64,000 nt of DNA from a phage. The notes under the pieces are model-generated. The model had not been told where the DNA came from, did no database searches, and worked only from the letters and a program-made list of their open reading frames with translations. Numbering within the stretch: the stretch's first letter is position 1; every line of letters starts with the position of its first letter. The stretch is from sequence record NC_100372.1; one strand, given 5' to 3'. This document shows positions 1 to 64,000 of this stretch, in pieces. A program made the translations under genes and the position numbers.

Positions 1-32
1 AATACAAAGAGACGATCTGCACACCTAAGAAC

Positions 33-1163
33 GTGGGTCGTGCCAATGAAACTACAGCTGAGCAACAGGCTGAGCTGGAAGCGATCAGTAAGTGGGAAAA
101 ACAAGTCCGTCTGGGGTATGTTGAAAATATGGAAGATTGCGAGCAGGGTGTTGACCTTTTACCCATGCTGGTGCATGACTACCTGAAGCGTGGAAAGGCA
201 CTTAAATTACCTTGCTGGATCTTGCGTAAGTTAGATGGCCTTCGTCTACTGGTTGTTTTCCAAAACGGTGAGCCTAAATTTATTTCCCGTGGTAATAAGT
301 CCTACCCTATTCAAGGAAAGCTTCTGGAGCAACTTCGTTCTTTCCACTTCACCACCGGGATTAAACAGCTCGACGGAGAGATCTATATTCATGGTCTGCC
401 TCTGCAGAAAATAGTGTCTCTTGCTAAACGTTGGCGCACACAGGAAGAGATTCAGGCCGAGATCGATAAAGACTACGAGGCAGATAAAAAACGCCGTCAT
501 GCCGCAATTAAGGCAGGCTTATCAACATACAAAAACTTCAATAAGGTAGATATTCCTGTTGATGTTGAGCCTGTTCGTGATGATTTGCGTTACGGAGGGT
601 ACTGTAGCTATGACTTAGAGTATCATATTTTCGACATCCCTAGTGACAAGGTATGGTGGGATCCGGAAACAGAATCTGGACGATGCAAGGATCTTATGGA
701 TGCAGAAGATACCATTACCACTCTGATGCTTGACCATATCAAGGTTGTTGACGCAGAGCTTGCGTACACAGTTGATCATTGCGAAGAATCTGTTGGTGTA
801 TTCATGTCCGAAGGATATGAAGGTACTATCATGCGTAACTTCTGTGGTAAATACGAATACGGTCAGCGAACATCTGAAGCATTGAAATGGAAAAAGTTCA
901 ACGATGCTGAGGTGAAAGTTATTGACGTTGAGAAAGATAAGAATGATGAAGGTGTTCTTATCTGTGTTGACAAGGAAGGTATCGTTGTTAAAATGAAGAT
1001 GAAAGGTACGCACGAGGAGCGTAGCTATGACAGGATGCAGGAAATGATCGGCAAGTTTGTCACCTTCAAATATCAAGCAAGGACAGAAGACAACAACTAC
1101 CAATTCCCTGTCGGCATCTGCGTCCGAAATGTTAACCCAGACACTTGGGAGGTTCTGGAATGA
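33..1163 (+). CDS. ATP-dependent DNA ligase (possibly 5-prime partial)
   Basis: Motif I KLDGLR (adenylation lysine) and motif V-like LKWKK; reading frame stays open to the window start, so the true start may lie upstream. Confidence 0.75.
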   Translation: MGRANETTAEQQAELEAISKWEKQVRLGYVENMEDCEQGVDLLPMLVHDYLKRGKALKLPCWILRKLDGLRLLVVFQNGEPKFISRGNKSYPIQGKLLEQLRSFHFTTGIKQLDGEIYIHGLPLQKIVSLAKRWRTQEEIQAEIDKDYEADKKRRHAAIKAGLSTYKNFNKVDIPVDVEPVRDDLRYGGYCSYDLEYHIFDIPSDKVWWDPETESGRCKDLMDAEDTITTLMLDHIKVVDAELAYTVDHCEESVGVFMSEGYEGTIMRNFCGKYEYGQRTSEALKWKKFNDAEVKVIDVEKDKNDEGVLICVDKEGIVVKMKMKGTHEERSYDRMQEMIGKFVTFKYQARTEDNNYQFPVGICVRNVNPDTWEVLE

Positions 1164-1190
1164 TGTAGGAAGGTTTAGTAGGTAACGGTA

Positions 1191-1242
1191 GCCAATTGAA
1201 TGATGGTTTTTCAATTGGCACCTGCATAACCACATTATGCAG
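1191..1242 (+). other. Two adjacent perfect inverted repeats (GCCAATTGA..TCAATTGGC and CTGCATAA..TTATGCAG) upstream of the endolysin gene
   Basis: Read directly: 9-bp and 8-bp perfect stems with 11-nt and 5-nt loops; no T-run, so probably not a simple terminator. Confidence 0.5.
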
Positions 1243-1287
1243 TGTTGTTGATCGGGTTAGTTATGAGTAAATTGGAGAGTATGAAAA

Positions 1288-1758
1288 ATGAAACTTGATA
1301 AAAATGTTCAACGAAAAGCTTTCTTGGATATGATCGCATATTCAGAAGGTACAGATAACGGTAGACAACCTACCAAGGATCGGGGCTATGATGTCATAGT
1401 CGGTGGCAAGCTGTTTAGCGATTACAGCAAGCATCCGGGTGTGTACGTTAAGCTAAATGCTAAACTTACCTCCTCTGCTGCGGGGCGCTACCAAGTTTTG
1501 GAGAAGTTTGCTAAACACTATATGAAACAGTTAGGATTACCAGATTTTGGCCCTGCCAGTCAGGATAAGATCGCACTACAATTGATCCGTGAGTGCAAGG
1601 CGCTCGATGATATTGATGAAGGTCGTATTCATCAGGCCATCCATCTTTGCAGATCCCGATGGGCAAGCCTTCCTGGTGCAGGGTACGGTCAGCATGAACA
1701 GAAGATTGAGAAGTTGATCGAGGTGTTTAAAAAGGCAGGCGGCATTGTCCTAGATTAA
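1288..1758 (+). CDS. Endolysin, lambda R-like lytic transglycosylase
   Basis: N-terminus QRKAFLDMIAYSEGTDNGRQ...GYDVIVGG and C-terminal WASLPGAGYGQ closely match the phage lambda R protein as I recall it; catalytic Glu in the SEGT motif. Confidence 0.85.
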   Translation: MKLDKNVQRKAFLDMIAYSEGTDNGRQPTKDRGYDVIVGGKLFSDYSKHPGVYVKLNAKLTSSAAGRYQVLEKFAKHYMKQLGLPDFGPASQDKIALQLIRECKALDDIDEGRIHQAIHLCRSRWASLPGAGYGQHEQKIEKLIEVFKKAGGIVLD

Positions 1759-1761
1759 TCA

Positions 1762-1790
1762 TTGACATGACCACATGGACGTGGTATTGT
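1762..1790 (+). promoter_or_regulatory. Sigma70-like promoter candidate (TTGACA-17-TATTGT)
   Basis: Perfect -35 hexamer, 17 bp spacer, 4/6 -10; upstream of ORF 1822. Confidence 0.35.
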
Positions 1791-1821
1791 TACCTAGTAA
1801 AATGTTAAGAAGGGTTTAACC

Positions 1822-2028
1822 ATGAAAGATTTTCTGTTGGCAATTTTGTTCATGGCAGCATGTCTGGCCTGTGGTGTCGTGTTTGCAGGTGAAACAGCGT
1901 ATCTTGTCGATGTATATCGGGACAATGGTAAACGTATTTGCCTTTATGAAACAAGCCAAGGTGAGCTCTACGAGCTTGTTAAACAAGGCGAGGCTGGATC
2001 TTGTCCTCGGACTCACTTCTTCGAATAA
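1822..2028 (+). CDS. Small protein with N-terminal signal/membrane anchor (possible lysis accessory)
   Basis: Hydrophobic N-terminus LLAILFMAACLACGVVFA directly downstream of the endolysin; RBS-like GAAGGG upstream. Confidence 0.5.
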   Translation: MKDFLLAILFMAACLACGVVFAGETAYLVDVYRDNGKRICLYETSQGELYELVKQGEAGSCPRTHFFE

Positions 2029-2038
2029 GGTTGGTAGT

Positions 2039-2257
2039 ATGGCTTTAGAAGGCACTGATTATATTCACGATTACCGTGGGAGTGCAGTGTATGTGGGCGA
2101 TACTGTTGCAGTATACTACGGTTATGGTTCCCTAGAAACAGCGAAGGTCATACAGATCAAGAATGACCGTGCTAAGCTTGAAGTTTATTACTCTAATGGT
2201 GAAAGATCGATTTCTAAGTGGAAAGATGGTCATTGTATGGTCAAATTGGAGGGCTGA
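2039..2257 (+). CDS. Hypothetical protein
   Basis: ATG preceded by GGTTGGTAG; internal start of track ORF 1871..2257 chosen to avoid overlap. Confidence 0.45.
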   Translation: MALEGTDYIHDYRGSAVYVGDTVAVYYGYGSLETAKVIQIKNDRAKLEVYYSNGERSISKWKDGHCMVKLEG

Positions 2258-2721
2258 TGGAAGACGGACGTTTAATGAAGTCTGAACGCAGGCTTATTGT
2301 GCAGCTGATCCCAGAAACAGCTTGGTATAATAATCTCCGAAACGCTGTGAAGAAGAGTGAGTGGGATAAGATCCGTAAGAAGTGCTACAGAGAAGCCAAC
2401 TATACTTGTGAGGTGTGCGGCGGTAAAGGCAGCAAACATCCGGTGGAGTGTCATGAACTTTACACTTTCGAAGAGGGAGTGATCCGGCTTGTCGGACTGA
2501 TAGCGTTGTGCCCAGATTGTCACACATCGGTGCATCCTGGGTTAGCAAATATCCGTGGAAAGTATGCTCAGGCAGTTAATCAGTTGGCTAAGGTGAATAA
2601 GATCACCAAGGGTATGGCAGAGGCCTATTACCGAGACTGCTTTGCAGAATGGCGGGAGCTTAGCAAAGTTCCTGAATGGAGAACTGACTTTTCGTGGATA
2701 GAGGGTTACCTTGATGGCTAA
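2257..2721 (+). CDS. Cys/His zinc-binding protein, possibly HNH-like nuclease
   Basis: CEVCGG...HPVECHE...CPDCH motif; ATGA start/stop overlap with upstream gene and GGAGGG RBS. Confidence 0.45.
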   Translation: MEDGRLMKSERRLIVQLIPETAWYNNLRNAVKKSEWDKIRKKCYREANYTCEVCGGKGSKHPVECHELYTFEEGVIRLVGLIALCPDCHTSVHPGLANIRGKYAQAVNQLAKVNKITKGMAEAYYRDCFAEWRELSKVPEWRTDFSWIEGYLDG

Positions 2722-3004
2722 GAAACCTGTAAAAGAGAAATTTGATAAGACAGCTTTTGTATTCGATACACCTCTGGACGACATTATTAGAGGTATGCAA
2801 GCACTGTATCGAAAGGCTGAATCTGAGCAGTTGTCTGAATCAGAACTTTACTGGCTTGGTTGGTGGGAGTTAAACCTGCCTAAAGCTGAAAGTTCTTGTC
2901 TGAGAACTGTTAAAACGTGCGCCCAAGAAAACGCCGCACTTGGAATCTACCACAAAAGGAAAAGATCAACAAAAAGCTCTCCAAGAAAGACTAAAAAGTC
3001 TTGA
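2714..3004 (+). CDS. Hypothetical protein with basic C-terminus
   Basis: ATG with GAGGG RBS; lysine/arginine-rich tail. Confidence 0.5.
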   Translation: MAKKPVKEKFDKTAFVFDTPLDDIIRGMQALYRKAESEQLSESELYWLGWWELNLPKAESSCLRTVKTCAQENAALGIYHKRKRSTKSSPRKTKKS

Positions 3005-3030
3005 CAAAAGTGCTATTAATCTGATATTAT
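3001..3030 (+). promoter_or_regulatory. Sigma70-like promoter (TTGACA-18-TATTAT)
   Basis: Perfect -35, 5/6 -10, followed by AGGAGAA RBS and ATG at 3064. Confidence 0.5.
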
Positions 3031-3063
3031 CAGTCAGATATTTATAAACTAGGAGAACTAGAC

Positions 3064-3372
3064 ATGCTTAAAATTTTTATTGTTGAAGATAAAGATATTG
3101 TCCAGTTGTATGCAAACGAGAATCATAAAGGTATGATCCTGAAGAAGGCAAGCAACCTTCATGAAAACACCATTCAACCTGGCGATGTAATTAAGATCTG
3201 TGGCTATCTGATACCAGACTCCTTGATGAAAATAACCCACCACTGGGGGTCTAATCCGTTCCTTTTTGAAAAATATTGGGATGTTGAGTCGCTTATTGCA
3301 GAGAGTGATGATGCATTCCATTACAGCATCCAACCATCTTGCAGAGTAACTAACAGGAGGGTCTTTGAGTAG
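3064..3372 (+). CDS. Hypothetical protein
   Basis: ORF with AGGAGAA RBS downstream of promoter. Confidence 0.55.
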   Translation: MLKIFIVEDKDIVQLYANENHKGMILKKASNLHENTIQPGDVIKICGYLIPDSLMKITHHWGSNPFLFEKYWDVESLIAESDDAFHYSIQPSCRVTNRRVFE

Positions 3373-4504
3373 AGAATATCCGCTTATTGAGTCCATAGAT
3401 TGTCTAGCTGATCTTCTTGAACCTGACGCTATAGTTTATTATGACTTCGATCAGGTTGCATACCAAGCTGCAGCAAGCTGTGAAAAAAGGACAATTGAGG
3501 TAACACATAAAGCCTCCGGACGTAAGAAGGTGTTTAAAACACGAACAGAGTTTTGGGGGAGGCAGAAGAACGCAGTTGGCGGCTGGTTAAAGGCTGAGAA
3601 CACCAACCGTGAAGCTGCATGTAAAAAAGCTGGCAAGGAGTTTATTCCGTGGACACGAGAAGATTTCGATGTCTTGGATATCCAAACCCCTGATCCTGTA
3701 GAGAACTGCTTGCACACAATTAAGTGTAAAGCTAATGCAGTCCTTAACTATCTCGGTATTCCTGAAGATCGGTGCGTAGGGGTGCTTGGAGGAACAGGCA
3801 ATTTCAGACTAGATCTTCCCATGCCGGAACGATATAAAGCCAACCGTAACAATACTCTTCGACCACTGTTGCTTGAAGATGCAAGACAGTATCTACAAAA
3901 GCAATATAACGCTCAAGTGATCAACGGTATTGAAGCTGACGACTGGTTAGCTATCCAGCAATTTGAAGGTTGGAACCACTACCAGAAAACAGGAAAGTTC
4001 AACAAGTTTATTATCTCTATAGATAAGGACCAGCGAACACTTCCTGGGCTTGTATTCGATCCGATGAGGAACGATAAAGGTGATTTTGTAAGAGAGACAC
4101 CTATGCTCATTGATAACGGTATGGGTAACATATTCATGAAACCAAACGGCGATGTTGGTGGGTATGGAATGTTGTTCTTCGGTTATCAAATGCTGTGTGG
4201 TGACTCGGCTGACAATATTAAGCCTTACCAAGGGCTTATTGGTAAAGGAAAGTTTGGAGATGCATCTGCATTCTCCTTACTGTCTCAGTGCAGCACACCG
4301 AAAGAGATGTGGTTAGCAATTATTGATCAGTATAAAAAATGGTTTCCGAAAGGTGCCGTTAAGTATACTGATTTCAATGGTATCGACCGTAGGATTTCCG
4401 TAGGCCAGTGGATGAGTATAATTTTTGACTGTTTGTATATGAAGCGAACATTCAATGATCAAACAAAACTTGTTAACGTTCTTAGAAATGTTGGAGCAAT
4501 TTGA
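3365..4504 (+). CDS. Flap endonuclease / 5-prime to 3-prime exonuclease (T4 RNase H / T5 D15-like)
   Basis: GIEADDWLA motif typical of the FEN family active site, plus acidic clusters; AGGAGG RBS before TTG start. Confidence 0.65.
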   Translation: MSREYPLIESIDCLADLLEPDAIVYYDFDQVAYQAAASCEKRTIEVTHKASGRKKVFKTRTEFWGRQKNAVGGWLKAENTNREAACKKAGKEFIPWTREDFDVLDIQTPDPVENCLHTIKCKANAVLNYLGIPEDRCVGVLGGTGNFRLDLPMPERYKANRNNTLRPLLLEDARQYLQKQYNAQVINGIEADDWLAIQQFEGWNHYQKTGKFNKFIISIDKDQRTLPGLVFDPMRNDKGDFVRETPMLIDNGMGNIFMKPNGDVGGYGMLFFGYQMLCGDSADNIKPYQGLIGKGKFGDASAFSLLSQCSTPKEMWLAIIDQYKKWFPKGAVKYTDFNGIDRRISVGQWMSIIFDCLYMKRTFNDQTKLVNVLRNVGAI

Positions 4505-4827
4505 TGACTAAAAATTCTGTAGATAATGCAATTATGGAAGCTGTTTTTGAGGATGATCATACAACAGGGACCCTTAAAACAAAAAATACATTTATTGTTG
4601 CTACAGGTATGTGGCGGTTGTATGAAGATGACACTATTGCATACATCCTGTATACTGATGATTACGCAGATGATCGTGTATGGTCTGCTGTTTTAAAAGA
4701 AGATTGCGAGCTGATTGAGGGCGAGCGGTTATGCATGTTTACCAGCGTGGAAACAGACGTTAAGCTTTGCTCTCTTGTGCTATTCAAAGACAAAGCTTAT
4801 TCTCCAGATGAAGAGGAAACAGCATGA
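4504..4827 (+). CDS. Hypothetical protein
   Basis: ATGA overlap coupling with upstream gene. Confidence 0.5.
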   Translation: MTKNSVDNAIMEAVFEDDHTTGTLKTKNTFIVATGMWRLYEDDTIAYILYTDDYADDRVWSAVLKEDCELIEGERLCMFTSVETDVKLCSLVLFKDKAYSPDEEETA

Positions 4828-5453
4828 GAGAAAGACTGCTGTCTATAGACCAGTCTCTTACCCACACAGCCTGTGTTGTATGGGACGATGGTAAGCCTGT
4901 TCATAAGATTGTGTTACGCACACAAAGCTCATCTGCAAAAGAGAAGAAACCAGGGACGGTTTCTTTTGCAACAGCTGCTGAGCGTATTGACTGGATCTGC
5001 AAACAGGTTAGATATTATATCCACACGCACGGAGTCGATACTGTGGTTATGGAAGGGCTTTCCTTTGGATCGCGAGGTGATGCCACACGTGAGCTGGCTG
5101 GGTTGTTTTACGGTCTTGAAGTTATGCTTTGGGATGCTTTAGCAGATTGTGAAAATGACGGCCTGTTTAAGGTTCACACAGTGACACCAACAACTGCCAA
5201 AAAGTTTGCTCGTAGTCATCTTCCTGAAGAACTTGCTTTTGAGGAGAAGAAAAAGCTTGACAAAAGGACAGGTAAAGAGCATACTGTGAAGAAACCTGTT
5301 ACGATGGATAAAAAGTTGATGGTTAAGGCCTGCGAAGTATCTGAACCCGGGTTCCTGGATGGGATCAACTTGGTACAAGGTAAGGCCGATCTCGCAGATG
5401 CTTATTGGATAGGCAGGGCGCATCTGGAGGGATTATCGCAAAGCGTAAAATAA
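4824..5453 (+). CDS. RuvC-like Holliday junction resolvase (tentative)
   Basis: LSIDQSLTHTACVV and VMEGLSFGS resemble RuvC/YqgF-fold acidic catalytic motifs. Confidence 0.4.
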   Translation: MRERLLSIDQSLTHTACVVWDDGKPVHKIVLRTQSSSAKEKKPGTVSFATAAERIDWICKQVRYYIHTHGVDTVVMEGLSFGSRGDATRELAGLFYGLEVMLWDALADCENDGLFKVHTVTPTTAKKFARSHLPEELAFEEKKKLDKRTGKEHTVKKPVTMDKKLMVKACEVSEPGFLDGINLVQGKADLADAYWIGRAHLEGLSQSVK

Positions 5454-6010
5454 GAAAGAAAGCTGTCAAAGCCCCCGTTCATAGCGGGTGGCTAAAAGAT
5501 TCTAAGGACATAGCTAACTTTCGGAAAGAATTGTCAGAAGAGCAGGATGGTCTTGATCCGATCTTGTGCGAACCACTTCGTAAGCCTTGTTTAGATCATG
5601 ATCATCTGACTGGTCGTTGCAGGGGTGTTTTGTCCCAATGCACTAATACCTTTGAGGGGTATGTGCTTAAATACTGGATGAAATACTGTAACGAGTATAC
5701 AGATTGCAGTTTATCAGAGGCGTTACGCCGGATGGCTGACTATCTGGAGAAAGACTACAGCGACTTCCCGCTCCACAAAAACTACAGAGATGATATGACA
5801 AAGTTCTTGAGGAGATGCTCTAAAGCTACGATTATTGCACGTGCAGAATCAGATCTCGGTCTTGTCATTAATTCAGAGTATACCAAGCATGAGGCTATTG
5901 AGGCCTACATGCAGGAGTTTATAAAGAAAACTGAGGAGAGAGATTTCTATGGGGACGAAAAAGGTATTCAATCCTTGCGATTCAGTTCTGATCAGGATGA
6001 AATACCGTAA
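5405..6010 (+). CDS. Endonuclease VII-like recombination endonuclease
   Basis: CLDHDHLTGRCRGVLSQCTN matches the T4 gp49 zinc/active-site signature (HLDHDH...VRGLLC..CN); start position uncertain. Confidence 0.65.
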   Translation: MDRQGASGGIIAKRKIRKKAVKAPVHSGWLKDSKDIANFRKELSEEQDGLDPILCEPLRKPCLDHDHLTGRCRGVLSQCTNTFEGYVLKYWMKYCNEYTDCSLSEALRRMADYLEKDYSDFPLHKNYRDDMTKFLRRCSKATIIARAESDLGLVINSEYTKHEAIEAYMQEFIKKTEERDFYGDEKGIQSLRFSSDQDEIP

Positions 6011-6170
6011 CTGGAAAGGTGTTGTTGCAGATCGCTGCGTTACTGAGCCTAATTTATGGTTTGGCTCTACAGAGTATCATAAAGAAGAGCAGTGGTTGAT
6101 GCATGCATTTGACGTAGATAAGGGCGAATACCGTGACTTCGCTTTAAAAGACATTCTTCAGTTTTACTAA
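5997..6170 (+). CDS. Hypothetical small protein
   Basis: Short ORF, weak RBS. Confidence 0.3.
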   Translation: MKYRNWKGVVADRCVTEPNLWFGSTEYHKEEQWLMHAFDVDKGEYRDFALKDILQFY

Positions 6171-6182
6171 GGAATCTTAACG

Positions 6183-7166
6183 ATGATGACAAAGTTAACT
6201 CTTGAGCAAATTTTAACACTAAAGCAACAGGGATACACTAATAGACAAATTGCTCGTGAATTTTTAGGGCGTGAGTCGCGTGAGAGCTGGATCCGACTAC
6301 AGCTTAAACGTGCACAAGAGAATATGTCAGAGATTGTAGGAGAGGCAACGGAGCGCTTCCTTGAAGAACACAAAGGCGCTAAAGTTTGGGTGTATGATAC
6401 AGAGACATCCCCAACAAACGGCTGGTTCTTTGGGCACTATAAGACCAACATTCAAACCTGCGGTATTGAAATTATGCCTTATATGCTAACTTTCGCAGGT
6501 AAATGGTTAGACAGCCCTAGTGTGGTCGACTGTGCTCTTCCTGATTACAAAATGTGGGGCGAGGATATCCACAACGATCTTGAACTGATTCAAGATTTGT
6601 GGTATTATCTGGATAAATGTGATGTTGCAGTAGCGCACAACTCTGGTTTTGACTGTGGATGGGCCAACCAACGATTTGCATTTCACGGTTTACCACCAAC
6701 AAGTCCATACAAAGAGGTTGACACCCTCAAGATGATTAAAAAGGCATTCCGTTTGAATGCAAACACGTTAGAGTATGCATGTAAATACTTCCAACTGGCC
6801 CGACAGAAGCTGATTGACCACACATTTGAAATGTGGATCAAGTGTGTTCATGGTGATCTTGAGGCGTTTAAACAGATGCGGGAGTATAATGTTGGGGACA
6901 TCTTGTCTCTTGAAGGCCTGTATTTGCTGGCGCGTCCGTTTGCTAAGCAGCACCCTAACATGTCGTTGTACTACCAAGATGAGGAGTCAAAAGTTCGTTG
7001 CCCACGTTGTGGTGGAGAACACCTTCACGAGGAAGAAGCTTTGGCGTATACTCAGCTGAGTGCATTTAAAACATACCGCTGCGAAGGTTGTGGATCTGTT
7101 GTTCGTGATCGTAACAACATCCGTACTAGGGAAGAGATGAAAAACACCCTTATTCAGATAATCTAA
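6183..7166 (+). CDS. DnaQ-like 3-prime to 5-prime exonuclease with N-terminal HTH and C-terminal zinc ribbon
   Basis: VYDTETS (Exo I-like) and AHNSGFDCGW (Exo II-like) motifs; CPRCGG...CEGCG zinc ribbon. Confidence 0.5.
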   Translation: MMTKLTLEQILTLKQQGYTNRQIAREFLGRESRESWIRLQLKRAQENMSEIVGEATERFLEEHKGAKVWVYDTETSPTNGWFFGHYKTNIQTCGIEIMPYMLTFAGKWLDSPSVVDCALPDYKMWGEDIHNDLELIQDLWYYLDKCDVAVAHNSGFDCGWANQRFAFHGLPPTSPYKEVDTLKMIKKAFRLNANTLEYACKYFQLARQKLIDHTFEMWIKCVHGDLEAFKQMREYNVGDILSLEGLYLLARPFAKQHPNMSLYYQDEESKVRCPRCGGEHLHEEEALAYTQLSAFKTYRCEGCGSVVRDRNNIRTREEMKNTLIQII

Positions 7167-7174
7167 CAAATAGA

Positions 7175-7200
7175 GGGAGGCTTGCGCCTCCCTTTTCCTT
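7175..7200 (+). terminator. Intrinsic terminator (GGGAGGC-TTGC-GCCTCCC + T-run)
   Basis: 7-bp GC stem, tetraloop, TTTTCCTTTT tail immediately after the exonuclease gene. Confidence 0.6.
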
Positions 7201-7211
7201 TTGGAGGCACT

Positions 7212-8018
7212 TTGAGCAAGAAAGAGTCCAACGACAAATATTACACAGACCCCGAGTATGCAGAATATCTTGTTGGTAAAGTAAAAGGTAAGTATGGGAA
7301 TTGTGCATACGTTGAGCCTTCTGCTGGAAAGGGTTCTTTTTCAAAACTATTTTCAGAGATACTGTCGTATGATTTGGTACCAGATCCTGAATTTGAAGGC
7401 CCAACCCCGTGTATTAAGGCAAACTTCTTAGAGGTGTACCCCAAGGCCGATGTATTCATAGGTAATCCTCCATTCGGCAAAAATTCGTCTTTAGCTTGCA
7501 AGTTCTTTAACCACTGTGCATCATTGCTAGAGCCTGGTGGAGCTATAGCCTTCATCTTGCCACGGACTTTTGAAAAAATATTTTTTGCAAACAAACTGGA
7601 CATGTCGATGCACCTTATTTACAGCGAAAGGTGCCCCAAGAACTCGTTTTTACTTAACGGCAAACCTTATGACGTGCCATGTGTTTTCCAAATTTGGGAG
7701 AAAAAGGTGTGCAATAGGGACCCTGTAGAGATCGGGGAGAATAAGTTATTTTCTTTTAGCACACCGGACGATTACGACTTCTGTATAAGACGTGTTGGGT
7801 ATAATGCTGGGAAAGTATTGGGAGAGGATGACCCAAAATCTGAAGAATCAACATATTTCATAAAATCTTTAGTTGATGGTGTTGACAGAGTGTTTGCTGA
7901 GTGCTATTCTTCTTTTCAAGAAGAAGCAGGTAAGACTGCTGGAATGAAGAGTATAGGCAAGAAAGAACTACAATACATTTTGGAGACCAGGTATGATCAA
8001 AAGTATAGACTTGACTAA
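7212..8018 (+). CDS. DNA N6-adenine methyltransferase
   Basis: YYTDPEY, EPSAGKGSF (AdoMet motif I) and GNPPFG (motif IV); start placed at TTG after GGAGG RBS because the track start sits inside the terminator hairpin. Confidence 0.7.
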   Translation: MSKKESNDKYYTDPEYAEYLVGKVKGKYGNCAYVEPSAGKGSFSKLFSEILSYDLVPDPEFEGPTPCIKANFLEVYPKADVFIGNPPFGKNSSLACKFFNHCASLLEPGGAIAFILPRTFEKIFFANKLDMSMHLIYSERCPKNSFLLNGKPYDVPCVFQIWEKKVCNRDPVEIGENKLFSFSTPDDYDFCIRRVGYNAGKVLGEDDPKSEESTYFIKSLVDGVDRVFAECYSSFQEEAGKTAGMKSIGKKELQYILETRYDQKYRLD

Positions 8019-8451
8019 AGAGCTTACTGATGCAAAAGCTTTTGGTGAGACAGCTGTGCAAAGGGGGCAGGCTATGGGGCTGGCACTACCTTTTGTCTTA
8101 AAAGAGCATTTTACAGATTTTCAGCTTATCCGTGGTGAAAAGGGGATGCTTATTCTGGAGCATAAGCTGAGTAAGAAACGTTATAAAGTTGTTTTTAATT
8201 CTAAAGCTCCAACAAAACTTGGATTCAGAACTTACAATCTCAACCCTTCTTATACTAAGGGTGTTGGAAGAGTGGAACAGCAACATCTCAGTGCTAGAGC
8301 TTCTTTAGCCCCTTTGATGCTAAATTTCTCAGGTGTTGCTTTGGGATACCTGGATAAGAAAAGAGTTCTTCATGTTCGTTTTACAGACTTCGTAACGCTT
8401 TTAGCTAACAACGAAGTAGATGAAAAGGGACGTGTAAAAACAAACTTCTAA
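7993..8451 (+). CDS. Hypothetical protein
   Basis: ORF in operon context. Confidence 0.5.
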   Translation: MIKSIDLTKELTDAKAFGETAVQRGQAMGLALPFVLKEHFTDFQLIRGEKGMLILEHKLSKKRYKVVFNSKAPTKLGFRTYNLNPSYTKGVGRVEQQHLSARASLAPLMLNFSGVALGYLDKKRVLHVRFTDFVTLLANNEVDEKGRVKTNF

Positions 8452-8466
8452 TAACGTGCAGTATGA

Positions 8467-8670
8467 TTGGAGACCGCAATGACACCAGAGTTAACAATTC
8501 CAGACAGCTTTTCAGAAAGCTTTATCCCAGAAATGATGAAGAAGATGCAATCACTGCTTGATCAGATTGAGGAGGCTGTTTGGGAAGACGATGCTGTAGT
8601 AGCTAACGAGCTGGTAGATAAGTGTAAAAGTATTATTGATGCAATTGAAGAATACCACGGAGGTTTTTAA
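8467..8670 (+). CDS. Hypothetical small acidic protein
   Basis: ORF with GGAGACC RBS. Confidence 0.45.
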   Translation: METAMTPELTIPDSFSESFIPEMMKKMQSLLDQIEEAVWEDDAVVANELVDKCKSIIDAIEEYHGGF

Positions 8671-9272
8671 TGGATATTATTGTTCTTAATGCTCCACCAA
8701 GTTCTGGAAAAGACCATATCGCAGATCTTTTGTTGGAAGCCATTCCAAACTCGCATCACCGCGAGGTAAAGGAAATGCTATTCAGTGTGGCAATTAAGGC
8801 AGCGGGTATTTCACCACAGTTGTGGAATGCACTCTATGATCGCCGCTACAAAGAAGAACCGTGCCCGTTCTTAATGATAGACGGCAAGCATGTTTCTCCG
8901 CGAGAATGGATGATCCATTGTAGTGAAAATCTGATTAAACCTATCTTTGGTGAAGACGCTTTCGGTAAGGCCGCAGTCGCATCCTTGAAGAAAGATTTCC
9001 CTGAAGGTAAAGGGGTTGTTGTTTACTCCGATGGTGGCTTCAAAGAGGAGCTGGCATGCCTTGGCGAGTACGCATACAGCACAGGTGGCGATCTTCTACT
9101 GTTCCGTATCCACCGTGCAGGATATGATTGGGGAAATGATTCCAGAACTTACCTTAGCCTAGAGAAGAACGGGATAAAAGGTATCGAGTTTGATGTTGTT
9201 AACCCTGAGGGGTCTCCTTGGGAGTGCGCATCTGAGATTGTGTGCAAGTATATTGATGCTAAAGAGGTCTGA
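8670..9272 (+). CDS. Deoxynucleoside monophosphate kinase-like protein
   Basis: N-terminal VLNAPPSSGKD P-loop-like segment resembling T4 gp1 LSGVKRSGKDT. Confidence 0.5.
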   Translation: MDIIVLNAPPSSGKDHIADLLLEAIPNSHHREVKEMLFSVAIKAAGISPQLWNALYDRRYKEEPCPFLMIDGKHVSPREWMIHCSENLIKPIFGEDAFGKAAVASLKKDFPEGKGVVVYSDGGFKEELACLGEYAYSTGGDLLLFRIHRAGYDWGNDSRTYLSLEKNGIKGIEFDVVNPEGSPWECASEIVCKYIDAKEV

Positions 9273-9277
9273 GAACA

Positions 9278-9871
9278 ATGCTGATCGGAATTGATGTAGA
9301 TTTAACACTGGTAGACTCAGGAACAGCATGGTGGGAGTGGCTAGAGCGTTTATATGGTCCAGCCAGCAAGACAGTCGCTAAACCTTCTAACGGACTGATG
9401 TATTACGATCTGTCAAAGTATTGGCCTGATCGCCCCAAAGAAAACATCATAGGGCCTTTTGATTTCTGGAGTGACCCGTTCCTCTACGACTTTCTTAAGC
9501 CTGAAGAGGGGGCTATTGAGGTTATGAAAGATTTGGTGGCTCGTGGTCACAAGCTTGCATTTATCTCTGTATGCAAGAAAGGTCACCTTGCATCTAAATC
9601 AAGGTTCTTAAAGCGTTGGACCAGCGATTTTATGGATCTGGACGATCACACCCAGGGTCACGGCTTCTACGCCACACATTTCAAAGGTAATGTGGCTGTA
9701 GATGTTATAATTGACGACAGACATGAATACCTGAACCAATTCGCTTCACGCCCTGAAGTTATTAAAATCTTAAAAGACACTCCTTATGAGCAATTCGAGG
9801 AGTTGAAGGTCAGTGTTGACTATACCACCAATAGTTGGTATAAAATAGGAAAGTTTTTAGAAGGTATTTGA
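9278..9871 (+). CDS. HAD-superfamily phosphatase (5-prime deoxyribonucleotidase-like)
   Basis: N-terminal IGIDVDLT fits HAD motif I DxDxT. Confidence 0.5.
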   Translation: MLIGIDVDLTLVDSGTAWWEWLERLYGPASKTVAKPSNGLMYYDLSKYWPDRPKENIIGPFDFWSDPFLYDFLKPEEGAIEVMKDLVARGHKLAFISVCKKGHLASKSRFLKRWTSDFMDLDDHTQGHGFYATHFKGNVAVDVIIDDRHEYLNQFASRPEVIKILKDTPYEQFEELKVSVDYTTNSWYKIGKFLEGI

Positions 9872-9872
9872 A

Positions 9873-10073
9873 ATGGGCAGATGTTCTAAAGGTGGCGATC
9901 CTGTAGTCAGATACGGTGACTGGCTAGAGGTATATGATCTTGGAGGTAAGCTAGTGTATGCCTCCAGGATCACCCAAGACATGTGCTCTGATATGTTTAA
10001 CAGATACCTTGCATTTAAGGCCAACATAAACCCAGACGAAATTTCCAAAATTAAAACAAGGAGAGCTAAATAA
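9873..10073 (+). CDS. Hypothetical protein
   Basis: ORF, start/stop coupling. Confidence 0.45.
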   Translation: MGRCSKGGDPVVRYGDWLEVYDLGGKLVYASRITQDMCSDMFNRYLAFKANINPDEISKIKTRRAK

Positions 10074-11056
10074 TGCTAAAACTGTGCACTGCAAAGATTA
10101 TTGCCGACAGCATTTCCGAGAAAGGTAAGCGTATCACCACTTTTGAGCTAGAGTATCCTCGAATTATTCACTCAGAGCTTATGACACATCGAGTGTTCAG
10201 CCGAAACGCCATGTCTTCTCGTGCAGTTCCTGTCGGTAAGATGCTACAGCAGATCGTGGAGAATCCGGCAATGCCAGTTCGCTTCGGTGTAAATAAGCGA
10301 GGGATGGAAGATGGTGGGGAACACGATCAAAAGATCCGTGTAGAGTATACCGACATGGAGTTAACTCCTGAAGAGTTTTGGAAAGAAGCTGCAAAAAACG
10401 CCGCGTGGCATGCAGAGAAGTTCGCCCTTGCTGGTTACCATAAGCAAGTATGTAATCGCTTAGTGGAGCCGTTTCAGCGCATGAAAACAGTTGTAACAAG
10501 CACCGAGTGGAATAATTTTTTCCATCTGCGTTGCTGGCACGATGCTGATCCTACGATTCAGATGCTGGCTAATTGTATGTGGGATGCTCTTATGAATAGC
10601 ACTCCTGAAACCCTTAAACCAGGCCAATGGCACACCCCATATGTAGAGCACGTTTATTTGGACGGTGAGTTTAACTATGCCGTGCGTGACACAGAAGGGA
10701 AGCTATGCATTCTCGATACTGGAGAAGCTCTATCTATTAGTGCGAGCTGCTGTGCACAAGTATCTTATCGCAATATTGACAGCACGTTTGAAAAAGCAGA
10801 TAGTGTGGCTAAAAAATTGATTGGTGGGGATCGTATTCATGCAAGCCCTTACGAGCACCAGGCGACACCTATGGATCACGATAATGCAATGGAACGTTTA
10901 AACTACTACCTGTCTTCATGTGAAATCACACAAGATAGTTGTGTTTGGCAGGAAGGTGTAACCCATCAAGACCGTGATGGTAAATTCTGGTCTGCCAACT
11001 TTTGTGGGTGGGTTCAGCACAGACAGTTGCTTAATAACCACTTCATGAAAGGGTAA
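10073..11056 (+). CDS. Flavin-dependent thymidylate synthase (ThyX-like)
   Basis: THRVFSRNAMSSRA resembles the ThyX RHR-x7/8-S signature; longer than typical ThyX. Confidence 0.5.
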   Translation: MLKLCTAKIIADSISEKGKRITTFELEYPRIIHSELMTHRVFSRNAMSSRAVPVGKMLQQIVENPAMPVRFGVNKRGMEDGGEHDQKIRVEYTDMELTPEEFWKEAAKNAAWHAEKFALAGYHKQVCNRLVEPFQRMKTVVTSTEWNNFFHLRCWHDADPTIQMLANCMWDALMNSTPETLKPGQWHTPYVEHVYLDGEFNYAVRDTEGKLCILDTGEALSISASCCAQVSYRNIDSTFEKADSVAKKLIGGDRIHASPYEHQATPMDHDNAMERLNYYLSSCEITQDSCVWQEGVTHQDRDGKFWSANFCGWVQHRQLLNNHFMKG

Positions 11057-11085
11057 GCCTATCACAGCGATAGGTAACTTTTGTG

Positions 11086-11114
11086 TTGACTAATAGCATT
11101 AGATAATCTATAAT
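11086..11114 (+). promoter_or_regulatory. Sigma70-like promoter (TTGACT-17-TATAAT)
   Basis: 5/6 -35, perfect -10, 17 bp spacer. Confidence 0.55.
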
Positions 11115-11154
11115 AGTGGCTCACTTTGTTGGTGAGCCAGAAAGGGAGACAGAT

Positions 11155-11616
11155 ATGAGTGATGTTATGATTCCTAAAAAGACATTTATTTCAGTTACTT
11201 TAGATTTCCTATCTACCGTTCCTGGGTTTAACGTTCGCACACGAAACGGTCTTCGAGCTGCACTCTTTGCCGTAGGGTTTGATTTAAAAAATATTGATGT
11301 TCTTCGTGGAAAAAACGTTAGATGCAAAAATAAACCAACTCATTATCGAAAGGCCGATGTATTTGCTGGTGTCATGCGTGCAGACTTTAGATACCCACAA
11401 ATGTATAATGGTGTAGATATTCTAGATGTAGATAAAGCACCCGGTGAGACAATGCTTGTTCAAGATCTTCCGTATGATATCCCCGTAGAGGATCGTGTCA
11501 ATGTAAGAAAGTATACAAAACAATCTGAAAAGGCTGAAGATATTCATATTGTTGATGAACCTTTCAATTTTGAAGATCTGCATCGCCTGGAAAAATTATT
11601 CGGTATTGAAAGCTAA
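11155..11616 (+). CDS. Hypothetical protein
   Basis: ATG after AGGGAGAC RBS; track ORF start at 11116 would precede the predicted transcript start. Confidence 0.5.
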   Translation: MSDVMIPKKTFISVTLDFLSTVPGFNVRTRNGLRAALFAVGFDLKNIDVLRGKNVRCKNKPTHYRKADVFAGVMRADFRYPQMYNGVDILDVDKAPGETMLVQDLPYDIPVEDRVNVRKYTKQSEKAEDIHIVDEPFNFEDLHRLEKLFGIES

Positions 11617-11626
11617 GGTGGTGAAG

Positions 11627-11857
11627 ATGAGTCATAACTCCAAGTGGAAGGATCTTGGTTTTGCAAGTCGGGCAGAATATGTTGGTTGGCTTTGGTTCAA
11701 TGGCCTGACAAACGATATTAAAATGTATGATGATGTTTATTATGACGAGTATACAGGTAAAATTATAAATATCTCTGTAGAAGAGGATACCTTTACCCAA
11801 CAAGATACTGATACCTGCCTTGATAAATACGTTGATGAAGTGGAGGAAGCAAATTGA
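11627..11857 (+). CDS. Hypothetical protein
   Basis: ATG after AAGGTGGTG RBS. Confidence 0.45.
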   Translation: MSHNSKWKDLGFASRAEYVGWLWFNGLTNDIKMYDDVYYDEYTGKIINISVEEDTFTQQDTDTCLDKYVDEVEEAN

Positions 11858-14169
11858 TCACCAAGGTAATTAAAAGCAACGGATGTGAAGTAGCATTCGA
11901 TCCGGAACGTTTAAATAAGGCAGCTATTTTCGGTGACGACGGTAACGGCAATTGGTCACATATTGCACTTGATGCATACAAACGGCTGTATGATGGATGC
12001 ACAACCAAAGAAGTTAACCAAGCTATTATAGACTCCTGTGTTAGCCGTAAGGACGAAGCACATTCTCGTATGGCTGGTCGTGTTCTTATCGGTCAGATTT
12101 ATAAAGAGGCTTTTGGAGGATTCACAAAGATCCCTTCCTTACCATCATTTTACAATACCATGGTTGATAAAGGGTATTGGGAGGATATGGGCTATAGCTT
12201 TACCGAGTTAAACACTTTAGACACTGTTATTGATCACAGTAAAGACCTTGGTTATGGCTATGCAGTCCTTAAACAGTTTCGAGACAAATACGGGATCAAG
12301 GATACTCTTAAAGACACCCTGTTCGAATCTCCACAGATGATGTTTATGGGGATAGCGATGGCTGTCATGAAAAATATGCCGAAAGAACGCCGTATTGACG
12401 ATGTTGTAAAATTATACACTTATCTGTCAGACTTAAAGATCAATGCCCCGACACCGTACTTAAACGGTCTACGCACAGGCAAGACAGGGTATGCATCTTG
12501 TTGTGTAATAAAAGCTGACGATACAGCAAAATCTATTGGTGTGGCACGTGAAGTTGCATACACAATGACGGTTAACCAAGCAGGTATTGGCTACTATTTA
12601 TCATCAAGATCTGCAGGTGATGGTGTTCGTGGTAACACTATTAAACATATGGGCAAGATTCCATATTATCGAGGTATTGATGCTGGAGTTAAGGAGAACA
12701 GACAACAATCACGTGGCGGTTCTGCAACAGTATCATTCCTTGCACTGGACCCGCAGATTGATGAGCTAATCCGTTTGAGAAACCCTATGACTGTTGCTTC
12801 AAAAAGAATCAACACCATGGACTACTCTATAGGTATTAATAGGTCGTTTATCAACCGTGTGGCTAAGAATTTAGATTGGATGCTTGTTTCTTATAAGCAC
12901 GCTCCTCAACTGCATGAGGGTATCTTCACCATGTCTATGGAGGAGTTTGATGCAGAGGTTGATCGTATCGCTAAAGATGACAGTATTCCTAAAACATGGA
13001 TCCGAGCTAGAGATCTTGCTGTTGAGCTGATCACTCAGCGTACCGAGGTTGGAAGGCTGTACGTATACTGGACAGATGAGATGAATAGACATACACCTTT
13101 TAAAGATGTAATCTATTCAAGTAACCTGTGTGCAGAAATAGCCCTCCCGACAAAAGGCTATTCAGATATGCGTAATATCTTCAAGTACGATGTTGATGAT
13201 GGCGAAGTTGCATTGTGCTTCCTGTCATCTCTTGTAGCCGGAAGGGTTACCCCAGAGGAGTATGAGGATGTTGCATACTACACGGTGCTTATGATTGACA
13301 ATGTTATGGAAATCATGACATATCCGTATGAAAATATGGAGAGCACTGTTAAAAAACGCAGATCCATTGGGGTTGGCCTTACTAATGTTGCACATTTTAT
13401 TGCCAGCCACAAGGTTACTTACGGATCTCCTGAAAGTAAACAGCTTGTTCACGATCTTGCAGAACTTCACAGCTACAGCTTGCATAAGGCAAGTTTACGA
13501 TTGGCAAAAGAGCGTGGTGTCTGTGAGTGGATGCATAAAACAAAATACCCGGAGGGTTGGTTACCAATCGACACCTATAACAAAGAGGTCGATAGTGTGG
13601 TGAAAGATCCTTCTCTTAAGCAGGATTGGGAAGGGTTACGTAAAGAAATCATTGAAAATGGTGGGCTACGTAATAGCGTTCTTGAAGCATATATGCCTAA
13701 TGAAAGCTCTTCGCTGGCAACAAACACCACTAACGGGGTTTATCCTGTCCGTGAACACATTATCTTTAAAAAGTCACCACAAGGGCAGGTGCTGTTTATC
13801 GTTCCTGAATATGATGAACTGAAAGAGTATTATACCTCGGCTTGGGACGTTGATACTAGCGACATGATTGATATGTATGCTGTGATTCAAAAATTCACAG
13901 GACAGGCAATCAGTGCTGACCTATATATTGATTACACCAAGTTGAAAGATGGTAAAATTTCAATGAAAGAGCAGCTGGGGTATCTTATCCGTGCTACTAA
14001 ATTCGGGATGAAGACATGGTATTACTTAAACTCTCGGGTTGGTGCTGGTGACTCTTTGACAGAGGAGCTTCACGCGAAGAAACAGGCTGAAGATGAAACC
14101 AGAAAGAACTATCCTTTGATTGCAGATAGTTCAGTTGAAGATCCGTATTGCGAAAGTTGTGCACTGTAA
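11854..14169 (+). CDS. nrdA: Ribonucleoside-diphosphate reductase large subunit (class Ia)
   Basis: ATP-cone N-terminus (VIKSNGCEVAFD), active-site NLCAEIALP, C-terminal CxxC tail. Confidence 0.95.
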   Translation: MITKVIKSNGCEVAFDPERLNKAAIFGDDGNGNWSHIALDAYKRLYDGCTTKEVNQAIIDSCVSRKDEAHSRMAGRVLIGQIYKEAFGGFTKIPSLPSFYNTMVDKGYWEDMGYSFTELNTLDTVIDHSKDLGYGYAVLKQFRDKYGIKDTLKDTLFESPQMMFMGIAMAVMKNMPKERRIDDVVKLYTYLSDLKINAPTPYLNGLRTGKTGYASCCVIKADDTAKSIGVAREVAYTMTVNQAGIGYYLSSRSAGDGVRGNTIKHMGKIPYYRGIDAGVKENRQQSRGGSATVSFLALDPQIDELIRLRNPMTVASKRINTMDYSIGINRSFINRVAKNLDWMLVSYKHAPQLHEGIFTMSMEEFDAEVDRIAKDDSIPKTWIRARDLAVELITQRTEVGRLYVYWTDEMNRHTPFKDVIYSSNLCAEIALPTKGYSDMRNIFKYDVDDGEVALCFLSSLVAGRVTPEEYEDVAYYTVLMIDNVMEIMTYPYENMESTVKKRRSIGVGLTNVAHFIASHKVTYGSPESKQLVHDLAELHSYSLHKASLRLAKERGVCEWMHKTKYPEGWLPIDTYNKEVDSVVKDPSLKQDWEGLRKEIIENGGLRNSVLEAYMPNESSSLATNTTNGVYPVREHIIFKKSPQGQVLFIVPEYDELKEYYTSAWDVDTSDMIDMYAVIQKFTGQAISADLYIDYTKLKDGKISMKEQLGYLIRATKFGMKTWYYLNSRVGAGDSLTEELHAKKQAEDETRKNYPLIADSSVEDPYCESCAL

Positions 14170-14175
14170 TTTAAA

Positions 14176-14197
14176 AAGGGGCTTCGGCCCCATTTTA
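14176..14197 (+). terminator. Intrinsic terminator (GGGGC-TTCG-GCCCC + ATTTTA)
   Basis: GC stem with UUCG tetraloop right after nrdA stop. Confidence 0.55.
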
Positions 14198-14208
14198 GAG
14201 GTAGAATA

Positions 14209-15297
14209 ATGGCTGTATTTAATACTGAGAACACTGCTCATAAAACTGGTGATTATCCGCTGTTTTTAGGACAGCAGATGGGGATGTACGACTCTATTAA
14301 CAAAAAGTACCCACAGCTGTTTGAACTATACAAAAAACAAAAAGAACAAGATTGGGCAGAGGACGAAGTAGATTTGTCACAGTCTATTTCGGATTTCGTA
14401 ACATGCTCAAAGTCAACTTACGATGTAATGGTGCAGACACTGATGTGGCAATGGGAGGCAGACAGTGTTGCAGCAAGATCTATCATTTGTCTGTTTTCAC
14501 CATTTATCACTAATAGTGAACTTTTCACCTTGTTGATGAAGCAGTCTGAGATCGAGGTTCTTCATGCACTAACTTACTCAGAGATTGTTAGACAATGCCT
14601 TCCTAATGCTCGTGAGATTATAGAAGAGATTCAGGAAAACCAGAACGTGCTAAGCAGGTCTGGAGTTATTGTCAAATATATGCAAGAGCTTGAGGTTATT
14701 GGTGCAAAATACCGACTGGATCCTTCCAGTGTTGAAGAAGATGTTGTACGGAAATGTATCCTTAGAGCACTTTTTGCACTTTTAGCTCTAGAGAGTATTG
14801 AGTTTATTGCAAGTTTTGCATGTACGTTCGCAGTAGCTGAGCAAGGTATTTTTGTTCAAGTTGCACAACTCGTTCAAAAAATTATGCTTGATGAGATGCT
14901 GCATTCGAAAGGTGATTTTGCTATCATCGATATCCTGCTTGATGATCCTACATGGGAGCAAAGCTTTCTTGAGATTAAGGGAGAGTTAAAAGAGATTCTT
15001 GACGAAGTACGGATCAAGGAGTACGGTTGGAGTGACTATATTTTCAGCGAAGGAAGGGCGATTATAGGGCTTAACTCACCATTACTTAAAGAATGGGTTG
15101 ACTATAACTGTTCACCGATTTATGATTACTATAACATCGACAAAGACTTTGTGCCGCCAACAAAAGACCCGTTACCGTTTATGCAGGTGTGGATGAAACC
15201 TTCACTGCAACAGACGGCTAACCAGGAAATGTCTAACACCGACTATCGCGTCAACACAACTGTTAATGACGCTGAAGAAGAAATTTGGGAGTTTTAA
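14209..15297 (+). CDS. nrdB: Ribonucleoside-diphosphate reductase small subunit
   Basis: Ferritin-like diiron protein immediately downstream of nrdA, conserved E/H-containing helices, C-terminal acidic tail. Confidence 0.9.
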   Translation: MAVFNTENTAHKTGDYPLFLGQQMGMYDSINKKYPQLFELYKKQKEQDWAEDEVDLSQSISDFVTCSKSTYDVMVQTLMWQWEADSVAARSIICLFSPFITNSELFTLLMKQSEIEVLHALTYSEIVRQCLPNAREIIEEIQENQNVLSRSGVIVKYMQELEVIGAKYRLDPSSVEEDVVRKCILRALFALLALESIEFIASFACTFAVAEQGIFVQVAQLVQKIMLDEMLHSKGDFAIIDILLDDPTWEQSFLEIKGELKEILDEVRIKEYGWSDYIFSEGRAIIGLNSPLLKEWVDYNCSPIYDYYNIDKDFVPPTKDPLPFMQVWMKPSLQQTANQEMSNTDYRVNTTVNDAEEEIWEF

Positions 15298-15300
15298 TAT

Positions 15301-15579
15301 ATGAGCTGTGAAAAATCTTTTTTCATTATCATCTACGGTAAGGATAACTGCCCACATTGTGTAAGAGCAAAAGAATTTGCAGCAAGCAAAGGTATACCTT
15401 TCGTATACAAGACGCTCGGTGAAGGATACACAAAAGAAGAGCTTATTGAGAAGTGTAGTCCATTTGTTCCCAGAACGTTGCCTCAGATCTTCTTGGAAAG
15501 CAACCTTGATAGTGTCCACATAGGTGGTGCTGACGATTTCATCTCTTTTGTTAAGAATGGTTTTGGAGAGAAAAAGTGA
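15301..15579 (+). CDS. Glutaredoxin/thioredoxin-like redoxin (RNR reductant)
   Basis: CPHC active site in a small protein between nrdB and nrdD. Confidence 0.7.
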   Translation: MSCEKSFFIIIYGKDNCPHCVRAKEFAASKGIPFVYKTLGEGYTKEELIEKCSPFVPRTLPQIFLESNLDSVHIGGADDFISFVKNGFGEKK

Positions 15580-17699
15580 AAGTTGTAAAACGGGACGGTA
15601 GAGAAGAGGTCTATAACGGAGTTAAGGTAATCAAGGCGGCAGAGTCCGCCTTACTTGAGTCTGGGCATACTGAAGAAGAAGCTTACCGGATCGCTTGTGC
15701 GATTAATGAAGTTGTTGCCAACAATCTACCAACCGACCAGTGCACGATCTCTGTAAAAAATATCCATATCCTTGTTGAAGATGCTCTTATGGATATGGGT
15801 TTAAAATGTGCAGCCAGAGAATATATCCAGTATAGACAGACAAGAGATAATAACAGAGAGGCAGGTGGAAAACTGCTTGCAGATATTAGTGGCTTCTTGG
15901 ATCGAACTTGTGATGAATTTACAAAAGAAAACGCAAATAAGCCCACTAATCATGTACATACTCATCGTGACCTGCTTGCAGGTATCCTTAGCAAACACCT
16001 TGCATCAACACAGATACTGCCAGATCGTGTCTCCGAAGAGCACAACAAGGGATTCATCCATGTGCATGATCTTGACTATCTGATCAGTCCGTTAACAAAC
16101 TGCTGTTTGGTGAATTATCCGGATATGCTGGAAAACGGATTCAACATTGGCAACGCCCATGTCAGTAAGCCGAAGTCAATAGGGGTTGCAACAACAATCC
16201 TCAGCCAAATCTCTAGTGCAGTAGCTAGTGCTCAATATGGTGGTCAGACCATGAGCCATATTGATCATTATCTGGCGCAGTATGCTGAAGCAACCTATGA
16301 GAAGAATCTTAAATTTTGTCAGGAACATTGGTTGCCGGATGCTGAGACTGTTGCAATGCAAATGACGGATAAAGACGTGTTTGATAGTATGCAAACTTTG
16401 CTATACCAAATCAATACGTTAACTTCTGTCAACGGGCAAACCCCATTCATCACATTAAGTTTAGGACTGGATACCTCAATCTTTGGTAGAATGATTACCA
16501 AAAACTACCTGAAAGTCCACAAAATGGGTCTTGGTGAAGAACGTATCACACCTGTGTTCCCTAAGGTGCTGTTCTTCCTGGAGGAGGGTATCAACATGAA
16601 CCCCGGGGATCCTAACTATGATTTGAAACGATTAGCTCTGGAATGCTCTGCAGAGCGGATTTATCCTGACTTCGTATCTGTACCACTAAATAGAAAAGTG
16701 ACAGGTTCAACAGAAGGTAATGTCACAAGCATGGGTTGCCGGAGTTTTCTTAGCAAATACAATGACTTGGAAACAGGAGAGGAGAAATACCTTGGCAGAT
16801 TTAACTTAGGTGTTGTTAGCCTTAACCTACCAATGATTGCGGCAAAAGCTAAAACGGAAGGTGTTGATTTCTTTGCAGTTCTTGACGAGTACTTGGATCT
16901 GGCATACGAGGCTCATCTTGTAAGGGTTAACCGTCTAAAAGGAACAAAGGCAGGGCAGAACCCCATCATGTGGTGTGAAGGAGCTCTTGCTCGCCTGGAT
17001 CCTGAAGAGAGTATTGATAAACTCTTCTATGACGGGTATGCTTCCATAAGTATTGGATATATTGGTGTGTATGAAACCTGCCAGATTTTAGGCAGAGAGG
17101 GAGACAAGTCCTTAGCTCTTGGGATCCTTCAGCACATGAAAGACGCTTGTGATCGGTACAAAAAAGAAAGTGGTCTGGCATTCAGCTTGTACGGCACTCC
17201 TTCAGAGAGCTTGTGCTATAAGGCTGCAACATGTCTAGATCGTGAATATCCTGAAGTGTTGAAGCACGAGCACGAATACCTTACCAACAGTTTCCACCAG
17301 CCCGTGTGGATCAATAGCTCACCTTTTGACAAGTGGAAGTATGAGGAAGGTTTTGCTATGATCTCTTCTGGCGGTAACATTGGATACATAGAAACACCTA
17401 ACCTGAAAAACAACCTGGATGCTTTGGAATCCCTTGTCGATTTCGGGTATAAACACATTATGTATTTTGGTATTAACCAACCTGTGGATAAATGTCTTAA
17501 GTGCGGATTCTCTGGTGAGTTCAGTGCAACAGCTAAAGGCTTTGTATGCCCAGAGTGCGGAAACCATGAAGAGGGAACGATCAGTGTGATTAGACGTGTA
17601 TCTGGGTATCTGTCCAGTCCAAACTCCCGACCTTACAACAAAGGTAAGCAAGCGGAAGTTATAGAACGGGTTAAGCACTACGGCAGCTGTGGTTGCTGA
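15576..17699 (+). CDS. nrdD: Anaerobic ribonucleoside-triphosphate reductase (class III)
   Basis: C-terminal glycyl-radical motif RVSGYL preceded by a CxxC...CxxC zinc site. Confidence 0.9.
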   Translation: MKVVKRDGREEVYNGVKVIKAAESALLESGHTEEEAYRIACAINEVVANNLPTDQCTISVKNIHILVEDALMDMGLKCAAREYIQYRQTRDNNREAGGKLLADISGFLDRTCDEFTKENANKPTNHVHTHRDLLAGILSKHLASTQILPDRVSEEHNKGFIHVHDLDYLISPLTNCCLVNYPDMLENGFNIGNAHVSKPKSIGVATTILSQISSAVASAQYGGQTMSHIDHYLAQYAEATYEKNLKFCQEHWLPDAETVAMQMTDKDVFDSMQTLLYQINTLTSVNGQTPFITLSLGLDTSIFGRMITKNYLKVHKMGLGEERITPVFPKVLFFLEEGINMNPGDPNYDLKRLALECSAERIYPDFVSVPLNRKVTGSTEGNVTSMGCRSFLSKYNDLETGEEKYLGRFNLGVVSLNLPMIAAKAKTEGVDFFAVLDEYLDLAYEAHLVRVNRLKGTKAGQNPIMWCEGALARLDPEESIDKLFYDGYASISIGYIGVYETCQILGREGDKSLALGILQHMKDACDRYKKESGLAFSLYGTPSESLCYKAATCLDREYPEVLKHEHEYLTNSFHQPVWINSSPFDKWKYEEGFAMISSGGNIGYIETPNLKNNLDALESLVDFGYKHIMYFGINQPVDKCLKCGFSGEFSATAKGFVCPECGNHEEGTISVIRRVSGYLSSPNSRPYNKGKQAEVIERVKHYGSCGC

Positions 17700-17762
17700 T
17701 ACTTGACAAAAGCCACAAGGATGTGGCATATTGTTGTTACACAGTAAACTAGGAGGTGCAGT

Positions 17763-17879
17763 ATGTCGTCAGGTATTTATAAAATTTGCAAGTGTGGTTG
17801 TCATTGCAATCTTCGTTGGTGCAAGGCACTGGATGATTTTATTTGGCATTGTCCTAAATGTGATGCGGAGTACTTATGA
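17763..17879 (+). CDS. Small Cys-rich zinc-ribbon protein (38 aa)
   Basis: AGGAGGTG RBS; CKCGCHC...WHCPKCD; stop overlaps nrdG start (ATGA). Confidence 0.45.
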   Translation: MSSGIYKICKCGCHCNLRWCKALDDFIWHCPKCDAEYL

Positions 17880-18349
17880 ATATTGTCGGATACACAGAAA
17901 TATCCTACACCGAAGGGCCAGGTCTCAGGACGGCCTTGTGGGTATCTGGGTGCCCACACGCTTGTCCTGGTTGCTTTAATCAAGCATTTTGGTCCAAAGA
18001 TAAGGGAAGAGAATTCACCGAAGAAGATTTGCAGAGAATTTTGTCAGATTTGGACAATGAATCTATATGCGGTATTTCTTTGCTTGGTGGAGAGCCTTTG
18101 GCTACGTATAATGAGCCCGGTATTATTAAACTTATGAGGAGAATTAAGGAAAAGTTTGGTGACAAGAAAACTATTCTTGTGTATACTGGGTTCACATTTG
18201 AGCATATCTCTAGTGATGTTCTTGAGCTGGCTGATATCATCATTGATGGCAAGTATGTAAAAGATTTACCAACAAAGAAACCATTCCGAGGCAGCGATAA
18301 CCAAAGAATGTTTAAAAAGGTAGCAGGCGGTTGGGTTCAGGTTGACTAA
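17876..18349 (+). CDS. nrdG: Anaerobic RNR activating enzyme (radical SAM)
   Basis: GCPHACPGCFN radical-SAM cysteine cluster. Confidence 0.85.
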   Translation: MNIVGYTEISYTEGPGLRTALWVSGCPHACPGCFNQAFWSKDKGREFTEEDLQRILSDLDNESICGISLLGGEPLATYNEPGIIKLMRRIKEKFGDKKTILVYTGFTFEHISSDVLELADIIIDGKYVKDLPTKKPFRGSDNQRMFKKVAGGWVQVD

Positions 18350-18352
18350 TCG

Positions 18353-18382
18353 TTGACAAAGCTTTGGTAAGTTGGTTATAAT
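18353..18382 (+). promoter_or_regulatory. Sigma70-like promoter (TTGACA-18-TATAAT)
   Basis: Perfect -35 and -10 hexamers. Confidence 0.5.
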
Positions 18383-18411
18383 TATCGTAATGAAAGCAGA
18401 GGAGGTGCCAA

Positions 18412-18525
18412 ATGGCTAAAAAAGCCTTGAAGAAGGCGTACAAGAAAGAGATTGCGCTTGAGCTTAAGAAAAAACACAAGCGTGAAAAGAAATATCATGA
18501 AGATGAAGAGGGGGTGCAGCAGTGA
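18412..18525 (+). CDS. Small basic protein (37 aa)
   Basis: AGGAGGTG RBS, lysine-rich MAKKALKKAYKK. Confidence 0.4.
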   Translation: MAKKALKKAYKKEIALELKKKHKREKKYHEDEEGVQQ

Positions 18526-18872
18526 CACAAGAGCGTATTGATTTAGCCAGTAAGTTTGTAGATCTCATTTTGCCACGGTTGGTTACTCAACATGCAGACG
18601 CTATTTCTACCAATCTTGATGGCTTACGCCTAATGCTGAACCGAACAGATGACCCACGTATTCGGGCCGATTTAGAGGCCTCTGCCAACAAACTGGAAAA
18701 GTTCTTGCAAGTAGACACGCAAGAAGCCTTGCACAAGATTATGGTGGAAGGTTTCTCTAAAGAATTCACCGTTAAAGAGCTTAAGGAGCTGATCCGCCAA
18801 GAAGAGATGAATATCCGAGTTCAGGCTGTTGCAAGCAGCATGGAAGCGGCTATTGAAAAACTGTTGCAGTAA
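18522..18872 (+). CDS. Hypothetical protein
   Basis: GTG start overlapping upstream stop. Confidence 0.5.
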   Translation: MTQERIDLASKFVDLILPRLVTQHADAISTNLDGLRLMLNRTDDPRIRADLEASANKLEKFLQVDTQEALHKIMVEGFSKEFTVKELKELIRQEEMNIRVQAVASSMEAAIEKLLQ

Positions 18873-18910
18873 AAGTCCTTGACACATCTCAATCTGAAAG
18901 GAGTCCCAAC

Positions 18911-19699
18911 ATGGGTCGAGCTAAAGAAACAAAACGCATGCGTGATGAAGCCAGAGAGGCTCGCAAATCTGATCGCCTGCGTAAGGCTGCTGAGAAATTT
19001 GCTGACGAACGAGAGCACACAGCTCCAGCTCTCCGACCAATGAACAAAAAGCAGCAAAAGTATCTTGATTATCTAGGATCGCGTAAGATTATTATTGTAA
19101 ACGGTGTGTTTGGATCCGGTAAGACATTCATGGCATCCGCATATGCAGGTGATCTTTTGCGTAAGAACGAGATTGATAAGATCATTGTTGCACGCCCTTA
19201 CGTTCAGACAGGAAAGACTTCAGGGTTTAAACCTGGAAACGCAATGCAGAAACTGTGGCCCTATCTCCGAAGCATGATGGACACGATTTGTCGTCGTGTT
19301 GGCAAAGGTGCTTTTGCCGCAATGCTGGGAGATGGTCAGAACAGTCGTATCGAGATCTGTGAAGTTGAAAGCATTCGTGGTCGTAGTTTCGATGAGCGAT
19401 GCTTTGTCCTAATTGACGAGGCACAGCAAACTAACCCTGAAGAGATGTTGTCAATTATCACAAGGATCTCTGATCAGGCCACACTTGTAATCATGGGTGA
19501 TAATAGCCAACGTGACATCCCTGGTAAGTCTGGGCTTGCATGGGTAACGGATTTCTTTACTCGTCATCCAGATCCTGAGGTTGGGATGATTAGCTTTGAT
19601 AGCCCAGATGATGTTGTTCGTTCTGGATTGGGCCGTCAGATTGCACTCAATCTTATTAAGGATCGTGCAAATCATATTTGGACACCTGTTTCCGAGTAA
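18911..19699 (+). CDS. phoH: PhoH-like ATPase
   Basis: Walker A GVFGSGKTF and PhoH-family core; common phage auxiliary gene. Confidence 0.85.
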   Translation: MGRAKETKRMRDEAREARKSDRLRKAAEKFADEREHTAPALRPMNKKQQKYLDYLGSRKIIIVNGVFGSGKTFMASAYAGDLLRKNEIDKIIVARPYVQTGKTSGFKPGNAMQKLWPYLRSMMDTICRRVGKGAFAAMLGDGQNSRIEICEVESIRGRSFDERCFVLIDEAQQTNPEEMLSIITRISDQATLVIMGDNSQRDIPGKSGLAWVTDFFTRHPDPEVGMISFDSPDDVVRSGLGRQIALNLIKDRANHIWTPVSE

Positions 19700-19743
19700 T
19701 ACAAAAGGGTGGTTATTCCACCCTTAAATATCTAAAACAATTA

Positions 19744-19772
19744 TTGACAAACAGATAAGTTTTAGGTATTAT
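19744..19772 (+). promoter_or_regulatory. Sigma70-like promoter (TTGACA-17-TATTAT)
   Basis: Perfect -35, 5/6 -10, followed by AAGGAGAA RBS. Confidence 0.5.
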
Positions 19773-19797
19773 CGAACAAAACAAGGAGAATGACAGT

Positions 19798-20109
19798 ATG
19801 GCTACAATACAAGAGAGACTGAATAAGATATACTGCCTATTTGTCTATAACGGTGAGACAATTTTGGCAAACAAAGGATACAAGAATGTGTGGATTAAGG
19901 ACAGCGGTGGTAACATAATCAACTTGGCGCTACTACGTGAGCGAAGACACCGATTCTTCACTGAGTCCCGTGTTATTGAAAGCAACACATTTTACAGAAC
20001 AGGGGATAAAGTAATTGTTGACAATGACACGTGGTATGTGGTAGACTGGCAATCGTTGACCTGTGATGCTTCTGACAATTGTAAGTATTCCATGGTAATT
20101 GCTAAATAA
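19798..20109 (+). CDS. Hypothetical protein
   Basis: ORF with strong RBS after promoter. Confidence 0.5.
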   Translation: MATIQERLNKIYCLFVYNGETILANKGYKNVWIKDSGGNIINLALLRERRHRFFTESRVIESNTFYRTGDKVIVDNDTWYVVDWQSLTCDASDNCKYSMVIAK

Positions 20110-20170
20110 AGGCAAATGAGAATCAGGTTTAAATAGATCGCTTTTAACTTTCCAACATTAAGGACCTCAC

Positions 20171-21220
20171 ATGAATTTAACACCTCGCAGCACCATGGTA
20201 CACGGCATGAAAGAAAAACAGAACGGCTTCGAACCGATGAGTAATAAAATGTTTGGTATGCCTGGTGGTATTATGGAAACATACAGCTACCCAACGCCAG
20301 TTGTTGACCACGTGCTTTATATTGACGATCTTGATGATTTGCAGGATCATATGTCCCGTTTGCAAACAATTCGTATGGCACGGCCGGAAGAAAGTATCCG
20401 TGTAATTGTTAACAGCCCTGGTGGTTGCGTCCACATTGCTATGGCGTATTTGCAGGCATTCCGCGAGTCTCAGGCAAGCGTTGTTGTACACGCTGAAGGG
20501 ATGTGCTGCTCAGCAGGAACAATCTTATGGCTGGGTTGCAAAGAACGAACTGTGGCTCCGGACACAGAGTTTATGTTCCACTACTATCAAGGTGGCACCT
20601 ATGGCAACGGTGTGAACATGAATACTCAGGTCAACTACTGGAAGAAACGTTTTGAACGCCTGATCGAAAAATACTACGGTGGGGTTCTGACAGAAGATGA
20701 GATCGCATCCATCACGGCTGGTGGAGAAGTGTGGTTGGATGGAGAAGAGCTGGCAGCTCGAACTGGTGCTATCATTCTGGACGATGAAAACATTCAGCGC
20801 ATTCAGAATGGGCAGAAACCGAAAAAGCTTTTGGCAAAAAGTGATGAAGAAGGTGTGCTAGGCGAAGCAGGCCTGCCAGAGATTCACCAATGCACATCTC
20901 TGGACGAGCTGGTCCATGCTGTTGAGTCTGCAAAAGTAAATGGTATGAAAGGTGATGTTCACACTGTGTTCCTGAATCTGCAGATGGAGAGTGGTGAGAC
21001 CGTTAAGATTGCACTGGGTGAGATTACCTCGGAAGATCTGCAGCGATTCTCTGTGGTAGAGCTTCAGGACATTTTGTCCCAATTGAAAACCACCCTGAAC
21101 GGAGGTGAAGAAGTTCAGGTTAAAGATAAGACCCGCAAGCGTCTGGTGGACAATATTATTAAAACAGCAAAAGAGCTCAATGAAAAAATCCTGGGCGCAG
21201 GAATTGTCGAAGAAGCTTAA
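20171..21220 (+). CDS. ClpP-like serine peptidase (S14 fold) with about 150 aa C-terminal extension
   Basis: VIVNSPGG, GMCCSAGTIL (Ser region) and FMFHYYQGG (His region). Confidence 0.6.
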   Translation: MNLTPRSTMVHGMKEKQNGFEPMSNKMFGMPGGIMETYSYPTPVVDHVLYIDDLDDLQDHMSRLQTIRMARPEESIRVIVNSPGGCVHIAMAYLQAFRESQASVVVHAEGMCCSAGTILWLGCKERTVAPDTEFMFHYYQGGTYGNGVNMNTQVNYWKKRFERLIEKYYGGVLTEDEIASITAGGEVWLDGEELAARTGAIILDDENIQRIQNGQKPKKLLAKSDEEGVLGEAGLPEIHQCTSLDELVHAVESAKVNGMKGDVHTVFLNLQMESGETVKIALGEITSEDLQRFSVVELQDILSQLKTTLNGGEEVQVKDKTRKRLVDNIIKTAKELNEKILGAGIVEEA

Positions 21221-21231
21221 ACATTAATCTT

Positions 21232-21256
21232 AAAGCCCTCTTCGGAGGGCTTTTAT
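21232..21256 (+). terminator. Intrinsic terminator (AAGCCCTC-TTCG-GAGGGCTT + TTTTAT)
   Basis: 8-bp stem, UUCG loop, T-run after the ClpP-like gene. Confidence 0.6.
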
Positions 21257-21271
21257 GATCTGGAGATTTGC

Positions 21272-21805
21272 ATGACTTGTGCTAGAAAACCTGACGAACA
21301 ACGTAACGCCTATGATGAATATGTGACACCAGAGTGGTGTGCAGAAGGGTTGTATGACCTCATTCCGTTCCCAGAAGATTGGACCTATTTGGAGCCTTGC
21401 AGGAATAGCGCCTCAGGTGTGTTCTACTCCCGTATGCCGTTAGGATCTGCATGGGGAGAAATCCAAGAAGGTGTTGACTATCTGAATACGGAATACAACC
21501 ATGTTGACTGTATTATCACCAACCCGCCGTACAGCCTGGCTCGTGAGTTTGTGGACAAGGCGTTGAAAGATGCCGACGTAGTTATTATGCTTTTGCGTCT
21601 TAATTTTCTGGAAAGCAAGGCCAGATTTGAATGGTGGCTTGATAATGCCCCTACCACTGTGATCACAATATCTAAGCGTCCATCATTCCAATCGAATGGC
21701 AGAACTGACGGGCAAGCATATGCATATTTTGTGTGGGACAAGAAGAACCGTTTAGACCTACCACCATTTATGTGGTTGGCACCTCCGGAGGCAGACTTGA
21801 AATGA
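21272..21805 (+). CDS. DNA N6-adenine methyltransferase (phage Dam-like)
   Basis: DEYVTPEW and IITNPPY catalytic motif. Confidence 0.7.
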   Translation: MTCARKPDEQRNAYDEYVTPEWCAEGLYDLIPFPEDWTYLEPCRNSASGVFYSRMPLGSAWGEIQEGVDYLNTEYNHVDCIITNPPYSLAREFVDKALKDADVVIMLLRLNFLESKARFEWWLDNAPTTVITISKRPSFQSNGRTDGQAYAYFVWDKKNRLDLPPFMWLAPPEADLK

Positions 21806-22086
21806 AAATGAGTGCTAAGGACAAGTTGCACCAGTTAGCGCTAAAACGTCCTGTAACTCTCCCTGACGAGCTTAACTCCATTTATGATGCGATTGTAGGG
21901 GAGATACAAAATAAGGCGTTAGCAGGCTTTCTGGGATGCGGATTTTCGATAAATCTTCCATCACACCTCTCAGACTACTTCCCACACATCGTTGGGGATT
22001 TGAGGGCAGGAGGTCTGCAGGTGGATGTTGTTGGCATCTCCCCGGAGAAAAATAACACAGTTGCCTACTTGACAGTGACCTGGTAG
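21802..22086 (+). CDS. Hypothetical protein
   Basis: ATGA overlap with upstream gene. Confidence 0.45.
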   Translation: MKMSAKDKLHQLALKRPVTLPDELNSIYDAIVGEIQNKALAGFLGCGFSINLPSHLSDYFPHIVGDLRAGGLQVDVVGISPEKNNTVAYLTVTW

Positions 22087-22122
22087 TAGTGTATTTTGTT
22101 TTCAACAAGAGGGGGGTCATCT

Positions 22123-22362
22123 ATGTATAAGTCATTTTCAATTTACTCAAGACAGGCAAAACACTACACAGAGATTCTGATCACTCAGAAAAAATCTGTG
22201 GAAGGTGAGTGGGAATATCATCATAAAATGTTGCGTCCAGACTGGGTTTTTGATAGGCTTATTGCTATGATCCCTCTTGGAGAAGTATACCCTCTGACAG
22301 GTCATAGGGATGCTTGGGATTTAATTGACTATATAGATTCATTTAAGGAGCCTAGATTATGA
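22123..22362 (+). CDS. Hypothetical protein
   Basis: ATG after GAGGGGGG RBS. Confidence 0.45.
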   Translation: MYKSFSIYSRQAKHYTEILITQKKSVEGEWEYHHKMLRPDWVFDRLIAMIPLGEVYPLTGHRDAWDLIDYIDSFKEPRL

Positions 22363-22757
22363 AGATTGAGATTACTGAAGAAGGTAAGAAAGTCTCTGGT
22401 AACTATGCAACAGTTATCCGTGATGTAATGTTCGAAGTCACTAAGATTGGCACATCCAAGGTTGGTCAAACGGTGAGTGTGCAAGGTAATATCACCGCAG
22501 GAGAGAAGATATTCATCGTGATAAAAGGCCAGGATCCTGTAGAAGGGACAGTTGGACGTGGTGGATACTTGTGTATCTCTGAAGAGCCTCGCATGCTAGT
22601 TGCTGATAACTCCACAGGTAAAAAGCGAGTATGTAACACGGACGAGGTGATGATTATCTATCCAGTCAACCCGGATGATCCGGCAACATGGATTGTGGGA
22701 AATGAAATCTTCTCTTTAGAAGAGCTATCCTTCCCAGCTCCGCGATCTGTTCAGTAA
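22359..22757 (+). CDS. Hypothetical protein (MKIEIT N-terminus)
   Basis: ORF, start/stop coupling. Confidence 0.5.
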   Translation: MKIEITEEGKKVSGNYATVIRDVMFEVTKIGTSKVGQTVSVQGNITAGEKIFIVIKGQDPVEGTVGRGGYLCISEEPRMLVADNSTGKKRVCNTDEVMIIYPVNPDDPATWIVGNEIFSLEELSFPAPRSVQ

Positions 22758-22796
22758 TAATTTATCTTGCCAGGGACGGCAAAAGCAGGAGGTAGC

Positions 22797-23030
22797 ATGA
22801 AAGTTAAATTTCTTACAGATTTAGGGTACCCTTCCTTGGTTGACTGCGTTGGTAAAATTGTGGAAGCAAAACGGCTATCTGCAAACGATAATGTTGTCAT
22901 GGTTAAGGGAAAAGATTTACTAGCTGCAGGTGCAGAGTCTGGCAGGATCTCTCCTGACTATACGTATTACCTGTCTTTAAGTAATCTACCAGAACGAGGC
23001 GGCAAAGGCCTTGAAGTTGTGGAGGAGTGA
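22797..23030 (+). CDS. Small acidic paralog-family protein
   Basis: AGGAGG RBS; MKVKFL N-terminus, VKGKDLLAAGA motif, C-terminal EVVEE. Confidence 0.5.
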   Translation: MKVKFLTDLGYPSLVDCVGKIVEAKRLSANDNVVMVKGKDLLAAGAESGRISPDYTYYLSLSNLPERGGKGLEVVEE

Positions 23031-23572
23031 CAGGTATGCTTCTGATTAACTGGGAAGACCTCTATGGGGACAAAGACCCTGTTGCGTTTGTTGATCGTAG
23101 GTGGAGGTACACTGAAGAACAACTGGCTGCAAAAAATTTAACTGCAAAACGCAGAAAGATCATCCAGTGCAAGTACAAATACGCACAGTTTGCTGCAAAA
23201 GTGTCTCCACAAATCGAGAGTTTTGTACTTAAATTGTATGACGAGTACCTCAAATTCAAATTGGATTTTGTACAGGTATACCGTGCACAGGTACGTCCAG
23301 ATACCAACATCTGTAGATGGAAGGTTGTTTGTGATGGTAAAGATTTGCCGCTCAGTTTGACAATTGAGTGGCGTTGGGGGTATCATGAGTGCGGTTTGTA
23401 TGATATTTGGGATGTCATTGTAGATCCTGCTAAGTACCTGAACACAGAGGAGCTGGAATATATCAATAAGGTTATTCTAGATATGTTTTTCAGCTACACC
23501 CATGAAAACTCTGAGAAAGAACGGGATAATTTTCTTGACACCCTCGGCAACCACCTGCAGTGTACAATTTAA
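23027..23572 (+). CDS. Hypothetical protein
   Basis: ORF in operon. Confidence 0.5.
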   Translation: MTGMLLINWEDLYGDKDPVAFVDRRWRYTEEQLAAKNLTAKRRKIIQCKYKYAQFAAKVSPQIESFVLKLYDEYLKFKLDFVQVYRAQVRPDTNICRWKVVCDGKDLPLSLTIEWRWGYHECGLYDIWDVIVDPAKYLNTEELEYINKVILDMFFSYTHENSEKERDNFLDTLGNHLQCTI

Positions 23573-23590
23573 CCTACAAAGGAGGAGCCA

Positions 23591-23827
23591 ATGAGTATAG
23601 ATGCTGTGCTGATAGGTTACCTGGTAGTAGCTGTTATAACAGCAGTAATCTTGGCAGGTATATGCATCGTGTCTACACGAAGGGTGAAGTTTGATGATTT
23701 TATCACCATCATCACTGCTGCGCCCTTTTGGCCTGTTGTTATCTTCATCGTAATAATGTGCCTAGTTGATTACCACAAGAATATCCGTAAGGAGAAAAAG
23801 GAGAGTAGGGATGGATACCGCACCTAA
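23591..23827 (+). CDS. Small membrane protein
   Basis: Two hydrophobic helices; AAAGGAGGAGCC RBS. Confidence 0.5.
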   Translation: MSIDAVLIGYLVVAVITAVILAGICIVSTRRVKFDDFITIITAAPFWPVVIFIVIMCLVDYHKNIRKEKKESRDGYRT

Positions 23828-23940
23828 AACTGTTTATACTGTTCTTAAAGAGATTGCGTTCTACGCAGATCTTAGCCGGGCACCTTTATGGGAAAAGAAT
23901 ATGTATTTAAAATGGTGCGTGAAATTAGGGGGGCCTTCTA

Positions 23941-24069
23941 ATGTTTCAAGCCATGTTTATTGAAATGCTCTCTGGGGTATTACTGCTGGTAGCCATTTTG
24001 GGTGGCGCGGCACTGATGTATAATTATCTTGAAAAAGGGGACAGTAATGACAAAAAAATAAATCCTTAG
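23941..24069 (+). CDS. Small membrane peptide (42 aa)
   Basis: GGGGGG RBS; hydrophobic core; ends just after an A7 run. Confidence 0.35.
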   Translation: MFQAMFIEMLSGVLLLVAILGGAALMYNYLEKGDSNDKKINP

Positions 24070-24235
24070 AACAGGCTGAAAACCTTCTCCACGAGCTGGT
24101 AAAGGAGTGGAAAGTTGAATACTCAGATTTTAATGCAAGAGAGGGGGAAGATTATTGGCCTACAGAGCGCTCAGAGGGAGAGTGGTATCAAGATTTCATA
24201 GAATGGCTATATCAGACGTGCGATGAGGGGTGACG

Positions 24236-24691
24236 ATGTTTGTTAAATATGTAAAAACGTGCCTCAACAACCTTGGTAGAGAGCATTGGTACACACTGCT
24301 TGAAAAAGGAGAAATTTTAACAAAATCTGGAAAGATAACTTTGATACCTTTGGACGATAAAGACCCGTCACTACTTGTCATAGATGATTACGTTACAGGT
24401 GTGTCGTACGAGGTATCTGTGGAGAGGTTAATACGCAGATCTGGAGGTCCTTATGACCGAAGAGAGTATGTTTTCGATTCCGTTACAGAGAAGGAAGATC
24501 CGTCCCTAATGTTTAGAATGGTAATCAGGGATATGAAATCATCTATAAATAGGATCGTAAAGGACATTAAGGAGCCTTTTAGGGTAAAAGTTAATAAGTT
24601 TTTTGATTCTAAGATCAACATACTCACCGTTGTGCTAGGCGTAATTCAACTTCTGTTAATTTTGCACTATTTTGAACTGTTGTTTAAGTAA
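24236..24691 (+). CDS. Hypothetical protein with C-terminal hydrophobic helix
   Basis: ATG after GAGGGG RBS. Confidence 0.5.
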   Translation: MFVKYVKTCLNNLGREHWYTLLEKGEILTKSGKITLIPLDDKDPSLLVIDDYVTGVSYEVSVERLIRRSGGPYDRREYVFDSVTEKEDPSLMFRMVIRDMKSSINRIVKDIKEPFRVKVNKFFDSKINILTVVLGVIQLLLILHYFELLFK

Positions 24692-24751
24692 TGTGCATTA
24701 TGGCACAAAGGATGTGCCATAATTAAATAAACTAAGAAAGAGGTAGAGAGA

Positions 24752-25099
24752 ATGTCAAAGATTAAATCGATATTAATGTGGGTGGCTGTTGTAGCTTTTG
24801 TAGGATACTGGACTTGGGAAACTGAATTAAAAGATATTGGGTATACCAGCCTTGAGAGCAAGGCGTGCATTGGCATAACCGATGCATTCAGGCAGAATGC
24901 TATGGATCACGAATGTGTCGATGCAGATATAGATGAGAAACTGTCTAAGGACAAAGATTTTTACCATGGTCATGCCTTGCTTGATAGTGGTGACACTGTG
25001 GAATTCTGGTCGTGGTTCCGTGAAGATGGGACAATAAAGACAGCAGTAAAGATTTCCAACAAAGAGTTGATGCTGTTGCAGCAGAAGGAGGTGCAATGA
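24752..25099 (+). CDS. Hypothetical membrane-anchored protein
   Basis: N-terminal TM helix; GAAAGAGG RBS. Confidence 0.5.
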   Translation: MSKIKSILMWVAVVAFVGYWTWETELKDIGYTSLESKACIGITDAFRQNAMDHECVDADIDEKLSKDKDFYHGHALLDSGDTVEFWSWFREDGTIKTAVKISNKELMLLQQKEVQ

Positions 25100-25383
25100 T
25101 CTGGATATCCTACGCTGATGGCACCATGCTGTATACTGCAGGTACTAGATATGAAGTTAAGGAGGACGATAAAAAATTTATCGTAAAAACATTTGACAAG
25201 GACGACAACCTTTTGCTAGAATTGACTTACAAGGTTGGGGATGTATCTAGCATCCAATTAGATTGCGGTCATAAAGATAACCCGCTCAAGAAACCTGGGG
25301 TAGGTAAAGCTTCAGAAGAACGCCTGTCTCGTATTGCAGAAAGCGTTTCTGCACAAAAATCTAAAAAGGGGACTAGAAAATGA
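25096..25383 (+). CDS. Hypothetical protein
   Basis: Coupled ORF. Confidence 0.5.
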   Translation: MIWISYADGTMLYTAGTRYEVKEDDKKFIVKTFDKDDNLLLELTYKVGDVSSIQLDCGHKDNPLKKPGVGKASEERLSRIAESVSAQKSKKGTRK

Positions 25384-25574
25384 AAAACTTACATTTTAAC
25401 ACTTATTACTACAACACTTTGAATGATTTGTATTATATTGTTCGAAGTAAAAATCCTGAAACAGTCCTATTCTGCCGCGAACCTTTCAAAGGAGAGGAAG
25501 TGGAGTCTGAGATGAATGTTAGCCAGATTACCTCTTTGTTGCTCTCAGGTGCAATGGAAGAAGCAATATTCTAA
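25380..25574 (+). CDS. Hypothetical protein
   Basis: Coupled ORF. Confidence 0.45.
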   Translation: MKNLHFNTYYYNTLNDLYYIVRSKNPETVLFCREPFKGEEVESEMNVSQITSLLLSGAMEEAIF

Positions 25575-25592
25575 ACCAGGCGGGAGGGTTTT

Positions 25593-25778
25593 ATGAAGCA
25601 CTATTGTCTGTCTGGTAGGATGGGGGTGGATTGTGATTGGGTTTTCTTAAAACTTGTCAGCGTTCGAGAGTCCATCCCAGAGGAAGAGCAAGAAAGTGAG
25701 CTGATGTCATGGATCAACTATTACGGCAACACTTTCCGGCATGTCAAAATGGAAGAGCTGCCAAACGAGGCTGATTGA
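25593..25778 (+). CDS. Hypothetical protein
   Basis: ORF with GGGAGGG RBS. Confidence 0.4.
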   Translation: MKHYCLSGRMGVDCDWVFLKLVSVRESIPEEEQESELMSWINYYGNTFRHVKMEELPNEAD

Positions 25779-25873
25779 TTATGGTCGCATCAATATTAAC
25801 GTTTATGGGTGGCGTGGCATTCGGATTCATTCTTTGTCTGTTTATAGTTATCATGGCTATGCGAGGCTGAATT

Positions 25874-26158
25874 ATGAAACTGTTCGAGTGGTTTAAAAAG
25901 TTTAAATACCAGGCTGTTGCTGTATCGAAATGGACCGTCCGCTGGGTGGACGATGATGGAACACAAATTCCCGGTGATCAGGATACCGGATACTGGGTTA
26001 TGATGGAGAACGGATTTGGGAAAAGGAAGTTTAAATGTGTTGGTGCTCCTACTCTTTTAAATGTTAGAAGTGTGCCAGGGTACAGCACTATGGTTGTTTG
26101 GGAGCTATCCGGTGTTCCTCCTGCTAATGTGCAATATCTGCCAAACCCAGAAAAATAA
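25874..26158 (+). CDS. Hypothetical protein
   Basis: ORF. Confidence 0.5.
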   Translation: MKLFEWFKKFKYQAVAVSKWTVRWVDDDGTQIPGDQDTGYWVMMENGFGKRKFKCVGAPTLLNVRSVPGYSTMVVWELSGVPPANVQYLPNPEK

Positions 26159-26170
26159 AAGGAGAAGATA

Positions 26171-26455
26171 ATGAGCAATGGTGTTAGCAATAGTGCTGCA
26201 GAGTTTAAAGTGATCTGTAAAGGAACTTATTGGATAGTGAAACAGAAAGTGTACCTATTCGGTTTCATACCGTTTTGGCAGAGATTTTGCTGGGGAGCTA
26301 ACGAGCTTAAGAGATACGCAACCAAGGCTATGGCACTTATTGGTATAGCTGAATACATTGCTGCCAGGGACAGAGAGGGTAAAACTTGTTACTACACTGC
26401 TGACGAGATTCGTAACAGTGTTTACGTTCCACAACCGCCCGATGGAGACCGCTGA
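26171..26455 (+). CDS. Hypothetical protein
   Basis: AAGGAGAAG RBS. Confidence 0.5.
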   Translation: MSNGVSNSAAEFKVICKGTYWIVKQKVYLFGFIPFWQRFCWGANELKRYATKAMALIGIAEYIAARDREGKTCYYTADEIRNSVYVPQPPDGDR

Positions 26456-26679
26456 TGAAAGTTAAAGTTTTAGATTCAAGCTTCTATATTGGTCAGGAGC
26501 CCTTAGTGGGGAAAGTGTTTACCGCTATCCCTAACGAAGATTATCCTGACCTTCTAAAAATAAAAGGTGCAGATCTTATTGCCGCTGGTGCATCCCAGGA
26601 ATGCTTTGACAGTCAGTGGACCTACAACTTTGCCCTAGGAGAGGATGTGGAGATAGTGGAGGACGATCATGAAGGTTAA
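26455..26679 (+). CDS. Small acidic paralog-family protein
   Basis: MKVKVLDS N-terminus, KIKGADLIAAGA motif, acidic C-terminus. Confidence 0.55.
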   Translation: MKVKVLDSSFYIGQEPLVGKVFTAIPNEDYPDLLKIKGADLIAAGASQECFDSQWTYNFALGEDVEIVEDDHEG

Positions 26680-26923
26680 AATTCTTGACTCTAACGTCTA
26701 CTTGGGACAATCCTTCCTGAAAGGAAAGGTAGTACCTGCTGTATACTTCGAAGGGTTGCCGTGGGACGATCCTGTGCGGCAAAATCACAGCCATGTAGGC
26801 CACAATGTGGTGTTCATCTTGGGATCAGACCTGATCGCGGCTGGTGCCCCGGAATATTATTTCGGAGAGGACTCGTATTATGCCTTTGGGGCAGGGTCAG
26901 ATGCAGATATTTTAGAGCTGTGA
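26669..26923 (+). CDS. Small acidic paralog-family protein
   Basis: MKVKILDS N-terminus, ILGSDLIAAGA motif. Confidence 0.55.
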   Translation: MKVKILDSNVYLGQSFLKGKVVPAVYFEGLPWDDPVRQNHSHVGHNVVFILGSDLIAAGAPEYYFGEDSYYAFGAGSDADILEL

Positions 26924-26935
26924 TGGGGAACTGTT

Positions 26936-27334
26936 GTGAAAAATAAACTGTTCAAAGTTACAATGAAAATTCGCGGAGCTTGGAGCGTAAAGCAAGGGCG
27001 TATCCCCGAATTTGAGAAAGACTTCTACGTAGTCTCCACCTCGGAGGAGGCTGCATGCTGGCAGGCTGGCTATGCCTATGCAAGAACCTGGTACGAAGGA
27101 TACCAGACTGGAGGCTATGACGGAGAAATTGTCAGTAAGGGTGTGGAAGAAATTAATGTGTTGACAAGTGAAAAAGTTTTTGTTATAGTGCATCCAGATT
27201 CCAGAGTGAAGCATTACTGGAATGCCAGAACAAAAACCTGGACACCGTTTGCAGATTCTGCTACACCACTTTTAAACCAGAAAGCTCTTGACTCTGCCCC
27301 AAGCTATGGGGTTGTTGAAGAAAAGATAAGCTGA
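26936..27334 (+). CDS. Hypothetical protein (paralog of 29141..29536)
   Basis: Shared VHPDSRVKHYWNARTKTWTP / RHPHSNIAYYWDVLNNEWTP segment. Confidence 0.5.
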   Translation: MKNKLFKVTMKIRGAWSVKQGRIPEFEKDFYVVSTSEEAACWQAGYAYARTWYEGYQTGGYDGEIVSKGVEEINVLTSEKVFVIVHPDSRVKHYWNARTKTWTPFADSATPLLNQKALDSAPSYGVVEEKIS

Positions 27335-27351
27335 AATAGTGGGGTGCTTAC

Positions 27352-27642
27352 ATGATGGATTTAGTTTTGGACGCTGATAACACCGGATCGTTTAAAAAAG
27401 ATGGTGTAATAAGCATGGACCAATCCTGCGATGTCAAGATTGACTCAAAATGGACCTACAAGTTTGACGGTGAGATCTTCGCAAATGATGAGAAGGTCGT
27501 GGATGCTGTAGCCATTTTAAACGCTTTAGGGTATGACCCTGTGAACTCATTGATCAAGGATCCTGTTGAGTTTGCAGAGTATGTTCGTAAAATGGCAGAT
27601 CTTGCAGTAGATATTTTAAAAACTATCGACAACAAGTTGTAA
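27352..27642 (+). CDS. Hypothetical protein
   Basis: ORF. Confidence 0.5.
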   Translation: MMDLVLDADNTGSFKKDGVISMDQSCDVKIDSKWTYKFDGEIFANDEKVVDAVAILNALGYDPVNSLIKDPVEFAEYVRKMADLAVDILKTIDNKL

Positions 27643-27648
27643 AAACTG

Positions 27649-27677
27649 TTGACACAACGCTTCAGATTTAGTATCAT
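27649..27677 (+). promoter_or_regulatory. Sigma70-like promoter (TTGACA-17-TATCAT)
   Basis: Perfect -35, 5/6 -10, directly upstream of the HPF-like gene. Confidence 0.45.
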
Positions 27678-27723
27678 TGTTTTCAAAGAGGGGTTGGTCC
27701 CTCTTCTTTAAAAGGAACACATT

Positions 27724-28041
27724 ATGCAAATTGAAATCACTGGCAACGTAGAGATCACTGAAGGTATGGTGTCTTTCATTTCCAACAAAATGTCCAAGCT
27801 GGAGCGTTTGCACCCCTCTGCCAACTATGCACGTGTGAGTGTAAAAGTTGAAAATGATCACCAGGAAGTTATGGCTTTCATTTTTGACACTTCTGGAAAA
27901 GAAGTTATCGCCAAAGCTAAAGGTAGTGATGCTTACGAGGCAACTGACCGTATGGTAGATGTTGCAGCACGCCAGTTGGCTAAGTGTGGTGGAAAGAAAG
28001 GTAAGGGAAAAGGCAAAGTAAAGATTGACTTTTTAGATTAA
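27724..28041 (+). CDS. Ribosome hibernation promoting factor / RaiA (YfiA) family protein
   Basis: MQIEITGNVEITEGM...KLERL...VSVKVE...ARQLAK aligns along its length with E. coli HPF as I recall it (MQLNITGNNVEITEAL...KLEQY...VVLKVE...ARQLTK); lysine/glycine tail. Confidence 0.8.
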   Translation: MQIEITGNVEITEGMVSFISNKMSKLERLHPSANYARVSVKVENDHQEVMAFIFDTSGKEVIAKAKGSDAYEATDRMVDVAARQLAKCGGKKGKGKGKVKIDFLD

Positions 28042-28178
28042 GGTGCTACAATGGGCACGATTAAGAAATTAATCCCAAATGTAGAGATTGCATGCTTTGA
28101 AATTATGTTTGCAATCGCAGTTGTAGTTAATGTGTTAGGTTACGGCTATTAATATCAAATAATTGAGGAGACCTCTAA

Positions 28179-28448
28179 ATGAAAATTAAATTATTCCAAA
28201 CTGAGCTGGCAGACAAAAACTGTGGACTGGTTGAAGGCATGATCGTTGAAGCACAACCAGTTGACTACATGAAGGTGGTTCGTGATGCCCTGGGTGAAGG
28301 TTTTGATCTGATGGAGCCAGCTCTGCGAGAAGATGTCATCGAAATGGCTAAAAAGCACACACCGGAAGGTTTGGTAGTGTTTGTTGCTCCAGGTAATGGA
28401 GAGGAGTTGATTGTAACTCCGGATGTGTATGAGGTTGTAGAAGAGTAA
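28179..28448 (+). CDS. Small acidic paralog-family protein
   Basis: MKIKLF N-terminus, C-terminal YEVVEE. Confidence 0.55.
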   Translation: MKIKLFQTELADKNCGLVEGMIVEAQPVDYMKVVRDALGEGFDLMEPALREDVIEMAKKHTPEGLVVFVAPGNGEELIVTPDVYEVVEE

Positions 28449-28540
28449 TCCTGCTTGGGTTGGAATACTTTCCTCGACAAGAAAGGTTTATAATTATTTG
28501 TGGGAAAGGAATCCCCATCTCTTACCAGAGGTGATACTAT

Positions 28541-28804
28541 ATGATTGTTTATTTTAAAACTTCAGGTGGATACCCTGATTCTCAAAGCTTGATTGGAAAA
28601 ACGTGCACAGCATACTCACCTCTTGATGAGGAGGTAAGTGGTATCCTACGAGATATGTATCGGATTGATCCACAAGAAGCTTTTGATCAAAACCTTGTAT
28701 TTGTCAAGGGATCAGACATAAAGTCTTTGGGGGCATTCCCTGAAGCAGATGATGATGCTGTTTATTCGTTTATGACACCTTTTGAAGCTATGGTTGTGGG
28801 GTAA
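28541..28804 (+). CDS. Small acidic paralog-family protein
   Basis: FVKGSDIKSLGA motif. Confidence 0.5.
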   Translation: MIVYFKTSGGYPDSQSLIGKTCTAYSPLDEEVSGILRDMYRIDPQEAFDQNLVFVKGSDIKSLGAFPEADDDAVYSFMTPFEAMVVG

Positions 28805-28808
28805 GAAT

Positions 28809-29141
28809 ATGAAAGTACGCTTTATTGGTGAAACAATTCCTGTGCATCTCCGGTCTCCTGAAGACTCTGCAGATCTTGCATCTCAAAAGGCGAGAGGGTA
28901 TGATAAGAAAGTGATCTCAAGCAATGTAGAGCTTGAGGCCACCAGTCTGCCTGACCCAGCTGCATTCTTCAATCATTATGGCTACTATTTTAGCAATCTG
29001 ATGAATATTGGTGAGCTTGTGTTTATTAGTGGTGGAGAGATAGTTAGCAAGCTTGGTGGAGATCCGGATATCTTTCATGAAACCTGTCCTTTTGCATTTG
29101 TGGTGGGTTCAGATGTGGAAGTTATTGAGGAGGTTCGGTAA
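28809..29141 (+). CDS. Small acidic paralog-family protein
   Basis: MKVRFIG start, VVGSDVEVIEE C-terminus. Confidence 0.5.
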   Translation: MKVRFIGETIPVHLRSPEDSADLASQKARGYDKKVISSNVELEATSLPDPAAFFNHYGYYFSNLMNIGELVFISGGEIVSKLGGDPDIFHETCPFAFVVGSDVEVIEEVR

Positions 29142-29536
29142 TGGTAAGTCTATACCGTGTTGAGTATAGCTCGGATACTGTATACAACGTAAGAAGCAAA
29201 GATCGCAGTGATAGAGTGCAAGAAATGTATGTTCTTGCAGATAGTCCGTTATCTGCAGCGTTCAAGGCAGGAGCTCTTGCATCTCGTTGGAAATTTGAGG
29301 GTGGATCTTTCTATGAAGAAACCCTCGAAGATTCTGTTGTTATTTCTTCTGTAGAGGTTTCAACCGACTACGAAGGGAAAAAGTTCGTAATGCGGCACCC
29401 ACACAGCAACATTGCGTACTACTGGGATGTTCTGAACAATGAGTGGACCCCTGATCTTCAGAAGGCCACTGTTCTAACCCCATTCCTGGCAGATAAGTTC
29501 CCACCAGAAGGTAATTTATCTGCACTGTTTCAGTAA
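29141..29536 (+). CDS. Hypothetical protein (paralog of 26936..27334)
   Basis: Shared HP.S..YW....WTP segment. Confidence 0.5.
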   Translation: MVSLYRVEYSSDTVYNVRSKDRSDRVQEMYVLADSPLSAAFKAGALASRWKFEGGSFYEETLEDSVVISSVEVSTDYEGKKFVMRHPHSNIAYYWDVLNNEWTPDLQKATVLTPFLADKFPPEGNLSALFQ

Positions 29537-29554
29537 TTTTATGCCACACAGGTG

Positions 29555-29583
29555 TTGACAACACCAACCCTGTGTGCAATAAT
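29555..29583 (+). promoter_or_regulatory. Sigma70-like promoter (TTGACA-17-AATAAT)
   Basis: Perfect -35, 5/6 -10. Confidence 0.45.
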
Positions 29584-29615
29584 ACCTTCATCTTAACAAG
29601 ATAGGAGACCGACTG

Positions 29616-29873
29616 ATGAAGATTAAATTGAAAAACCTTGAAACGGCAGAGATTCAGGAAGGTGTTGATTTCCGTTCTAAAGATGGAGACATCCTAGAGG
29701 CGAATGTCCCGACATATAAGTTGATTAAAGGTTTTGGCAACGTTCCGGAGGAGGATATTACAGACATTCTTATGATGTTGATCCTTGACGGGACTGTGTT
29801 TGTAGGTGAAGGTGAGAACGCTATTGCAATCCCGAGCCATTTTTATGAAGTAGTTGACGAAGAGGTGCTGTAA
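29616..29873 (+). CDS. Small acidic paralog-family protein
   Basis: MKIKLKNL start, C-terminal YEVVDEEVL. Confidence 0.55.
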   Translation: MKIKLKNLETAEIQEGVDFRSKDGDILEANVPTYKLIKGFGNVPEEDITDILMMLILDGTVFVGEGENAIAIPSHFYEVVDEEVL

Positions 29874-30224
29874 ATGAAAGTAGAGATCACAGGTTTTGAT
29901 ATGAATGCGGTTCCGGAAGATATTTTAGCTAAACTCCCGGAAGGTTTTAGTAACGGTGTTGTGGTGGATGCTGTCCCTCCTACCAAAGACATTCTGCTGC
30001 AGTATGGTGTAGCAGAGGAGGATGTCGATAAAGTTCTTACAATGATGGCAATCGACCGTGTTGTCGTTGTTAAAGGTCTTGAAGGTTTTGATGACGATCC
30101 TCTGATTATTCGTGGTGATGACTATCGCATCATCGACAACGAAGGCCAAGAGTTCTACGAACCTTCTGCTGAAGATGTTCTTAACTTACTACTGGAAGCA
30201 GGCACCGAAGAGGAGGAAGAATAA
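29874..30224 (+). CDS. Small acidic paralog-family protein
   Basis: MKVEITG start, poly-Glu tail. Confidence 0.55.
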   Translation: MKVEITGFDMNAVPEDILAKLPEGFSNGVVVDAVPPTKDILLQYGVAEEDVDKVLTMMAIDRVVVVKGLEGFDDDPLIIRGDDYRIIDNEGQEFYEPSAEDVLNLLLEAGTEEEEE

Positions 30225-30553
30225 TGAAAATTGATCCGTTACTGAAGGCTCGTGCAGAAAAAGCATACACTATCAAGCTGACCTCTCTGGTCCCTACTTG
30301 TCATCCGGATGTAGGTTGGCCTGAAGGCCTGGTAGAGGGGACTGTAACAGCTGCATACCTTCCTAACATCAAATACCTCATGGAGATCTTGGAGATGGAT
30401 GAGGAAACTGCAGAACAGTTCCAGTTAGACATGAAACAAAGTGGGACTCTGGTTATTCACGGGTGGTATAATACTAAAGATGCAGAAGATCCTCTGGTAA
30501 CTTCTAATCTGGCATATGAAATCTTAGGACCTTTGAACTTGGGGGAAGATTAA
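30224..30553 (+). CDS. Hypothetical acidic protein
   Basis: Coupled ORF. Confidence 0.5.
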   Translation: MKIDPLLKARAEKAYTIKLTSLVPTCHPDVGWPEGLVEGTVTAAYLPNIKYLMEILEMDEETAEQFQLDMKQSGTLVIHGWYNTKDAEDPLVTSNLAYEILGPLNLGED

Positions 30554-30840
30554 TGAAAGATTTGGTCAAGATCAAGATTAAAGATACCAATGGAGAACTC
30601 AGCCATTTTGGAATTAACGATGGTGACGAGCTGGTCGCCCACCTGCCTACCAAGGAAGTTGTAAGCAAGGCTGTTGCCGGAGAAGAAGATGCAATGCAGG
30701 CTGCTGGTGTGGATGAAAACTATGTAGCCATGTGCATGTGCCGAGATCAGGTTGTTCTGTATAAAGCGTATCGACCAAATGGAGCACCTGAGTGGCTTGT
30801 TTTCCGACCCGAAGGGTATGAAATTTTAGAGACACTATGA
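30553..30840 (+). CDS. Hypothetical acidic protein
   Basis: Coupled ORF. Confidence 0.5.
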   Translation: MKDLVKIKIKDTNGELSHFGINDGDELVAHLPTKEVVSKAVAGEEDAMQAAGVDENYVAMCMCRDQVVLYKAYRPNGAPEWLVFRPEGYEILETL

Positions 30841-30929
30841 TAAATCTTGCCAAGGTTGCAATGGCACTGCTAATTATTTGCTGGATAGTGACCTTGGCAC
30901 TATGTCTTGTATTTCATTAAGGGGGCTGT

Positions 30930-31193
30930 ATGAACATCTTGGTGTGGGTTGTGGCAGTGGCGTTTGTTGCGTGCCTCTCTTGTTGGGTTGCTGTGAGGAT
31001 TTCTATAGCCACTCTTCGGAAATTAGGGTTCTCAGAGTGGGATATTAATATCCTTTCTTTTCGCAATGAGACAATCTCAGCCGCCCTGCTGTGCAAGAGG
31101 TTTAAGTGGGAACCTTGTGAGGTCATGAACTATCTAAGAACAGGGGATATTCCTGAGAGATTTAAAAAAGTTCTTGACGGCAAAGACAAATGA
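30930..31193 (+). CDS. Small membrane protein
   Basis: N-terminal TM helix; GGGGG RBS. Confidence 0.5.
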   Translation: MNILVWVVAVAFVACLSCWVAVRISIATLRKLGFSEWDINILSFRNETISAALLCKRFKWEPCEVMNYLRTGDIPERFKKVLDGKDK

Positions 31194-31202
31194 TAGTATA
31201 GT
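31174..31202 (+). promoter_or_regulatory. Sigma70-like promoter (TTGACG-17-TATAGT)
   Basis: 5/6 hexamers, followed by AAGAGGTGAGG RBS. Confidence 0.4.
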
Positions 31203-31222
31203 GACTAACAAGAGGTGAGGAA

Positions 31223-31362
31223 TGACTGATTTTACTGAAGCTTTAATGATGGCCTTATCTGTTTTAGCGCTATCGGTGTGTTTTGGAGCGTTATTCACAT
31301 CTCTGGTTAGAGTTTTACATACCATATTATCACCCAAGGAGCACAGTAATGACGAAGATTGA
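31223..31362 (+). CDS. Small membrane peptide (46 aa)
   Basis: Strong RBS, hydrophobic helix. Confidence 0.35.
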
Positions 31363-31627
31363 CTTAAATGCTGGCGACCATTTGTTGTCAAATGCATCGG
31401 GGATTATCTTGGATTCACAATCGGCAACACTTACGAGGCGGTAGTGGCGAAGGTTTATCATGATAAAGTCCTCAGCCTTGTGTTTGACTGTGATGATGAC
31501 GGAGATGACCGTTACGTCTGTGAGGTGCTGGCACGTGACGATAGTGAAGACCAGAAATTCCTGGTTATTGAACTGAACGGTATTTTTGTAGAACGTTAAT
31601 TTAAAACAATATAAGGAGACTCTTACT

Positions 31628-31933
31628 ATGGCTAAATCTAAAGTTGAACTGTTCACCTCTCTGCCTTCTGACACTGCAGAGCGTGATCGCCTCCGTAAAA
31701 CAATTGAAGAGCTGGTGGAACTTCAGCTTCAGATTAAAGATCTGAAAGACGCTATCAAGGATATTATTCTTGTCGAGAAACAGGATCATCTGTATTCTCC
31801 TAAGTTTATCAAGTCATTGGTGGCTACCGAATTCGATATCCGCTACGAAGCTGAAAAACGTCGAGCTAAAATCGAAGAAGAGGTTGAGCACATGTCTGAA
31901 GCAGACATTCTGTTCAAACGCTCTGCAGAATAA
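31628..31933 (+). CDS. Hypothetical coiled-coil-like protein
   Basis: AAGGAGAC RBS. Confidence 0.55.
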   Translation: MAKSKVELFTSLPSDTAERDRLRKTIEELVELQLQIKDLKDAIKDIILVEKQDHLYSPKFIKSLVATEFDIRYEAEKRRAKIEEEVEHMSEADILFKRSAE

Positions 31934-31986
31934 CAACGAGGAGGGGTCTTGGCCCCTATTTTTACTATCTATGGAGAAGATCAGAA

Positions 31987-32313
31987 ATGCTAATGCCGAT
32001 TACTGTAAAAGAGCTAAATGAACGTGATGCAGGGGGCCTGTGGCCTGCACGGAAAATACGCTGCGTTTATATGAAAGAGAATCTTGAGCACCTTGATCAG
32101 CAGATTGCGGTTGGTGATATTTTCGAAGTTCTCTATTCTAATCGTCGCAACTGGGAAACCATTCAACCTTCCGGTTTTGTTCTTGCCAGACTTGATACTG
32201 GAGAAGTGATTATCCCCGGGCTGGATATTGTCTTCGAAATTATCCAGGAGTGGGATCCTGATAAGATTAAATATGAAGAGTTATTCGGTGAAGGTATTAT
32301 CAAGCCTGTGTGA
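31987..32313 (+). CDS. Hypothetical protein
   Basis: ORF. Confidence 0.5.
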   Translation: MLMPITVKELNERDAGGLWPARKIRCVYMKENLEHLDQQIAVGDIFEVLYSNRRNWETIQPSGFVLARLDTGEVIIPGLDIVFEIIQEWDPDKIKYEELFGEGIIKPV

Positions 32314-32621
32314 GGTGGATTATGTCTACAACGACAGCTAAATACTCCTATATGCCAGCAACCTCAGCAGAAATAGACTTCAGTTTCGATGTGTTTCCAT
32401 TGTTTGAGATAGTCCTGGCATACCCAACAATTCTATCTACTCCTGAATCACTTGTACCTGTTAAGTTGCAGAACGCTATGCATTCCATGCACTACAACAA
32501 TAAATGTAGGCACAGATGGTGTCAAGACGAGGAAAAAGATCTGGAGAGTTTGAAAGATTTTGACAGTCACCTTTTGACACCTTTTAGTTACTCAAACCTA
32601 GACAAACCCTCATGGGTATAG
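32310..32621 (+). CDS. Hypothetical protein
   Basis: Coupled ORF. Confidence 0.5.
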   Translation: MRWIMSTTTAKYSYMPATSAEIDFSFDVFPLFEIVLAYPTILSTPESLVPVKLQNAMHSMHYNNKCRHRWCQDEEKDLESLKDFDSHLLTPFSYSNLDKPSWV

Positions 32622-32645
32622 CAAAATATCAAATTTAAGGCACCT

Positions 32646-32672
32646 AGGACGCTCTGTGGCGTCCTTTTCTTT
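32646..32672 (+). terminator. Intrinsic terminator (AGGACGC-loop-GCGTCCT + TTTTCTTT)
   Basis: Hairpin plus T-run after 32621. Confidence 0.55.
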
Positions 32673-32834
32673 ATCTGGTGCACGATTCCATACCTTAGAC
32701 AATTAATCTCCTTACAGAGCGTTTAAAGGCATCCTACAAACAACTCTCTATTTCGAGCGTAGCGAGAACGCACGCCCGTTTTGACCCAAATCACCATACG
32801 CTCGGATTTTAACCAAACCCTCGCGGTGTTTCTG

Positions 32835-32863
32835 TTGACACATTACCGCTCCTGTGATAATAT
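32835..32863 (+). promoter_or_regulatory. Sigma70-like promoter (TTGACA-17-TAATAT)
   Basis: Perfect -35, 5/6 -10. Confidence 0.45.
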
Positions 32864-32895
32864 CCACACATCGTTTGAAGAATATGGGATACACA

Positions 32896-32976
32896 ATGAA
32901 AACATTGTCAGAGGTTTTAGTGGTGATCCTGATGATCATTGCGTCCATAGCGGCTGTTGCCGGAATATGCTTATAG
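32896..32976 (+). CDS. Very small hydrophobic peptide (26 aa, MKTLSEVLVVILMIIASIAAVAGICL)
   Basis: Single TM helix ORF 30 bp downstream of a promoter; weak RBS. Confidence 0.35.
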   Translation: MKTLSEVLVVILMIIASIAAVAGICL

Positions 32977-33051
32977 CATCGACACGTTCCAGCCATATGT
33001 CGATAAAGTCTTATTTTTTAAACATGTTGCCGGAATACTCACGGGTGGAAC

Positions 33052-33237
33052 ATGACCAACACACATGCATCTACAGAAACATCTGAAGGAGTGACAGAGG
33101 AAAACTTCAATTCTGAGGATTCTCTATCTCCGTCCCAGGTGGACCCTGAGGCTGATGACCTAACGTGGGAGGATATCATAGCCATCTGGTTCTCTATTAT
33201 GCCTGAGCACGAAGAGTTCAGAGGTGGGAGACTATGA
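33052..33237 (+). CDS. Hypothetical acidic protein
   Basis: ORF only. Confidence 0.35.
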   Translation: MTNTHASTETSEGVTEENFNSEDSLSPSQVDPEADDLTWEDIIAIWFSIMPEHEEFRGGRL

Positions 33238-33357
33238 AGCACCGAGCCCACATAAGTTTATCATGCTAAAGCATGGCCTGAAGGGGCAAACGTGCATAAT
33301 TCCATCGTATTGGAACGTATAAACCCCGTTCACACTCTCATTTCCAGAGGAGATTTC

Positions 33358-33573
33358 ATGAAAATAGAAATATTTGGTGGGGCTGACAACACTCGTGGCC
33401 TGATTTACCTTGAATTCGATGAATCTTACCTGCCAGAGGTGTTAAATATAGATGCTGTTGCGGAAGCCCTTGATGTAGACCCTAAAGATCTCTACTCCCG
33501 TGCTGAGATTGATGGTTGGGAAGAGACTCTGAACATTGATTTCAGTGAAGTAGTAGATGAACCTTTGGACTGA
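33358..33573 (+). CDS. Hypothetical small acidic protein (MKIEIFGG start)
   Basis: ATG after AGAGGAG RBS. Confidence 0.45.
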   Translation: MKIEIFGGADNTRGLIYLEFDESYLPEVLNIDAVAEALDVDPKDLYSRAEIDGWEETLNIDFSEVVDEPLD

Positions 33574-33936
33574 CACACAAGTCTGCTTTGCAGGTTTAGC
33601 TGCTCAGCTAAGGTTCTGGAGTCACCTATAACATCTTCCAACTAAATTTCCTACCAACACAGTTACTTACCCACCACACATGACTGTTTGCTTGTTTAGT
33701 GAGCAGTCATCCCTTGACATTCTTGCCTATCTTGATAAAATTAAGTTCTTCTCTTTTCTTTTACCGAGTAATTCGGGTTTTCTGTTCTCTTCGGTTTGAA
33801 GGGGTATGGAGATACACCTGAGTGAACAGGGTGAACAACCGAACCTTTAGCTATGGCATTAGCATGGCGAAGCGGACGGGTGACGAAAGAGGGGCCGGAG
33901 GACACCAGTCACTGCCATATAGTATATGGGTGATAA

Positions 33937-34476
33937 CCTGAAGAGTCTGAATAAGTGTTTAAGTACCAGTCAGAGGAAAAGGTGAATGGTAGCCGAAGGG
34001 GGAGGGGGGTTTCTTATATCTTTAATTTGTATACTTTATATACACTTGTAAACCAATTCAATTAGGATCTGTTTACCACACAAAGTGGATGGAGACAAAT
34101 ATCACCTATTAAACTTGAATTATTTATAGAAAATACCACAACACCGCTTAAGTCTTTGATTTTACACACAAATCTTACAAATATCCTACCTCCATATTTA
34201 ACATACTTGTAACATATTCCATATCCTACCTGCCTGATCAATTTACTCCCACCACATTCCCACATTTTCCCTGTCTGTACTACCCCACCCCCGCCGGGAG
34301 TCCCGTCATATCTGGCTTTCCAGCAAATATCACACCCACAAATATCATCACCTGAAGAGGGTTTCATCCCATAATACCTGCCTTACCTGAAGAGCGCTTC
34401 ATACACCACCTAAATTTTTTAATTGACCCCTCCCCGCCGCCGGAGAGGTTGGCTTTTCCCACACAGGCCTGAAGAG
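33937..34476. repeat. Four dispersed copies of CCTGAAGAG (about 33937, 34351, 34386, 34468)
   Basis: Read directly from the sequence. Confidence 0.6.
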
Positions 34477-34491
34477 TCAGCCAGAAATATC
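34097..34491. repeat. Five copies of AAATATC(A/C) in a CA-rich stretch
   Basis: Copies near 34097, 34179, 34325, 34340, 34485. Confidence 0.5.
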
Positions 34492-35023
34492 TGAACAGGT
34501 CCAGTTATGCCCCGATTTTGTGCTTGTCCTACAGGAGTGCTGCCCTGTCAGGAGCCGGTAGCGACTGGAGTGCTGCCAGGCGGACGGAATGGGAATACTT
34601 CTCATTTTTATAATAATTCTCAAATATCGAGGCAGTGAGGCAAATTAATAGGCCAGGCCGTTCACACAGTGGCACAACATTTGCAATCTATCTTGTGGGA
34701 GTGAATGAGAATACCTATCATTGTGAGAATGGTTATCATTACGGGCAATTTAACATAATACCTATTATGCGCACCACTGGCGATACATACAGGGATTGAT
34801 AACATGGGTTACTGTTTACGCACATAACAATTATATTTATTACTATTTGTGTGGGATATAGTTAGCAACCAATAGATTAGATATTGACCTGCAGACTTCT
34901 GACCGTCCAGACGTCTAAACGCCCACACAACAAGGATTATACATACATTCCTGAATGTAAACAGGGCCGCAAAAAATGCTACCATACCAGTTTGTAAATT
35001 TTTCATGCAGCACTTGACAAAGA

Positions 35024-35107
35024 GGAGAAAAACTTGTCTGACACAATGTGACAAAATTGCCACTTTTGACACTTTTACCTTTGACACAATATGACACAAT
35101 AACGGCT
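35024..35107. repeat. Array of TTGACA/TGACAC hexamers including three TGACACAAT
   Basis: Six TGACA(A/C) within 85 bp. Confidence 0.6.
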
Positions 35108-35136
35108 GTTACTATTCCATATCTCACTGTTTACGT

Positions 35137-35190
35137 ATAGACTGTTTACGCCTGAATAGTTTACGCCCAAACTGTTTACACAGAGATGAT
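35137..35190. repeat. Tandem CTGTTTAC(G/A) iteron-like repeats x4 (further copies near 34812 and 35583)
   Basis: actgtttacg, actgtttacg, tagtttacg, actgtttaca in series. Confidence 0.6.
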
Positions 35191-35202
35191 AAGCCATGAC
35201 AT

Positions 35203-35432
35203 TCGTTTGCATGAAAACAATTAACAAGTTAATAATATATGACATAATATAAAAGCAGGGCAACTATTAGAAGATCTATAGTTGCCTTGCTTGTTATGTC
35301 ATGATTAACTAAATACAAGGCAACTATGATCTGAATAATAGATTGCAGAAAAACTATCACGGGGGTGATTGTTACTGCTTTTATATTATGTCGCGACTCC
35401 GTCGCGCCATGCCATTCGTTTGCATAGTTGCC
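35203..35432. repeat. Nested symmetry block: 20-bp direct repeat, 15-bp perfect inverted repeat, four GGCAACTAT copies
   Basis: Direct repeat GCCATGNCATTCGTTTGCAT at 35203 and 35406; inverted arms GACATAATATAAAAG at 35251-35265 and 35378-35392; GGCAACTAT at 35269 and 35329 with reverse complements at 35288 and 35424. Confidence 0.65.
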
Positions 35433-36039
35433 TTATTGTTACAGGTAAAACAATTACATTATTAATTATTTCTTATCTTTCTCTTAGTCATCTAATGATT
35501 CCAGTCAGTATAGTAATGTACAGTAAACATTAGACGACTAAAGATTTCTCTGTGTATAATAACTTATCGTGACAATTTCGAACTGTTTACGAAAAATGTT
35601 GACACCTGAGCTGATTTATGTTATGCAGTTTACACGAATAATTATTTTATGCAGGTATTGACTATTCCGTTATTCTGTGGTTGGAATAAATACTTTGCAG
35701 ACTATAGAATGGCGTGCGTACGTGAATTCTGAGATCTGGCGGCTATAGTTATACTCGATTTTTCGCGTAGAACACGCTTTCGATGCTGTGTAAGTGTATG
35801 ACTTATAAAGATTTTTAGTTGTTGACAAGATATTGGAGATGTGCATCAGGTTAAAATTTGTGCAATAGCGGCATTACGTGCACTTTTGGGAGAGAAAACG
35901 GGTAAAAATGGCCCTGCTACCACACAATGAAAGATTATGCAATGGTTATTTTCCATGTATATTTGTACAGTATGTGGGATTGATGGCTAGTCAATTATTC
36001 CACTTGCCAGGTAGGGCCGTTTATGGTAGGAGAAGAGCA

Positions 36040-36068
36040 GACAAAAAGAAAGGGGCCTTTAAGCCCCT
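36040..36068 (-). terminator. Intrinsic terminator for the leftward block (AAGGGGC-loop-GCCCCTT with U-run on the minus strand)
   Basis: Hairpin followed on the minus strand by TTTCTTTTT, just downstream of gene 36088..36507. Confidence 0.5.
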
Positions 36069-36087
36069 TGATAATTCAGTTAAGAAA

Positions 36088-36507
36088 TTATAATGATTCG
36101 TATATTTCAAAAATCCGATTTGCCAGGTCGTTACGGTAGCGGAATTTTTCATCGCGCTTGATCATTAAATCCTTATAGCCGTACTCTTTAAGCACTTCAT
36201 TAACTTTATAGCGGCATACCTGCATATTATCTTGAGCGTCACCAATAAACTTGTTGCTGTGGTGCATTGCTTTAATTTCTTCTTCCAGGACCAGGGCAAC
36301 TACCCGGACCGGATCAAGCTGGTAGGCGGTAACATCTATGCGGCATTGTAGACGGCTTTTAACGTCTGCCACCGGATATACTGCAACCTCTTCCCCGTCA
36401 ACATTGACAATAATTAGTTTACCATCGATTTCGAATCCTTTCGCCGCCGGACCGTGACAAAAAGCGTTATCAAAGCTATATGCCGGATTATCAGATTTAA
36501 TGTTCAT
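36088..36507 (-). CDS. Hypothetical protein
   Basis: ORF with upstream promoter. Confidence 0.5.
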   Translation of the reverse strand: MNIKSDNPAYSFDNAFCHGPAAKGFEIDGKLIIVNVDGEEVAVYPVADVKSRLQCRIDVTAYQLDPVRVVALVLEEEIKAMHHSNKFIGDAQDNMQVCRYKVNEVLKEYGYKDLMIKRDEKFRYRNDLANRIFEIYESL

Positions 36508-36556
36508 GGTGTTTTTACCTCTTAGTTAATTTTCTTACAACTTCCCTTCAAAAAAG

Positions 36557-36585
36557 AATATAGCAAAACTGCCGATCCCTGTCAA
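36557..36585 (-). promoter_or_regulatory. Sigma70-like promoter on minus strand (TTGACA-17-TATATT)
   Basis: Reverse complement of 36557-36585. Confidence 0.45.
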
Positions 36586-36651
36586 CAAGGGATAGCATAA
36601 TTTTTATGTGATCAAGGGGCTTTATCGCCCCTGACCATGCAACCTGTTGTA

Positions 36652-36915
36652 TTATTTGTTGCTCATCCAGTTTTCCCAAGCTGCCTGATAATCTGCCTCA
36701 CTACGGCGGATCTCTTCTTGTTCTTCAAGCCGGATCTCTTCTTCCAGGTACCCCAAGATATCGGCTTTTTTGGTCTGGCGTAACATCCAATCGTCTTTTT
36801 TGCGAGTAAAGATCTTGTACGCTTTCTCGCAAACTTCTTTTTTGCTACCTTTTTGGACTTCAAGAATTCTGTAAGCCATGTACTGAACTAGTTTGAGCTG
36901 GTCAAGACGTTTCAT
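36652..36915 (-). CDS. Hypothetical protein
   Basis: ORF. Confidence 0.5.
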   Translation of the reverse strand: MKRLDQLKLVQYMAYRILEVQKGSKKEVCEKAYKIFTRKKDDWMLRQTKKADILGYLEEEIRLEEQEEIRRSEADYQAAWENWMSNK

Positions 36916-36971
36916 GATGTTTTCCTCTTTATGTGGTTCGTTTCGATTAGTTGATAATATAGCATGAATTG

Positions 36972-37190
36972 CTATTTACTCACAACAATATCGAAAACAA
37001 ATTTTTCTTTGTTGTCAAAACTCACGTATCCGATTCGACCACGCAATCCCCGAGTAGTGCCGTATTCGTAACCATCAAGGCCTTTAACCTTCCAATCCGT
37101 ACCCATTAAAACCGCATTATATTTCTGACCAACTACAAAAGCGCTACCAGTTGATTCAATGCAAACAACTTTAATTTTACGGGTTGCCAT
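36972..37190 (-). CDS. Hypothetical protein
   Basis: ORF. Confidence 0.45.
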   Translation of the reverse strand: MATRKIKVVCIESTGSAFVVGQKYNAVLMGTDWKVKGLDGYEYGTTRGLRGRIGYVSFDNKEKFVFDIVVSK

Positions 37191-37252
37191 TTTCTTTCTC
37201 TCTTTTTGTGCGGTTCTGATTAGTGGGCCTTTTGGCCCGTGTCATTATCTTA

Positions 37253-37525
37253 TTACTTACGGCGGCAGAATTCAAGCGTTTTTAATTGATAATCTTCCTC
37301 AGCCTGAAGTACAACCGCCTCGATCATTTCGTTGGCATTGTTGAAGCCATACCCTTTAGCGAACTCGTCCGCACCACCTTCGTGATCATGTTCTGCGTTC
37401 ATCGCTTCCACGAAATGGAATTCAAGATTATTGAGATAAGGGCTTGATGTTCCGTCCTCTTTTTCGATGAGATCCCAAATAGTATTAAAACGTGATTCGA
37501 CTTCTTGGTTAATCCAGCTTAACAT
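37253..37525 (-). CDS. Hypothetical acidic protein
   Basis: ORF. Confidence 0.5.
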   Translation of the reverse strand: MLSWINQEVESRFNTIWDLIEKEDGTSSPYLNNLEFHFVEAMNAEHDHEGGADEFAKGYGFNNANEMIEAVVLQAEEDYQLKTLEFCRRK

Positions 37526-37632
37526 GGCGTTTTCCTCTCTTCTGGTTGTTGTGTGGGCACTTTTGCCCCTTCAAGATAAATGTTACCCCACCGCCTGGCA
37601 GGTGTCAACGGTTTTTATAGTTTTTTATATGA

Positions 37633-37676
37633 CAGGCACCCCCGGTGATTGTCTCCCCCCGTCGCCAGGTGCCTGC
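37633..37676 (-). repeat. Conserved GC-rich element, reverse-orientation copy (core GGGAGACAATCACCGGGGGTGCC)
   Basis: Reverse complement matches the elements at 45328 and 45461. Confidence 0.6.
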
Positions 37677-37737
37677 CGTGAAACAAGTATAACAAAAAAC
37701 AGGACCATTACAAGCCCTGTTTTATGGTTTATAAAGA

Positions 37738-37929
37738 TTATATTTTTTCGCCTATATAGTCCGGTCGGTTTTTCTCTGTCATACGCTTAAGCAATTCTTG
37801 CATGTTGCTTATGGCTTGCAGTGTATCCTCTTCAAGGGATGAATCGAGATAATCAGGATCATTCTTCACCTTGCAATGGTTATGGTAACGTAGTACTGCC
37901 AGTACTTTTTTAACTTCTTCTGCTGTCAT
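37738..37929 (-). CDS. Hypothetical protein
   Basis: ORF. Confidence 0.4.
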   Translation of the reverse strand: MTAEEVKKVLAVLRYHNHCKVKNDPDYLDSSLEEDTLQAISNMQELLKRMTEKNRPDYIGEKI

Positions 37930-37937
37930 TATTCCAC

Positions 37938-38072
37938 CTAAAACAATGAGTTAATATATAACATTAGATCGCTGACTACCAGGACAACACTGATCAGCAC
38001 ATACCTAACCATAAGGGGAAAGATCGCCAACATTGCCACCACGATCCCCATGGTAATAATTATCTTTCTCAT
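37938..38072 (-). CDS. Small membrane peptide (44 aa)
   Basis: Hydrophobic ORF tightly coupled to the upstream stop; weak RBS. Confidence 0.3.
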   Translation of the reverse strand: MRKIIITMGIVVAMLAIFPLMVRYVLISVVLVVSDLMLYINSLF

Positions 38073-38074
38073 GG

Positions 38075-38359
38075 TTAACGGTTCACGTAAGTTTTCCCGT
38101 TTACGGTTATCGGCAGATCCTCCAGGTCTGGATCTTCTTTAAGGTCGCGAGCAAGTTCACCGCACCGGACGCCCTCGAATCCGTAGTACTCTGTAGTGCC
38201 GTCCTTAAAAGTTTTTGCGGCAAGGCATAGGCGATAAGTAACCCCGATTTGATTGACGGCATGGATATCAGTTAGATCTACCTCTTTTGCCAACTCTTTA
38301 GCCATTACAGGCGCATTAAGTCCAACAACCAGGGCAACCACTGCGATCATCTTTTTCAT
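38075..38359 (-). CDS. Small secreted protein
   Basis: N-terminal signal peptide MKKMIAVVALVVGLNAPVMA. Confidence 0.5.
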   Translation of the reverse strand: MKKMIAVVALVVGLNAPVMAKELAKEVDLTDIHAVNQIGVTYRLCLAAKTFKDGTTEYYGFEGVRCGELARDLKEDPDLEDLPITVNGKTYVNR

Positions 38360-38450
38360 TGTGTCTATCCTCTTTCTGCTACGTTTAAGGCGGCAGTAAC
38401 CGCCTGTTTATGCTTTGTTGGTTAATTTTCGGGTATCTGTATAAATTAAA

Positions 38451-38666
38451 CTATGCTGTACGCTCAACTATAACAACGGCTTGAGGGATCTCACCTTCAA
38501 CCACTATCAAGGCTTTTTTCTGCGTGATAGATATCTTTACCCGCTTCAGCGTGGCGGTAAAATCTTTCATTTCGTCACGTGGTGTTTTAGTGCAATACCA
38601 GATCTCAGGCTTGCCGATCTGCAAGTTGCGTAAAAATTCTGTTTTGCCTGTTTTGTTGGTGATCAT
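38451..38666 (-). CDS. Hypothetical protein
   Basis: ORF. Confidence 0.45.
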   Translation of the reverse strand: MITNKTGKTEFLRNLQIGKPEIWYCTKTPRDEMKDFTATLKRVKISITQKKALIVVEGEIPQAVVIVERTA

Positions 38667-38722
38667 TTGCCCCTCTTTATTTTTTCATAATTTCAGGAGG
38701 GGCCTTTTCGGCCCCGCCAGGC

Positions 38723-39007
38723 TTATTTATTGATGGCGTGCAACGGGAAAGGTACGCCAGGTTGATAGATAACTTTTACAACCTCATCAGGGCAAAAGAA
38801 GTTGCAAAATTCACCGCAATAGGCTTCGTCTTCTTTTAGCTCTTCATCAACATACTCAAAAAAGTAGTCGATGCTTGGATAATCCTGGCCGGGATTATAG
38901 TCGACCATTGTCAGGACTAGCTCAAGATCGTTGCGTAGGATATGCATACCAGCTTTTAAGTATTTGGCTTCCATTTCTACTACATCGCCAACGGTAACAA
39001 TAGCCAT
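38723..39007 (-). CDS. Hypothetical acidic protein
   Basis: ORF. Confidence 0.5.
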   Translation of the reverse strand: MAIVTVGDVVEMEAKYLKAGMHILRNDLELVLTMVDYNPGQDYPSIDYFFEYVDEELKEDEAYCGEFCNFFCPDEVVKVIYQPGVPFPLHAINK

Positions 39008-39215
39008 GGTTTTAACTCCTATCTATCCGGTTAATGATTGGAGGCCTCACCGCCCCCCCCGACACCCTTTATTATCCATATTGTAGGACTTGATGCAAGT
39101 ACTTCTTTAAAAAATTTTTAAGCGCCTTGGGGCCGCTGTAACGCCAAAATAATAAAGGCCATGCGGGTTGCATAGCCTTTAGATGATTATATCGCTGTAG
39201 GCCCTGCTGGGGGCC

Positions 39216-39566
39216 TTATTTTGCATTATTTCCTATATTGCCGCTACGGTACCAGCGTTTACGGTGAAAATGGTAATAATCGCCATCGGCATTGAACATC
39301 AGATGGTTTTCAATAACCAGCTTACGAAGGTGGGCCGGATCTTGTTCCATTCTTGCCAGACTCTGGCGGCTGTTACGTAAGCGGATAAATTCCATATTCA
39401 GGCCGTTGATTGCAGCATGGATGTCAAAGTAACCACCTTTGAGACGTTCACGCATGGCGTTAATCTCAACACAATATACAGATTTCTCACAAATCAAGGT
39501 ATTAGCCAGGGCGCGGACCTGGGCAAGGGGGTTAAGCTCATTAAGGTAATATAGTTTTACTTTCAT
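39216..39566 (-). CDS. Hypothetical protein
   Basis: ORF. Confidence 0.5.
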   Translation of the reverse strand: MKVKLYYLNELNPLAQVRALANTLICEKSVYCVEINAMRERLKGGYFDIHAAINGLNMEFIRLRNSRQSLARMEQDPAHLRKLVIENHLMFNADGDYYHFHRKRWYRSGNIGNNAK

Positions 39567-39583
39567 AAAATAACCTGCTGAAA

Positions 39584-39883
39584 CTAGTTTGAGAAAACAT
39601 CGTTCACAATAGCGATCACAATGCCGTTCACCTTGTCACGGTCAACAATGCACAAATCGCCATAGATCATGTGGTAGTCTGGATGATCTTTCACGGAATA
39701 ATCAATGAGTGTTTTCTTATCGTCCAGCTTACTAACTTCCATTCTCATAACGATATGAGAATCATCAAAGGCATTATTCCGAAAAGTCATAACCTGACCG
39801 CCAGGGCACCCGGTGATCTCTACTTCCACGCCGTCTACGATCTGACCATCAAAGAAATAAAGATTATTAGCCTGGATAAACAT
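39584..39883 (-). CDS. Hypothetical protein
   Basis: Start moved to the ATG 8 nt after AAGGAG. Confidence 0.5.
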   Translation of the reverse strand: MFIQANNLYFFDGQIVDGVEVEITGCPGGQVMTFRNNAFDDSHIVMRMEVSKLDDKKTLIDYSVKDHPDYHMIYGDLCIVDRDKVNGIVIAIVNDVFSN

Positions 39884-39974
39884 GATCATTACTCCTTTTT
39901 GCACTGATTATTTTAACAGGGTTTAAATTTACTTTATTGATGGCCCTGGAGTCAAGGCCATCTAAAAATAAATT

Positions 39975-40175
39975 TTACAGGCCTACAATCTCTTTAATTC
40001 GTTTTACTGCTGCCTCAGCGCCTTGAGGGTAAAAATTATGGTAACCAATCACGCGGGTAATACTGATCGCCACTTGATGATCTTCATAATCGCCTTTGAA
40101 GATTTCTTGACCGTCAATCAGCACGGCAATTTTTTCTTCTTTTTTGAAGTTAATAACGCGGATATTGTTGCTCAT
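39975..40175 (-). CDS. Hypothetical protein
   Basis: Start at MSNNIRV after AAAGGAGAAACAAA RBS. Confidence 0.45.
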   Translation of the reverse strand: MSNNIRVINFKKEEKIAVLIDGQEIFKGDYEDHQVAISITRVIGYHNFYPQGAEAAVKRIKEIVGL

Positions 40176-40289
40176 TTTGTTTCTCCTTTCTGGTCTTTGT
40201 GTTGGTGGGGATTGCTCCCCGTTGATTGTTATTATCCATATTTCCGGACCGGATTGCAACACCCTAGAAGAAAAATTTTTGAAAAAGTT

Positions 40290-40312
40290 AAGCCCCCAGG
40301 GATTGGGGGCCG
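40290..40312 (-). terminator. Intrinsic terminator candidate (GCCCCCA-loop-TGGGGGC, U-rich tail on minus strand)
   Basis: Hairpin downstream of the small gene 40316..40435. Confidence 0.4.
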
Positions 40313-40315
40313 TTA

Positions 40316-40435
40316 TCAGTTACTTACAGCGATAAAGTACATCCCTACGCCTAACAATATTTCAAGGGCGATGATCTCAAGCCATACCGTAACACGGCGC
40401 ACCTTATCGGTGCGGGGCTTATCCTTGGGTGTCAT
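40316..40435 (-). CDS. Small membrane peptide (39 aa)
   Basis: AGGAGG...GGGGGAG RBS; hydrophobic C-terminal half. Confidence 0.35.
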   Translation of the reverse strand: MTPKDKPRTDKVRRVTVWLEIIALEILLGVGMYFIAVSN

Positions 40436-40601
40436 CGTCTCCCCCTTTCCTCCTGTTAGCAGTGACGTGGTTTGCAATGGCCCCCAGGAGTATTATCACC
40501 ACGCACATTACAAGAAAAATTATCTCTGTCGTTGTTCGATCCATTGTTATAAAATTCCTTAAGATCAGGCCTGAAAATAAAGCTTTCGTTATTGAATCCA
40601 T
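40419..40601 (-). CDS. Small membrane protein
   Basis: ORF with TM helix. Confidence 0.35.
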   Translation of the reverse strand: MDSITKALFSGLILRNFITMDRTTTEIIFLVMCVVIILLGAIANHVTANRRKGGDDDTQG

Positions 40602-40654
40602 CCCGCCAGGCGGCTGGCTTCAAATCTTCACTAAATGGATTAATTAACGTGGTA

Positions 40655-41026
40655 TTATTTAAACGGCTGGCCCACATATTTTCTATTCCTCTCAAATAAG
40701 CGATCCGCCTCAGTTAAACAAATCTCATGGGCGTGATCTCTGGTTTTAGCTTCATCGAAAACCTGTTGTGCAAGGCTGCAACGTAGGGAGACTGGAAGAT
40801 CACTATAATAGGCGTTGACAAACGTTTGAGCGTCGTACAGGTCTGAAAATACTTTACCCTTTCTATTATTCCCCTTGTCAACAATTGCAAGGATAACCAA
40901 TACAATAGTTGCAACCACTCCCAGGAAGATAGATATAATAAACCATAAAAAGGCGGATCTACCCATCTTGCCAGCGATCCAGGCGTTAAACAAGGCAACT
41001 AATATAGCCAAAATAATAAATTCCAT
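40655..41026 (-). CDS. Membrane protein (two TM helices)
   Basis: Start at MEFIIL after AAAGAGG RBS. Confidence 0.5.
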   Translation of the reverse strand: MEFIILAILVALFNAWIAGKMGRSAFLWFIISIFLGVVATIVLVILAIVDKGNNRKGKVFSDLYDAQTFVNAYYSDLPVSLRCSLAQQVFDEAKTRDHAHEICLTEADRLFERNRKYVGQPFK

Positions 41027-41093
41027 TCTATGTACCTCTTTTACAGTTCTGATTAACAATAAGGCGGCAAATATGCCGCCGCCTGTTACCTGA

Positions 41094-41474
41094 TTAAAAA
41101 TTATCGCCGTAAATCTTTCCGCTTTCTACCCATACCACCACGCGGGGCATACTATCCCACACATCTTGTTTTAGATTGAGCGAGTGCAGTTCTTCGGTGG
41201 TGCTCATACCGGGCACGGGCTGATTGTATACTGCAAAACGACCGCCTGCATAATCATAGGCCAGGGTTAAATCACACTGGATCATCTTTTTGATCATGGC
41301 ATTAAGCATAGCGTTAGCCGCGTACTGATCTCGTTTTAATGGCAACTCTTTAATCAGTTTGCGATAGTTTTCGATATGGTCGCACACTGTTTCACGCGGA
41401 AGATCTTTCATATCTTCACGGAATGTAACCAGGTTAAACATAACGGTGTCAATAGCTTTAGTAGTGTTTTTCAT
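41094..41474 (-). CDS. Hypothetical protein
   Basis: Start at MKNTTK after AAGAGGAAAAC RBS. Confidence 0.5.
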   Translation of the reverse strand: MKNTTKAIDTVMFNLVTFREDMKDLPRETVCDHIENYRKLIKELPLKRDQYAANAMLNAMIKKMIQCDLTLAYDYAGGRFAVYNQPVPGMSTTEELHSLNLKQDVWDSMPRVVVWVESGKIYGDNF

Positions 41475-41565
41475 GATGTTTTCCTCTTTGTTTTGTGGGA
41501 GGCAAGTCATCTCGCCCCCTTGAGTTTTAAATATAGCAGGTTTTTAGATTATTGCAACACTTTAT

Positions 41566-42189
41566 TTATGAAAAACTCATCTCACCATATTCATCCACAT
41601 CAAACCGCCAATCATTGGCTTCAATAAGGCCGATCAGGTTTTCGGTAGTAAACTGTTCAAGATAGGCCTCCTCCAGGTCTACATAAACCTTGCGGGATAG
41701 CTCCCGTACCGTCTCGGTGATCAGCTCTTCCAGGTCTTCCACTTTGTTTTCTTGTTTGGCGGTCAGATCTAGCCAGGTGGTATCAATGTATCCGCTTACA
41801 GTGTTTTCATGGCTGTAATGGCTGTACTTGTCGCGTTCAACACTGGCTGATAACTCGCCATCGTGCATTGTGCCGAACAAGTGACGAATTGATCGGAACT
41901 TGGTCAGGGCCTTTACTTTACGCAAGAATTTTTCTAAATCCACGTTTTCAGCACTGATTGACGCGCCGTCACCCTGGCACCAAAAGCCGGACCAATGTAC
42001 TTCGGTATCTTCAAGGCCGTACTCTGGAAAAACTTGTTCTTTATAATATTCAATTACACTTTCTGCGAAAAAATCCTCTCCGCTGTGTTCTTCTCTTTCG
42101 CGGACCATTTCAATAGCTTTTTCTTTTTGTTCGTCGGTCAGCACGTCGAAAGATAAATTGCAACCTGTGGTAATGTTAACGGTGGTCAT
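41566..42189 (-). CDS. Hypothetical acidic protein (207 aa)
   Basis: Glu/Asp-rich, HWSGFWCQGDGASI segment; no confident family assignment. Confidence 0.55.
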   Translation of the reverse strand: MTTVNITTGCNLSFDVLTDEQKEKAIEMVREREEHSGEDFFAESVIEYYKEQVFPEYGLEDTEVHWSGFWCQGDGASISAENVDLEKFLRKVKALTKFRSIRHLFGTMHDGELSASVERDKYSHYSHENTVSGYIDTTWLDLTAKQENKVEDLEELITETVRELSRKVYVDLEEAYLEQFTTENLIGLIEANDWRFDVDEYGEMSFS

Positions 42190-42263
42190 GATATTTTCTC
42201 CTGTTTTCTTTATTAGTGGCGGGAAGTTTTCCCGCCTGTGTGTTTAATTATACTTATTGAGAT

Positions 42264-42524
42264 TTACTTGTCAACACTATTTTTTAAATTATTGTGGCGT
42301 AAAATGTTCAAGATCTCTTCAACGTCATCAACACGGCGGTAATTTTTAAACGCTACCAATTGCCCCATGATTTTAATCACTGGGCGGCCTTGCCAGTGCC
42401 CCTGGAGAAAGCGCGCCTTGACTTTATCGGTGGAGCTATCACGCCACCAAATGGCCTTGTTGTTGCAGTAGTAAAAATTATTCAGGACAACATCAACCTT
42501 ATCAAAATTTTTTAATTTACGCAT
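42264..42524 (-). CDS. Hypothetical protein
   Basis: ORF with upstream promoter. Confidence 0.5.
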   Translation of the reverse strand: MRKLKNFDKVDVVLNNFYYCNNKAIWWRDSSTDKVKARFLQGHWQGRPVIKIMGQLVAFKNYRRVDDVEEILNILRHNNLKNSVDK

Positions 42525-42556
42525 GGCGTTTACTCCTTTCTCTCTTTGATGTGGTT

Positions 42557-42584
42557 AGTATAGCTAACCTGTTTAAGATGTCAA
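42557..42584 (-). promoter_or_regulatory. Sigma70-like promoter on minus strand (TTGACA-16-TATACT)
   Basis: Reverse complement of 42557-42584. Confidence 0.45.
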
Positions 42585-42730
42585 GCTTTAAATAAAATCA
42601 CTGTCAATAATATTTTTAACGCCATAAAACGGCCCTGGGCGATGTTTTCAGGTTAAGAAAGGCGATTGCATAGGTGGGGGCCTTTTCGGCGCTTACAGGG
42701 CCAACCAGGGGCGCTATTCGTAGGATAGAA

Positions 42731-42757
42731 ATAAAAAGCCCCGCACAATGGCGGGGC
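42731..42757 (-). terminator. Intrinsic terminator (GCCCCGC-loop-GCGGGGC with TTTTTATTT on minus strand)
   Basis: Strong hairpin plus U-run immediately after gene 42766..42963. Confidence 0.65.
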
Positions 42758-42765
42758 GTTGGTTG

Positions 42766-42963
42766 TTATTTGTCTTTATGGCGGTATCGTTCTGCCTGTC
42801 GTTCACGTTCCAAAAGTAGGCCAGGCAATTTACGATCATAATGATTTCGCCAGATCTTTCCAAATCTTTTTGGCTTATTTAGTTTATTGTTACGCTGGCG
42901 GCGTTCCGGCAGCTCTTCGGAATCATGAGATCGCTTTACAATCTTCTCAAAATTAATCTTCAT
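42766..42963 (-). CDS. Hypothetical basic protein
   Basis: Start at MKINFEK after AGGGGG RBS. Confidence 0.45.
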   Translation of the reverse strand: MKINFEKIVKRSHDSEELPERRQRNNKLNKPKRFGKIWRNHYDRKLPGLLLERERQAERYRHKDK

Positions 42964-43306
42964 ATATTCCCCCCTTGCTAACTTCAATATTTGCCTGAAT
43001 AGCCCGGATACGGCGCTTTATAACTTCCTGGTCTGTGTGATCGTATCCCCAAAAGTCTACAATTTTTGCGCCCCCCGCCTCCAGGCGGTATAGTGTTTCC
43101 TGCATCTTGTAAGCCGGGACCGGTCGCGGTGTTACTTGGTCACCTTCTTTATTTTTATACTTTATAATATAATCTTCGTTATCGTTGAATGCCCAAAATG
43201 GATATTTTGCAAGGGCGTTGCTTTCTTTTTCGTTCTTAGATTGGATCTTGTTTACAATTAAAGCCGTAGCAATAGCGCCGATAATAAAACTTGCACCGCT
43301 GATCAT
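42953..43306 (-). CDS. Membrane-anchored protein
   Basis: Start at MISGAS after GAAAGGAGAA RBS; N-terminal TM helix. Confidence 0.5.
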   Translation of the reverse strand: MISGASFIIGAIATALIVNKIQSKNEKESNALAKYPFWAFNDNEDYIIKYKNKEGDQVTPRPVPAYKMQETLYRLEAGGAKIVDFWGYDHTDQEVIKRRIRAIQANIEVSKGGIYED

Positions 43307-43381
43307 GTTACTTTCTCCTTTCATGGTGTTAATAAATTATCTTTATAGATGGCCCTGCAGCCAGGACCACCGAAAAAATAA

Positions 43382-43627
43382 CTATTTCACAATGCCCACA
43401 AAACAGATCCCGCCTTCCCCGACGTAGGCAATATCGGTCACTTTGTAGTCGGTTAAGATCTGTTTATTCAGATCATTAATAAAATCGGTCATTGCGTTGG
43501 TGTAGTTGTCTTCCATGTCTAGGGAATAATCCCAGGTGTAAACCTTTTTACGTCCGAAGCCTTTAACAACAACACGGGCACCTTTGGTGTTGGTTGGTGC
43601 ATAGTATTTAGTGATTAGTGCTGCCAT
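43382..43627 (-). CDS. Hypothetical protein
   Basis: ORF. Confidence 0.5.
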   Translation of the reverse strand: MAALITKYYAPTNTKGARVVVKGFGRKKVYTWDYSLDMEDNYTNAMTDFINDLNKQILTDYKVTDIAYVGEGGICFVGIVK

Positions 43628-43716
43628 GGTTTTAACTCCTCTGTATTAGTTCAGTGTTAACAGTGTAAAGTTTACTTTATTGATGGCCCTGGAGTCAAGG
43701 CCATCTAAAAATAAAC

Positions 43717-44121
43717 TTAGTAAGTTTTCAGTACTTTACCGTCCAACCTGTCAAGCTGGATCTCGATAGCTGCAGAAAACCTATTGTACACCACGTCGCC
43801 CATGGAATCCAACCAGTCTATGACGTTATACACCTGCTCTTTGTTCTTGCAGGTCCGGATCCGTTTCATGATGTAAGCCGGATCAATATTGGTACTTTCG
43901 TTGGTGTTCCCCTGTACCTGATTTGCCGTATTAGTTACATCTTTAATGGCCTTTACCACCACCTGGAAGGGCTTTAAGGTGCCTTTTGCGTTCATCTCAC
44001 GCGCTTTTGCGGCGCGGTTGTTATATGTTACACAACGGCGGCAAATGTTCACCAAATGCATGTCAATAATTTTTTCATCGTTTGCCAGTTCGTTCATGAT
44101 GCGGCGTACGTTCTTATTCAT
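43717..44121 (-). CDS. Hypothetical protein
   Basis: ORF. Confidence 0.5.
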   Translation of the reverse strand: MNKNVRRIMNELANDEKIIDMHLVNICRRCVTYNNRAAKAREMNAKGTLKPFQVVVKAIKDVTNTANQVQGNTNESTNIDPAYIMKRIRTCKNKEQVYNVIDWLDSMGDVVYNRFSAAIEIQLDRLDGKVLKTY

Positions 44122-44140
44122 GATCTTTTTCCTTTGTGTT

Positions 44141-44165
44141 GGCGGGAAACATTCCCGCCTTTTGT
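44141..44165 (+). other. Hairpin GGCGGGAA-ACAT-TTCCCGCC with T-run on the plus strand only
   Basis: Sits in the 5-prime leader of a minus-strand gene; near-identical hairpin at about 42203-42222. Confidence 0.4.
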
Positions 44166-44203
44166 GACTAGTTTACTTGAATTTTGCAGCGTGTCAACAA
44201 TTT

Positions 44204-44602
44204 TTATTCGTGGGCGCATGTTACAATGTGCTTTTTATAGCCCAGGTGGTTAGCAAGTGCCGACAAAAACTCTTCTTCATAGATCCAGCCGTTGGCAGTG
44301 ATCCCCATAGCATTTAATGCGCTCTCAAGTGCTGCATTAGCTTTATCGTAACCGTGACCGCTCGCCTTCCCGCCAGTATAACCGTACTTATTGTTCTTGT
44401 TGTCGTGAATCCAAAAAACGCAGTATTGAGTGTTCCCGCTGGCGGCGGCATAATACCGGATCTCAGCTACTTCGTGCAAATTATTGTCATCGTCCAGGCC
44501 CACCAGATTATAAGCCTTGTAAAATCCACGATCACGGCGGCAGTTCTTGACATCAGAAAAAGAAAAGTCCGCATTATCAAAATTAAAGGTAGTGGTTTTC
44601 AT
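44204..44602 (-). CDS. Hypothetical protein
   Basis: ORF. Confidence 0.5.
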   Translation of the reverse strand: MKTTTFNFDNADFSFSDVKNCRRDRGFYKAYNLVGLDDDNNLHEVAEIRYYAAASGNTQYCVFWIHDNKNNKYGYTGGKASGHGYDKANAALESALNAMGITANGWIYEEEFLSALANHLGYKKHIVTCAHE

Positions 44603-44666
44603 GATTTTATCCTCTTAGTGTCTTTTGTGCTTTTAGTGTATTTGGTGTCGGACTGTATGTCAATAC

Positions 44667-44864
44667 TTATTTTTTATTAAACCAGTGGTTGATCTGGCCT
44701 TTTGTCAGGGCGCAACGATTAAGCTGTTGCCGGGTATAGCTCTGACCGCGACGGAATTTATAAAGGCCTTGCCCGTTGTTGATGGTTACGTCCACCTGGC
44801 AAATCATTTGATCGGTGACGGCCTGGCGAGTGTTGCGACGTACTTTAATTCCGTAGGCGTTCAT
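44667..44864 (-). CDS. Hypothetical basic protein
   Basis: ORF. Confidence 0.45.
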   Translation of the reverse strand: MNAYGIKVRRNTRQAVTDQMICQVDVTINNGQGLYKFRRGQSYTRQQLNRCALTKGQINHWFNKK

Positions 44865-44947
44865 GATTTTTATCCTCTCTGTTAATTAGTGTGGTGTTGT
44901 TCACCTTGCGAGGATAAGAATAACAGAACTATCCGAGCTGTCAACCA

Positions 44948-45121
44948 TTAGTTAGAATTATTTTTTGGGCAGAATTCTCCAGCCGCCGCCCCTGCCAGGT
45001 TAACCATCATTTTTTCGTACTCTTCTTTATGTTCCAACGCTCCCGCCATAGCCTTTTCAACCAGGGCGATAGCCTCAGCGTCATTAATCGCTACATTTCC
45101 AGGGATCCTATTACCTTTCAT
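44948..45121 (-). CDS. Small protein (57 aa), below the ORF-track size cutoff
   Basis: Hand-translated MKGNRIPGNVAINDAEAIALVEKAMAGALEHKEEYEKMMVNLAGAAAGEFCPKNNSN with GAGGAGG RBS. Confidence 0.4.
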   Translation of the reverse strand: MKGNRIPGNVAINDAEAIALVEKAMAGALEHKEEYEKMMVNLAGAAAGEFCPKNNSN

Positions 45122-45327
45122 TTTTGTACCTCCTCTTCAATTGTTACCTGCCCTGTAGCATAGGCCTACCAGGTTTGCAAGCTTTCACTCTCTCCTACCT
45201 GGTCAGTCAGGTCCTGCCAGGCTGGCCCCGCCAGGTTGCAGCGGTTGGTGTATTATGTTAGAAAAAATTTTTGAAGAAGTGTTGACAGCGGCCCCGCCAG
45301 GTGGCACAATATACCTATCGAAAGGAC

Positions 45328-45398
45328 GGCAGGCACCGGTGACGGGGGAGACAACCACCGGGGATGGGCGCTGCATAAAATGAGAACGGTTATCATTA
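45328..45398 (+). repeat. Conserved module copy 1: GC-rich element (GGCAGGCACC..GGGAGACAACCACCGGGG) followed by GAGAACGGTTATCATT
   Basis: Read directly; a second copy lies 135 bp downstream and a third element in reverse orientation at 37633. Confidence 0.6.
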
Positions 45399-45460
45399 TC
45401 ATTTAAAAATTTATGCAAAAAATCCTTGCTTTCTTTGTCCTGTGTGATACTATAATAACA

Positions 45461-45533
45461 AGCCGGGGCAACAGGGGCCGGGAGACAATCACCGGGGGTG
45501 CCCGTTATTCTGCAAACGAGAATGATTATCATT
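45461..45533 (+). repeat. Conserved module copy 2: GGGAGACAATCACCGGGGGTGCC followed by GAGAATGATTATCATT
   Basis: 21-bp core identical to the reverse complement of 37641-37661. Confidence 0.6.
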
Positions 45534-45663
45534 CAAAATTCTAAATGAGAACTTTTCGCATTTCATAAATTTAGTTAGCATGCTAATTACCTACCGTGAC
45601 AATTCTATATAAAATAATACCTCCTTAAATATTTCCATATACAAATTTTAAAAATCCATTTCC

Positions 45664-45830
45664 GAAAACGAAAAATCGATTTCGTCCCCAAAAATTTCAG
45701 GTCGAGCTCCGGAACGATTTCCAGAAAATCTGATTCAGAAAACGAAAAACAGATCGAGTACTAAGAAATTTATCGAGAAAAATTTTCAGAAAATTCAATC
45801 TTTGAAACGAAAAACAGATCGAGTACTGAG
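45664..45830. repeat. Three degenerate tandem repeats (about 70 bp) with core GAAAACGAAAAACAGATCGAGTACT
   Basis: Cores at about 45664, 45738, 45804. Confidence 0.55.
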
Positions 45831-46138
45831 AGAGATGTATCAAAACCTGCTGAGAATAATGGGTTTATTGTTATAAAGGGTCAAAGGTAAGCTGGGAAAG
45901 TTCCGGTAGAAGGGTGAGAGTATGTGCGGAAAATCTGGAATAGTAACTTAAAGTACGGTGCGAACGATAGAATGAGCAGCACATCTTATCGCGCCTGTCT
46001 TGAAAAATCCATTTTAGTTTTCGATCCATTTTCTGATTTTCTAAGAATTTTAAAATATCCGGCTAGGTAAAATATCAAAAGGAGGAAATCCATTTTAGAA
46101 ATCCTCCTTATACTTGATGTGCCAGGGATTTTCAAGTA

Positions 46139-46468
46139 TCAACTGTCTTTGTTTTTAGGCTTGTGCATACGTAGAGGTATGGTCTTTATAACATTCCATC
46201 TGCCCAACCCCTCCCAGTTCCAATTGTGAGCGTGATACCCAGTTATGCATGCACTGCTGGCGTGATCATAAGCATAAGAGAACGCTATGCGAACCAGGTG
46301 GGGCCAGTCCCTCCACGGCTGTGGACCGTAAGCCTTTCTCCAACACCGACACAAACTAATTGTCTCAAGAATAGGTAGAATAACAAATCCATATACCGCC
46401 ACCAAAATGGTAAGAGCAATGATTGTCAGGAATACATACCCTGCAGTTGAAATAATGATCTCTGTCAT
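46139..46468 (-). CDS. Membrane protein
   Basis: N-terminal TM helices. Confidence 0.5.
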   Translation of the reverse strand: MTEIIISTAGYVFLTIIALTILVAVYGFVILPILETISLCRCWRKAYGPQPWRDWPHLVRIAFSYAYDHASSACITGYHAHNWNWEGLGRWNVIKTIPLRMHKPKNKDS

Positions 46469-46668
46469 TTGTCATCCCCTTTCTTACGGATATAGATGTG
46501 AGAGCCTGCTTGTACATAAATTTCCCGACCATCTTCTGCAAAGATGTGGAATACACGGTCGCCTTCGTATTCAATACGGGATATCTTCATAACGGTCTTC
46601 CCACCCGGAATGCGGATCTCATCACCCACAGCAATGTTCCATGCAGATTTAAGCTTAAACATCTGCAC
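46465..46668 (-). CDS. Hypothetical protein
   Basis: Coupled ORF. Confidence 0.45.
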   Translation of the reverse strand: MQMFKLKSAWNIAVGDEIRIPGGKTVMKISRIEYEGDRVFHIFAEDGREIYVQAGSHIYIRKKGDDK

Positions 46669-46900
46669 CCCCCTTTGGGAGCTCTAACTCTGGCATAGCC
46701 ATATACGCCACGACAGGGTTGTAATCAAAGTAGAAATGACCGTTAATTATCCCAGTTTTGTGGGCATAGTCACCAGATCCTGCAAGAACAATCTCGCAAA
46801 CTCCGAAATCCACCTCGCCATTCTCATCTGCCATGGCTACAATATACTTTCCTAGAGGCATGTTTTTAACGCCGTCTACAAATGTCCACCCTTTGTTCAT
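46655..46900 (-). CDS. Hypothetical protein
   Basis: ORF. Confidence 0.5.
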   Translation of the reverse strand: MNKGWTFVDGVKNMPLGKYIVAMADENGEVDFGVCEIVLAGSGDYAHKTGIINGHFYFDYNPVVAYMAMPELELPKGGADV

Positions 46901-46920
46901 ACTTTATCTCCTGCACTTTC

Positions 46921-47253
46921 TTAAGGTAACCAGTAAACAATTTCGCCTTTCAGTTCCATGTCGTTACCGACATAGATTTTCCAGCCATCCATTTTAGCCA
47001 CTGCAGGAGTGAAGCCCGTAGAACCACTAACCTCTTTCCAAGTCCCGTAGTCAGGTTGCCAGATATAGAATCCACCTCCCTTGTCCCATGCTCCATATAC
47101 CACATCGAGCAGGTTGCCCATTGCAACAATAGTAGGCCGTGGGAATAATACATCTACAGATGCGCCACAATTTCGGGTAGATTTTAAATTACAATCCCAA
47201 AAGATGTCTGCCAGTGTGGCGGCGATAGCTTTACGTCTTTCTAATGTTACCAT
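46921..47253 (-). CDS. Hypothetical protein
   Basis: ORF. Confidence 0.5.
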   Translation of the reverse strand: MVTLERRKAIAATLADIFWDCNLKSTRNCGASVDVLFPRPTIVAMGNLLDVVYGAWDKGGGFYIWQPDYGTWKEVSGSTGFTPAVAKMDGWKIYVGNDMELKGEIVYWLP

Positions 47254-47263
47254 GGCACGATAC

Positions 47264-47455
47264 TCACTTGTTGTTAAGAAGTTCTAAAACTTTCTGTTTT
47301 ACTTTATCAAGGTCTGTTGATTCAAAAATTGTGCGATATCCCCAACTTTGCCCATAGGAATAACTGCAATCCCCGTAACACCATTGCTCAACTTGATAGT
47401 ATTCAAGGAATGGGTGCTGTCTGACTATGATACCGTCTCGATTAAAAATTACCAT
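47264..47455 (-). CDS. Hypothetical protein
   Basis: ORF. Confidence 0.45.
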   Translation of the reverse strand: MVIFNRDGIIVRQHPFLEYYQVEQWCYGDCSYSYGQSWGYRTIFESTDLDKVKQKVLELLNNK

Positions 47456-47518
47456 AATTTATCCCTCTCTGCTAGTCTATGTTTGTATTATATACTGCAG
47501 TTTTCAGATGTCAACCTT

Positions 47519-47713
47519 TTACAGGTTACTCCAGTATAATCGGCATTTACACTTCGGGCAATGAGGTTCTTTTATGTAATAACCATCAGTCTTTGGAACA
47601 CTTTTTGGTGCAGTTTTAAGATTGTACCGAGTAAAGCACCGGAAGCAGGTTACCTCTCCTACCTGTTGATCGTTTATCCACTCACCAGAGTAAAGCTCTT
47701 TCTTGTTTCTCAT
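47519..47713 (-). CDS. Small zinc-ribbon protein
   Basis: CFRCF...CPKCKC; start at MRNKK after GGGGAGAG RBS. Confidence 0.45.
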   Translation of the reverse strand: MRNKKELYSGEWINDQQVGEVTCFRCFTRYNLKTAPKSVPKTDGYYIKEPHCPKCKCRLYWSNL

Positions 47714-47738
47714 AATTCTCTCCCCAATCCTCTGCAAT

Positions 47739-47910
47739 CTTATACCAGAATCTCCAGCCAGAAAGCACACGGGAACACTTTGAGGATTGAATCTTTACTA
47801 GGCTCGGAAGTTCTTTTTCCGTAGGGCAGGTAGAAATACCCTCCTGCAGATTCAAACATGGCTCCTTCTGTTGTATCTATCACAGCTAGAATTAAGATTT
47901 TAGTCTCCAT
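47739..47910 (-). CDS. Small protein (56 aa), below the ORF-track cutoff
   Basis: Hand-translated METKILILAVIDTTEGAMFESAGGYFYLPYGKRTSEPSKDSILKVFPCAFWLEILV with AGGGGAG RBS. Confidence 0.35.
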
Positions 47911-47964
47911 AGTGCTCCCCTGTCTTAATCGTTGTGGTGACTATACCACCTTAAAATATAGCTG

Positions 47965-48423
47965 TCAACACTCTTTGTACTCCACCACGATAATATCTAT
48001 ATCAAAAGTGGCAAGGTTAATAATGTCCTCTACATGTTCCCACTTCAAACCGCCTATGCCGCACCCGATCTTAGGGATGTAGAATGGTAAAATCGACCCC
48101 TCAAATACTTCATTGACTCGCTCAAAGCCTTTCAGTATTGAGAAATATTCAGCATTAGGCCCTGGGTAGAACTGAGTATACAGATTTATTCCGTAGACAA
48201 TACCTCTCGGAGATAAGTGCTCCCAGCGGGAGAACGCGCCCAGTTTACTTAGGCAACCGTGCATAGTCATTTTATCAGCTTCCAATGCTTGAGGGAACTC
48301 ACGGGCAATCTGTTTTGCTACACCCTTACCCATTGTGTGGAAGCAGTTACAACCGTGGATCAGGTGACCATCACCGCTCTTAAAAAGGGAGATTAAATCT
48401 CCCTCTACAGTATCAATAATCAC
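47965..48423 (-). CDS. Macro-domain protein (ADP-ribose binding/hydrolase-like)
   Basis: HGCNCFHTMGKGVAKQI resembles the macro-domain glycine-rich ADP-ribose pocket; C-terminal IPKIGCGIGGL resembles the second conserved loop; start placed at GTG after GAGGAG RBS. Confidence 0.5.
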   Translation of the reverse strand: MIIDTVEGDLISLFKSGDGHLIHGCNCFHTMGKGVAKQIAREFPQALEADKMTMHGCLSKLGAFSRWEHLSPRGIVYGINLYTQFYPGPNAEYFSILKGFERVNEVFEGSILPFYIPKIGCGIGGLKWEHVEDIINLATFDIDIIVVEYKEC

Positions 48424-48838
48424 GATATTCCAGCTCCTCTTCCACAATTTCAAAAAACTCAGTCCAGCACTGTGGCATATTGGAGTTACCGAAGTGGCTT
48501 TCATAGTAAAGGTTTTTACCGCTCGGAAGATAGAAATCTGTTACCTCATAAAATCCACAATCGTCGCACTCTCCCTCTTCAAACTTGGCCTTAACCTTAA
48601 TGCCGAGGAAGGTGAAAAGTTTATGGATATCTTCGGTCTCGAACTCCCAATTAATGTTGTTTTCCGCATCGGTGTAAAACTGGATCAGTAGGCCATCATC
48701 CATTTTTCCAAAATATTCTGTGAAGTAGCTTCCTTCCCAGAAGTCTTTGTGACAAATAATATCCATGCGCTTGCCCATAATAAAGGTGTGGGCGTTTCGT
48801 GCATCGTCACGAATCAGTTTTGGCATTTCATAAATCAT
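48413..48838 (-). CDS. Hypothetical acidic protein
   Basis: ORF. Confidence 0.5.
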   Translation of the reverse strand: MIYEMPKLIRDDARNAHTFIMGKRMDIICHKDFWEGSYFTEYFGKMDDGLLIQFYTDAENNINWEFETEDIHKLFTFLGIKVKAKFEEGECDDCGFYEVTDFYLPSGKNLYYESHFGNSNMPQCWTEFFEIVEEELEYRDY

Positions 48839-48903
48839 CGTAGTTCTCCAGGATCAATAGGTGGTGCTACAGGAAGATCATAAAACATGGCGATCACATT
48901 CTC

Positions 48904-49101
48904 TTACGCAGGAATTGCTTCAAACAGGCCGTTATCGATACCATCCTTCAAGTAAAGATTATACTCTATGTCAGTATCTGTGTAAAGGGCAGCATCTAGC
49001 ATTCTATCTGTGAGTCCATCCATTGGGTGGAGAAACCACCACCCACGCCAGTCAAAGTAACAACCTGGTGCATCTTCTCTCACACGGATTCGATAAATCA
49101 T
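48904..49101 (-). CDS. Hypothetical protein
   Basis: AGGAGG RBS. Confidence 0.45.
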   Translation of the reverse strand: MIYRIRVREDAPGCYFDWRGWWFLHPMDGLTDRMLDAALYTDTDIEYNLYLKDGIDNGLFEAIPA

Positions 49102-49170
49102 GGGCAGTGGCCTCCTGTTAGTTACACATCCCAGTTTTCTTCGTTCATCACATCCTCCAGCTCAACAAGG

Positions 49171-49202
49171 TTATAATTGCACACCTTACAACCCGTGTCA
49201 AC
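49171..49202 (-). promoter_or_regulatory. Sigma70-like promoter on minus strand (TTGACA-17-AATTAT)
   Basis: Perfect -35, 4/6 -10. Confidence 0.35.
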
Positions 49203-49614
49203 AGAAAACTTCAACAAATTCTTCCACAGTTTTAATGTCATGGGAAAAAGGTTTGCGGCTATAACGGGCAATAGCACTGTCAACCACCGCCCGGTACTCC
49301 AAATCTTCAGAATATTTCATGAAGCATTGCAACGTCTCTGGACAGATAGCCAGATAGCTCCACCACCCCTCTTCAGATTGGTAGTCAAATCCCATACTCT
49401 CTAGCCACGAAGCGTATACACCTGCACCTTCCAGCCAGTGAGTATTTTCATCAAGAAACTTGTTCACAGTCATGTGAGCTTCTAAGCATTTATCCAGCTC
49501 TTTTCCGTTAACCAGCCACGCACTGACAGTGGCGCATCCAAGATCCACAGATTGAGCTGATAGATTGTATTGGTCATAGTTCTCAGGTTTAACAATGATA
49601 TCTTCTAATGTCAT
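49198..49614 (-). CDS. Hypothetical protein
   Basis: ORF. Confidence 0.5.
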   Translation of the reverse strand: MTLEDIIVKPENYDQYNLSAQSVDLGCATVSAWLVNGKELDKCLEAHMTVNKFLDENTHWLEGAGVYASWLESMGFDYQSEEGWWSYLAICPETLQCFMKYSEDLEYRAVVDSAIARYSRKPFSHDIKTVEEFVEVFC

Positions 49615-49631
49615 TTTTCAGTCCTCTATAT

Positions 49632-49660
49632 ACAAAAATGCCCCACCCTTTCGGGTAGGG
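49632..49660 (-). terminator. Intrinsic terminator with GAAA tetraloop (GCCCUACCC-GAAA-GGGUGGGGC + U-run)
   Basis: 9-bp stem with one G-U pair, followed on the minus strand by ATTTTT; downstream of the SSB-like gene. Confidence 0.65.
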
Positions 49661-49676
49661 CTATGTTAACTAGATG

Positions 49677-50903
49677 TTAAAAAGGTATGTCATCATCAAA
49701 GGCGTACTGTGCCGGATTCTGATCCATCGGGTCGTCTTCCGCATCATCTACAGGAGGAGCGTCTACAGTGTTTTGCTGTGGGGCGGCTTCCTGTTTGGCA
49801 GCTTGAGGCTCTTGATGGTCAGTGGCTCCAGCACCGTTCTTGATCCAATCATACAACGGTTCAGCAAGATTAGTCAAGACATCTTTTGCCTCTGCAGTAA
49901 TTGCTACTGCAAAATCATCAACTTTCGTTTTCTTGTCAATACGGCGACAAGCGTTCAATACCGCATTACCAACACTGGCACCTACTTCATCTTCAGTTCG
50001 GTTAGTGGCTTGAGCGTACTCTTTCTTAAGCTCGATGGTGACCACGTGCAGTGTTTTAGCCACATCTAAAGGGCTGTCAATCTTAAACCCGCGATCCAGG
50101 ATGATCTGCAATGCATTGATACTGTGCCCTGTCTCTACACCGATGGGGTCGTAAGAGGATTTACGCTTACCACCAGAACCTTGTGTACCGTTCTCTGCTT
50201 TAGGCGGGTAGGCCTTGAAGCCGCTGATAATATTCCCGGTGTCTTTGTCAACAATAGCTGCAACACGACCACCTACCACCAGGTCTTTAAGCTGCTCATC
50301 AGAGACAACCATAGCACCTTCACCAATCTTGTGATCATTGACAGTAACCACGTTGCCAACAATCTGAGTCACATCGCCATAGATGCGTAAAACGTCCTGA
50401 TTGGCATTCTGCTGAGGTTTCTGCTTCTGGCCTTGTGATTGTGCACCTTGTTGCTGTTTTTGCTGCTGAGTCGCTGCTGGAGCCTCTCCTGCACCCAGCT
50501 TGACCATCTTAGCCAGGGAGCCTTTGTAATAGGTCTTACCGTTATGCTCGTTTGCCTTCAAAGGGATATTTACGATCCATCCTGGCGTTACAGTTTCCCA
50601 CTTGTCATCAATTTTAACAGAGACAGAGTCTTGATGACCCGGTTTAAGCAGCTTATCACCCATACTGATCCAAACTTCTTCACCACCTTGAAGCAGGTTA
50701 TCAGAGGAATCCAGTTCAGAAATCAGTAAAGAGATGGTGTGGCTGGATTCAATTTTCTTACCTTGCCACACAGTGGTTTTAATACCTGTTGTAGGATCAG
50801 CACCTTTGATAGGCTTGATGCTGACACGTTTAATCATGCCGTGAGCCAGTAAAACAGTTTCACGCGGATTCATCGGGTTAGCGAATTGTTGAATAACGCT
50901 CAT
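49677..50903 (-). CDS. Single-stranded DNA-binding protein-like (long form)
   Basis: C-terminal acidic tail ending DDDIPF, as in bacterial SSB; Gln/Gly-rich linker. Confidence 0.55.
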   Translation of the reverse strand: MSVIQQFANPMNPRETVLLAHGMIKRVSIKPIKGADPTTGIKTTVWQGKKIESSHTISLLISELDSSDNLLQGGEEVWISMGDKLLKPGHQDSVSVKIDDKWETVTPGWIVNIPLKANEHNGKTYYKGSLAKMVKLGAGEAPAATQQQKQQQGAQSQGQKQKPQQNANQDVLRIYGDVTQIVGNVVTVNDHKIGEGAMVVSDEQLKDLVVGGRVAAIVDKDTGNIISGFKAYPPKAENGTQGSGGKRKSSYDPIGVETGHSINALQIILDRGFKIDSPLDVAKTLHVVTIELKKEYAQATNRTEDEVGASVGNAVLNACRRIDKKTKVDDFAVAITAEAKDVLTNLAEPLYDWIKNGAGATDHQEPQAAKQEAAPQQNTVDAPPVDDAEDDPMDQNPAQYAFDDDIPF

Positions 50904-51379
50904 TATTTATCTCCTTGTTCTTCGTTAGTGTTTGCCGTGTGTGCAAACCCTGCTTGAATTAATTTGTCCTGAACTTGAGCCAACAGGCCCATTGCAAAAC
51001 TTGTGGTCCCAGAGAGGGCCATCAGCATATCTCGTTGTTGAGCTACCCAACCTAAGGCATAGTCCAAACGACGATATTTTTCTTCTTCACGCAGAGCCTG
51101 GAATAATTGTTCAGCCTCTGGCTGTTGTGTAAGCTCCTGAAGTCTTCCCATGAAAGAAGAAAGCACTAGCAGAAGAGACACTTGATCTTTACTTAACCCT
51201 AAGAAAAATTCTTGAGGTTGTTCTTGCTCGTTCATCGCAACCGACGCTTGATCGTTCATTTGTTCCATTATGGAATCTCCGATTTTATTTGAACAACATA
51301 GAAGGAGACACCATTTTAGCATCTCCTTCTGCAAATTACAACAGGTATTTGTTAGCCAATTACTTCGAAAGTACCCCAA
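50903..51379 (-). CDS. Hypothetical protein
   Basis: Coupled ORF. Confidence 0.5.
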   Translation of the reverse strand: MGYFRSNWLTNTCCNLQKEMLKWCLLLCCSNKIGDSIMEQMNDQASVAMNEQEQPQEFFLGLSKDQVSLLLVLSSFMGRLQELTQQPEAEQLFQALREEEKYRRLDYALGWVAQQRDMLMALSGTTSFAMGLLAQVQDKLIQAGFAHTANTNEEQGDK

Positions 51380-51597
51380 CTCCCGTTCAGCAGGCAGGTG
51401 ATCGGATCACCATCATCGTCAATTATTTCAAAGTTTTCAACATCCAGAATATGGTCATCGAACACAATGCTCTTATCGCCACCACCAGAAATAACAGCGT
51501 ATTCCTTACCTTGTGTTAGGTTCTGGCAACCTTTGCCGCCGAAACCAACTTCAACACAACGTACTTTCTGTCCTGCGCGAGCAACTACTCCAGCCAT
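51352..51597 (-). CDS. Hypothetical protein
   Basis: ORF. Confidence 0.45.
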   Translation of the reverse strand: MAGVVARAGQKVRCVEVGFGGKGCQNLTQGKEYAVISGGGDKSIVFDDHILDVENFEIIDDDGDPITCLLNGSWGTFEVIG

Positions 51598-51614
51598 CTT
51601 AAGGTCTCCTGATA

Positions 51615-51935
51615 TTAATCGTCAAGTTCAAAATAGATTTTAACAGCTTCATCAAAGATTGGAATCCCGATGTTGTTGATAAGCTGCCAAACTACCATAT
51701 CTTTTCCTGGATCTGGGAGAATGTCAACCTTTCTCCATGCGCTGTATATCCAGTTCGGACCGCCTTCTGCACTAACTGGTAGATTTTCACCAGCTTCTTG
51801 TAAATACTTATACAGCAAAAGGTATTCTGGGTACTCTAGAACACTGTCCTCTGTAGTATATAGCAGTTCACGGTATACTTTCAAGAATCCTGTTGGGTTG
51901 ATGTTTTCAGTCTTCATTTGCTGCTTCTCCTGCAT
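51615..51935 (-). CDS. Hypothetical protein
   Basis: ORF. Confidence 0.5.
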   Translation of the reverse strand: MQEKQQMKTENINPTGFLKVYRELLYTTEDSVLEYPEYLLLYKYLQEAGENLPVSAEGGPNWIYSAWRKVDILPDPGKDMVVWQLINNIGIPIFDEAVKIYFELDD

Positions 51936-52311
51936 TCATCAGATCTGCCATAGCGTCACCAACGAAGAGGACAACCACGTCGTTGACAGCGTCAGCATCA
52001 TCTTTATTGATGTTGCTGAATTTGGGGCACACTGCAATGACCATATAGACCCCGTTGCCCAACTGAACAGTGCGTGTAGTGCACATTAGTGTGGTGCTTG
52101 TGCCTTCTTTAAAGGCAAATCCTTGCAGACGTTCTTCCAGAGAGTCACCTGTGGATTTCAACAAGGCAAGATCGCCCAATGCGTAGGTAGTGTCCTCATA
52201 GGTCAGTCCAGAGGTCAATGTTGCCTTTCCATCAGAAACTATAATAACCCCATCGGCACCGTCAAGCTCAGAGGCTTCAAAGATATTAATATCCCAAATG
52301 TTTTTCATCAC
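51907..52311 (-). CDS. Hypothetical acidic protein
   Basis: ORF. Confidence 0.5.
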   Translation of the reverse strand: MMKNIWDINIFEASELDGADGVIIVSDGKATLTSGLTYEDTTYALGDLALLKSTGDSLEERLQGFAFKEGTSTTLMCTTRTVQLGNGVYMVIAVCPKFSNINKDDADAVNDVVVLFVGDAMADLMNAGEAANED

Positions 52312-52628
52312 GCTTCCTCGTCATCTAATGAGTTGAAGATTTCACCGAAGTATTCTAAGACTTCCAGCTCACGGGTGGTGCAGAAAACACAGTCCCCGTT
52401 GTCATCTTCGATAACGGCCTCTTTACCAAGAACATCCACTTCAAATTCGTCGTTTAACAGAACGGAACCTGTGTAAACTTTATCTGCCGTGCAGTCCCGA
52501 AAAGCAGAGTCCTTCTCCAAGTAGTCTGGCTTAACCTTGGCTTTAATTCGTTGATATTGTTTGGTCATTGCTGTGGTCCCCTTTCGTTTTGATAGGGCCA
52601 TTATATTAGGCCCTATCGCTATTGTCAA
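52308..52628 (-). CDS. Hypothetical Cys-containing protein (paralog of 52632..52886)
   Basis: Shared AFRDCT/AFKDCT and DDNGDCVFCT/DDEGDSVWCT segments. Confidence 0.5.
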   Translation of the reverse strand: MTIAIGPNIMALSKRKGTTAMTKQYQRIKAKVKPDYLEKDSAFRDCTADKVYTGSVLLNDEFEVDVLGKEAVIEDDNGDCVFCTTRELEVLEYFGEIFNSLDDEEA

Positions 52629-52631
52629 GTA

Positions 52632-52886
52632 TTAATGCTCAGGTTTTACAAAAACTACTTCGTTAACAGTGCACCAGACAGAATCTCCTTCATCATCTTT
52701 AAAGGTAAGACACTGGGCTGAGTTTTCCAACTCATCGAGCTCTTCTTGTGATAAATAGGTCCCTTCTTCCAGAAGAGCTTTTACCAGAGGGTTCTCACAA
52801 AACTCTGCTTCATAAACTGTACCGATTGTGCAATCTTTAAAAGCTCGGTCATTTGCAACGCACTCTGGCTTCAAAGTGATTTTCAT
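52632..52886 (-). CDS. Hypothetical Cys-containing protein (paralog of 52308..52628)
   Basis: See paralog. Confidence 0.5.
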   Translation of the reverse strand: MKITLKPECVANDRAFKDCTIGTVYEAEFCENPLVKALLEEGTYLSQEELDELENSAQCLTFKDDEGDSVWCTVNEVVFVKPEH

Positions 52887-52962
52887 TTTAGCAGTCTCCT
52901 CAATTATTTAAAAATCAACTCTCTGTTTGTGTGGAGCATCTTATATCCAATCTTACTTCTTG

Positions 52963-53334
52963 TCAATGACTATTTTCAATCATCCACACAGGGTCGAGGT
53001 AAATTTGTTGGCGTTTTGCCCAATGACAAACTTCATTGTACATCTGAATCTCTTTGTCTGTCAATTCACGAATAGGCTCATCTATACCCTCATTTTTGTG
53101 GTAATCCCAGTCGGCATCGATTTCCCACAACCATGACTTACGATCTTCACGCTTACGCACACAAAAGTCCCCAGGACGGCCTGCCAGTGCATTTAAGAAC
53201 TCGTTCTCCGCTCGCTCCTGAAGAATACTAAGGAGCAAAACGTTGGAGCATGACCGTAAAATATGCTTCAGCTCACAATCATCAATCTCAACTTCAATAC
53301 GTTGCTTGACTGTGTGGGTACCTTTTACTAACAT
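52963..53334 (-). CDS. Hypothetical protein
   Basis: Start at MLVKGTH after AGAGGAGG RBS. Confidence 0.5.
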   Translation of the reverse strand: MLVKGTHTVKQRIEVEIDDCELKHILRSCSNVLLLSILQERAENEFLNALAGRPGDFCVRKREDRKSWLWEIDADWDYHKNEGIDEPIRELTDKEIQMYNEVCHWAKRQQIYLDPVWMIENSH

Positions 53335-53344
53335 TCTACCTCCT

Positions 53345-53539
53345 CTATACAAACTCTGCAAGGGTTGTGTTGTTCACCGCACCACAGTAGATGGAATATC
53401 CCAACCCATTATGGTGCAGAAACCACGGCACACCTTGGTCATCCTTCACGTATACATCTCCATTTTCCGTGAAGGGCCAATACTCTTCCCCAAGGGTAAA
53501 ATACCTACTCATACCTTCAGCCAGATACTTTACTTTCAT
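53345..53539 (-). CDS. Small paralog-family protein (WF/WY motif)
   Basis: DDQGVPWFLHHNGLGYSIY resembles the next two genes. Confidence 0.45.
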   Translation of the reverse strand: MKVKYLAEGMSRYFTLGEEYWPFTENGDVYVKDDQGVPWFLHHNGLGYSIYCGAVNNTTLAEFV

Positions 53540-53763
53540 AGATCCTCTTCAACAACTACAAACTTGGCAAGTAGGGTGGTCCCATAGATATGATACTCAC
53601 CATTTGCCAGATGGGAGATATACCAGGAGATACCGTCCTCGTCTTCGATCATATTGTTCCTGCGATCCTTATCGTAATAAACCTTGTAGACCTTACCTTC
53701 TTCAAAGAATGACAGGTCTGTCATCTTTTCTTCTACAAATGTAGCTTTAACCAAAGTTGTCAT
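53536..53763 (-). CDS. Small paralog-family protein
   Basis: DEDGISWYISHLANGEYHIY. Confidence 0.45.
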   Translation of the reverse strand: MTTLVKATFVEEKMTDLSFFEEGKVYKVYYDKDRRNNMIEDEDGISWYISHLANGEYHIYGTTLLAKFVVVEEDL

Positions 53764-54044
53764 TGATCTGTCTCCTTCTTGTTGAGCCGGAACACTGCAA
53801 TAATAGCATTTCCAAGATGCAGTGTCAAATCATTCCCCAGATACCATAACATTCCACGGTCATCTTTGATGAAAGGATAACAATCCGGTGCTTTCCAGAC
53901 ATTATACACTTTGCCGACCTGAAAGAAATCAGGCCCTGTTGGAATTTTAGTACCGGGCCACACTTGAGACACCTGAACGCACTCTACCTGCATAATGACA
54001 GGGATAGTCATAGAAGTAAATGTTTTTGTTGGTTCTACTACCAT
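53760..54044 (-). CDS. Small paralog-family protein
   Basis: DDRGMLWYLGNDLTLHLG; start at MVVEPT after AGAGGAGAC RBS. Confidence 0.45.
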   Translation of the reverse strand: MVVEPTKTFTSMTIPVIMQVECVQVSQVWPGTKIPTGPDFFQVGKVYNVWKAPDCYPFIKDDRGMLWYLGNDLTLHLGNAIIAVFRLNKKETDQ

Positions 54045-54093
54045 AAAAGTCTCCTCTCTGTCTAACAACACTTCCGTGTGTTGATAGTTTACA

Positions 54094-56871
54094 TTAGTGA
54101 CAATCGCCCCAGTTACGACCGCACAAGTATTCACCTGTGATCTGGAACGGAACGCCCATCATTTTAGAAGCCTGCCAGAAGCAATGCACCACCATTTCGC
54201 CCACAGGGCTCCAGATAAGTTCAAGCTTTCCGTCATCGTTCAAGATAGGATCGTATACCGTATTTCCGTCCTTGTCAACCACTTCGTTTCCGTCCTCATT
54301 TTTGCGTGCCTTTTTGTACTTATGACCGTCGAACACATGAAGTTTAGCCTCTTGTTGGGCTTTAAATGTTTCCAGCTCTTCAATTGTGTCGAAGGTGTAT
54401 ACAGTTTTATACTTAGGGGTGTCAGGCACTTGAAGCTGATATTCGTCATGGTAATAAATAATACGACGAACACCTTCATCATACCATCCACGCTTCACCA
54501 TTTGGTGGTGCATGAGGATTCCGACCAAGTCGCACAACGATGCACCGCCATTTTGCTGATATGCATTAAGCAAAGAGTGTTTAGAGCGGGTCCAAATGGC
54601 ATGCCCGTCAAAAGAGTAGATAAATTTCTTACCTGTTGCTTCCCAGAATTTCTCCAGATCCTCTTTGCGCCCCTTAAGACCTGGGTTGGCATCCCAGAGA
54701 GCATCAATTACTCTCTGCCCCAGTTCTGGAGAGATATCCAGCATATCTGCAACTTTATCTTTTTGTGCCCCATACATAACCCCATACGTGATAGGTTTAC
54801 CATCGTTACGAGACACCTCTCTACCTGCTACTTTTGTATATGCCTCAGCATTGTTTTGGTGCGCGTCCCCGTTACTTACAACATCATAATACAGACCGTT
54901 GTCAAACTCAAAGGCACCCCAGGCCCCGATGAGCTGCTCTAAGTTGGACCCGTCAATACCGATCTCAAAGTATCCAGGAGGAACACCCCACAGACTACGC
55001 ATCTCTTTACCCATAACCACTTTAGGAGATGGTTTAGGCATGTTTGCACAAATACTATGTTTCTGTCTGGAAGTGTTTGTTAATCCAGAACTTTTAGCAG
55101 GAAGCTTGTGGTCAATCTTCAAACGTGGATGATTAAGAAGACCAGTATCTACCTTATCTTCCTTGATTGGATCAAGGACCGATCTGCGGTTTCGCAATGA
55201 TAACCACAAAACGATATCTTTAGCCATCTCTCCGTTCAATTTTTCAAGATTCGGGCACAGGTGTCCAAACGTATCTTTCAGTTGCGGAGAAGTAATAAGC
55301 GCTCTGGCTTTTCTACGTATCTTCCCAAACACTTCCTTTTTAATCCTTTCTGAGTTAGGGAAGCTTCGGAACTTGTGCACGGTTGTCTGGAACTTAGCAT
55401 CGGTTTTGTTCCAGAAGTTGATAATCAGGTCACAATACTCTGACTCTAAAAGCTCGTCCATATATGCATATACTCGTGCATCAACATCTGCATCAGGTAG
55501 AGCTTTCTTCTTGCTGTCTTTAGTTACATCCTTAGTTCTCCACATTGTCGGAAGCCAACCAGCACTGATCAGGTATCGCTTAATGTCGTCCTGGTTGCTG
55601 ATTTTCATAGGTATCTTGCAGTCCGGCATTCGCTTCTGCTGTAGATCACTTATTGCCTGATCCATTAGCTCTTTAGGTAAAGGTTGTGGTGTGGAGGTGC
55701 CCTTAATATAGCCTCTCAAGAAATCAGCCATCTTATCGGGGTCTTTGCAGCCCATCTCTTCACACCATTTTATCCCCATCTTGCTGACATCTCCTGTGGA
55801 GGTAAATGCTCGCTTAGGCGGGGCTTTGAACTCTAAAGCGCTCATGTCCACAGGATAGCCAAGCTTATCTTTTAACCATTTCCAACCATTATTGGAGATT
55901 GTCCCATCTTGGTTAAACGGCTTTTCAGGGAACTTGGGCCGCTGAGACATTGACAACTCTTTTAAAGGAAGTTGAGGTTCAACACGATCAGCGATCTCTT
56001 TCATCCACGCATCGCAACGGTCCCGTAAAGCAATAGCCCCATCTATGTCGAAATACACCCCCTGTCGAGCCTGCAGCTCCATCAGAAAGTGCTGTAACAT
56101 GCCTCGGCGTAATGCGTTCTTCCAGGTGATTTTCTTGAAGCCTTTCGGCTTCTCTTTGGCAGGATCGTACATAAAGTTCTGCATGTCAGATTTGCCGTAG
56201 AATACACCTTTTGATTCCGCTACCAACTCCTTCCAGAGCAACTCCTGGATGATAACGTCCTCGAACACACGATCCACATACTTCCACAGAGGAAGCTCAC
56301 GCCAGTCATCGATTTGAACTTTCTGGTTACCAAGGGCATAGCCCCATGCCATAAGGCCATGAGGTCCAACAGGTTGCATTTTCTTGGTAACTGGATTAAA
56401 TACTGCGTCCGGACAACCTTTTGGCAAAGGGCGGTCAGGCCACAAGATTCGACTCATTGCTAACGTATCGAACAGATTAACCTGGTGGTCGTTGATAGTC
56501 CCCATGCATTTAGGATCACGGAACATATCAAAATGAATACCGGATAATCTCTCCATCAGCATAAAGTCGTAGCTGTAGCAGTTATGACAGTTCAAAGCTG
56601 TAGGTGACCAGTCTGAGTTGCCTGTAAGCCAGCCTTCCAACTCTGAAAAATCTGCTATGCGAGCCTCAAAATCTGTATAAAGGGTCTTCTTTGCCAGAAT
56701 GAAGTTCTTAGCTTTCTCCACATCCTCTTCAGAGTAGTGTGTGCGGTCATTTAGAGGAAGGAACAGCATAAAACGGTTCTTATTCAGCTCTTTAAACAAA
56801 CCGCAGTGATAATAAAGATCTGGGTCTTCCAGCAGGCCAGAGGCCTCAAAATCGAACGACCACATGCTCAT
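54094..56871 (-). CDS. Family A DNA polymerase with N-terminal 3-prime to 5-prime exonuclease domain
   Basis: Exo I FDFEASG; motif B KPITYGVMYGAQ; motif C YYHDEYQLQV. Confidence 0.85.
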   Translation of the reverse strand: MSMWSFDFEASGLLEDPDLYYHCGLFKELNKNRFMLFLPLNDRTHYSEEDVEKAKNFILAKKTLYTDFEARIADFSELEGWLTGNSDWSPTALNCHNCYSYDFMLMERLSGIHFDMFRDPKCMGTINDHQVNLFDTLAMSRILWPDRPLPKGCPDAVFNPVTKKMQPVGPHGLMAWGYALGNQKVQIDDWRELPLWKYVDRVFEDVIIQELLWKELVAESKGVFYGKSDMQNFMYDPAKEKPKGFKKITWKNALRRGMLQHFLMELQARQGVYFDIDGAIALRDRCDAWMKEIADRVEPQLPLKELSMSQRPKFPEKPFNQDGTISNNGWKWLKDKLGYPVDMSALEFKAPPKRAFTSTGDVSKMGIKWCEEMGCKDPDKMADFLRGYIKGTSTPQPLPKELMDQAISDLQQKRMPDCKIPMKISNQDDIKRYLISAGWLPTMWRTKDVTKDSKKKALPDADVDARVYAYMDELLESEYCDLIINFWNKTDAKFQTTVHKFRSFPNSERIKKEVFGKIRRKARALITSPQLKDTFGHLCPNLEKLNGEMAKDIVLWLSLRNRRSVLDPIKEDKVDTGLLNHPRLKIDHKLPAKSSGLTNTSRQKHSICANMPKPSPKVVMGKEMRSLWGVPPGYFEIGIDGSNLEQLIGAWGAFEFDNGLYYDVVSNGDAHQNNAEAYTKVAGREVSRNDGKPITYGVMYGAQKDKVADMLDISPELGQRVIDALWDANPGLKGRKEDLEKFWEATGKKFIYSFDGHAIWTRSKHSLLNAYQQNGGASLCDLVGILMHHQMVKRGWYDEGVRRIIYYHDEYQLQVPDTPKYKTVYTFDTIEELETFKAQQEAKLHVFDGHKYKKARKNEDGNEVVDKDGNTVYDPILNDDGKLELIWSPVGEMVVHCFWQASKMMGVPFQITGEYLCGRNWGDCH

Positions 56872-56929
56872 ATACAGTTCTCCTTAAAGGGGAGGCGGTT
56901 GTACTACCCCTCCCACTCTTGGTTAAACA

Positions 56930-59008
56930 TTAAAAAGGTGTTTCGTCGTCTTCAAAACCAGGAACGTGGTTAGAGGACGGATCATCATACTGAAGATCTT
57001 CCTGTGTGTCAACAGGGTTAACAGCAGGGGTTATAACCTTATCAGCCACAACCTTGCCCACAGGTGTTTCTACAACTGCATGCTCCTGATCCTCAAACAT
57101 AGCCTGAGGTCTCCAAACAACCTCCCCACCTTCCCCATCTGTAAACATCTGCATTTCTTTGTCCCAGTACCAGTTGCTGGCATCATGGAACTTGCCTGTG
57201 TGGGGATCCATAACTAGAGTGTCTGCAATACCTAAGGTTTTTGCTGGGCGGTTTTTAAGACCTACCAGTCGGACACGTCCACGGGAACGATCCACCATCT
57301 CCTCTGCCTCTACCCCGACAACCACCCAGCTAAGTTGCTCCAATCCGGCACTACCGCGAAGGTTCTCTTTTCGTACAGGGTACCAGAAAGGTAACGGATT
57401 TCCATCCTTATCCTTCGGAGGTACAATCTCTGTGCGCTTCAGGTGAGCAATCACCAAGATAAACACATTAAACTGCTTACAGAACGCGGCTAGTTGAGTC
57501 ATAGCCATGTCAAGTTCTTTGCGCTCATCCTTAACATTAAGCCCTGAAATCACCATAGACAAGTGATCCAGCACAATGTAACGGCAGTGATACAGGCACA
57601 CCATTTGTTTAAGCTTAGTGATCAGCTCATCTACAGGAATGGAGCCGAAATGCTTGAACACTTTGATTTTTCCGGCCTTGGCCCAAGATTGATGAATCTC
57701 AGCGTGCTCCTGATCGGTCAGGAACTGACTGGGGTCTTCAACAAACTCTTTAACATCAAACCCCAGCTGGTTAGCGTACAGAGAGTTGATTGCTTCCTCA
57801 GGATCCTCTTCAAGGTGAATCAGGCACAGGCGATCATCCTCTTCATAATCATCAGCTTTAGGGCATGTTGGATCCATCAAGTATCTTGCAATGCAATGTT
57901 CCAGCTTCTTGGCTACAGTTGTTTTACCACCGCCAGACGGGCCTGTCAGCATCATCAAGGTGCCTTTGTGGAGTCCTTTCAGCATCTTCTGCAGTTTAGG
58001 GAACTCTGCACTAATATCCACGCCATTGGAAGTCTTCTTACGAAGAGATTCAATGGAGAAGTCTTCTAAATCAGATACAGCATCAGGCACATATTTGACT
58101 GGGTGACGGAACATGTTGACAATATCTTCCAGCTTTTTAGCCTTCAGCATGTCACGAATATCTTTTACACCATCAGGGTCGTTTACCTCACCTGGGTATT
58201 CCACGTGGTAAACGTTGTCAGCCATCAAAAATGCTGCGATATTATGCGTAGCTTCAACACCTTTGATAACGTGTTTTTGCTTCTCTACCTCGTTAGCTGC
58301 ATCGTTGTCCATTGCAAGGACTACTGTTCCGTAGCTACGGATAAATTTCTCATTGTTCGCAAAAGTGTCTACGGCGTTTGCACACCCGCAGTTAATTCCG
58401 ACAAAAGGCAGGCATGGTTTTCCTGCCAGATCACCGCCGTTGATAACTGCATCAATCCCATCCTGGACTTCTTTAGCCCACTGCTTCACCTTCGCCGGGG
58501 CTTTAGCATTGGTGAGAATTCCTTTTACTTGTACCTGATATGCAGCCTGCCACGCTGCAATAACATCTCCTTCCCCCTCACAAACGTTAATCTGCTTGCG
58601 GTTGTTGGAGGATGCACACAGCTTTTGACCAAACATCTGGGAGTTGGCCTTTACTATGCCGACAACCGAGAAATGGCCCCTTTGCTCTTTAGGGATTGTC
58701 CAGTCACGCTTTTTAAAGCCAGATAGATTACCGTAGCGGTCATAATACGGAAAGTAGGTGGCAGTAACAGTTACGCCATCCTCTTGGGATAGCGATGATC
58801 GTACACCAAAATATTGTGCAGCCATCAGTCCAATATTTTGTTGTGGAACAGGGACAATTTTAGTGTTTTCTAAAACAGTCTCCACAGTTTCAACTTCTTT
58901 TTCATCACGATAGTCTCGTTTCACACTTCCCCCACTTTTATACTTAGTTGCTTTCGGGTTTGGCTCACCGAAACGGTTGTATGCAGATGCCATGAATTTA
59001 CTGCCCAT
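56930..59008 (-). CDS. DNA primase/helicase fusion (TOPRIM primase + DnaB-like helicase, T7 gp4-like)
   Basis: TOPRIM VCEGEGD and VLAMDNDAANE; Walker A TGPSGGGKTT; Walker B VLDHLS; start at ATG after AAGGAGAAG RBS. Confidence 0.8.
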   Translation of the reverse strand: MGSKFMASAYNRFGEPNPKATKYKSGGSVKRDYRDEKEVETVETVLENTKIVPVPQQNIGLMAAQYFGVRSSLSQEDGVTVTATYFPYYDRYGNLSGFKKRDWTIPKEQRGHFSVVGIVKANSQMFGQKLCASSNNRKQINVCEGEGDVIAAWQAAYQVQVKGILTNAKAPAKVKQWAKEVQDGIDAVINGGDLAGKPCLPFVGINCGCANAVDTFANNEKFIRSYGTVVLAMDNDAANEVEKQKHVIKGVEATHNIAAFLMADNVYHVEYPGEVNDPDGVKDIRDMLKAKKLEDIVNMFRHPVKYVPDAVSDLEDFSIESLRKKTSNGVDISAEFPKLQKMLKGLHKGTLMMLTGPSGGGKTTVAKKLEHCIARYLMDPTCPKADDYEEDDRLCLIHLEEDPEEAINSLYANQLGFDVKEFVEDPSQFLTDQEHAEIHQSWAKAGKIKVFKHFGSIPVDELITKLKQMVCLYHCRYIVLDHLSMVISGLNVKDERKELDMAMTQLAAFCKQFNVFILVIAHLKRTEIVPPKDKDGNPLPFWYPVRKENLRGSAGLEQLSWVVVGVEAEEMVDRSRGRVRLVGLKNRPAKTLGIADTLVMDPHTGKFHDASNWYWDKEMQMFTDGEGGEVVWRPQAMFEDQEHAVVETPVGKVVADKVITPAVNPVDTQEDLQYDDPSSNHVPGFEDDETPF

Positions 59009-59792
59009 CAATTCTTCTCCTTACTACAGGCTCGTTTGCTAAGAATACAGCTCTTGCCCAGCCACGTGGTGTAAGGCTTCGAATCATCTTCGTCCTTGCA
59101 CTCTTTCCACCTAGCTTAGCGTGTTGCATGGAATAACCACTAACCACATCAACTATTTGCGGGACAGGTTTTGTGGCGGGGATTATAAATCCATTTCCTA
59201 TCCAACCGCAAGTTATTTTTGGGTAGGCATCACGTGGAGCTATAAATTCAGGAAACCATGGGTTTACATCATCCTCTGGTAAATACCCACCATAATCCGA
59301 AGGATGAAAACGGTAATCAGGTTTTCGCCACAGTGTTGACATAACTCCTACAGGGTTCTCTACATGCCACGGGCAATCGTAAATCTCTCCCAACTCTTCT
59401 GCAACCCGAGCATCTTTCACAGCATTAATTTGGATCAGAGGATCCTTAGCCAGCTTTTTCTTAAAGTGTGCAGCTCCGGATACTGCTAAATGCGTGCACG
59501 GAGGAAATGCAAGAATAAAGTCTGGAGCTGGATACATGCAAAAAGTTTCTTGAGGGAACCATGGATCAATCCAATAATCCACATAGTGAATGTTAGGATG
59601 ATCTGTTATCACCTCTGCATAACTACCGTGGTCAGCACCTTCTGCATTAAAGCACAGGCACAGGTACCCAGCTTTTGCCCAGTCAATAACTGCACCACCA
59701 GACCCGTCAAATAGACTCCACACAACACCTTTGTGGTAGTGTTCTTTGTAGATAAATTTCAATTTGCTGTCTCCTAATGCAAAAAGCCCCAC
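58998..59792 (-). CDS. DNA cytosine-5 methyltransferase-like protein (tentative)
   Basis: SLFDGSGG (motif I-like), AFPPCTHLAVSG (PC motif-like), HVENPVG (ENV-like); only 264 aa, so assignment is tentative. Confidence 0.4.
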   Translation of the reverse strand: MGLFALGDSKLKFIYKEHYHKGVVWSLFDGSGGAVIDWAKAGYLCLCFNAEGADHGSYAEVITDHPNIHYVDYWIDPWFPQETFCMYPAPDFILAFPPCTHLAVSGAAHFKKKLAKDPLIQINAVKDARVAEELGEIYDCPWHVENPVGVMSTLWRKPDYRFHPSDYGGYLPEDDVNPWFPEFIAPRDAYPKITCGWIGNGFIIPATKPVPQIVDVVSGYSMQHAKLGGKSARTKMIRSLTPRGWARAVFLANEPVVRRRIDGQ

Positions 59793-59808
59793 CCTTTCGG
59801 GCAGGGCC
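59781..59808 (-). terminator. Intrinsic terminator with GAAA tetraloop, near-identical to the one at 49632
   Basis: GCCCUGCCC-GAAA-GGGUGGGGC + UUUUU on the minus strand; coordinates may be off by 1. Confidence 0.6.
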
Positions 59809-59813
59809 TAGTG

Positions 59814-60296
59814 TTAAACCCGGATACCTATTGTATACTCGGTGGATACCAATGTCAAATCTAAATTTAAAATTTCTTGCATCTCATAGTATGCATCCAG
59901 AGTGAGATACATTTCCCCATCCTCTTCTACATACTTGTCGAGATGTTTGAGGCACTTTGGATAACTATCAAGGGCAGCTTTTAAGCACTCAAACTCCGTG
60001 CTGTTGATGAATCCTTCCATCTTAGCTACCCGTTCTGGAGTAACAATAGCACTGTAGTGAGATTTAGCTTCCTGAATGCAATGGGTCCAAGCATCAACTT
60101 TCTCTTCAAAAAGCCCGAAGAATTTCTTTTTGGTGAGTTTCAGATTTTTTAAGTGCTTAAGCACTCGGTTGCCGATTACAGCCACATCACGAAACTTAAA
60201 GATAACTTTGTCGATATCCTCGCGGCCTATTTTCACAAAGCAGGCCTTGCACATCTCGGGAGCAGCGTAGCCTACCTTCCACATAAAATCTGACAT
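59814..60296 (-). CDS. Hypothetical protein
   Basis: ORF; start verified as ATG. Confidence 0.5.
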   Translation of the reverse strand: MSDFMWKVGYAAPEMCKACFVKIGREDIDKVIFKFRDVAVIGNRVLKHLKNLKLTKKKFFGLFEEKVDAWTHCIQEAKSHYSAIVTPERVAKMEGFINSTEFECLKAALDSYPKCLKHLDKYVEEDGEMYLTLDAYYEMQEILNLDLTLVSTEYTIGIRV

Positions 60297-60308
60297 AACA
60301 CTCTCTCC

Positions 60309-60704
60309 TTATTCCTGAAAAGCAACAATATCATATGCACTTGCAGATGATCCTGGTGAAGAGTGACTCCAGTCTAGGTCATCAGAGTAGTCAGCATACT
60401 GTGCACCGCTACGTAGTTTGTATTTTACCCACTTACCTGGTGCAGGGTTTTCACCACCTTCCCATGCTTCCCAGCCTTCTGGTAGGCCATCCTGAGAGTA
60501 GTCGTCCACCTCACTAATAATCTTAGGGTTTGGCACCAAGATTCCGGCTGGTTCTTCCTTCTTAGCAAGTGTCCACACAATGTATGTGTCTGAACAGGAG
60601 CATGTCAGTAAAGTATACCCACTGTTCAGAACTTCTGAAAGCTCTTTTTCAGCATCTTCTAATTTGGTTAGGTGGTATTGGATAATCTTCACATCTGTAA
60701 TCAT
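60309..60704 (-). CDS. Hypothetical protein
   Basis: ORF. Confidence 0.5.
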   Translation of the reverse strand: MITDVKIIQYHLTKLEDAEKELSEVLNSGYTLLTCSCSDTYIVWTLAKKEEPAGILVPNPKIISEVDDYSQDGLPEGWEAWEGGENPAPGKWVKYKLRSGAQYADYSDDLDWSHSSPGSSASAYDIVAFQE

Positions 60705-61006
60705 TAGAAACCTCCTGTCTCTTCAGCAAATGCAGCCGCTGTCGTCGCTGCATCCAGATAGGACTCTAGTTCACGTGCTGCACGTTTGTAAATCGAGTGG
60801 CGCAGATCATTTGGTAACTGGTGAAAATCAACCTCTTCTCCGTTGTGGTAAACATGCACATCAGTAATCTGTCTAAATCCATAATAATCAACATCAGAAT
60901 CACGGCACTCCGGATCTGGCAACTGGACAACTGCCTGAGCTTCTACAGTGAGCATATCGTCAAGTTCGAAATCGATTTCAAAAGTGTATGGTTTATAACG
61001 CTTCAT
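60704..61006 (-). CDS. Hypothetical acidic protein
   Basis: Coupled ORF. Confidence 0.5.
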   Translation of the reverse strand: MKRYKPYTFEIDFELDDMLTVEAQAVVQLPDPECRDSDVDYYGFRQITDVHVYHNGEEVDFHQLPNDLRHSIYKRAARELESYLDAATTAAAFAEETGGF

Positions 61007-61031
61007 CGTTTGGTGCTCTCCTCAGTTTTGT

Positions 61032-61062
61032 GGGGAGGAGTTCCTCCCCCTTTTTTTTTTTT
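61032..61062 (+). terminator. Plus-strand intrinsic terminator (GGGGAGG-AGTT-CCTCCCC + T12) inside the minus-strand block
   Basis: 7-bp stem followed by 12 T on the plus strand; the minus strand has the A-run before the hairpin. Confidence 0.55.
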
Positions 61063-61076
61063 ATACTCACATCTTA

Positions 61077-61418
61077 CTACTCAAGGTCTTCAGAGTCAAG
61101 CTCAAAAAGAATCAAACTGTGCATGCCTGCAGAGAGATCAACACACCCTGCAACAATAAGGGTTTGATAGTAAGGTTCAGCACCCTCAATATCTTCGTTA
61201 AAATCCACAACAAGGTAGTCACCTTTGTTAAAGGTGTATTTGTCCGATGTAAACGCAAAACCTGCCCAGTCCCCTACTGCAGGATCTTTATCAGTCACCT
61301 TTGTTAGCAGTAGATCTTTTTCACGGGATCTTTTAGTAAAATCGTGAATCACAACATCCTTCTCTTCAGGAGTCGGATTGCCACACACGTAGTTAACGAT
61401 ATTTCTCCACAAACTCAT
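61077..61418 (-). CDS. Hypothetical protein
   Basis: ORF. Confidence 0.5.
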   Translation of the reverse strand: MSLWRNIVNYVCGNPTPEEKDVVIHDFTKRSREKDLLLTKVTDKDPAVGDWAGFAFTSDKYTFNKGDYLVVDFNEDIEGAEPYYQTLIVAGCVDLSAGMHSLILFELDSEDLE

Positions 61419-62785
61419 ACGTCCCCCTTTTCTGCTCTAGTTTCAAAATCTTTCCTGACTTTCTCGTCTAAGCCAGGGAAAGTTGTATTATAAAACTCTA
61501 CGACTCTCGGGTCAACAATAATATCCACCTCTCTTAATGGACGCAACAAGTTTATTCCTTGTATCGTCTTAACCCGACTCAAGGCAACATACGTCATTCC
61601 GGGAGAGAAAGCTCCGTTCTTTCCGAGGTCTAGGTTGTAACAATCTAACGTAAGTCCTTGACTTTTGTGCGATGTTACTGCGTACCCAGATTTCAAAGGA
61701 AGTTGCTCATAAGACCCGATCACAACCCTCTCTATGAACTTCTCCATCTTCCTTTCGGCAATATTGTACCTCTGGGAAGGTTTGTACTCGTTATTCTCCC
61801 ACAATCTCGGCTCAATTTCAACCTGTGTCCCGTCTTCCAGCTCAACCACCACAGACTTGGTCTTGAATTTTACCACTGTGGCGCGTGTCCCGTTGACATA
61901 GTACGGAACTTTGTGTGTCGGGTCAACATCGTTTGAGGTTATCATAACCTTCATCCCTATCTTCAGCCTCATTTCCTGCTCCACAGGCAGTGTGGAGGGG
62001 AACTTACCTTTCATTTTACCAATGTAGGTCTTCTCTGGGGCCTTGATGGCATCATAGAAACGTCTGTTCACCTCCTCTGCTTGCTTATTGGTGGCACAGA
62101 TGGTCAAGGCATCTGTTGGGACACCACCATGATAGCAACGAGTGTTAAGCTCTGCTACAACCTCTTTTATGCGACGACCTTCACGAACACAGTTCAACAT
62201 TGTGGCGAAGCGAACAGATTCCTGACGGAACTGGTCTACTAATGCTATATTGTGAAGATTAAGATCCTCCCAAGATTTTGTATAGCAACACAGGTCTGTG
62301 TGGTAGAAGTTGAAGTAGGCTTCTTTCTCCATAGAAGAGACAACTGGGGGTGCTTGGTAGAAATCTCCAAACAATAACACCTGAATGCCTCCGAAAGGTT
62401 TGTCATTTTTCCGAAGAAAGCGGAGTTTTCTATCCATCTCTATGAACTTGTCAGCACGGATCATAGAGATTTCATCGATAATTAGGATGGTAAATGCCTT
62501 GCTTTTCAGAGGCTTTGCTGTTTTTGCCCTTATTGCTGTCCAGTCTGACTCCATGCTCACACCTGCGGCAAGATCGAAAGTTCGGTGCGCTGTTGCTCCA
62601 TTAACGTTTAAAGCGGCTACCCCTGTCGGGGCAACCGTTATGCAAGAGTCTCCATACATGGACTGGATCATGTTGATAAGATATGTCTTCCCGGTTCCAC
62701 CAGGTCCACTTACGAAGACATTCTCACCGCTCATGATTGCAACAAGGGCAGCATCTGTGCCTACATCGTACTGCCCTTTTTCCAT
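61415..62785 (-). CDS. SF1 DNA helicase, Dda/Pif1/RecD-like
   Basis: Walker A VSGPGGTGKTY, motif Ia VAPTGVAA, Walker B IIDEISMI. Confidence 0.75.
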   Translation of the reverse strand: MEKGQYDVGTDAALVAIMSGENVFVSGPGGTGKTYLINMIQSMYGDSCITVAPTGVAALNVNGATAHRTFDLAAGVSMESDWTAIRAKTAKPLKSKAFTILIIDEISMIRADKFIEMDRKLRFLRKNDKPFGGIQVLLFGDFYQAPPVVSSMEKEAYFNFYHTDLCCYTKSWEDLNLHNIALVDQFRQESVRFATMLNCVREGRRIKEVVAELNTRCYHGGVPTDALTICATNKQAEEVNRRFYDAIKAPEKTYIGKMKGKFPSTLPVEQEMRLKIGMKVMITSNDVDPTHKVPYYVNGTRATVVKFKTKSVVVELEDGTQVEIEPRLWENNEYKPSQRYNIAERKMEKFIERVVIGSYEQLPLKSGYAVTSHKSQGLTLDCYNLDLGKNGAFSPGMTYVALSRVKTIQGINLLRPLREVDIIVDPRVVEFYNTTFPGLDEKVRKDFETRAEKGDV

Positions 62786-63990
62786 TACGCCTCCTCGTAG
62801 ATAATGTCGATAGTATTACCGTCGCGGTCAACCACGTACTCAATTGGGTCGCCATCTTTGCGCGATTCTGGAGCTACTACGATTTCGTAGCGGCATGCAC
62901 GGCACTTGGCGCTGTTGTGTTGGTAAGGTACACTAACTACATCGGCAGGGTCAACCATAACCGTCATCACAGTTCCGTAGCTCTTTGCATACTCTTTGCT
63001 GGCACAGTGCAGGCCATAAGAGCATGCAGCTTCCGGATCATCCTCTACAAAGTTACGAGGCATGGATACAAAAGCCCCCTGGTATTGTGGGACTTTACCA
63101 CTGTGCCAATCCACCCACTTGTCGCCGTTAAACTGAACCCCTTTGTAGCAAATGATTCGACCATCTTCTGCAATCTGAATGTCGTTTGCCTGCATAAAAT
63201 CGTAGAGCATGTTTACAGATTTTGCAGAAGGATTGCGTAGCAGGCGAACGAGGAATTTCACATAGCGGTCATCCAGTGTTCCGTCTGCATAATCTTTCTC
63301 AATTTTCTTTGCAATGGTGGATCGCATCTCTACACCGTAGTAGTAGAGCTTACCGTCTTTCATGATCAGGTTGTCTGCAAGTGTGGTGAACTCATTCTTG
63401 CGTTCCAGCCAGACAAGGATTTCACCAATTGCCTCGTCATATTCCTGAACAGAGATATGGTCGAAAACTTTCTGGTAAACTTCCTCACTTTCACTGCGGC
63501 GAATTTCAAAAATACCTTCGTTGCAGGTGATCTGGAGGAGTTCCCCGCAAATAACCACCAAAGGCTCGATGCTTCGGGTCTGTTGCTGAGACACACTGCT
63601 CACCACCTCCAGCACCGGGTCTTTTACTTCTACTAAAGGTTCTTCTGACTTGATTGCTACCCCAGTGAACCCTACACCGTGAACAACACACAGTGGATAT
63701 ACCACACCCCAACGTTTAACGGAACCTTCTCCTAAATCTAAGATCATGGCGTACTTACCGTTATCTTCCAGCCCATATCGAAATAAACGGGCCTCTTCAC
63801 GGGTTTCAAAATCCTCACGGGTGTAGCAGACGCTGTCACGGTCAGGATCGAACAACTCTGGGGCACCTACTGCCAGTGTCCAGGTTGTGTTACCTTTCTC
63901 AATAGCGCATGTGAAACCCTTCTTCTCAAGCTCTGCACGGCGGTCACGTGCTTCTTTACGAGTTTTGAAATGTTCGTAGATGAAAATCAT
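62785..63990 (-). CDS. Hypothetical protein with duplicated N-terminal segment
   Basis: 401 aa; two similar N-terminal segments (FKTRKEARDRRAELEKKGF / FETREEARLFRYGLEDNGKY); no family recognised. Confidence 0.55.
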   Translation of the reverse strand: MIFIYEHFKTRKEARDRRAELEKKGFTCAIEKGNTTWTLAVGAPELFDPDRDSVCYTREDFETREEARLFRYGLEDNGKYAMILDLGEGSVKRWGVVYPLCVVHGVGFTGVAIKSEEPLVEVKDPVLEVVSSVSQQQTRSIEPLVVICGELLQITCNEGIFEIRRSESEEVYQKVFDHISVQEYDEAIGEILVWLERKNEFTTLADNLIMKDGKLYYYGVEMRSTIAKKIEKDYADGTLDDRYVKFLVRLLRNPSAKSVNMLYDFMQANDIQIAEDGRIICYKGVQFNGDKWVDWHSGKVPQYQGAFVSMPRNFVEDDPEAACSYGLHCASKEYAKSYGTVMTVMVDPADVVSVPYQHNSAKCRACRYEIVVAPESRKDGDPIEYVVDRDGNTIDIIYEEA

Positions 63991-64000
63991 CTTGGTCTCC

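Follow-up and report, generated by a model that had tools for sequence, protein, structure and literature searches.

The concatemer junction of phage T7, as set out by Dunn and Studier in 1983, is said to carry a 160-bp terminal repeat between arrays of short repeats. T7 also has an end-proximal promoter that is directed into the right repeat. Within the Vequintavirinae, the Klebsiella phage KPP-1 (Mydovirus) has a 514-bp direct terminal repeat (DTR), with approximately 2x coverage confined to this repeat and a T7-type call by PhageTerm (PMC9862379), and a 342-bp DTR is described for the phi92-like phage BME3 (PMC12210895). For the genus Vequintavirus itself, Korf et al. 2019 reported a 458-bp terminal redundancy in EdH4 and HdK5 (PMC6563267), and the rV5 paper drew a 'non-coding' box at the place considered here (Kropinski et al. 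2013, PMC3606486), where its authors expected bidirectional terminators and found none (PMC3606486). DTR-type genome ends are an ordinary, previously reported kind of feature, and the DTR core of this locus was already known because the box was drawn in 2013 and the repeat was reported in 2019. The two papers leave these facts unconnected, and the junction motifs, the arrays beside the repeat and the non-coding unit that we call element A are found in neither of them. Element A is the new part of the locus.

We analysed a 64-kb stretch of phage DNA (64,000 nucleotides, hereafter the window). It was matched by 153 phage records with every close match being a Vequintavirus, and by its sequence the phage is an rV5-like E. 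coli myophage of this genus. The window corresponds by estimate to about 70-134 kb of rV5, and a terminase gene is not expected inside it. The outer parts of the locus are as follows.

33574-36087, no strand: non-coding gap between the convergent plus and minus gene blocks, delimited by ORF limits, the annotation of relatives and ORF decay; it would form the concatemer junction region when the DNA is replicating or assembled as a circle.
35426-36049, no strand: conserved A+T-rich non-coding leader of the left genome end, with a column identity of 0.93-0.97.
36050-36069, minus strand: intrinsic terminator closing the minus-strand gene block, with an 8-bp stem, 5 G-C pairs and a T-run.

The original prediction held that this gap has no convincing ORF and lies where the plus and minus blocks converge, and both claims proved correct, with exact coordinates. 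The last plus-strand ORF of the window ends at 33573 and the first minus-strand ORF ends at 36088. To the left of the gap 94% of the plus strand is taken up by ORFs of 50 aa or more, and to the right 89% of the minus strand, compared with 13% / 44% inside the gap, and the cumulative GC skew of the window has its maximum at 33-34 kb. The same stretch is also gene-free in the independently annotated genomes of rV5_ev158, Bas59, rV5, FV3, Bas55 and Bas58, and each gap ORF outside of 33680-33941 is broken by a frameshift or a stop codon in between 7 and 16 of the 17 relatives compared. Proteins or tRNAs in relatives, which had been named beforehand as speaking against a non-coding hub, are not present at the locus because the relatives are non-coding there too. 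A 'structural protein' that is annotated inside the gap of APCEc02 is a 44-aa ORF that is not kept in other relatives. A tRNA/tmRNA scan found none, and Rfam 15 (including tRNA, tmRNA, pRNA, 6S and group I/II introns) gave no gathering-score match in the 64 kb, while a search at E<=5 over 33300-36400 gave three weak matches, none credible and none in element A. The leader at 35426-36049 shows no conserved ORF and no covariation. The place homologous to the terminator is annotated as a terminator in EdH4, Alma and Murica. Both flanking gene blocks would be transcribed toward the genome ends, so the region would also act as a transcription stop (with the terminator at 36050-36069) that is devoid of genes.

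The center of the gap is occupied by the following features.

34579-35038, no strand: DTR of 460 bp, identified by homologous record ends and boundary motifs.
34579: left genome end (GGCGGACGG...).
35038: right genome end (...AAAAACTTGTC).
34747-34776, no strand: island within the DTR, CATTTAACATAAnAC...TTATrCGCAC, common to three genera.
35013-35038, plus strand: right-end motif CTTGACAAAGAGGAGAAAAACTTGTC, occurring once in the 64-kb window.

The window contains one copy of the DTR, whose ends were located from homologous records (identity of at least 94%) with depositor-set ends. Specifically, the EdH4 record has a prefix that equals its suffix for exactly 459 bp, and this repeat maps to 34579-35038 with about 94% identity. 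Both record ends of ECP2309 also fall at the DTR boundaries, the bov11CS3 and bov25_3 records start at the left boundary, and the YN3 and EcoIv14a_Aya records end at a DTR boundary. Counting EdH4, at least six records from different groups coincide to the base in their end positions, and this agreement among at least five groups indirectly supports ends that are fixed to the base. The HdK5 and ECP2303 records end approximately 1 kb past element A, which fits records that terminate at the right boundary of the DTR. CM1 has a perfect tandem duplication that starts exactly at 34579, and its duplicated unit is 523 bp, ending about 60 bp to the right of the right end of EdH4; this longer unit makes the right end less certain than the left. 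The left motif is spaced 459 bp from the right one in a closed 137.6-kb assembly that has one DTR copy, as it is in an IMG/VR contig. The boundary sequences are invariant in 17/17 phages and the DTR has a column identity of 0.945-0.99 with zero indels. A scan of IMG/VR returned one contig with the left junction and, with a degenerate right-end motif, one true contig plus three chance matches, using a right-end regular expression that is too strict to match KPP-1 itself.

The KPP-1 locus is arranged in a similar manner, its DTR lying where gene blocks converge, in a gap with little coding sequence. The sequence G[AG]CGGAC[AG]G has a single occurrence in the 64-kb window (34579), and its single occurrence in the 11-kb KPP-1 locus coincides with the published DTR start. 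Likewise CTTGACAA[AG]GAG occurs once each in the window and in the KPP-1 locus, 25-26 nt before the DTR end. The two loci also have common islands inside the DTR, a CA-rich tract with AAATATCA and CCTGAAG to the left of it and, to the right, a long perfect inverted repeat around small palindromes. However, the rest of the KPP-1 locus is unalignable with the window and its gap is only about 1.8 kb. Only 334 bp separate the last gene of KPP-1 from its DTR, so there is no element A there. Both end motifs are also present in the Septuagintavirus A73, 567 bp apart. An 87-aa anchor gene that was tried as a link to KPP-1 is not common to that phage and led to Septuagintavirus instead.

These comparisons suggest that the gap is a terminus or concatemer-junction region and that unit-length DNA is packaged with short DTRs and T7-type ends, a reading to which we give a probability of about 80%. 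Judged by homology to EdH4 and ECP2309, the same sequence would be found at both ends of the virion DNA. The likeness to T7 would comprise a short exact DTR, each copy of which is followed directly inward by short-repeat arrays, and a promoter that is aimed at the repeat from a few hundred bp within the right end. There are several differences. The window phage is a 137-kb myovirus, whereas T7 is a 40-kb podovirus, and the window promoter is of the host sigma-70 type as opposed to a T7 phage RNA polymerase promoter. Genes at both ends of the window phage read outward while those of T7 run left to right, and there is zero sequence similarity between the two.

Following the general behavior of short-DTR phages, replicating concatemers would contain one DTR copy between successive genomes, which matches the arrangement in the window. 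Terminase would read sequences at or near the boundaries, namely GCTGCCA directly before GGCGGACGG on the left, and CTTGACAAAGAG followed by N14 up to the cut on the right. Acting as the cutter, it would cut the left boundary for one genome and the right boundary for its neighbor, and repair synthesis would then duplicate the DTR. If this is correct, then vequintavirus genome ends have been located from sequence evidence in a genus with over 100 deposited genomes linearised at arbitrary points and with published packaging calls that conflict between DTR and headful. Known ends would help in producing correct genome records, in engineering phages and rebooting them in vitro, and in assessing the transduction risk of therapy candidates. 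Sequences conserved in three genera also become available for testing as candidate recognition sites of terminase.

The DNA on both sides of the DTR is organized into arrays and modules.

34061-34500, plus strand: CA-rich tract with CCTGAAGAG at 34351, 34386 and 34468 and AAATATCA at 34097, 34325 and 34340.
34283-34292 and 34427-34435: C-runs of the CA-rich tract.
34501-34578, plus strand: variable zone of modules, closed by the invariant GGAG(T/C)GCTGCCA next to the left cut.
35039-35100, plus strand: TGACAYAAT array, starting from the first base past the DTR.
35126-35182, plus strand: YTGTTYAC array of ACTGTTTACG-like units spaced about 15 nt apart.
35213-35425, no strand: 213-bp module between 20-nt direct repeats (35193-35212 and 35406-35425).

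The original prediction also counted several short-repeat families in the gap, and these are present above chance and are nearly exclusive to the gap within the window. When both strands of the 64-kb window are searched, the gap contains 7 of the 8 occurrences of CTGTTTAC (0.3 expected), all occurrences of TGACACAAT (3/3), GGCAACTAT (4/4), GGAGTGCTGCC (2/2) and CATTCGTTTGCAT (2/2), and 4 of the 9 occurrences of CCTGAAGAG. The CA-rich tract has a C content of 0.295 vs a G content of 0.13, and tracts of like character are found to the left of the DTR in KPP-1 and A73. In the modular zone, 33- and 50-nt modules have been gained or lost among 17 phages, with the GGAGTGCTGCC module present twice in the window (34534 and 34567). 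Relatives have 1 to 8 copies of TGACA and also 1 to 8 copies of YTGTTYAC, and the array period of about 15 nt is not helically phased. The 213-bp module holds a perfect 18-nt inverted repeat (35241-35258 / 35375-35392) together with four GGCAACTAT half-palindromes. This module is missing precisely from phage FV3, indicating that it is dispensable, and this loss together with the range of 1 to 8 array copies indicates that no single array is indispensable. Overall, 34501-34578 and 35039-35250 are hypervariable and the DNA adjoining the DTR is the most indel-prone of the locus. The flanking arrays are probably read by the packaging enzyme, with the TGACAYAAT, YTGTTYAC, AAATATCA and CCTGAAGAG arrays being candidate binding sites for the small terminase. 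A 'repeat_region' that is annotated in nomo is just a 34-nt tandem repeat.

To the left of the CA-rich tract lies element A, which is described by three features.

33680-33710, plus strand: inverted repeat ATGACTG-N17-CAGTCAT located just 5' of the promoter, invariant in 25 sequences.
33714-33741, plus strand: predicted sigma-70 promoter TTGACA-N16-TGaTAAAAT with an extended -10 and 11/12 matches, directed rightward toward the DTR.
33748-34018, plus strand: predicted transcribed unit of element A, about 265 nt, ultra-conserved and non-protein-coding.

The near-invariance of 33675-34018 is the most unusual property observed and was absent from the original prediction. Only 12 of 265 columns of element A are variable, with a pi of 0.0095 that is lower than the 0.048 of adjacent CDS and the 0.017 of their second codon positions (Fisher p = 3e-7), and the element is at least 96.6% identical in 118 records. 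This conservation sets in with the predicted start site and reaches as far as the G-run and U-tract. The element opens with a pyrimidine leader of 48 nt and continues with a purine-rich body of 217 nt, G5AG6 (33998-34009) and then TTTCTT, and a 79% A+T block covers 34013-34060. Purines make up 65% of the interval 33796-34012 (G 0.35, C 0.15), and base composition here and at 34061-34500 confirms the purine-rich and CA-rich strand-biased stretches that had been proposed for the gap. In Ga0129313, which has the most divergent copy, the promoter spacer has been rewritten and lengthened (18 nt in place of 16), yet the TG and both hexamers are intact. The inverted repeat at 33680-33710 may serve as an operator or may halt transcription coming from upstream.

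Element A is not protein-coding. Three small ORFs in 33680-33941 have 8-11 non-synonymous vs 2 synonymous substitutions with start and stop codons lost, and they are open only because the DNA hardly varies. Folding of both strands was not better than that of shuffled sequences (MFE z-score -1.1), and covariation in five sub-regions on both strands did not exceed the slid-partner controls. At predicted paired sites 5 of 6 changes keep pairing by wobble and compensatory pairs are absent, as only 12 of the 265 columns vary. No copy was found by an nhmmer profile in KPP-1, A73, A5-4 or the rest of the window, and blastn gave no match in phages outside of Vequintavirus at E<=1, and none in E. coli genomes. 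There is also no homologue in plasmids, where the sole match is a misfiled phage genome. A metagenome scan with a 22-mer from element A returned 5 contigs, all of which are vequintaviruses. In the literature we found neither a transcriptome nor an ncRNA report for the genus, and no description of element A.

With a selected promoter, a conserved stretch that coincides with the predicted transcript and no sign of coding, element A shows what is generically expected of an RNA gene. It is probably a functional RNA that is transcribed rightward toward the DTR, and constitutes an unusually constrained, promoter-driven non-coding unit and a possible new phage RNA. It would lie about 560 bp inward of the right genome end, with the promoter at 33714-41 driving the transcript. 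More tentatively, and with somewhat less than even odds in our estimation, element A is the gene of a previously undescribed, Vequintavirus-specific family of phage ncRNAs with a function tied to the genome ends. Candidate roles of the RNA would be replication priming, R-loop formation for replication or opening of the junction, with the end-proximal promoter of T7 as the analogue. If this family is real, then element A could, for example, act as a primer or form an R-loop where G5AG6 meets the A+T block, or could open the concatemer junction for terminase; if the right end also enters the cell first, an immediate-early decoy RNA would be a third option. ColE1 RNA II and the mitochondrial CSBII G-run are examples of primer or R-loop-forming transcripts. 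Element A would resemble them in being a promoter-driven conserved G-rich transcript with G5AG6 at its end and then a T-run and A+T-rich DNA, but it has no homology to plasmid replicons. The pRNA of phi29, a structured RNA belonging to the packaging motor, is also a non-coding unit with its own strong promoter near a genome end. However, element A has no Rfam match to pRNA or any other family, and phi29 belongs to another phage group whose packaging chemistry differs (protein-primed ends); this comparison was considered and not adopted. The sequence GTCACTGCCATATAG in element A resembles the start of type I-F CRISPR repeats, a reading that was rejected since the hairpin of that repeat (CUGCC...GGCAG) is absent from element A.

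A very unlikely alternative to fixed ends is that the gap contains a pac site for headful packaging, giving circularly permuted, redundant genomes whose ends are not fixed. PhageTerm has called the bov vequintaviruses 'circular permutated' (PMC8407724) and BpE1AUH headful (PMC13211470), and most GenBank records of the genus begin at arbitrary places. Arbitrary starts are nevertheless the assembler outcome for any collapsed DTR, and the bov records, in their later versions, begin precisely at the left boundary of the DTR. Headful redundancy would measure kilobases and be variable, as opposed to the approximately 460 bp observed here, the exact 459-bp end repeat of EdH4 and the 458-bp redundancies published for the genus. 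The agreement to the base of at least six records from different groups on two end positions also argues against permuted ends, as does the presence of the same motifs at the ends of KPP-1, where the coverage of about 2x is limited to 514 bp. Regarding the three readings that the original prediction had left unranked, that of a packaging site or terminus is well supported by a 460-bp DTR with defined ends, while a non-coding RNA locus is plausible for 33748-34018 only and does not hold for the whole gap. It is quite improbable that the gap is essentially an ncRNA or regulatory locus with the genome ends being incidental. The conservation signature of element A (hexamers kept, bounded ends, non-coding) is that of an RNA gene, but it covers just about 300 of 2514 bp, and copy-variable arrays that are anchored on the DTR boundaries are unexplained by a transcript model. 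The absence of covariation over the slid-partner controls in any sub-region or strand, the MFE z-score and the lack of an Rfam family match also count against it.

Replication origin as the principal function, which is compatible with a terminus, strikes us as rather unlikely. The gap would then work through iteron-like arrays, or through a promoter, G-rich transcript and A+T block that prime by R-loop, for which ColE1 RNA II, the T7 and T4 origins and mitochondrial CSBII are precedents. The end-proximal promoters of T7 are themselves named for secondary origins. In keeping with an origin, a selected promoter leads to a purine-rich transcript that ends in G5AG6 and is followed by the A+T-rich block, the gap has specific direct repeats with 35% G+C at 35-36 kb, and motifs with runs of G or C are likewise found close to the DTR of A73 and KPP-1. 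On the other hand, the arrays have anywhere between 1 and 8 copies and their 15-nt period lacks helical phasing, the inverted-repeat module is deleted in the viable FV3, and element A is missing from sister genera that have the same replication genes. There is also no similarity to any plasmid replicon, and no initiator gene among the proteins flanking the gap. The cumulative GC skew maximum at this position is terminus-like, although confounded by transcription direction, and the rV5 paper reached the same conclusion of a terminus-like rather than origin-like skew (PMC3606486). Finally, we regard it as extremely improbable that the gap is a decaying spacer or an assembly artefact without function. 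Some deposited records are indeed artefactual at the locus, with a palindromic duplication in I29 and the tandem DTR in CM1, but the same layout is common to more than 100 independent genomes and three genera, and most of the gap is conserved as well as, or better than, the adjacent genes.

The gap at 33574-36087 lies in a region (33300-36400) matched by 153 phage records, 96 of which span 80% or more of its length with identities of 80-98%. All of the close matches are vequintaviruses (rV5-like E. coli myophages), with ECP26, S127 BCL3 and NHEP1 ranking highest (~98%). The original observation of a 2.5 kb non-coding gap where plus and minus gene blocks converge is borne out by several observations. 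The last plus strand ORF and the first minus strand ORF end at 33573 and 36088, respectively. Left of the gap, 94% of the plus strand lies in ORFs of at least 50 aa, as does 89% of the minus strand right of it, cumulative GC skew peaks at the gap, and six independently made annotations (rV5_ev158, Bas59, rV5, FV3, Bas55 and Bas58) place no gene there. Small ORFs called in the gap by other depositors are not the same between records, and frameshifts or stop codons interrupt each mechanical ORF outside 33680-33941 in 7-16 of 17 aligned genomes. A tRNA scan and an Rfam search of the gap found no tRNA or Rfam family. The rV5 genome paper drew the same gap as a grey 'non-coding' box, expected bidirectional terminators there and found none, and attributed the skew switch to the direction of transcription (PMC3606486).

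The density of short repeats noted in the gap is also confirmed. Seven of the eight window copies of CTGTTTAC fall inside it (0.3 expected), as do all copies in the 64-kb window of TGACACAAT (3/3), GGCAACTAT (4/4) and GGAGTGCTGCC (2/2); within the window these repeats are close to exclusive to the gap. Base composition confirmed its strand-biased CA-rich and purine-rich stretches. The gap contains the following features:

33675-34018, element A: a near-consensus sigma-70 promoter (TTGACA-N16-TGaTAAAAT) at its start and a probable ~265-nt transcript, ~560 bp inside the proposed right genome end
Left of the left cut (34579): 33- and 50-nt modules with 'cctacagg' borders, gained or lost among phages
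Farther left of the repeat: a CA-rich tract with AAATATCA, CCTGAAGAG and C-runs
34579-35038: the proposed direct terminal repeat (DTR), 460 bp, single copy in the window
From the first base after the DTR: a TGACAYAAT array, in which TGACA is present 1-8 times across 17 phages
Right of that array: a YTGTTYAC array at ~15-nt spacing, with 1-8 copies among 17 phages
Farther right of the DTR: a 213-bp module bordered by 20-nt direct repeats, with a perfect inverted repeat of 18 nt inside it as well as four GGCAACTAT half-palindromes
36050-36069: a good intrinsic terminator that ends the minus strand gene block

Of the three functions first proposed for the gap, namely a replication origin, a packaging site or genome terminus, and a regulatory or non-coding RNA locus, it is the physical terminus or packaging region that the evidence supports, with a probability of roughly 0.8; the non-coding RNA reading fits element A only. 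Match lists show that several records begin or end inside the gap at recurring positions. Specifically, the two ends of the EdH4 record share an exact 459-bp sequence, both copies of which map to 34579-35038, with junctions (slash marks the cut) of ...GGAGTGCTGCCA/GGCGGACGG... on the left and ...GAGAAAAACTTGTC/TGACA... on the right. Both ends of the ECP2309 record are identical in position to those of EdH4, the second record versions of bov11CS3 and bov25_3 begin at 34579, the records of YN3 and EcoIv14a_Aya run up to 35038, and HdK5 and ECP2303 stop ~1 kb downstream of element A, where an end at 35038 would place them. A single repeat copy, with end motifs 459 bp apart, is present in both an IMG/VR contig and a closed 137.6-kb assembly. 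Shigella phage CM1 (MK962749.1) has at 1625-2670 a perfect 523-bp tandem duplication that starts exactly at 34579 and probably arose by rotating a record holding both terminal repeat copies. Its unit runs ~60 bp farther right than the right end of EdH4, past the TGACA repeats, indicating that the right genome end is less secure than the left. Two PhageTerm-based published statements describe vequintaviruses as permuted or headful instead (PMC8407724; PMC13211470). We give these less weight, since headful packaging would not yield ends that agree to the base in many records and a redundancy limited to ~460 bp.

Other genera give further support. Klebsiella phage KPP-1, a Mydovirus of the same subfamily, has a 514-bp DTR with ~2x coverage that PhageTerm classed as 'T7-type' (PMC9862379), likewise where convergent gene blocks meet across a stretch with little coding sequence. 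The KPP-1 locus gave no BLAST alignment with the window locus. Two short motifs are nonetheless shared, each with a single occurrence in the 64-kb window and in the 11-kb KPP-1 locus. G[AG]CGGAC[AG]G lies at 34579 in the window and coincides with the published DTR start in KPP-1, and CTTGACAA[AG]GAG precedes the final DTR base by 25-26 nt in both. Thus, the ends found in two independent experimental determinations lie in homologous sequence. In Septuagintavirus A73, a right-flank gene is 82% identical in DNA and the gap is otherwise unalignable with the window; recognisable versions of both end motifs lie 567 bp apart, where we predict from sequence that its genome ends. The DTRs of the window and KPP-1 and the predicted one of A73 share internal islands, in particular CATTTAACATAAnAC...TTATrCGCAC at 34747-34776, and both phages have a tract of similar character to the CA-rich one at the equivalent position. 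The phi92-like relative BME3 has a 342-bp DTR (PMC12210895).

The DTR itself has a pi of 0.049 and no indels, and variability peaks for the locus (pi 0.33-0.35) in the DNA that adjoins the two cuts, over 78 bp on the left and 212 bp on the right; the final 12 bp ahead of the left cut are fixed among phages. FV3 is missing exactly the 213-bp module, by recombination between its 20-nt direct repeats, indicating that the module is dispensable. The T7 concatemer junction, reportedly described by Dunn and Studier in 1983, combines a short exact repeat, short-repeat arrays immediately interior to each copy and, close to the end, a promoter directed towards the right repeat, a layout that the gap would appear to match. 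By this T7 paradigm, terminase would recognise the boundary sequences of the DTR, the adjacent arrays would be candidate small-terminase sites, and the DTR would be duplicated in the course of cutting. A main replication origin in the gap is the less likely reading, supported neither by the skew polarity nor by repeats that are both variable and dispensable.

Element A has the highest conservation of the whole locus. Its predicted transcribed part has 12 variable columns of 265 (pi 0.0095) relative to a pi of 0.048 in the adjacent CDS (second codon positions 0.017, third 0.10; Fisher p = 3e-7). Identity of the element is 96.6% or more in every one of the 118 records carrying it, as compared with 80-97% for the whole gap. 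In the most divergent copy found, on a metagenomic contig with ~84% identical flanks, the promoter spacer is rewritten and 18 nt long, the -35 hexamer, TG and -10 hexamer are intact, and near-unchanged sequence resumes from 33748 onward; two other genomes diverge abruptly directly after the G5AG6 run (33998-34009). Conservation is therefore bounded by the predicted start site and by the G-run plus U-tract. The leader is 75% pyrimidine and the body 65% purine, followed by a 79% A+T block, and in a predicted consensus fold the leader would pair with the 3' G-run. Five of six changes at predicted paired sites keep pairing via wobble, among few variable columns (12/265); no double compensatory changes occur in element A, slid-partner controls are no worse, and the fold z-score is -1.1. 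Element A has no Rfam match and no counterpart in KPP-1, A73 or A5-4, and searches of E. coli genomes, of plasmids and of phages from other genera found no relative. Most likely, judging from sequence, it is a genus-specific RNA gene or primer-type transcript, and its resemblance to ColE1 RNA II and mitochondrial CSBII suggests a possible R-loop or priming role. A protein gene was rejected, as all four candidate frames have 5-11 non-synonymous against 1-2 synonymous changes and lose start or stop codons. The sole indels of element A are 1-3 extra bases in the 3' G-runs (33996-34009) of several phages.

A terminus is a known kind of feature, with precedent in the genus from one published sentence and several GenBank records, and overall novelty is therefore modest. 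What appears undescribed so far is the link of the rV5 'non-coding' box to genome ends, the conservation of junction motifs across genera, the array architecture around the DTR, and element A.

Several minor features accompany the locus. Among the 17 aligned genomes only this window has a 15-nt insertion, TCTGCTTTGCAGGTT, at 33581-33595, immediately 3' of the left CDS stop. TTGACA occurs 86 times in the whole window (both strands), about twice our base-composition estimate of ~39, consistent with the many sigma-70 promoters reported for rV5. The 139-aa minus strand ORF bordering the gap (36088-36507; PHROG 12277, function unknown, no Pfam match) is found in some vequintaviruses only, being absent from EdH4, FV3, slur16, nomo, Alma, Bas55 and APCEc02. 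Its copies in Septuagintavirus A73 and A5-4, whose adjoining gap is unalignable, are nevertheless 82% identical in DNA, and it looks like a mobile accessory gene beside the genome end. Many records name an 87-aa minus strand protein (36652-36915) 'DNA translocase FtsK', which looks like a propagated mis-annotation, as the protein lacks a Pfam match and its PHROG is of unknown function. Some Salmonella siphoviruses have homologues at 42% identity.

Some deposited records are themselves unusual. A73 (OP778609.1) has a ~102-bp tandem duplication at ~7760-7915, inside its predicted DTR, and its locus-tag numbering wraps from A73_1 to A73_264 at the same place, which suggests that the original assembly broke there. 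Escherichia phage I29 (ON286975.1) has at 1227-2366, equivalent to window 34220-34795, a duplicated 546-bp segment whose copies are joined via a 120-nt perfect palindrome and do not match the DTR boundaries; this looks like an assembly or chimeric-read artefact. About 20 'Campylobacter phage' records (UNVERIFIED, with C. jejuni as host) match E. coli vequintaviruses at 85-95% identity over the gap locus and are almost certainly mislabelled or contaminant coliphages. Finally, 'plasmid pRHB39-C03_2' (CP057073.1; circular, 137,565 bp) of the cattle-farm isolate E. coli RHB39-C03, deposited as a non-mobilizable plasmid, is a complete vequintavirus genome; the phage may have been carried by the isolate, be a contaminant, or persist in a pseudolysogen-like state.

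Follow-up and report, generated by a model that had tools for sequence, protein, structure and literature searches.

Transcripts that act as primers or activators at replication origins are known from several systems, including ColE1 RNA II, the T7 primary origin, T4 oriF and oriG, mitochondrial CSB II and the retroviral polypurine tract. Of these, ColE1 RNA II is a precedent for a primer that is itself structured. Another type of origin, exemplified by lambda ori and P4 ori/crr, is built on iterons. Phages of the rV5 type, which have been isolated widely and serve in the therapy and biocontrol of pathogenic E. coli, O157 included, contain a stretch of DNA that may bear on both types. In rV5, positions 104013-106618 hold no ORFs (Kropinski et al. 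2013, Virol J 10:76, PMC3606486). This non-coding box separates genes 163 and 164 at the meeting point of two convergent transcription units; a change in skew occurs at 104425-105475, and the bidirectional terminators expected in the box were not located there (PMC3606486). That paper, which includes a shotgun proteome, describes only the absence of ORFs and the unlocated terminators, and no promoter, RNA, repeats or function.

The window analyzed here is a 64-kb stretch of DNA from the genome of a Vequintavirus (rV5-like). It contains an ORF-free box of 2.5 kb (33574-36087) that sits between two convergent blocks of small genes, with the flanking genes pointing into it, and the stretch flagged in a first-pass annotation of the DNA is the left third of this box. 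Matches to rV5-type genomes fall at ~104.1-105.0 kb, the same locus as the rV5 non-coding box. The query matched 121 phage records (at least 80% query coverage in 106 of them), 118 of which bear the names of Vequintavirus relatives (98 Escherichia, 19 labelled 'Campylobacter' and 1 Vequintavirinae); the 2.5-kb box is present in all 16 aligned Vequintavirus genomes and is matched by ~120 database records. The leftward unit is closed by a strong intrinsic terminator at 36069-36050, and the terminator scan found no canonical intrinsic terminator closing the rightward unit. None of 5,426 E. coli genomes matches the flagged DNA, which speaks against a host origin. A captured plasmid origin was discarded because the single 'plasmid' match is a whole vequintavirus genome, as was a genome terminus or terminal repeat, since PhageTerm results in the literature place Vequintavirus genomes among the circularly permuted ones; rV5 has been reported to be so as well (PMC3606486). 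Synteny through the phrog_639 regulator in other Vequintavirinae genera was also rejected, because the gene order differs there and no comparable box adjoins. The phage phAPEC8 and one further genome (L005) carry the 139-aa gene that neighbors the box but not its non-coding DNA.

The box has two separable modules, A and B, whose features are collected in Table 1. Between them lies a spacer in which 67% of the columns are variable and which ranks in the top seven of all 100-nt windows in the 64 kb for AT content. In three relatives that form a second lineage (L003, L155 and L168), ~1 kb of extra DNA is present between A and B at the position of the spacer, and in L003 this DNA holds an antisense HNH endonuclease gene. 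One long RNA across both modules, held together by pairing of the G-rich and C-rich parts, was considered and rejected (z +1.0), given that the ~1-kb insertion separates the modules elsewhere.

Table 1. Features of modules A and B and of the DNA between them (positions in the 64-kb window)
Feature	Position	Strand	Description or source
Promoter P_A	33714..33741	+	TTGACA, 16-nt spacer, TGaTAAAAT (extended -10); sigma-70
Module A, candidate structured ncRNA	33748..34009	+	~262 nt; conservation, promoter, folding
P0 5' strand	33748..33762	+	CUUCUCUUUUCUUUU; pairs with 33995-34009
P1 hairpin	33764..33776	+	CCGAG-UAA-UUCGG, then GUUUUCUGUU; terminator-like in scan
P2 hairpin	33779..33812	+	pyrimidine 5' arm, GGUUU loop, purine 3' arm
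Cross-lineage conserved stretch	33818..33843	+	CTGAGTGAACAG(G/C)GTGAACA(A/T)CCGAA; BLAST and MAFFT alignments
P5 hairpin	33908..33934	+	GUCAC-UG-CCAUAU-AGU-AUAUGG-GUGAU; present in both lineages
CCTGAAGAG copy 1	33937..33945	+	inside module A; motif scan
Polypurine tract (P0 3' strand)	33995..34009	+	GAAGGGGGAGGGGGG; end of invariant block
Variable spacer	34010..34100		AT-rich, 27% GC; alignment, composition
Module B	34096..34495	+	G-depleted C/A-rich tract with conserved direct repeats; GC skew
Paired AAATATC copies	34325..34346	+	CAAATATC-N5-CACAAATATCA; motif scan
CCTGAAGAG copy 2	34351..34359	+	CCTGAAGAGGGTTTCAT; motif scan
CCTGAAGAG copy 3	34386..34394	+	CCTGAAGAGCGCTTCAT; motif scan
CCTGAAGAG copy 4	34468..34476	+	CCCACACAGGCCTGAAGAGTCAG; motif scan

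Module A is probably (at about 0.65) a transcribed, unannotated gene for a structured ncRNA. Its 5' leader is CU-rich and its body purine-rich, and at the 3' end a G5AG6 tract is followed by TTTCTT. It is the most conserved DNA of the neighborhood, with 12 of 264 columns variable (4.5%) versus 358 of 1347 (26.6%) in five flanking CDS (Fisher 2e-18) and a mean pairwise identity of 99.0%. The invariant block extends from the predicted start of transcription to the G-tract; the invariance stops at 34012. The first-pass annotation had described 33800-34010 as purine-rich and non-coding, and both descriptions are borne out: the segment is 66% purine (G 35.5%, C 15.6%), 14 related GenBank records carry no annotation over module A, and no PHROG or Pfam matches were found. 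By GC skew, the purine-rich part ranks second among the 200-nt windows, a level that is also reached by coding regions.

Transcription is predicted to start at ~33745-33748, downstream of P_A, which scores 11/12 plus the TG in a consensus scan. In one relative (L004) both hexamers of P_A are kept, while 8 of the 16 spacer positions have changed and 2 nt have been inserted, and in the divergent lineage this position is occupied by TTGCAA-N17-TGcTATAAT. In these comparisons P_A is conserved as a promoter rather than as a sequence, as would be expected of an ncRNA gene that is read by sigma-70 polymerase. (The promoter scan of 33700-34100 gave no promoter-like site on the minus strand.) Homologues of module A were found by nhmmer and cmsearch only in Vequintavirus and in the second lineage. 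The latter is ~55% identical to module A, yet the promoter and four helices are retained in it, the helices with apparently compensatory changes; within this lineage, L003 and L155 share 96.9% identity in module A, compared with 83-86% for the flanks.

The four helices seen in both lineages are P0, P1, P2 and P5. (P1 and a candidate helix P3, which would pair 33815-33820 with 33877-33882, were enforced in the fold of the window sequence, where both are absent from the MFE structure and together cost 9.7 kcal/mol; the L003 fold was unconstrained.) The closing helix P0 is in the MFE structure of both lineages, at 1-15/248-262 of the window RNA and 1-11/263-274 of the L003 RNA, and exists only in plus-strand RNA because it contains seven G-U pairs; the polypurine tract that forms its 3' strand reads G6-TA-G5 in the second lineage. 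At the position of P1, L003 has CCAGAA-UACGC-UUCUGG, in which an extra A-U pair has arisen across both arms and a G-U pair has become A-U. P2 is likewise in the MFE structure of both lineages. For P5, the common changes within Vequintavirus (33921, 33922) fall at loop positions; L155 has a G-C pair in place of a G-U pair, and L003 forms ACUGC-G-AUGU-AAU-AUAU-GCAGU, with a different outer stem sequence. In an alignment made independently of structure (unfitted, MAFFT and RNAalifold), 23 pairs are recovered, of which five have changed on both sides, four of them in P2, and one is broken. An alignment fitted with a covariance model gives 15 double-changed pairs versus 2.9 in shuffles and 1-3 in slid controls, but it covers two lineages, is biased toward structure by the fitting, misplaces parts of the L003 rows and has helix 7 mis-specified. 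Because there are only two lineages, the covariation represents essentially one divergence event. In addition, single substitutions in L145 and L009 each break one pair, that of L009 being a G to A change at P5 stem position 33928. The fold z-scores of module A are only -1.87 and -1.84 on the plus strand and -0.42 on the minus strand, and the helices exist only in plus-strand RNA because of their many G-U pairs. A GC-rich, hairpin-capable stretch that the first-pass annotation had singled out, GAGGGGCCGGAGG, is indeed present at 33889-33901 but is not conserved in the second lineage. As for the CCTGAAGAG copy within module A, it has been removed in L168 by a clean 26-nt deletion of exactly one local hairpin, and L146 has CCTGAAAAG at this site.

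Within the cross-lineage stretch at 33818-33843, where BLAST and MAFFT place only two differences between the lineages, there are two copies of GTGAACA, the reverse complement of TGTTCAC, both of which were found by the TGTTYAC scan. This pair belongs to a TGTTYAC family of DNA motifs that is enriched across the whole box, and it hints at a role at the level of DNA.

Phage-associated and large bacterial ncRNAs in Rfam include GOLLD, ROOL, 6S, tmRNA, group I introns and hammerheads, and module A would resemble them as a structured RNA of medium size that a phage carries. A known family for module A was nevertheless rejected. The Rfam scan that had been proposed in the first-pass annotation came back empty for the whole window at gathering thresholds (Rfam 15); at E up to 10 over 33400-36300 it gave four chance-level matches, none of them in 33748-34009, and apart from a chance match to a miRNA model (28 nt, E 7.8), which was the only one in module B, no family matched within A or B even at this level. 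ARAGORN found no tRNA or tmRNA in the window. The string CUGAAGAG (CUGAAGA) fits the CUGANGA box of the hammerhead, but a hammerhead ribozyme was excluded because no GAAA box or stem II/III arrangement follows it and Rfam gives no match. No transcriptome (RNA-seq) study of a Vequintavirus was found in the literature; transcription of module A is inferred. At 34009 there is no canonical hairpin with a U-tract but only the long-range P0 helix and then UUUCUU, a U-run that the second lineage lacks, so that the 3' end given for the RNA is a tentative one.

Module B is of a different nature. In the 200 nt from 34096 the GC skew is -0.70, with 6% G and 32% C, and the skew of the module is the most extreme of the 64 kb at scales of 80, 200 and 400 nt (next -0.42, sd 0.17). 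The first-pass annotation had correctly called 34020-34440 CA-rich (A 30%, C 29%, G 10%), and had offered two readings of the flagged DNA: that it is transcribed into a structured RNA, or that its function is single-strand-specific. The first of these is supported for 33748-34009 by its conserved promoter, near-invariance from the predicted start, apparently compensatory helix changes and plus-strand z-scores. It is not supported for the CA-rich part, in which there is no folding signal on either strand (z +0.04 on the plus and -0.48 on the minus strand) and no hairpin common to the CCTGAAGAG copies. The CA-rich part, and with it module B, is best read as having a strand-specific function in single-stranded form rather than as folded RNA.

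The four CCTGAAGAG copies and five AAATATC copies (34097, 34179, 34325, 34340 and 34485) counted in the first-pass annotation are all present and all on the plus strand, and a sixth AAATATC copy occurs on the same strand at 34622. Four copies of CCTGAAGAG in 692 nt correspond to a Poisson P of ~7e-11 (the whole window has nine, where 0.6 are expected), and the clustering of AAATATC has a P of ~4e-7. At no position of the 60-nt run 34289-34348 does more than one of the 16 genomes differ. The CCTGAAGAG and CACAAATATCA repeats are conserved across lineages: both the L003 lineage and phage A73 retain the motifs as well as the G-depletion, the skew being conserved in three lineages, and the AAATATC pair is found in L003, L155, L168 and A73. 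At CCTGAAGAG copy 2 the L003 lineage has CCTGAAGAGGGCTTCAT followed by T8-T10, and at copy 4 it has CCACACACGGCCTGAAGAGTCAA. Several other assignments for these sequences were tried and rejected. CCTGAAGAG is not a common RNA hairpin or hammerhead core, since the folds are inconsistent between copies; the minus-strand G-quadruplex runs at 34284 and 34429 correspond to C-runs that are not conserved within the genus; the ops-like string CGGTAGCG (34557-34564) was treated as chance, since its surroundings are prone to indels and not conserved and the TG pause bases are missing; and a KOPS/FtsK system, suggested by GGGGAGGG next to a protein annotated as 'FtsK', was dropped because that protein gave no FtsK-gamma match.

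What module B does as a single strand can be predicted only tentatively; the leading candidate, at well under even odds, is a zone of Rho loading and termination. Like the rut sites lambda tR1 and trp t', its transcript would be long, C-rich, G-poor, unstructured and untranslated, and it is placed at the end of a transcription unit that has no intrinsic terminator. The composition expected of a rut site (at least ~80 nt, C well above G, little structure) is found at 34096-34295. Known rut sites, however, are defined by composition and not by invariant repeated 9- to 11-mers such as those of module B; because rut function needs neither these nor (nearly) invariant runs of up to 60 nt, the best-conserved features of the module are left unexplained by Rho.

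An account in which A is an ncRNA gene and B a single-strand termination zone is the one we favor, although we give it somewhat less than an even chance. Host sigma-70 RNA polymerase would start at the near-consensus extended -10 promoter and make a purine-rich transcript of ~262 nt from 33748-34009. This RNA would fold into a closed, multi-hairpin form, closed by pairing of the G5AG6 tract at the 3' end with the CU-rich leader at the 5' end. On the rightward transcript, module B would then serve as a C-rich, G-starved and unstructured rut zone of ~400 nt, at which the ncRNA transcript, as well as any read-through out of the rightward block, would terminate before entering the convergent block in antisense. 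The CCTGAAGAG and CACAAATATCA repeats would be recognition sites for a putative factor. The 3' end of the RNA, the dependence on Rho and a target for the RNA are presumed in this account.

As the main alternative, the whole box could be the phage origin of replication, with A and B as its primer-RNA and displaced-strand parts, a possibility that we regard as rather unlikely. The RNA from P_A would stay on the template as an R-loop through its G-rich polypurine 3' tract, the leading strand would start at ~34010 into the AT-rich spacer, the displaced G-less plus strand of B would carry motifs that load or prime the phage's T7-gp4-like primase-helicase, and TGTTYAC iterons would bind an initiator. 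Such an origin accounts for both strand asymmetries as well as for the conserved motifs in B, and it resembles the primer-transcript origins in that a strong promoter is directed into the 15-nt tract GAAGGGGGAGGGGGG-TTT with AT-rich DNA directly after it; like ColE1 RNA II, module A would be a structured primer of several hundred nt. Yet R-loop priming needs little RNA sequence, so that 262 invariant nt and conserved hairpins exceed what it would lead one to expect, and the G-tract is broken by a U in the second lineage and predicted to be sequestered in P0. In contrast to the primer-transcript origins, there is no RNA I-like antisense promoter in A, no similarity to any plasmid or E. coli origin, and transcription is convergent rather than divergent, a setting that is usual for the termination of forks and transcripts and not for initiation.

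Ten of the 32 TGTTYAC copies of the window lie in the 2.5-kb box, in both orientations (P 2e-8). As in iteron-type origins, the motif occurs at least ten times in both orientations over 1.8 kb, including a regular array near AT-rich DNA: three exact copies and the variant TAGTTTAC are spaced at 15 nt in 35127-35179, adjoining DNA of 24-26% GC. Read on the opposite strand, the string GGTGAACA gives TGTTCACC, the type I iteron of P4, but the resemblance is that of an 8-mer and may be chance. The box also contains perfect 18-nt inverted repeats, three of the 100-nt windows that rank in the top seven of the 64 kb for AT content, and TGACAC repeats at 35030-35100, in a gap-rich and poorly aligned segment that may reflect differences in copy number; DnaA-box-like sites number 16 versus 8 expected, and the non-coding regions of relatives hold stretches of 14-20% GC. 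However, the iteron arrays are more than 1 kb away from the flagged stretch, which itself contains only three TGTTYAC copies, no initiator gene can be named, and the neighboring small proteins yielded no informative domain matches that would make them initiator candidates. In favor of an origin, rV5 has a primase/helicase with a GP4d_helicase domain, and its authors reported no replication initiator protein and did not place the origin (PMC3606486).

In a bolder form of this proposal, which we consider doubtful, A and B would make up a transcription-primed origin of a design new for a virulent myovirus. The polypurine G5AG6 tract of a highly structured ~260-nt RNA made by the host polymerase would stay annealed, much as at mitochondrial CSB II or a retroviral polypurine tract, and prime the leading strand, while the displaced strand, purged of G so that it stays unfolded, would present CCTGAAGAG(TC) and CACAAATATCA where the T7-gp4-like primase-helicase loads and primes. 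Beside it stands the alternative that A is a trans-acting riboregulator without known relatives, the Rho-attracting tail of which would modulate host termination.

It is also improbable that the box is a regulatory or nucleoprotein hub, in which CCTGAAGAG, CACAAATATCA, GGAGTCCCGT and TGTTYAC serve as operator sites bound by at least one phage protein, such as the phrog_639 regulator encoded 2 kb upstream, and the strand bias is a by-product of direct repeats. The motifs are (nearly) invariant in the genus and are kept across lineages while the intervening sequence diverges to ~74%, they share no common RNA hairpin, and a small regulator-like gene is nearby. Copies 2 and 3 of CCTGAAGAG read as palindromes (TGAAG-N4-CTTCA), as does copy 4 (CTGA-AGAG-TCAG), and one copy, taken as its reverse complement, provides the -35 element and spacer of a good leftward promoter, TTGACT-N17-TGgTATATT, that stands before the HNH gene in the L003 lineage. 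Against this, duplex sites need no G-depletion over 400 nt, yet the depletion is conserved in three lineages; all copies are in one orientation at irregular spacings (414, 35 and 82 nt); no binding protein can be named, the 'FtsK' label on a neighboring 87-aa protein having no Pfam support; and the compensatory helix changes in A are left unaccounted for.

Finally, it is very improbable that the DNA is unannotated or decayed coding sequence with CCTGAAGAG as a part or remnant of small Pro-Glu-Glu-encoding genes. In favor of this, each of the five copies elsewhere in the window is read in frame as Pro-Glu-Glu (PEE) within a gene, CCTGAAGAG-NNN-TTCAT varies mainly in the NNN triplet and some GenBank records call small ORFs in the box. 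The copies here, however, are not in a common reading frame and meet stops after a few codons, relatives have frameshifting indels (as in a 101-aa minus-strand ORF at 34062-34367) and T-runs that differ in length, Pfam and PHROGs give no match for any stop-free segment, the two lineages do not have their ORFs in common, and third-codon positions in module A are as invariant as the others. (A search of IMG/VR with the pattern CCTGAAGAG-N-CCTGAAGAG was swamped by sequences that have nothing to do with the box and are presumably PEE repeats in coding regions.)

The box has been an unexplained 'non-coding' gray box since 2013. Its most conserved part is now a candidate for a promoter-driven structured RNA that belongs to no known family, which gives annotators of these genomes a concrete feature. 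If module A is a riboregulator, it would add a new family of phage ncRNAs; if it is a primer RNA, it would locate the origin that the authors of the rV5 study could not place. The G-starved tract, in turn, offers a clean natural test case for an extreme C-over-G skew between convergent phage operons, in which Rho termination can be set against a function of single-stranded DNA.

The purine-rich and CA-rich stretch at 33800-34491 forms the left part of a 2.5-kb interval, 33574-36087 (the box), that is without a credible ORF. The genes to its left lie on the plus strand, the last ending at 33573, and those to its right, a 139-aa gene (36088-36507) and its neighbours, all lie on the minus strand, so that two gene blocks converge on the box. 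A search with the 1.8 kb of DNA surrounding the finding gave matches in 121 phage records (88-98% identity), almost all of them Vequintavirus (rV5-like) myoviruses of E. coli, with Escherichia phage S127 BCL3 as the top match (97.6%). [quoted passage not shown] A literature search found no later paper explaining the box and no Vequintavirus transcriptome.

Several observations concern the surroundings of the box and its database records. In relatives L001 (267-584) and L002 (331-642), a gene for HPF (ribosome hibernation promoting factor) is annotated in the rightward gene block leading into the box, at a distance of about 5.7 kb to the left of it. Just past the last plus-strand gene lies a hairpin, UUAGCU-GCUC-AGCUAA (33596-33611), which is without a U-tract and in which a U-A pair becomes U-G through an A to G change in most relatives; it may stabilise an mRNA 3' end or mark a processing site. 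To the right, an 87-aa protein (36652-36915, minus strand) is annotated as 'DNA translocase FtsK' in several relatives, a label that looks unfounded because the protein has no FtsK or FtsK-gamma match in Pfam and its PHROG is of function unknown. Plasmid record CP057073.1 (137.6 kb, from a cattle-faeces E. coli isolate) is a complete vequintavirus genome with the box at 4503-6984 (89.8% identical), which suggests a carrier state or culture contamination. The box is also matched by 19 records named 'Campylobacter phage' (MG0656xx); the one opened, MG065644.1, is marked UNVERIFIED, lists C. jejuni as host, is classified as Vequintavirus and has the box at ~89% identity, and these host labels look doubtful.

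The repeats and base composition described in the first-pass annotation were all recovered. CCTGAAGAG is present four times on the plus strand of the finding (33937, 34351, 34386 and 34468; Poisson P ~7e-11 for the local excess), and AAATATC five times in the flagged interval with a sixth copy at 34622, all on the plus strand (P ~4e-7). Purines make up 66% of 33800-34010 and G makes up 10% of 34020-34440; in the 200-nt window from 34096 the GC skew is -0.70 (G 6%, C 32%), and no other part of the 64 kb is as extreme at any of the scales tried. (The whole 64 kb holds nine CCTGAAGAG copies vs 0.6 expected; all five outside the box, at 9500, 10367, 17001 and 19436 on the plus strand and 61362 on the minus strand, are in-frame x-Pro-Glu-Glu codons in genes, which explains the window-wide excess without a link to the non-coding copies.) The finding comprises a purine-rich element, module A (~33748-34009), and a G-depleted, C/A-rich tract of short direct repeats, module B (34096-34495), separated by an AT-rich spacer.

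In an alignment of 16 Vequintavirus genomes, conservation of the box equals or exceeds that of the surrounding genes. Within it, only 12 of the 264 columns of 33748-34011 vary (mean pairwise identity 99.0%), compared with 358 of 1347 in five flanking genes (Fisher P 2e-18). The left border of this block is a promoter-like site, P_A; in one Vequintavirus (L004), 8 of the 16 P_A spacer positions are changed and 2 nt are inserted, both hexamers are kept, and invariance returns at ~33748, exactly the predicted start. The right end of the block is GAAGGGGGAGGGGGG (33995-34009), followed by TTTCTT, and from 34012 on 67% of columns are variable. A divergent second lineage was revealed by motif counting in L003, an IMG/VR contig of 140.6 kb in which the whole box recurs, collinear but diverged (blocks 72-76% identical); two further contigs of this lineage, L155 and L168, were retrieved with the pattern CAAATATC-N-CACAAATATCA. 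Module A of this lineage is ~55% identical overall to that of the window, and it retains a promoter (TTGCAA-N17-TGcTATAAT), the CU-rich leader, the stretch CTGAGTGAACAG(G/C)GTGAACA(A/T)CCGAA, CCTGAAGAG, GTTTAAGTACCAG and a G6-TA-G5 tract. Between L003 and L155 the module A block is 96.9% identical and the flanks 83-86%. The lineage carries ~1 kb of extra DNA in the AT-rich spacer, which argues that A and B are separable and that the end of A is at the G-tract or close to it. (In L003, at 7716-8486 on the plus strand of the locus, the extra DNA, also present in L155 and L168, encodes a 256-aa HNH homing endonuclease, antisense to A; a CCTGAAGAGTCAA copy, read as its reverse complement, overlaps the sigma-70-like promoter of this gene, TTGACT-N17-TGgTATATT.) Searches with nhmmer and a covariance model matched module A in Vequintavirus and the L003 lineage alone, and did not find it in phAPEC8, L005, phage A73 or four other Vequintavirinae genera.

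Promoter-like site and predicted helices of module A
Feature	Position or sequence	Strand	Remarks
P_A, promoter-like site	TTGACA 33714-33719, 16-nt spacer, TGaTAAAAT to 33741	+	11/12 score with extended -10 TG; left bound of block
P0, closing helix	33748-33762 (CU leader) with 33995-34009 (G-tract)	+	in folds of both lineages
P1, hairpin	window CCGAG-UAA-UUCGG; L003 CCAGAA-UACGC-UUCUGG	+	in folds of both lineages
P2, pyrimidine/purine hairpin	33779-33812	+	in folds of both lineages
P3, candidate	33815-33820 with 33877-33882	+	CACC/GGUG vs CGAC/GUCG; homology of 3' strand not demonstrable by sequence
P5, hairpin	33908-33934	+	in folds of both lineages

Folds made independently for the window (P1 and P3 enforced) and for L003 (unconstrained) have four helices in common, P0, P1, P2 and P5. 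In L003, P1 is longer by one A-U pair, through insertion in each arm, and has an A-U in place of a G-U pair, and the outer stem of P5 differs by lineage (GUCAC/GUGAU vs ACUGC/GCAGU), while the common changes in P5 within Vequintavirus fall in the loop. RNAalifold, applied to a MAFFT alignment not fitted to structure, gave 23 pairs in the 5' 103 nt, five of them changed on both sides and one broken. A covariance model built from the window structure aligned 18 sequences with 93% of cells paired and 15 pairs changed on both sides (2.9 +/- 1.5 when shuffled, 1-3 with slid partners), a result that is discounted because a model-fitted alignment was used, the L003 rows sit partly in the wrong place and helix 7 is mis-indexed. 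In L168 precisely one hairpin is missing, the 26-nt hairpin that holds the CCTGAAGAG copy of module A. Many pairs of P0 and P2 are G-U, so these helices exist only in plus-strand RNA; on the plus strand module A has fold z-scores of -1.87 in the window and -1.84 in L003, and on the other strand -0.42. The 3' end has no canonical intrinsic terminator, only P0 and then a U-run that is absent in the second lineage, and Rfam, a check named in the first-pass annotation, contains no family that matches module A. The transcribed structured RNA proposed there, as one of two options beside a single-strand-specific function, survives for the purine-rich half, through its shared helices, two-sided changes and plus-strand z-scores, and not for the CA-rich half, where module B gives no folding signal (z +0.04 and -0.48 on the two strands, +1.0 when joined to A). 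Taken together, this modelling and conservation make module A a candidate transcribed, structured ncRNA, with a probability of about 0.65.

Module B is less conserved overall (23% variable columns among the 16 genomes) and contains a 60-nt run, 34289-34348, in which at most one genome differs at any position. Pieces that recur in the L003 lineage are GGAGTCCCGT, the pair CAAATATC-N5-CACAAATATCA, CCTGAAGAGGG(T/C)TTCAT and CCACACA(C)GGCCTGAAGAGTCA, and the G-depletion is kept in all three lineages. In phage A73 (Vequintavirinae, record without genus), the recognisable pieces are CACAAATATCA and five CCACAGAG copies, of the form CCACAGAG(T/G), in a G-poor, CA-rich intergenic tract (7180-7500, minus strand) with a G5AG5AG5 run ~300 nt beyond it; judged by its sequence, this tract corresponds distantly, and in rearranged form, to module B, and module A is not detectable there. 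The CCTGAAGAG copies have no hairpin in common, which argues that the motif is read as sequence by a binder of DNA or unfolded RNA. Adjacent to module B, 34496-34570 is 93% variable, highly indel-prone and replaced by different sequence in several relatives; GGAGTGCTGCC occurs in it twice, together with CGGTAGCG, an ops-like string.

The main rival reading, which we consider rather unlikely, is that the box is a replication origin, in which the G-less displaced strand of B would serve as a helicase/primase loading zone. The predicted P_A transcript finishes with a 15-nt polypurine tract that abuts the 27% GC spacer, and TGTTYAC is 12-fold enriched in the box (10 of 32 window copies, P 2e-8), with two inverted copies inside module A and an array of three exact copies and one variant at 35127-35179; TGACAC repeats and 18-nt perfect inverted repeats also lie further right in the box. 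For rV5, a primase/helicase with a GP4d_helicase domain was described and no replication initiator protein was reported (PMC3606486). However, the site lies at convergent transcription, module A has a considerable amount of RNA structure, and its G-tract is predicted to pair with the leader. The array itself, which is iteron-like, consists of CTGTTTAC three times and the variant TAGTTTAC at exact 15-nt spacing. A second iteron-like array, of five TGACAC copies, lies at 35039-35100, where the relatives align poorly and with many gaps; the gaps may be copy-number differences. The interval 35241-35441 holds the inverted repeat GACATAATATAAAAGCAG / CTGCTTTTATATTATGTC, 116 nt apart, and four copies of CAAGGCAACTAT in both orientations, in DNA of 24-26% GC that is almost invariant in the genus. 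Across the box GATC is depleted (5 sites vs ~14 expected from window density), and DnaA-box-like 9-mers are ~2-fold over-represented, with perfect matches at 34160 (+) and 35551 (-). Likenesses of the locus to ColE1 RNA II, P4 iterons, mitochondrial CSB II and the retroviral polypurine tract serve as leads only.

A duplex-DNA operator array would account for the motifs, but it leaves the G-depletion and the helices of module A unaccounted for, and we regard it as distinctly improbable. Coding remnants are very unlikely: in keeping with the non-coding status assigned at first pass, the stop-free segments of the region give implausible peptides with no PHROG or Pfam match, a minus-strand 101-aa ORF (34062-34367) has frameshifting indels that differ among relatives, and ORFs are not common to the L003 lineage.

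The best single account is that rightward transcription would host both modules, A as an ncRNA gene and B as a Rho-type stop for A and for read-through from the rightward gene block, since module B has a Rho-loading composition and the rightward unit is without a canonical intrinsic terminator, while a strong one closes the leftward unit (36069-36050). On the rightward transcript, module B would be ~400 nt of C-rich, G-starved, unfolded RNA. Rho loading zones are defined by such a composition, and module B fits the compositional definition of a rut zone. Because the invariant motifs of B are left unexplained, its assignment from sequence as a Rho-type termination zone is tentative. As a candidate RNA, module A lies outside every described RNA family and is filed among the phage-encoded ncRNAs, at a locus that is already known, but solely as an ORF-free box.

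Follow-up and report, generated by a model that had tools for sequence, protein, structure and literature searches.

Short direct-repeat arrays abut the terminal repeat of rV5-like phages and may assist genome-end processing or packaging

Introduction

What might a phage do with two different arrays of short direct repeats that stand one behind the other in DNA carrying no genes? The question is raised by a locus in the stretch of phage DNA that we analysed at its full length of 64,000 nucleotides (the window). A preliminary description of this DNA, made from its letters, had noticed the two repeated motifs and offered three readings of them: a promoter cluster, an iteron-type origin or a protein titration site.

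The region belongs to a large family of similar sequences. In a megablast search, segment 34300-36100 matched 120 phage records, nearly all of them Escherichia phages of the genus Vequintavirus (rV5-like); coverage of the query is 80% or more in 103 of the 120, identity being mostly 90-97%. On the strength of its sequence we assign the window to an rV5-like myovirus, genus Vequintavirus. Phages of this kind are used for typing and therapy, and most of their about 120 sequenced genomes have been deposited as if circularly permuted.

The arrays lie in a gene-free gap of ~2.5 kb (~33.6-36.09 kb), with plus-strand genes on its left and minus-strand genes on its right. The gap is the same locus as the grey "non-coding" box that the published rV5 map shows between ORF163 and ORF164. 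The rV5 paper described that box as lacking ORFs and expected bidirectional terminators there, which were not found; its skew analysis gave no origin. It treated the genome as circularly permuted and described neither a terminal repeat nor the arrays. In the rV5 sequence (DQ832317), both arrays are present in the same gap, together with the direct terminal repeat (DTR) element discussed below.

Results

Array A occupies positions 35039-35101 on the plus strand and is built of six head-to-tail units of the (T)GACAYAAT type with a period of 9-10 bp, one unit being about one helical turn. In order, the units read TGACACAATG, TGACAAAAT, TGCCACTTT, TGACACTTTTACCTT, TGACACAATA and TGACACAAT. Exact TGACACAAT occurs at 35039, 35082 and 35092; the three other units are degenerate, and of the exact copies just the last two follow each other without a gap. 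Array B starts ~25 bp past array A and spans 35125-35184 on the same strand, where four ACTGTTTACR units (CACTGTTTACGTATA, GACTGTTTACGCCTG, AATAGTTTACGCCCA and AACTGTTTACACAGA, in this order) follow each other with an exact period of 15 bp. The core CTGTTTACG is exact in the first two units (35127 and 35142) and carries one mismatch in the other two (35157 and 35172). The two tandem motif arrays of the preliminary description are thus real, with three exact copies of the one motif and two exact plus two one-mismatch copies of the other, and the additional exact copies of CTGTTTACG that it had placed at about 34812 and 35583 were found as claimed.

These motifs are not spread through the genome. 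The window holds four matches to CTGTTTACG versus 0.31 +/- 0.54 expected, and none of 100 shuffled sequences reached four. For TGACACAAT there are three matches versus 1.06 expected, and 8 of 100 shuffles reached three; this count alone is unremarkable, but all three copies fall within 62 bp. Of the eight copies of CTGTTTAC in the 64-kb window, seven sit in the 2.5-kb gene-free gap. In the genome of ECP26, which is 97% identical, a scan of the remaining 74.5 kb found neither CTGTTTACG nor TGACACAAT nor a cluster of either core. The array motifs are therefore confined to one locus in ~138 kb, with single copies elsewhere only within the same gap, and this confinement argues for a local function rather than a dispersed regulatory motif. 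The units also call to mind DnaA boxes and half-sites of PhoB, PhoP, OmpR, TyrR and LexA; these likenesses were set aside for misfits in spacing or core bases.

The sequence that precedes array A is an end of the genome in other records. Phage EdH4 and the unrelated isolate YN3 carry an exact direct repeat (459 and 458 bp, respectively) at both ends of their records, and these end repeats map to window positions 34579-35038 with 95.4% identity. A terminal redundancy of 458 bp has been published (Korf 2019). The 460-bp element fills positions 1-459 of the records of Gotham (where it is annotated as repeat_region), ECP2309, HdK5, EdH4 and YN3, each of which holds another copy at its other end; it stands at the very end of ECP2303 and, reverse-complemented, at the very start of Pr121LW. 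Altogether, seven public records from several laboratories start or end exactly at the boundaries of this element, which is 92-98% identical in 13 relatives. Taken at face value, the records mark both DTR boundaries as physical genome ends and the packaged DNA as linear with an exact DTR. Window segment 34579-35038 would accordingly represent the DTR (458-460 bp) in single-copy form, as in a concatemer junction or a circular assembly. The left cut falls between ...GTGCTGCCA and GGCGGACGG, the right boundary between ...AAAACTTGTC and TGACA. The first unit of array A begins at 35039, the first base after the DTR. With their start precisely at this inner DTR boundary, the arrays point first to end formation, packaging or terminal replication.

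Judged by these records, the genome ends conflict with two published views, namely that of the rV5 paper, which took the genome to be circularly permuted, and that of a 2026 paper, which inferred headful packaging for another member of Vequintavirus; neither agrees with exact terminal repeats in seven records. Most of the ~120 Vequintavirus records begin at arbitrary points, with a single internal copy of the 460-bp element. Placing the true ends in the "non-coding" box gives these phages correct genome coordinates.

Single units of the array B type are scattered through the DTR and the next 600 bp. Inside the DTR, a copy of CTGTTTACG lies at 34812-34820 on the plus strand, its core conserved in 13 relatives with one variable column, and an inverted unit, GTAAACAG, at 34957-34964 on the minus strand, with a conserved core and variable bases immediately upstream. 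Beyond the arrays follow an inverted B-like unit, GTAAACAT, at 35523-35530 (minus strand), which is invariant in the 13 relatives, another plus-strand CTGTTTACG at 35583-35591 with a conserved core and a variable upstream flank, and the B-like unit CAGTTTAC at 35626-35633. Among the 13 relatives, the cores of the single B units show 0.23 minor alleles per column versus 0.69 in their flanks, a difference that is not significant in a permutation test (484 of 5000 random sets equal it, p ~0.1).

An alignment of 13 genomes shows where the gap is free to change. Identity is 90-100% in each 50-bp bin with the exception of 34489-34588 and 35039-35238, and both of these poorly conserved stretches lie immediately outside the two DTR boundaries. 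Since hypervariable sequence occurs only just outside the boundaries, variability appears to be tied to the ends. On the left, the outer flank at 34489-34578 has an identity of 0.66-0.69 with indels, in surroundings of at least 0.9. Insertions in it vary, and the boundary motif GGAGTGCTGCC is duplicated (34534 and 34567). There is no regular tandem array to the left of 34579; besides the duplicated boundary motif, CCTGAAGAG occurs four times there at irregular spacing. On the right, array A is the least conserved stretch of the whole gap, with an identity of 0.49 and many indels. The four copies of CCTGAAGAG, at 33937, 34351, 34386 and 34468, share one orientation within the kilobase before the DTR, and copies are also seen in the corresponding flanks of two phages from sister genera, KPP-1 and A5-4. 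The sequence CCTGAAGWGTCAGCC is common to the window and KPP-1.

Do related phages keep the arrays in spite of this variability? We compared 16 related genomes, of which 13 are phage records and three are contigs, one viral and two metagenomic. The contigs came from exact-pattern scans of viral and metagenome collections with the conserved DTR end, which returned one and two usable relatives, respectively, and one chance match. The preliminary description had made its proposal depend in part on conservation of the repeat units in related phages, and both arrays are indeed present in 16 relatives. In 16 of 16, arrays A and B keep their position, order, orientation and type of unit, and their copy number varies. 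Array A invariably starts with TGACAY at +1, directly after ...CTTGTC, and comprises about 3-9 units spaced 8-11 bp apart, next to a DTR of 458-460 bp. Array B consists of about 4-10 units of CTGTTYACR at 15-16-bp spacing; in the GenBank record of isim, its counterpart is marked merely as a "repeat_region". All A and B units point one way in the 16 relatives, and in all of these genomes the array zone closes with a conserved box, GATGATAAGCCATGNCATTCGTTTGCAT, at a distance of 113-226 bp from the DTR end. The drift in copy number and unit sequence suggests either weak constraint or a mutational hot spot.

In two phages of sister genera, KPP-1 with its published DTR and A5-4, reached through its ORF165 homologue, the arrays are missing. 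Klebsiella phage KPP-1 (Mydovirus) has a published 514-bp DTR, classed as T7-like by PhageTerm. Its boundaries resemble those of the window, with the cut between ...GGTGCTA and GACGGACAG at one end and directly after TTGACAAGGAGAGAGAATTGTGT at the other; in phage A5-4, similar boundary motifs can be recognized, by eye only. The DNA similarity of these sister genera to the window is otherwise almost nil, and tandem arrays of the A or B type are absent from both KPP-1 and A5-4. As far as these alignments go, the boundary motifs are the conserved core and the arrays a Vequintavirus-specific accessory. Given that both phages lack the arrays and that KPP-1 keeps homologous boundary motifs and a DTR of similar size, the arrays are not a core determinant of end formation in the subfamily.

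In the window, the conserved box that closes the array zone reads GCCATGNCATTCGTTTGCAT (35193-35212, plus strand) and has a second copy at 35406-35425. It is followed at 35213-35245 by array C, which is made of variable YTAACAAG-type units of 7-8 bp on the plus strand and contains 22% G+C; this array is hypervariable and reaches ~8 units in EduardKellenberger. The two copies of GCCATGNCATTCGTTTGCAT form a 20-bp direct repeat (35193-35425) that brackets 193-274 bp of nested inverted repeats, namely four occurrences of GGCAACTAT/ATAGTTGCC plus a perfect inverted repeat of 18 bp at 35241/35375. Some relatives have extra GC-rich hairpin inserts between the two copies of GCCATGNCATTCGTTTGCAT. FV3 has one copy of the GCCATGNCATTCGTTTGCAT box, and the whole bracketed segment is missing, a state that implies either that the segment was deleted between the repeats or that it was inserted and its target duplicated.

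Terminator-like structures surround the arrays. A strong hairpin followed by a U-run lies on the minus strand (35292-35253; -25.7 kcal/mol, z = -7.6), and further terminator-like hairpins were found at 33764-33776 (plus strand) and 36069-36050 (minus strand). Minus-strand terminators to the right of the DTR end have been annotated in two relatives, at ~300-335 bp in Murica and at ~215-255 bp in Alma. The hairpin at 35253-35292, as predicted from its sequence, would shield the arrays and the DTR from leftward transcription. With such hairpins on its flanks, the array zone is probably free of read-through.

The remainder of the gap and its neighbourhood were screened as well. The ~850 bp of gene-free DNA at 33639-34488 are 90-100% identical in 13 relatives, several 50-bp bins scoring 1.00, and exceed many coding parts in conservation. 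On the plus strand, they include a sigma-70 promoter close to consensus at 33714-33741 (TTGACA-16-TAAAAT with TG), followed by the hairpin and T-run at 33764-33776. This segment could encode a small or long non-coding RNA or be a dense protein-binding region; RNA folding of 33748-34012 gave a z of -1.85 only. The window had no Rfam match at the gathering score and 33500-36150 none at E <= 1, nor was a tRNA found. In the small ORFs that surround the gap, Pfam and PHROGs scans revealed no DNA-binding or initiator domain, and ten neighbouring ORFs matched no Pfam family. One of the neighbours, the 87-aa homologue of ORF165 (36652-36915, minus strand), is called "DNA translocase FtsK" in several records. 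We rejected this name, as it lacks Pfam support and the protein falls into a PHROG of unknown function; the label is probably a propagated annotation error.

Discussion

We propose, at a probability of about 40%, that the arrays are a genus-specific platform for protein binding which assists end processing or packaging. The arrays, lying on the inner side of the left genome end, would bind several copies of one protein at the junction. The protein could be the recognition subunit of the terminase or another end-processing factor, and the assembled platform may help in positioning the cut or nick by which the boundary 35038/35039 is defined, or in starting packaging there. Its place would be that of the CCTAAAG array in T7, and its role would be like that of the cosB and pac repeats for small terminases. 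The suggestion of the preliminary description that proteins bind the arrays fits repeats that are real, non-random and conserved; the binding itself, the identity of the binder and its part in end formation or packaging we infer.

Recognition repeats for the small terminase are well known beside the cut in other phages, as in the R sites of lambda cosB, the pacL and pacR boxes of SPP1 and the pac hexamers of P1. The present arrays share with them that repeated short elements adjoin the position of the cut, array A directly abutting 35038/35039, and the near-helical phasing of array A would suit the wrapping of DNA on an oligomeric protein. In contrast to cos or headful systems, however, packaging here would involve an exact DTR, and the copy number of the repeats is highly variable. 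In ECP26, the gene annotated as large terminase lies at a distance of ~46 kb.

Repeat arrays flanking a terminal repeat are of a known but poorly understood kind, and the closest likeness is to T7. On the T7 sequence we verified a terminal repeat of 160 bp, an array of ~13 CCTAAAG units with a 13-bp period that starts at +15, and a looser array before the right repeat. The two T7 arrays are said to have been named SRL and SRR by Dunn and Studier in 1983. We know of no established function for them, so that the analogy carries position and not mechanism; a literature search returned nothing usable on T7 array function or on the transcriptomes of rV5-like phages. What the two phages have in common is an exact short DTR, an array of short head-to-tail units in one orientation that starts 0-15 bp from the inner edge of the left repeat, a gene-free zone, and the possession of a family A polymerase together with a gp4-type primase/helicase. 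The unit sequences, in contrast, are unrelated (CCTAAAG at 13 bp versus GACAYAAT at 10 bp and CTGTTTACR at 15 bp). The rV5-like locus has two or three different arrays in series and no regular mirror array on the other flank, its DTR measures 460 bp instead of 160 bp, and the virus is a 137-kb myovirus.

A role in end processing or packaging has to be weighed against several alternatives. The proposal that the TGACA units act as stacked -35 hexamers of a sigma-70 promoter cluster has little left to recommend it. TTGACA-like hexamers do occur at 35015, 35066 and 35081, but a sigma-70 consensus scan found no -35/-10 pair at 16-18-bp spacing within 35039-35190, and the whole gap is not enriched in promoter-like sites (14 versus 10.5 +/- 3.2 in shuffles). 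There is, moreover, no gene to transcribe, and the number of units varies between genomes. We thus regard promoters as extremely improbable, and consider it more likely that the arrays serve genome-end formation, packaging or replication. Only slightly better are the prospects of a regulator, be it from the phage or the host, whose winged-helix protein would occupy head-to-tail half-sites for regulation or for its own sequestration. Head-to-tail direct repeats are typical of OmpR/PhoB-type binding, and the motifs here are conserved also at single sites; the core of A on the reverse strand (TGTCA) and that of B (TGTTTA) may resemble half-sites of PhoB and PhoP. However, periods of 10 and 15-16 bp disagree with the 11-bp spacing of OmpR/PhoB-type boxes, and no copy of the motif occurs elsewhere in the genome. 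No regulated gene is close by, because the zone sits between convergent terminators, and we hold this explanation to be very unlikely. The arrays might, on the other hand, do nothing at all. If slippage or duplication outside the DTR accompanied end processing or recombination, they could be a mutational by-product tolerated as functionless filler. Consistent with this, the two outer DTR flanks are the only hypervariable parts of the gap, the left one bearing boundary-motif duplications and variable insertions; a third variable micro-array, C, follows the other two; the units are degenerate; and sister genera do without the arrays. Yet in all 16 genomes the same two families of units persist despite turnover, unchanged in order and orientation, conserved single B units stand in a non-repetitive context, and the period of array A equals one helical turn. 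We find a mere by-product unlikely, though not implausible.

Two further alternatives invoke replication. At iteron-type origins, such as lambda ori and the iterons of plasmids and of P1 oriR, an initiator would bind the direct repeats and open adjacent AT-rich DNA. In keeping with such an origin, the repeats have one orientation and are followed by the conserved box and then by a stretch of 22% G+C at 35200-35249 (itself a variable micro-repeat). The motifs are unique in the genome, and no kilobase of the window is poorer in G+C than that at 35-36 kb (0.353). The phage has genes for a family A polymerase of its own and for a primase/helicase like T7 gp4, and the rV5 authors could not locate an origin. 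The details fit less well. Units of 9-10 bp with periods of 9-11 bp (A) and 15-16 bp (B) differ from iterons of 17-22 bp in helical register, and no initiator-like gene adjoins the arrays. The sole relaxed DnaA boxes of the gap are at 34160 and 35551 and its sole IHF consensus at 34149, none of them at the arrays, where scans for GATC and Chi likewise found nothing. Cumulative GC skew has a peak here and no minimum, albeit confounded by convergent transcription, and the copy number differs 2-3 fold between near-identical phages. For the origin postulated in the preliminary description, the AT-rich stretch after array B would be suitable; unit length and phasing, the missing initiator gene, the distribution of DnaA and IHF sites and the polarity of the skew speak against it. 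We consider an origin unlikely, though still a live alternative. The other alternative sees in array A a cluster of start sites for a gp4-like primase on the strand whose 3' end lies at the left terminus. The last lagging-strand primer would then be placed immediately inside the repeat, so that the whole repeat is left single-stranded for the annealing of concatemers. GTGTC is a strong recognition site of the T7 gp4 primase, and it is the reverse complement of the array A core. Nowhere in the 64 kb are such sites packed more densely than in array A, where four fall within 70 bp, all of them on the bottom template, and the first 200 bp to the right of the DTR contain seven GAC and no GTC. T7 shows mirror polarity: its left array has five strong sites on the bottom template, and another five, on the top template, precede the right repeat. 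The window itself encodes a 693-aa primase/helicase of PHROG 239, the helicase half of which matches T7 gp4 (E = 8.5e-16). On the other side, the GTGTC specificity is borrowed from T7 gp4 and may not be that of the rV5-type primase, there is no mirror cluster on the other flank of the DTR, many A units of relatives lack GAC (for example GGCAC and AACAT), and array B goes unexplained. That array A is a recognition cluster for a gp4-type primase strikes us as a long shot, and it would be just as bold to say so of the T7 arrays, to which the same polarity test extends the idea.

Abutting a physical genome end is the defining property of the arrays. The rV5-like phages offer a natural series of variants, in which the boundary sequences are constant and the arrays beside them vary between about 3 and 10 units, and this series lets one ask what the DNA beside a terminal repeat does. 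If the arrays bind terminase, or prime the last Okazaki fragment, the answer would also bear on the unexplained arrays of T7. The primase explanation, if true, would give a function to T7 arrays that have been known for decades, and would tie the length of the terminal repeat to the placement of primase sites. In the T7 segments 1-700 and 39300-39937, the strong gp4 sites of the terminal arrays are strictly polar, with none on the opposite strand within the arrays.

The DTR has conserved elements of its own. Two adjacent TGAGAAT-N3-TATCATT sites are found at 34706-34740 (also 34590-34606). Their arms are conserved and their 3-bp spacer varies freely among relatives, as in an operator-like footprint, and TGAGAAT-like motifs occur in the terminal repeat of KPP-1 too. 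At 34748-34782, ATTTAACATAAWAC...TTATRCGCAC is the sole non-coding island of the gap that can still be aligned with A5-4. It is visible by eye in the terminal repeat of KPP-1 and lies mid-repeat in all three genera, making it a candidate for a conserved recognition element of the terminal repeat.
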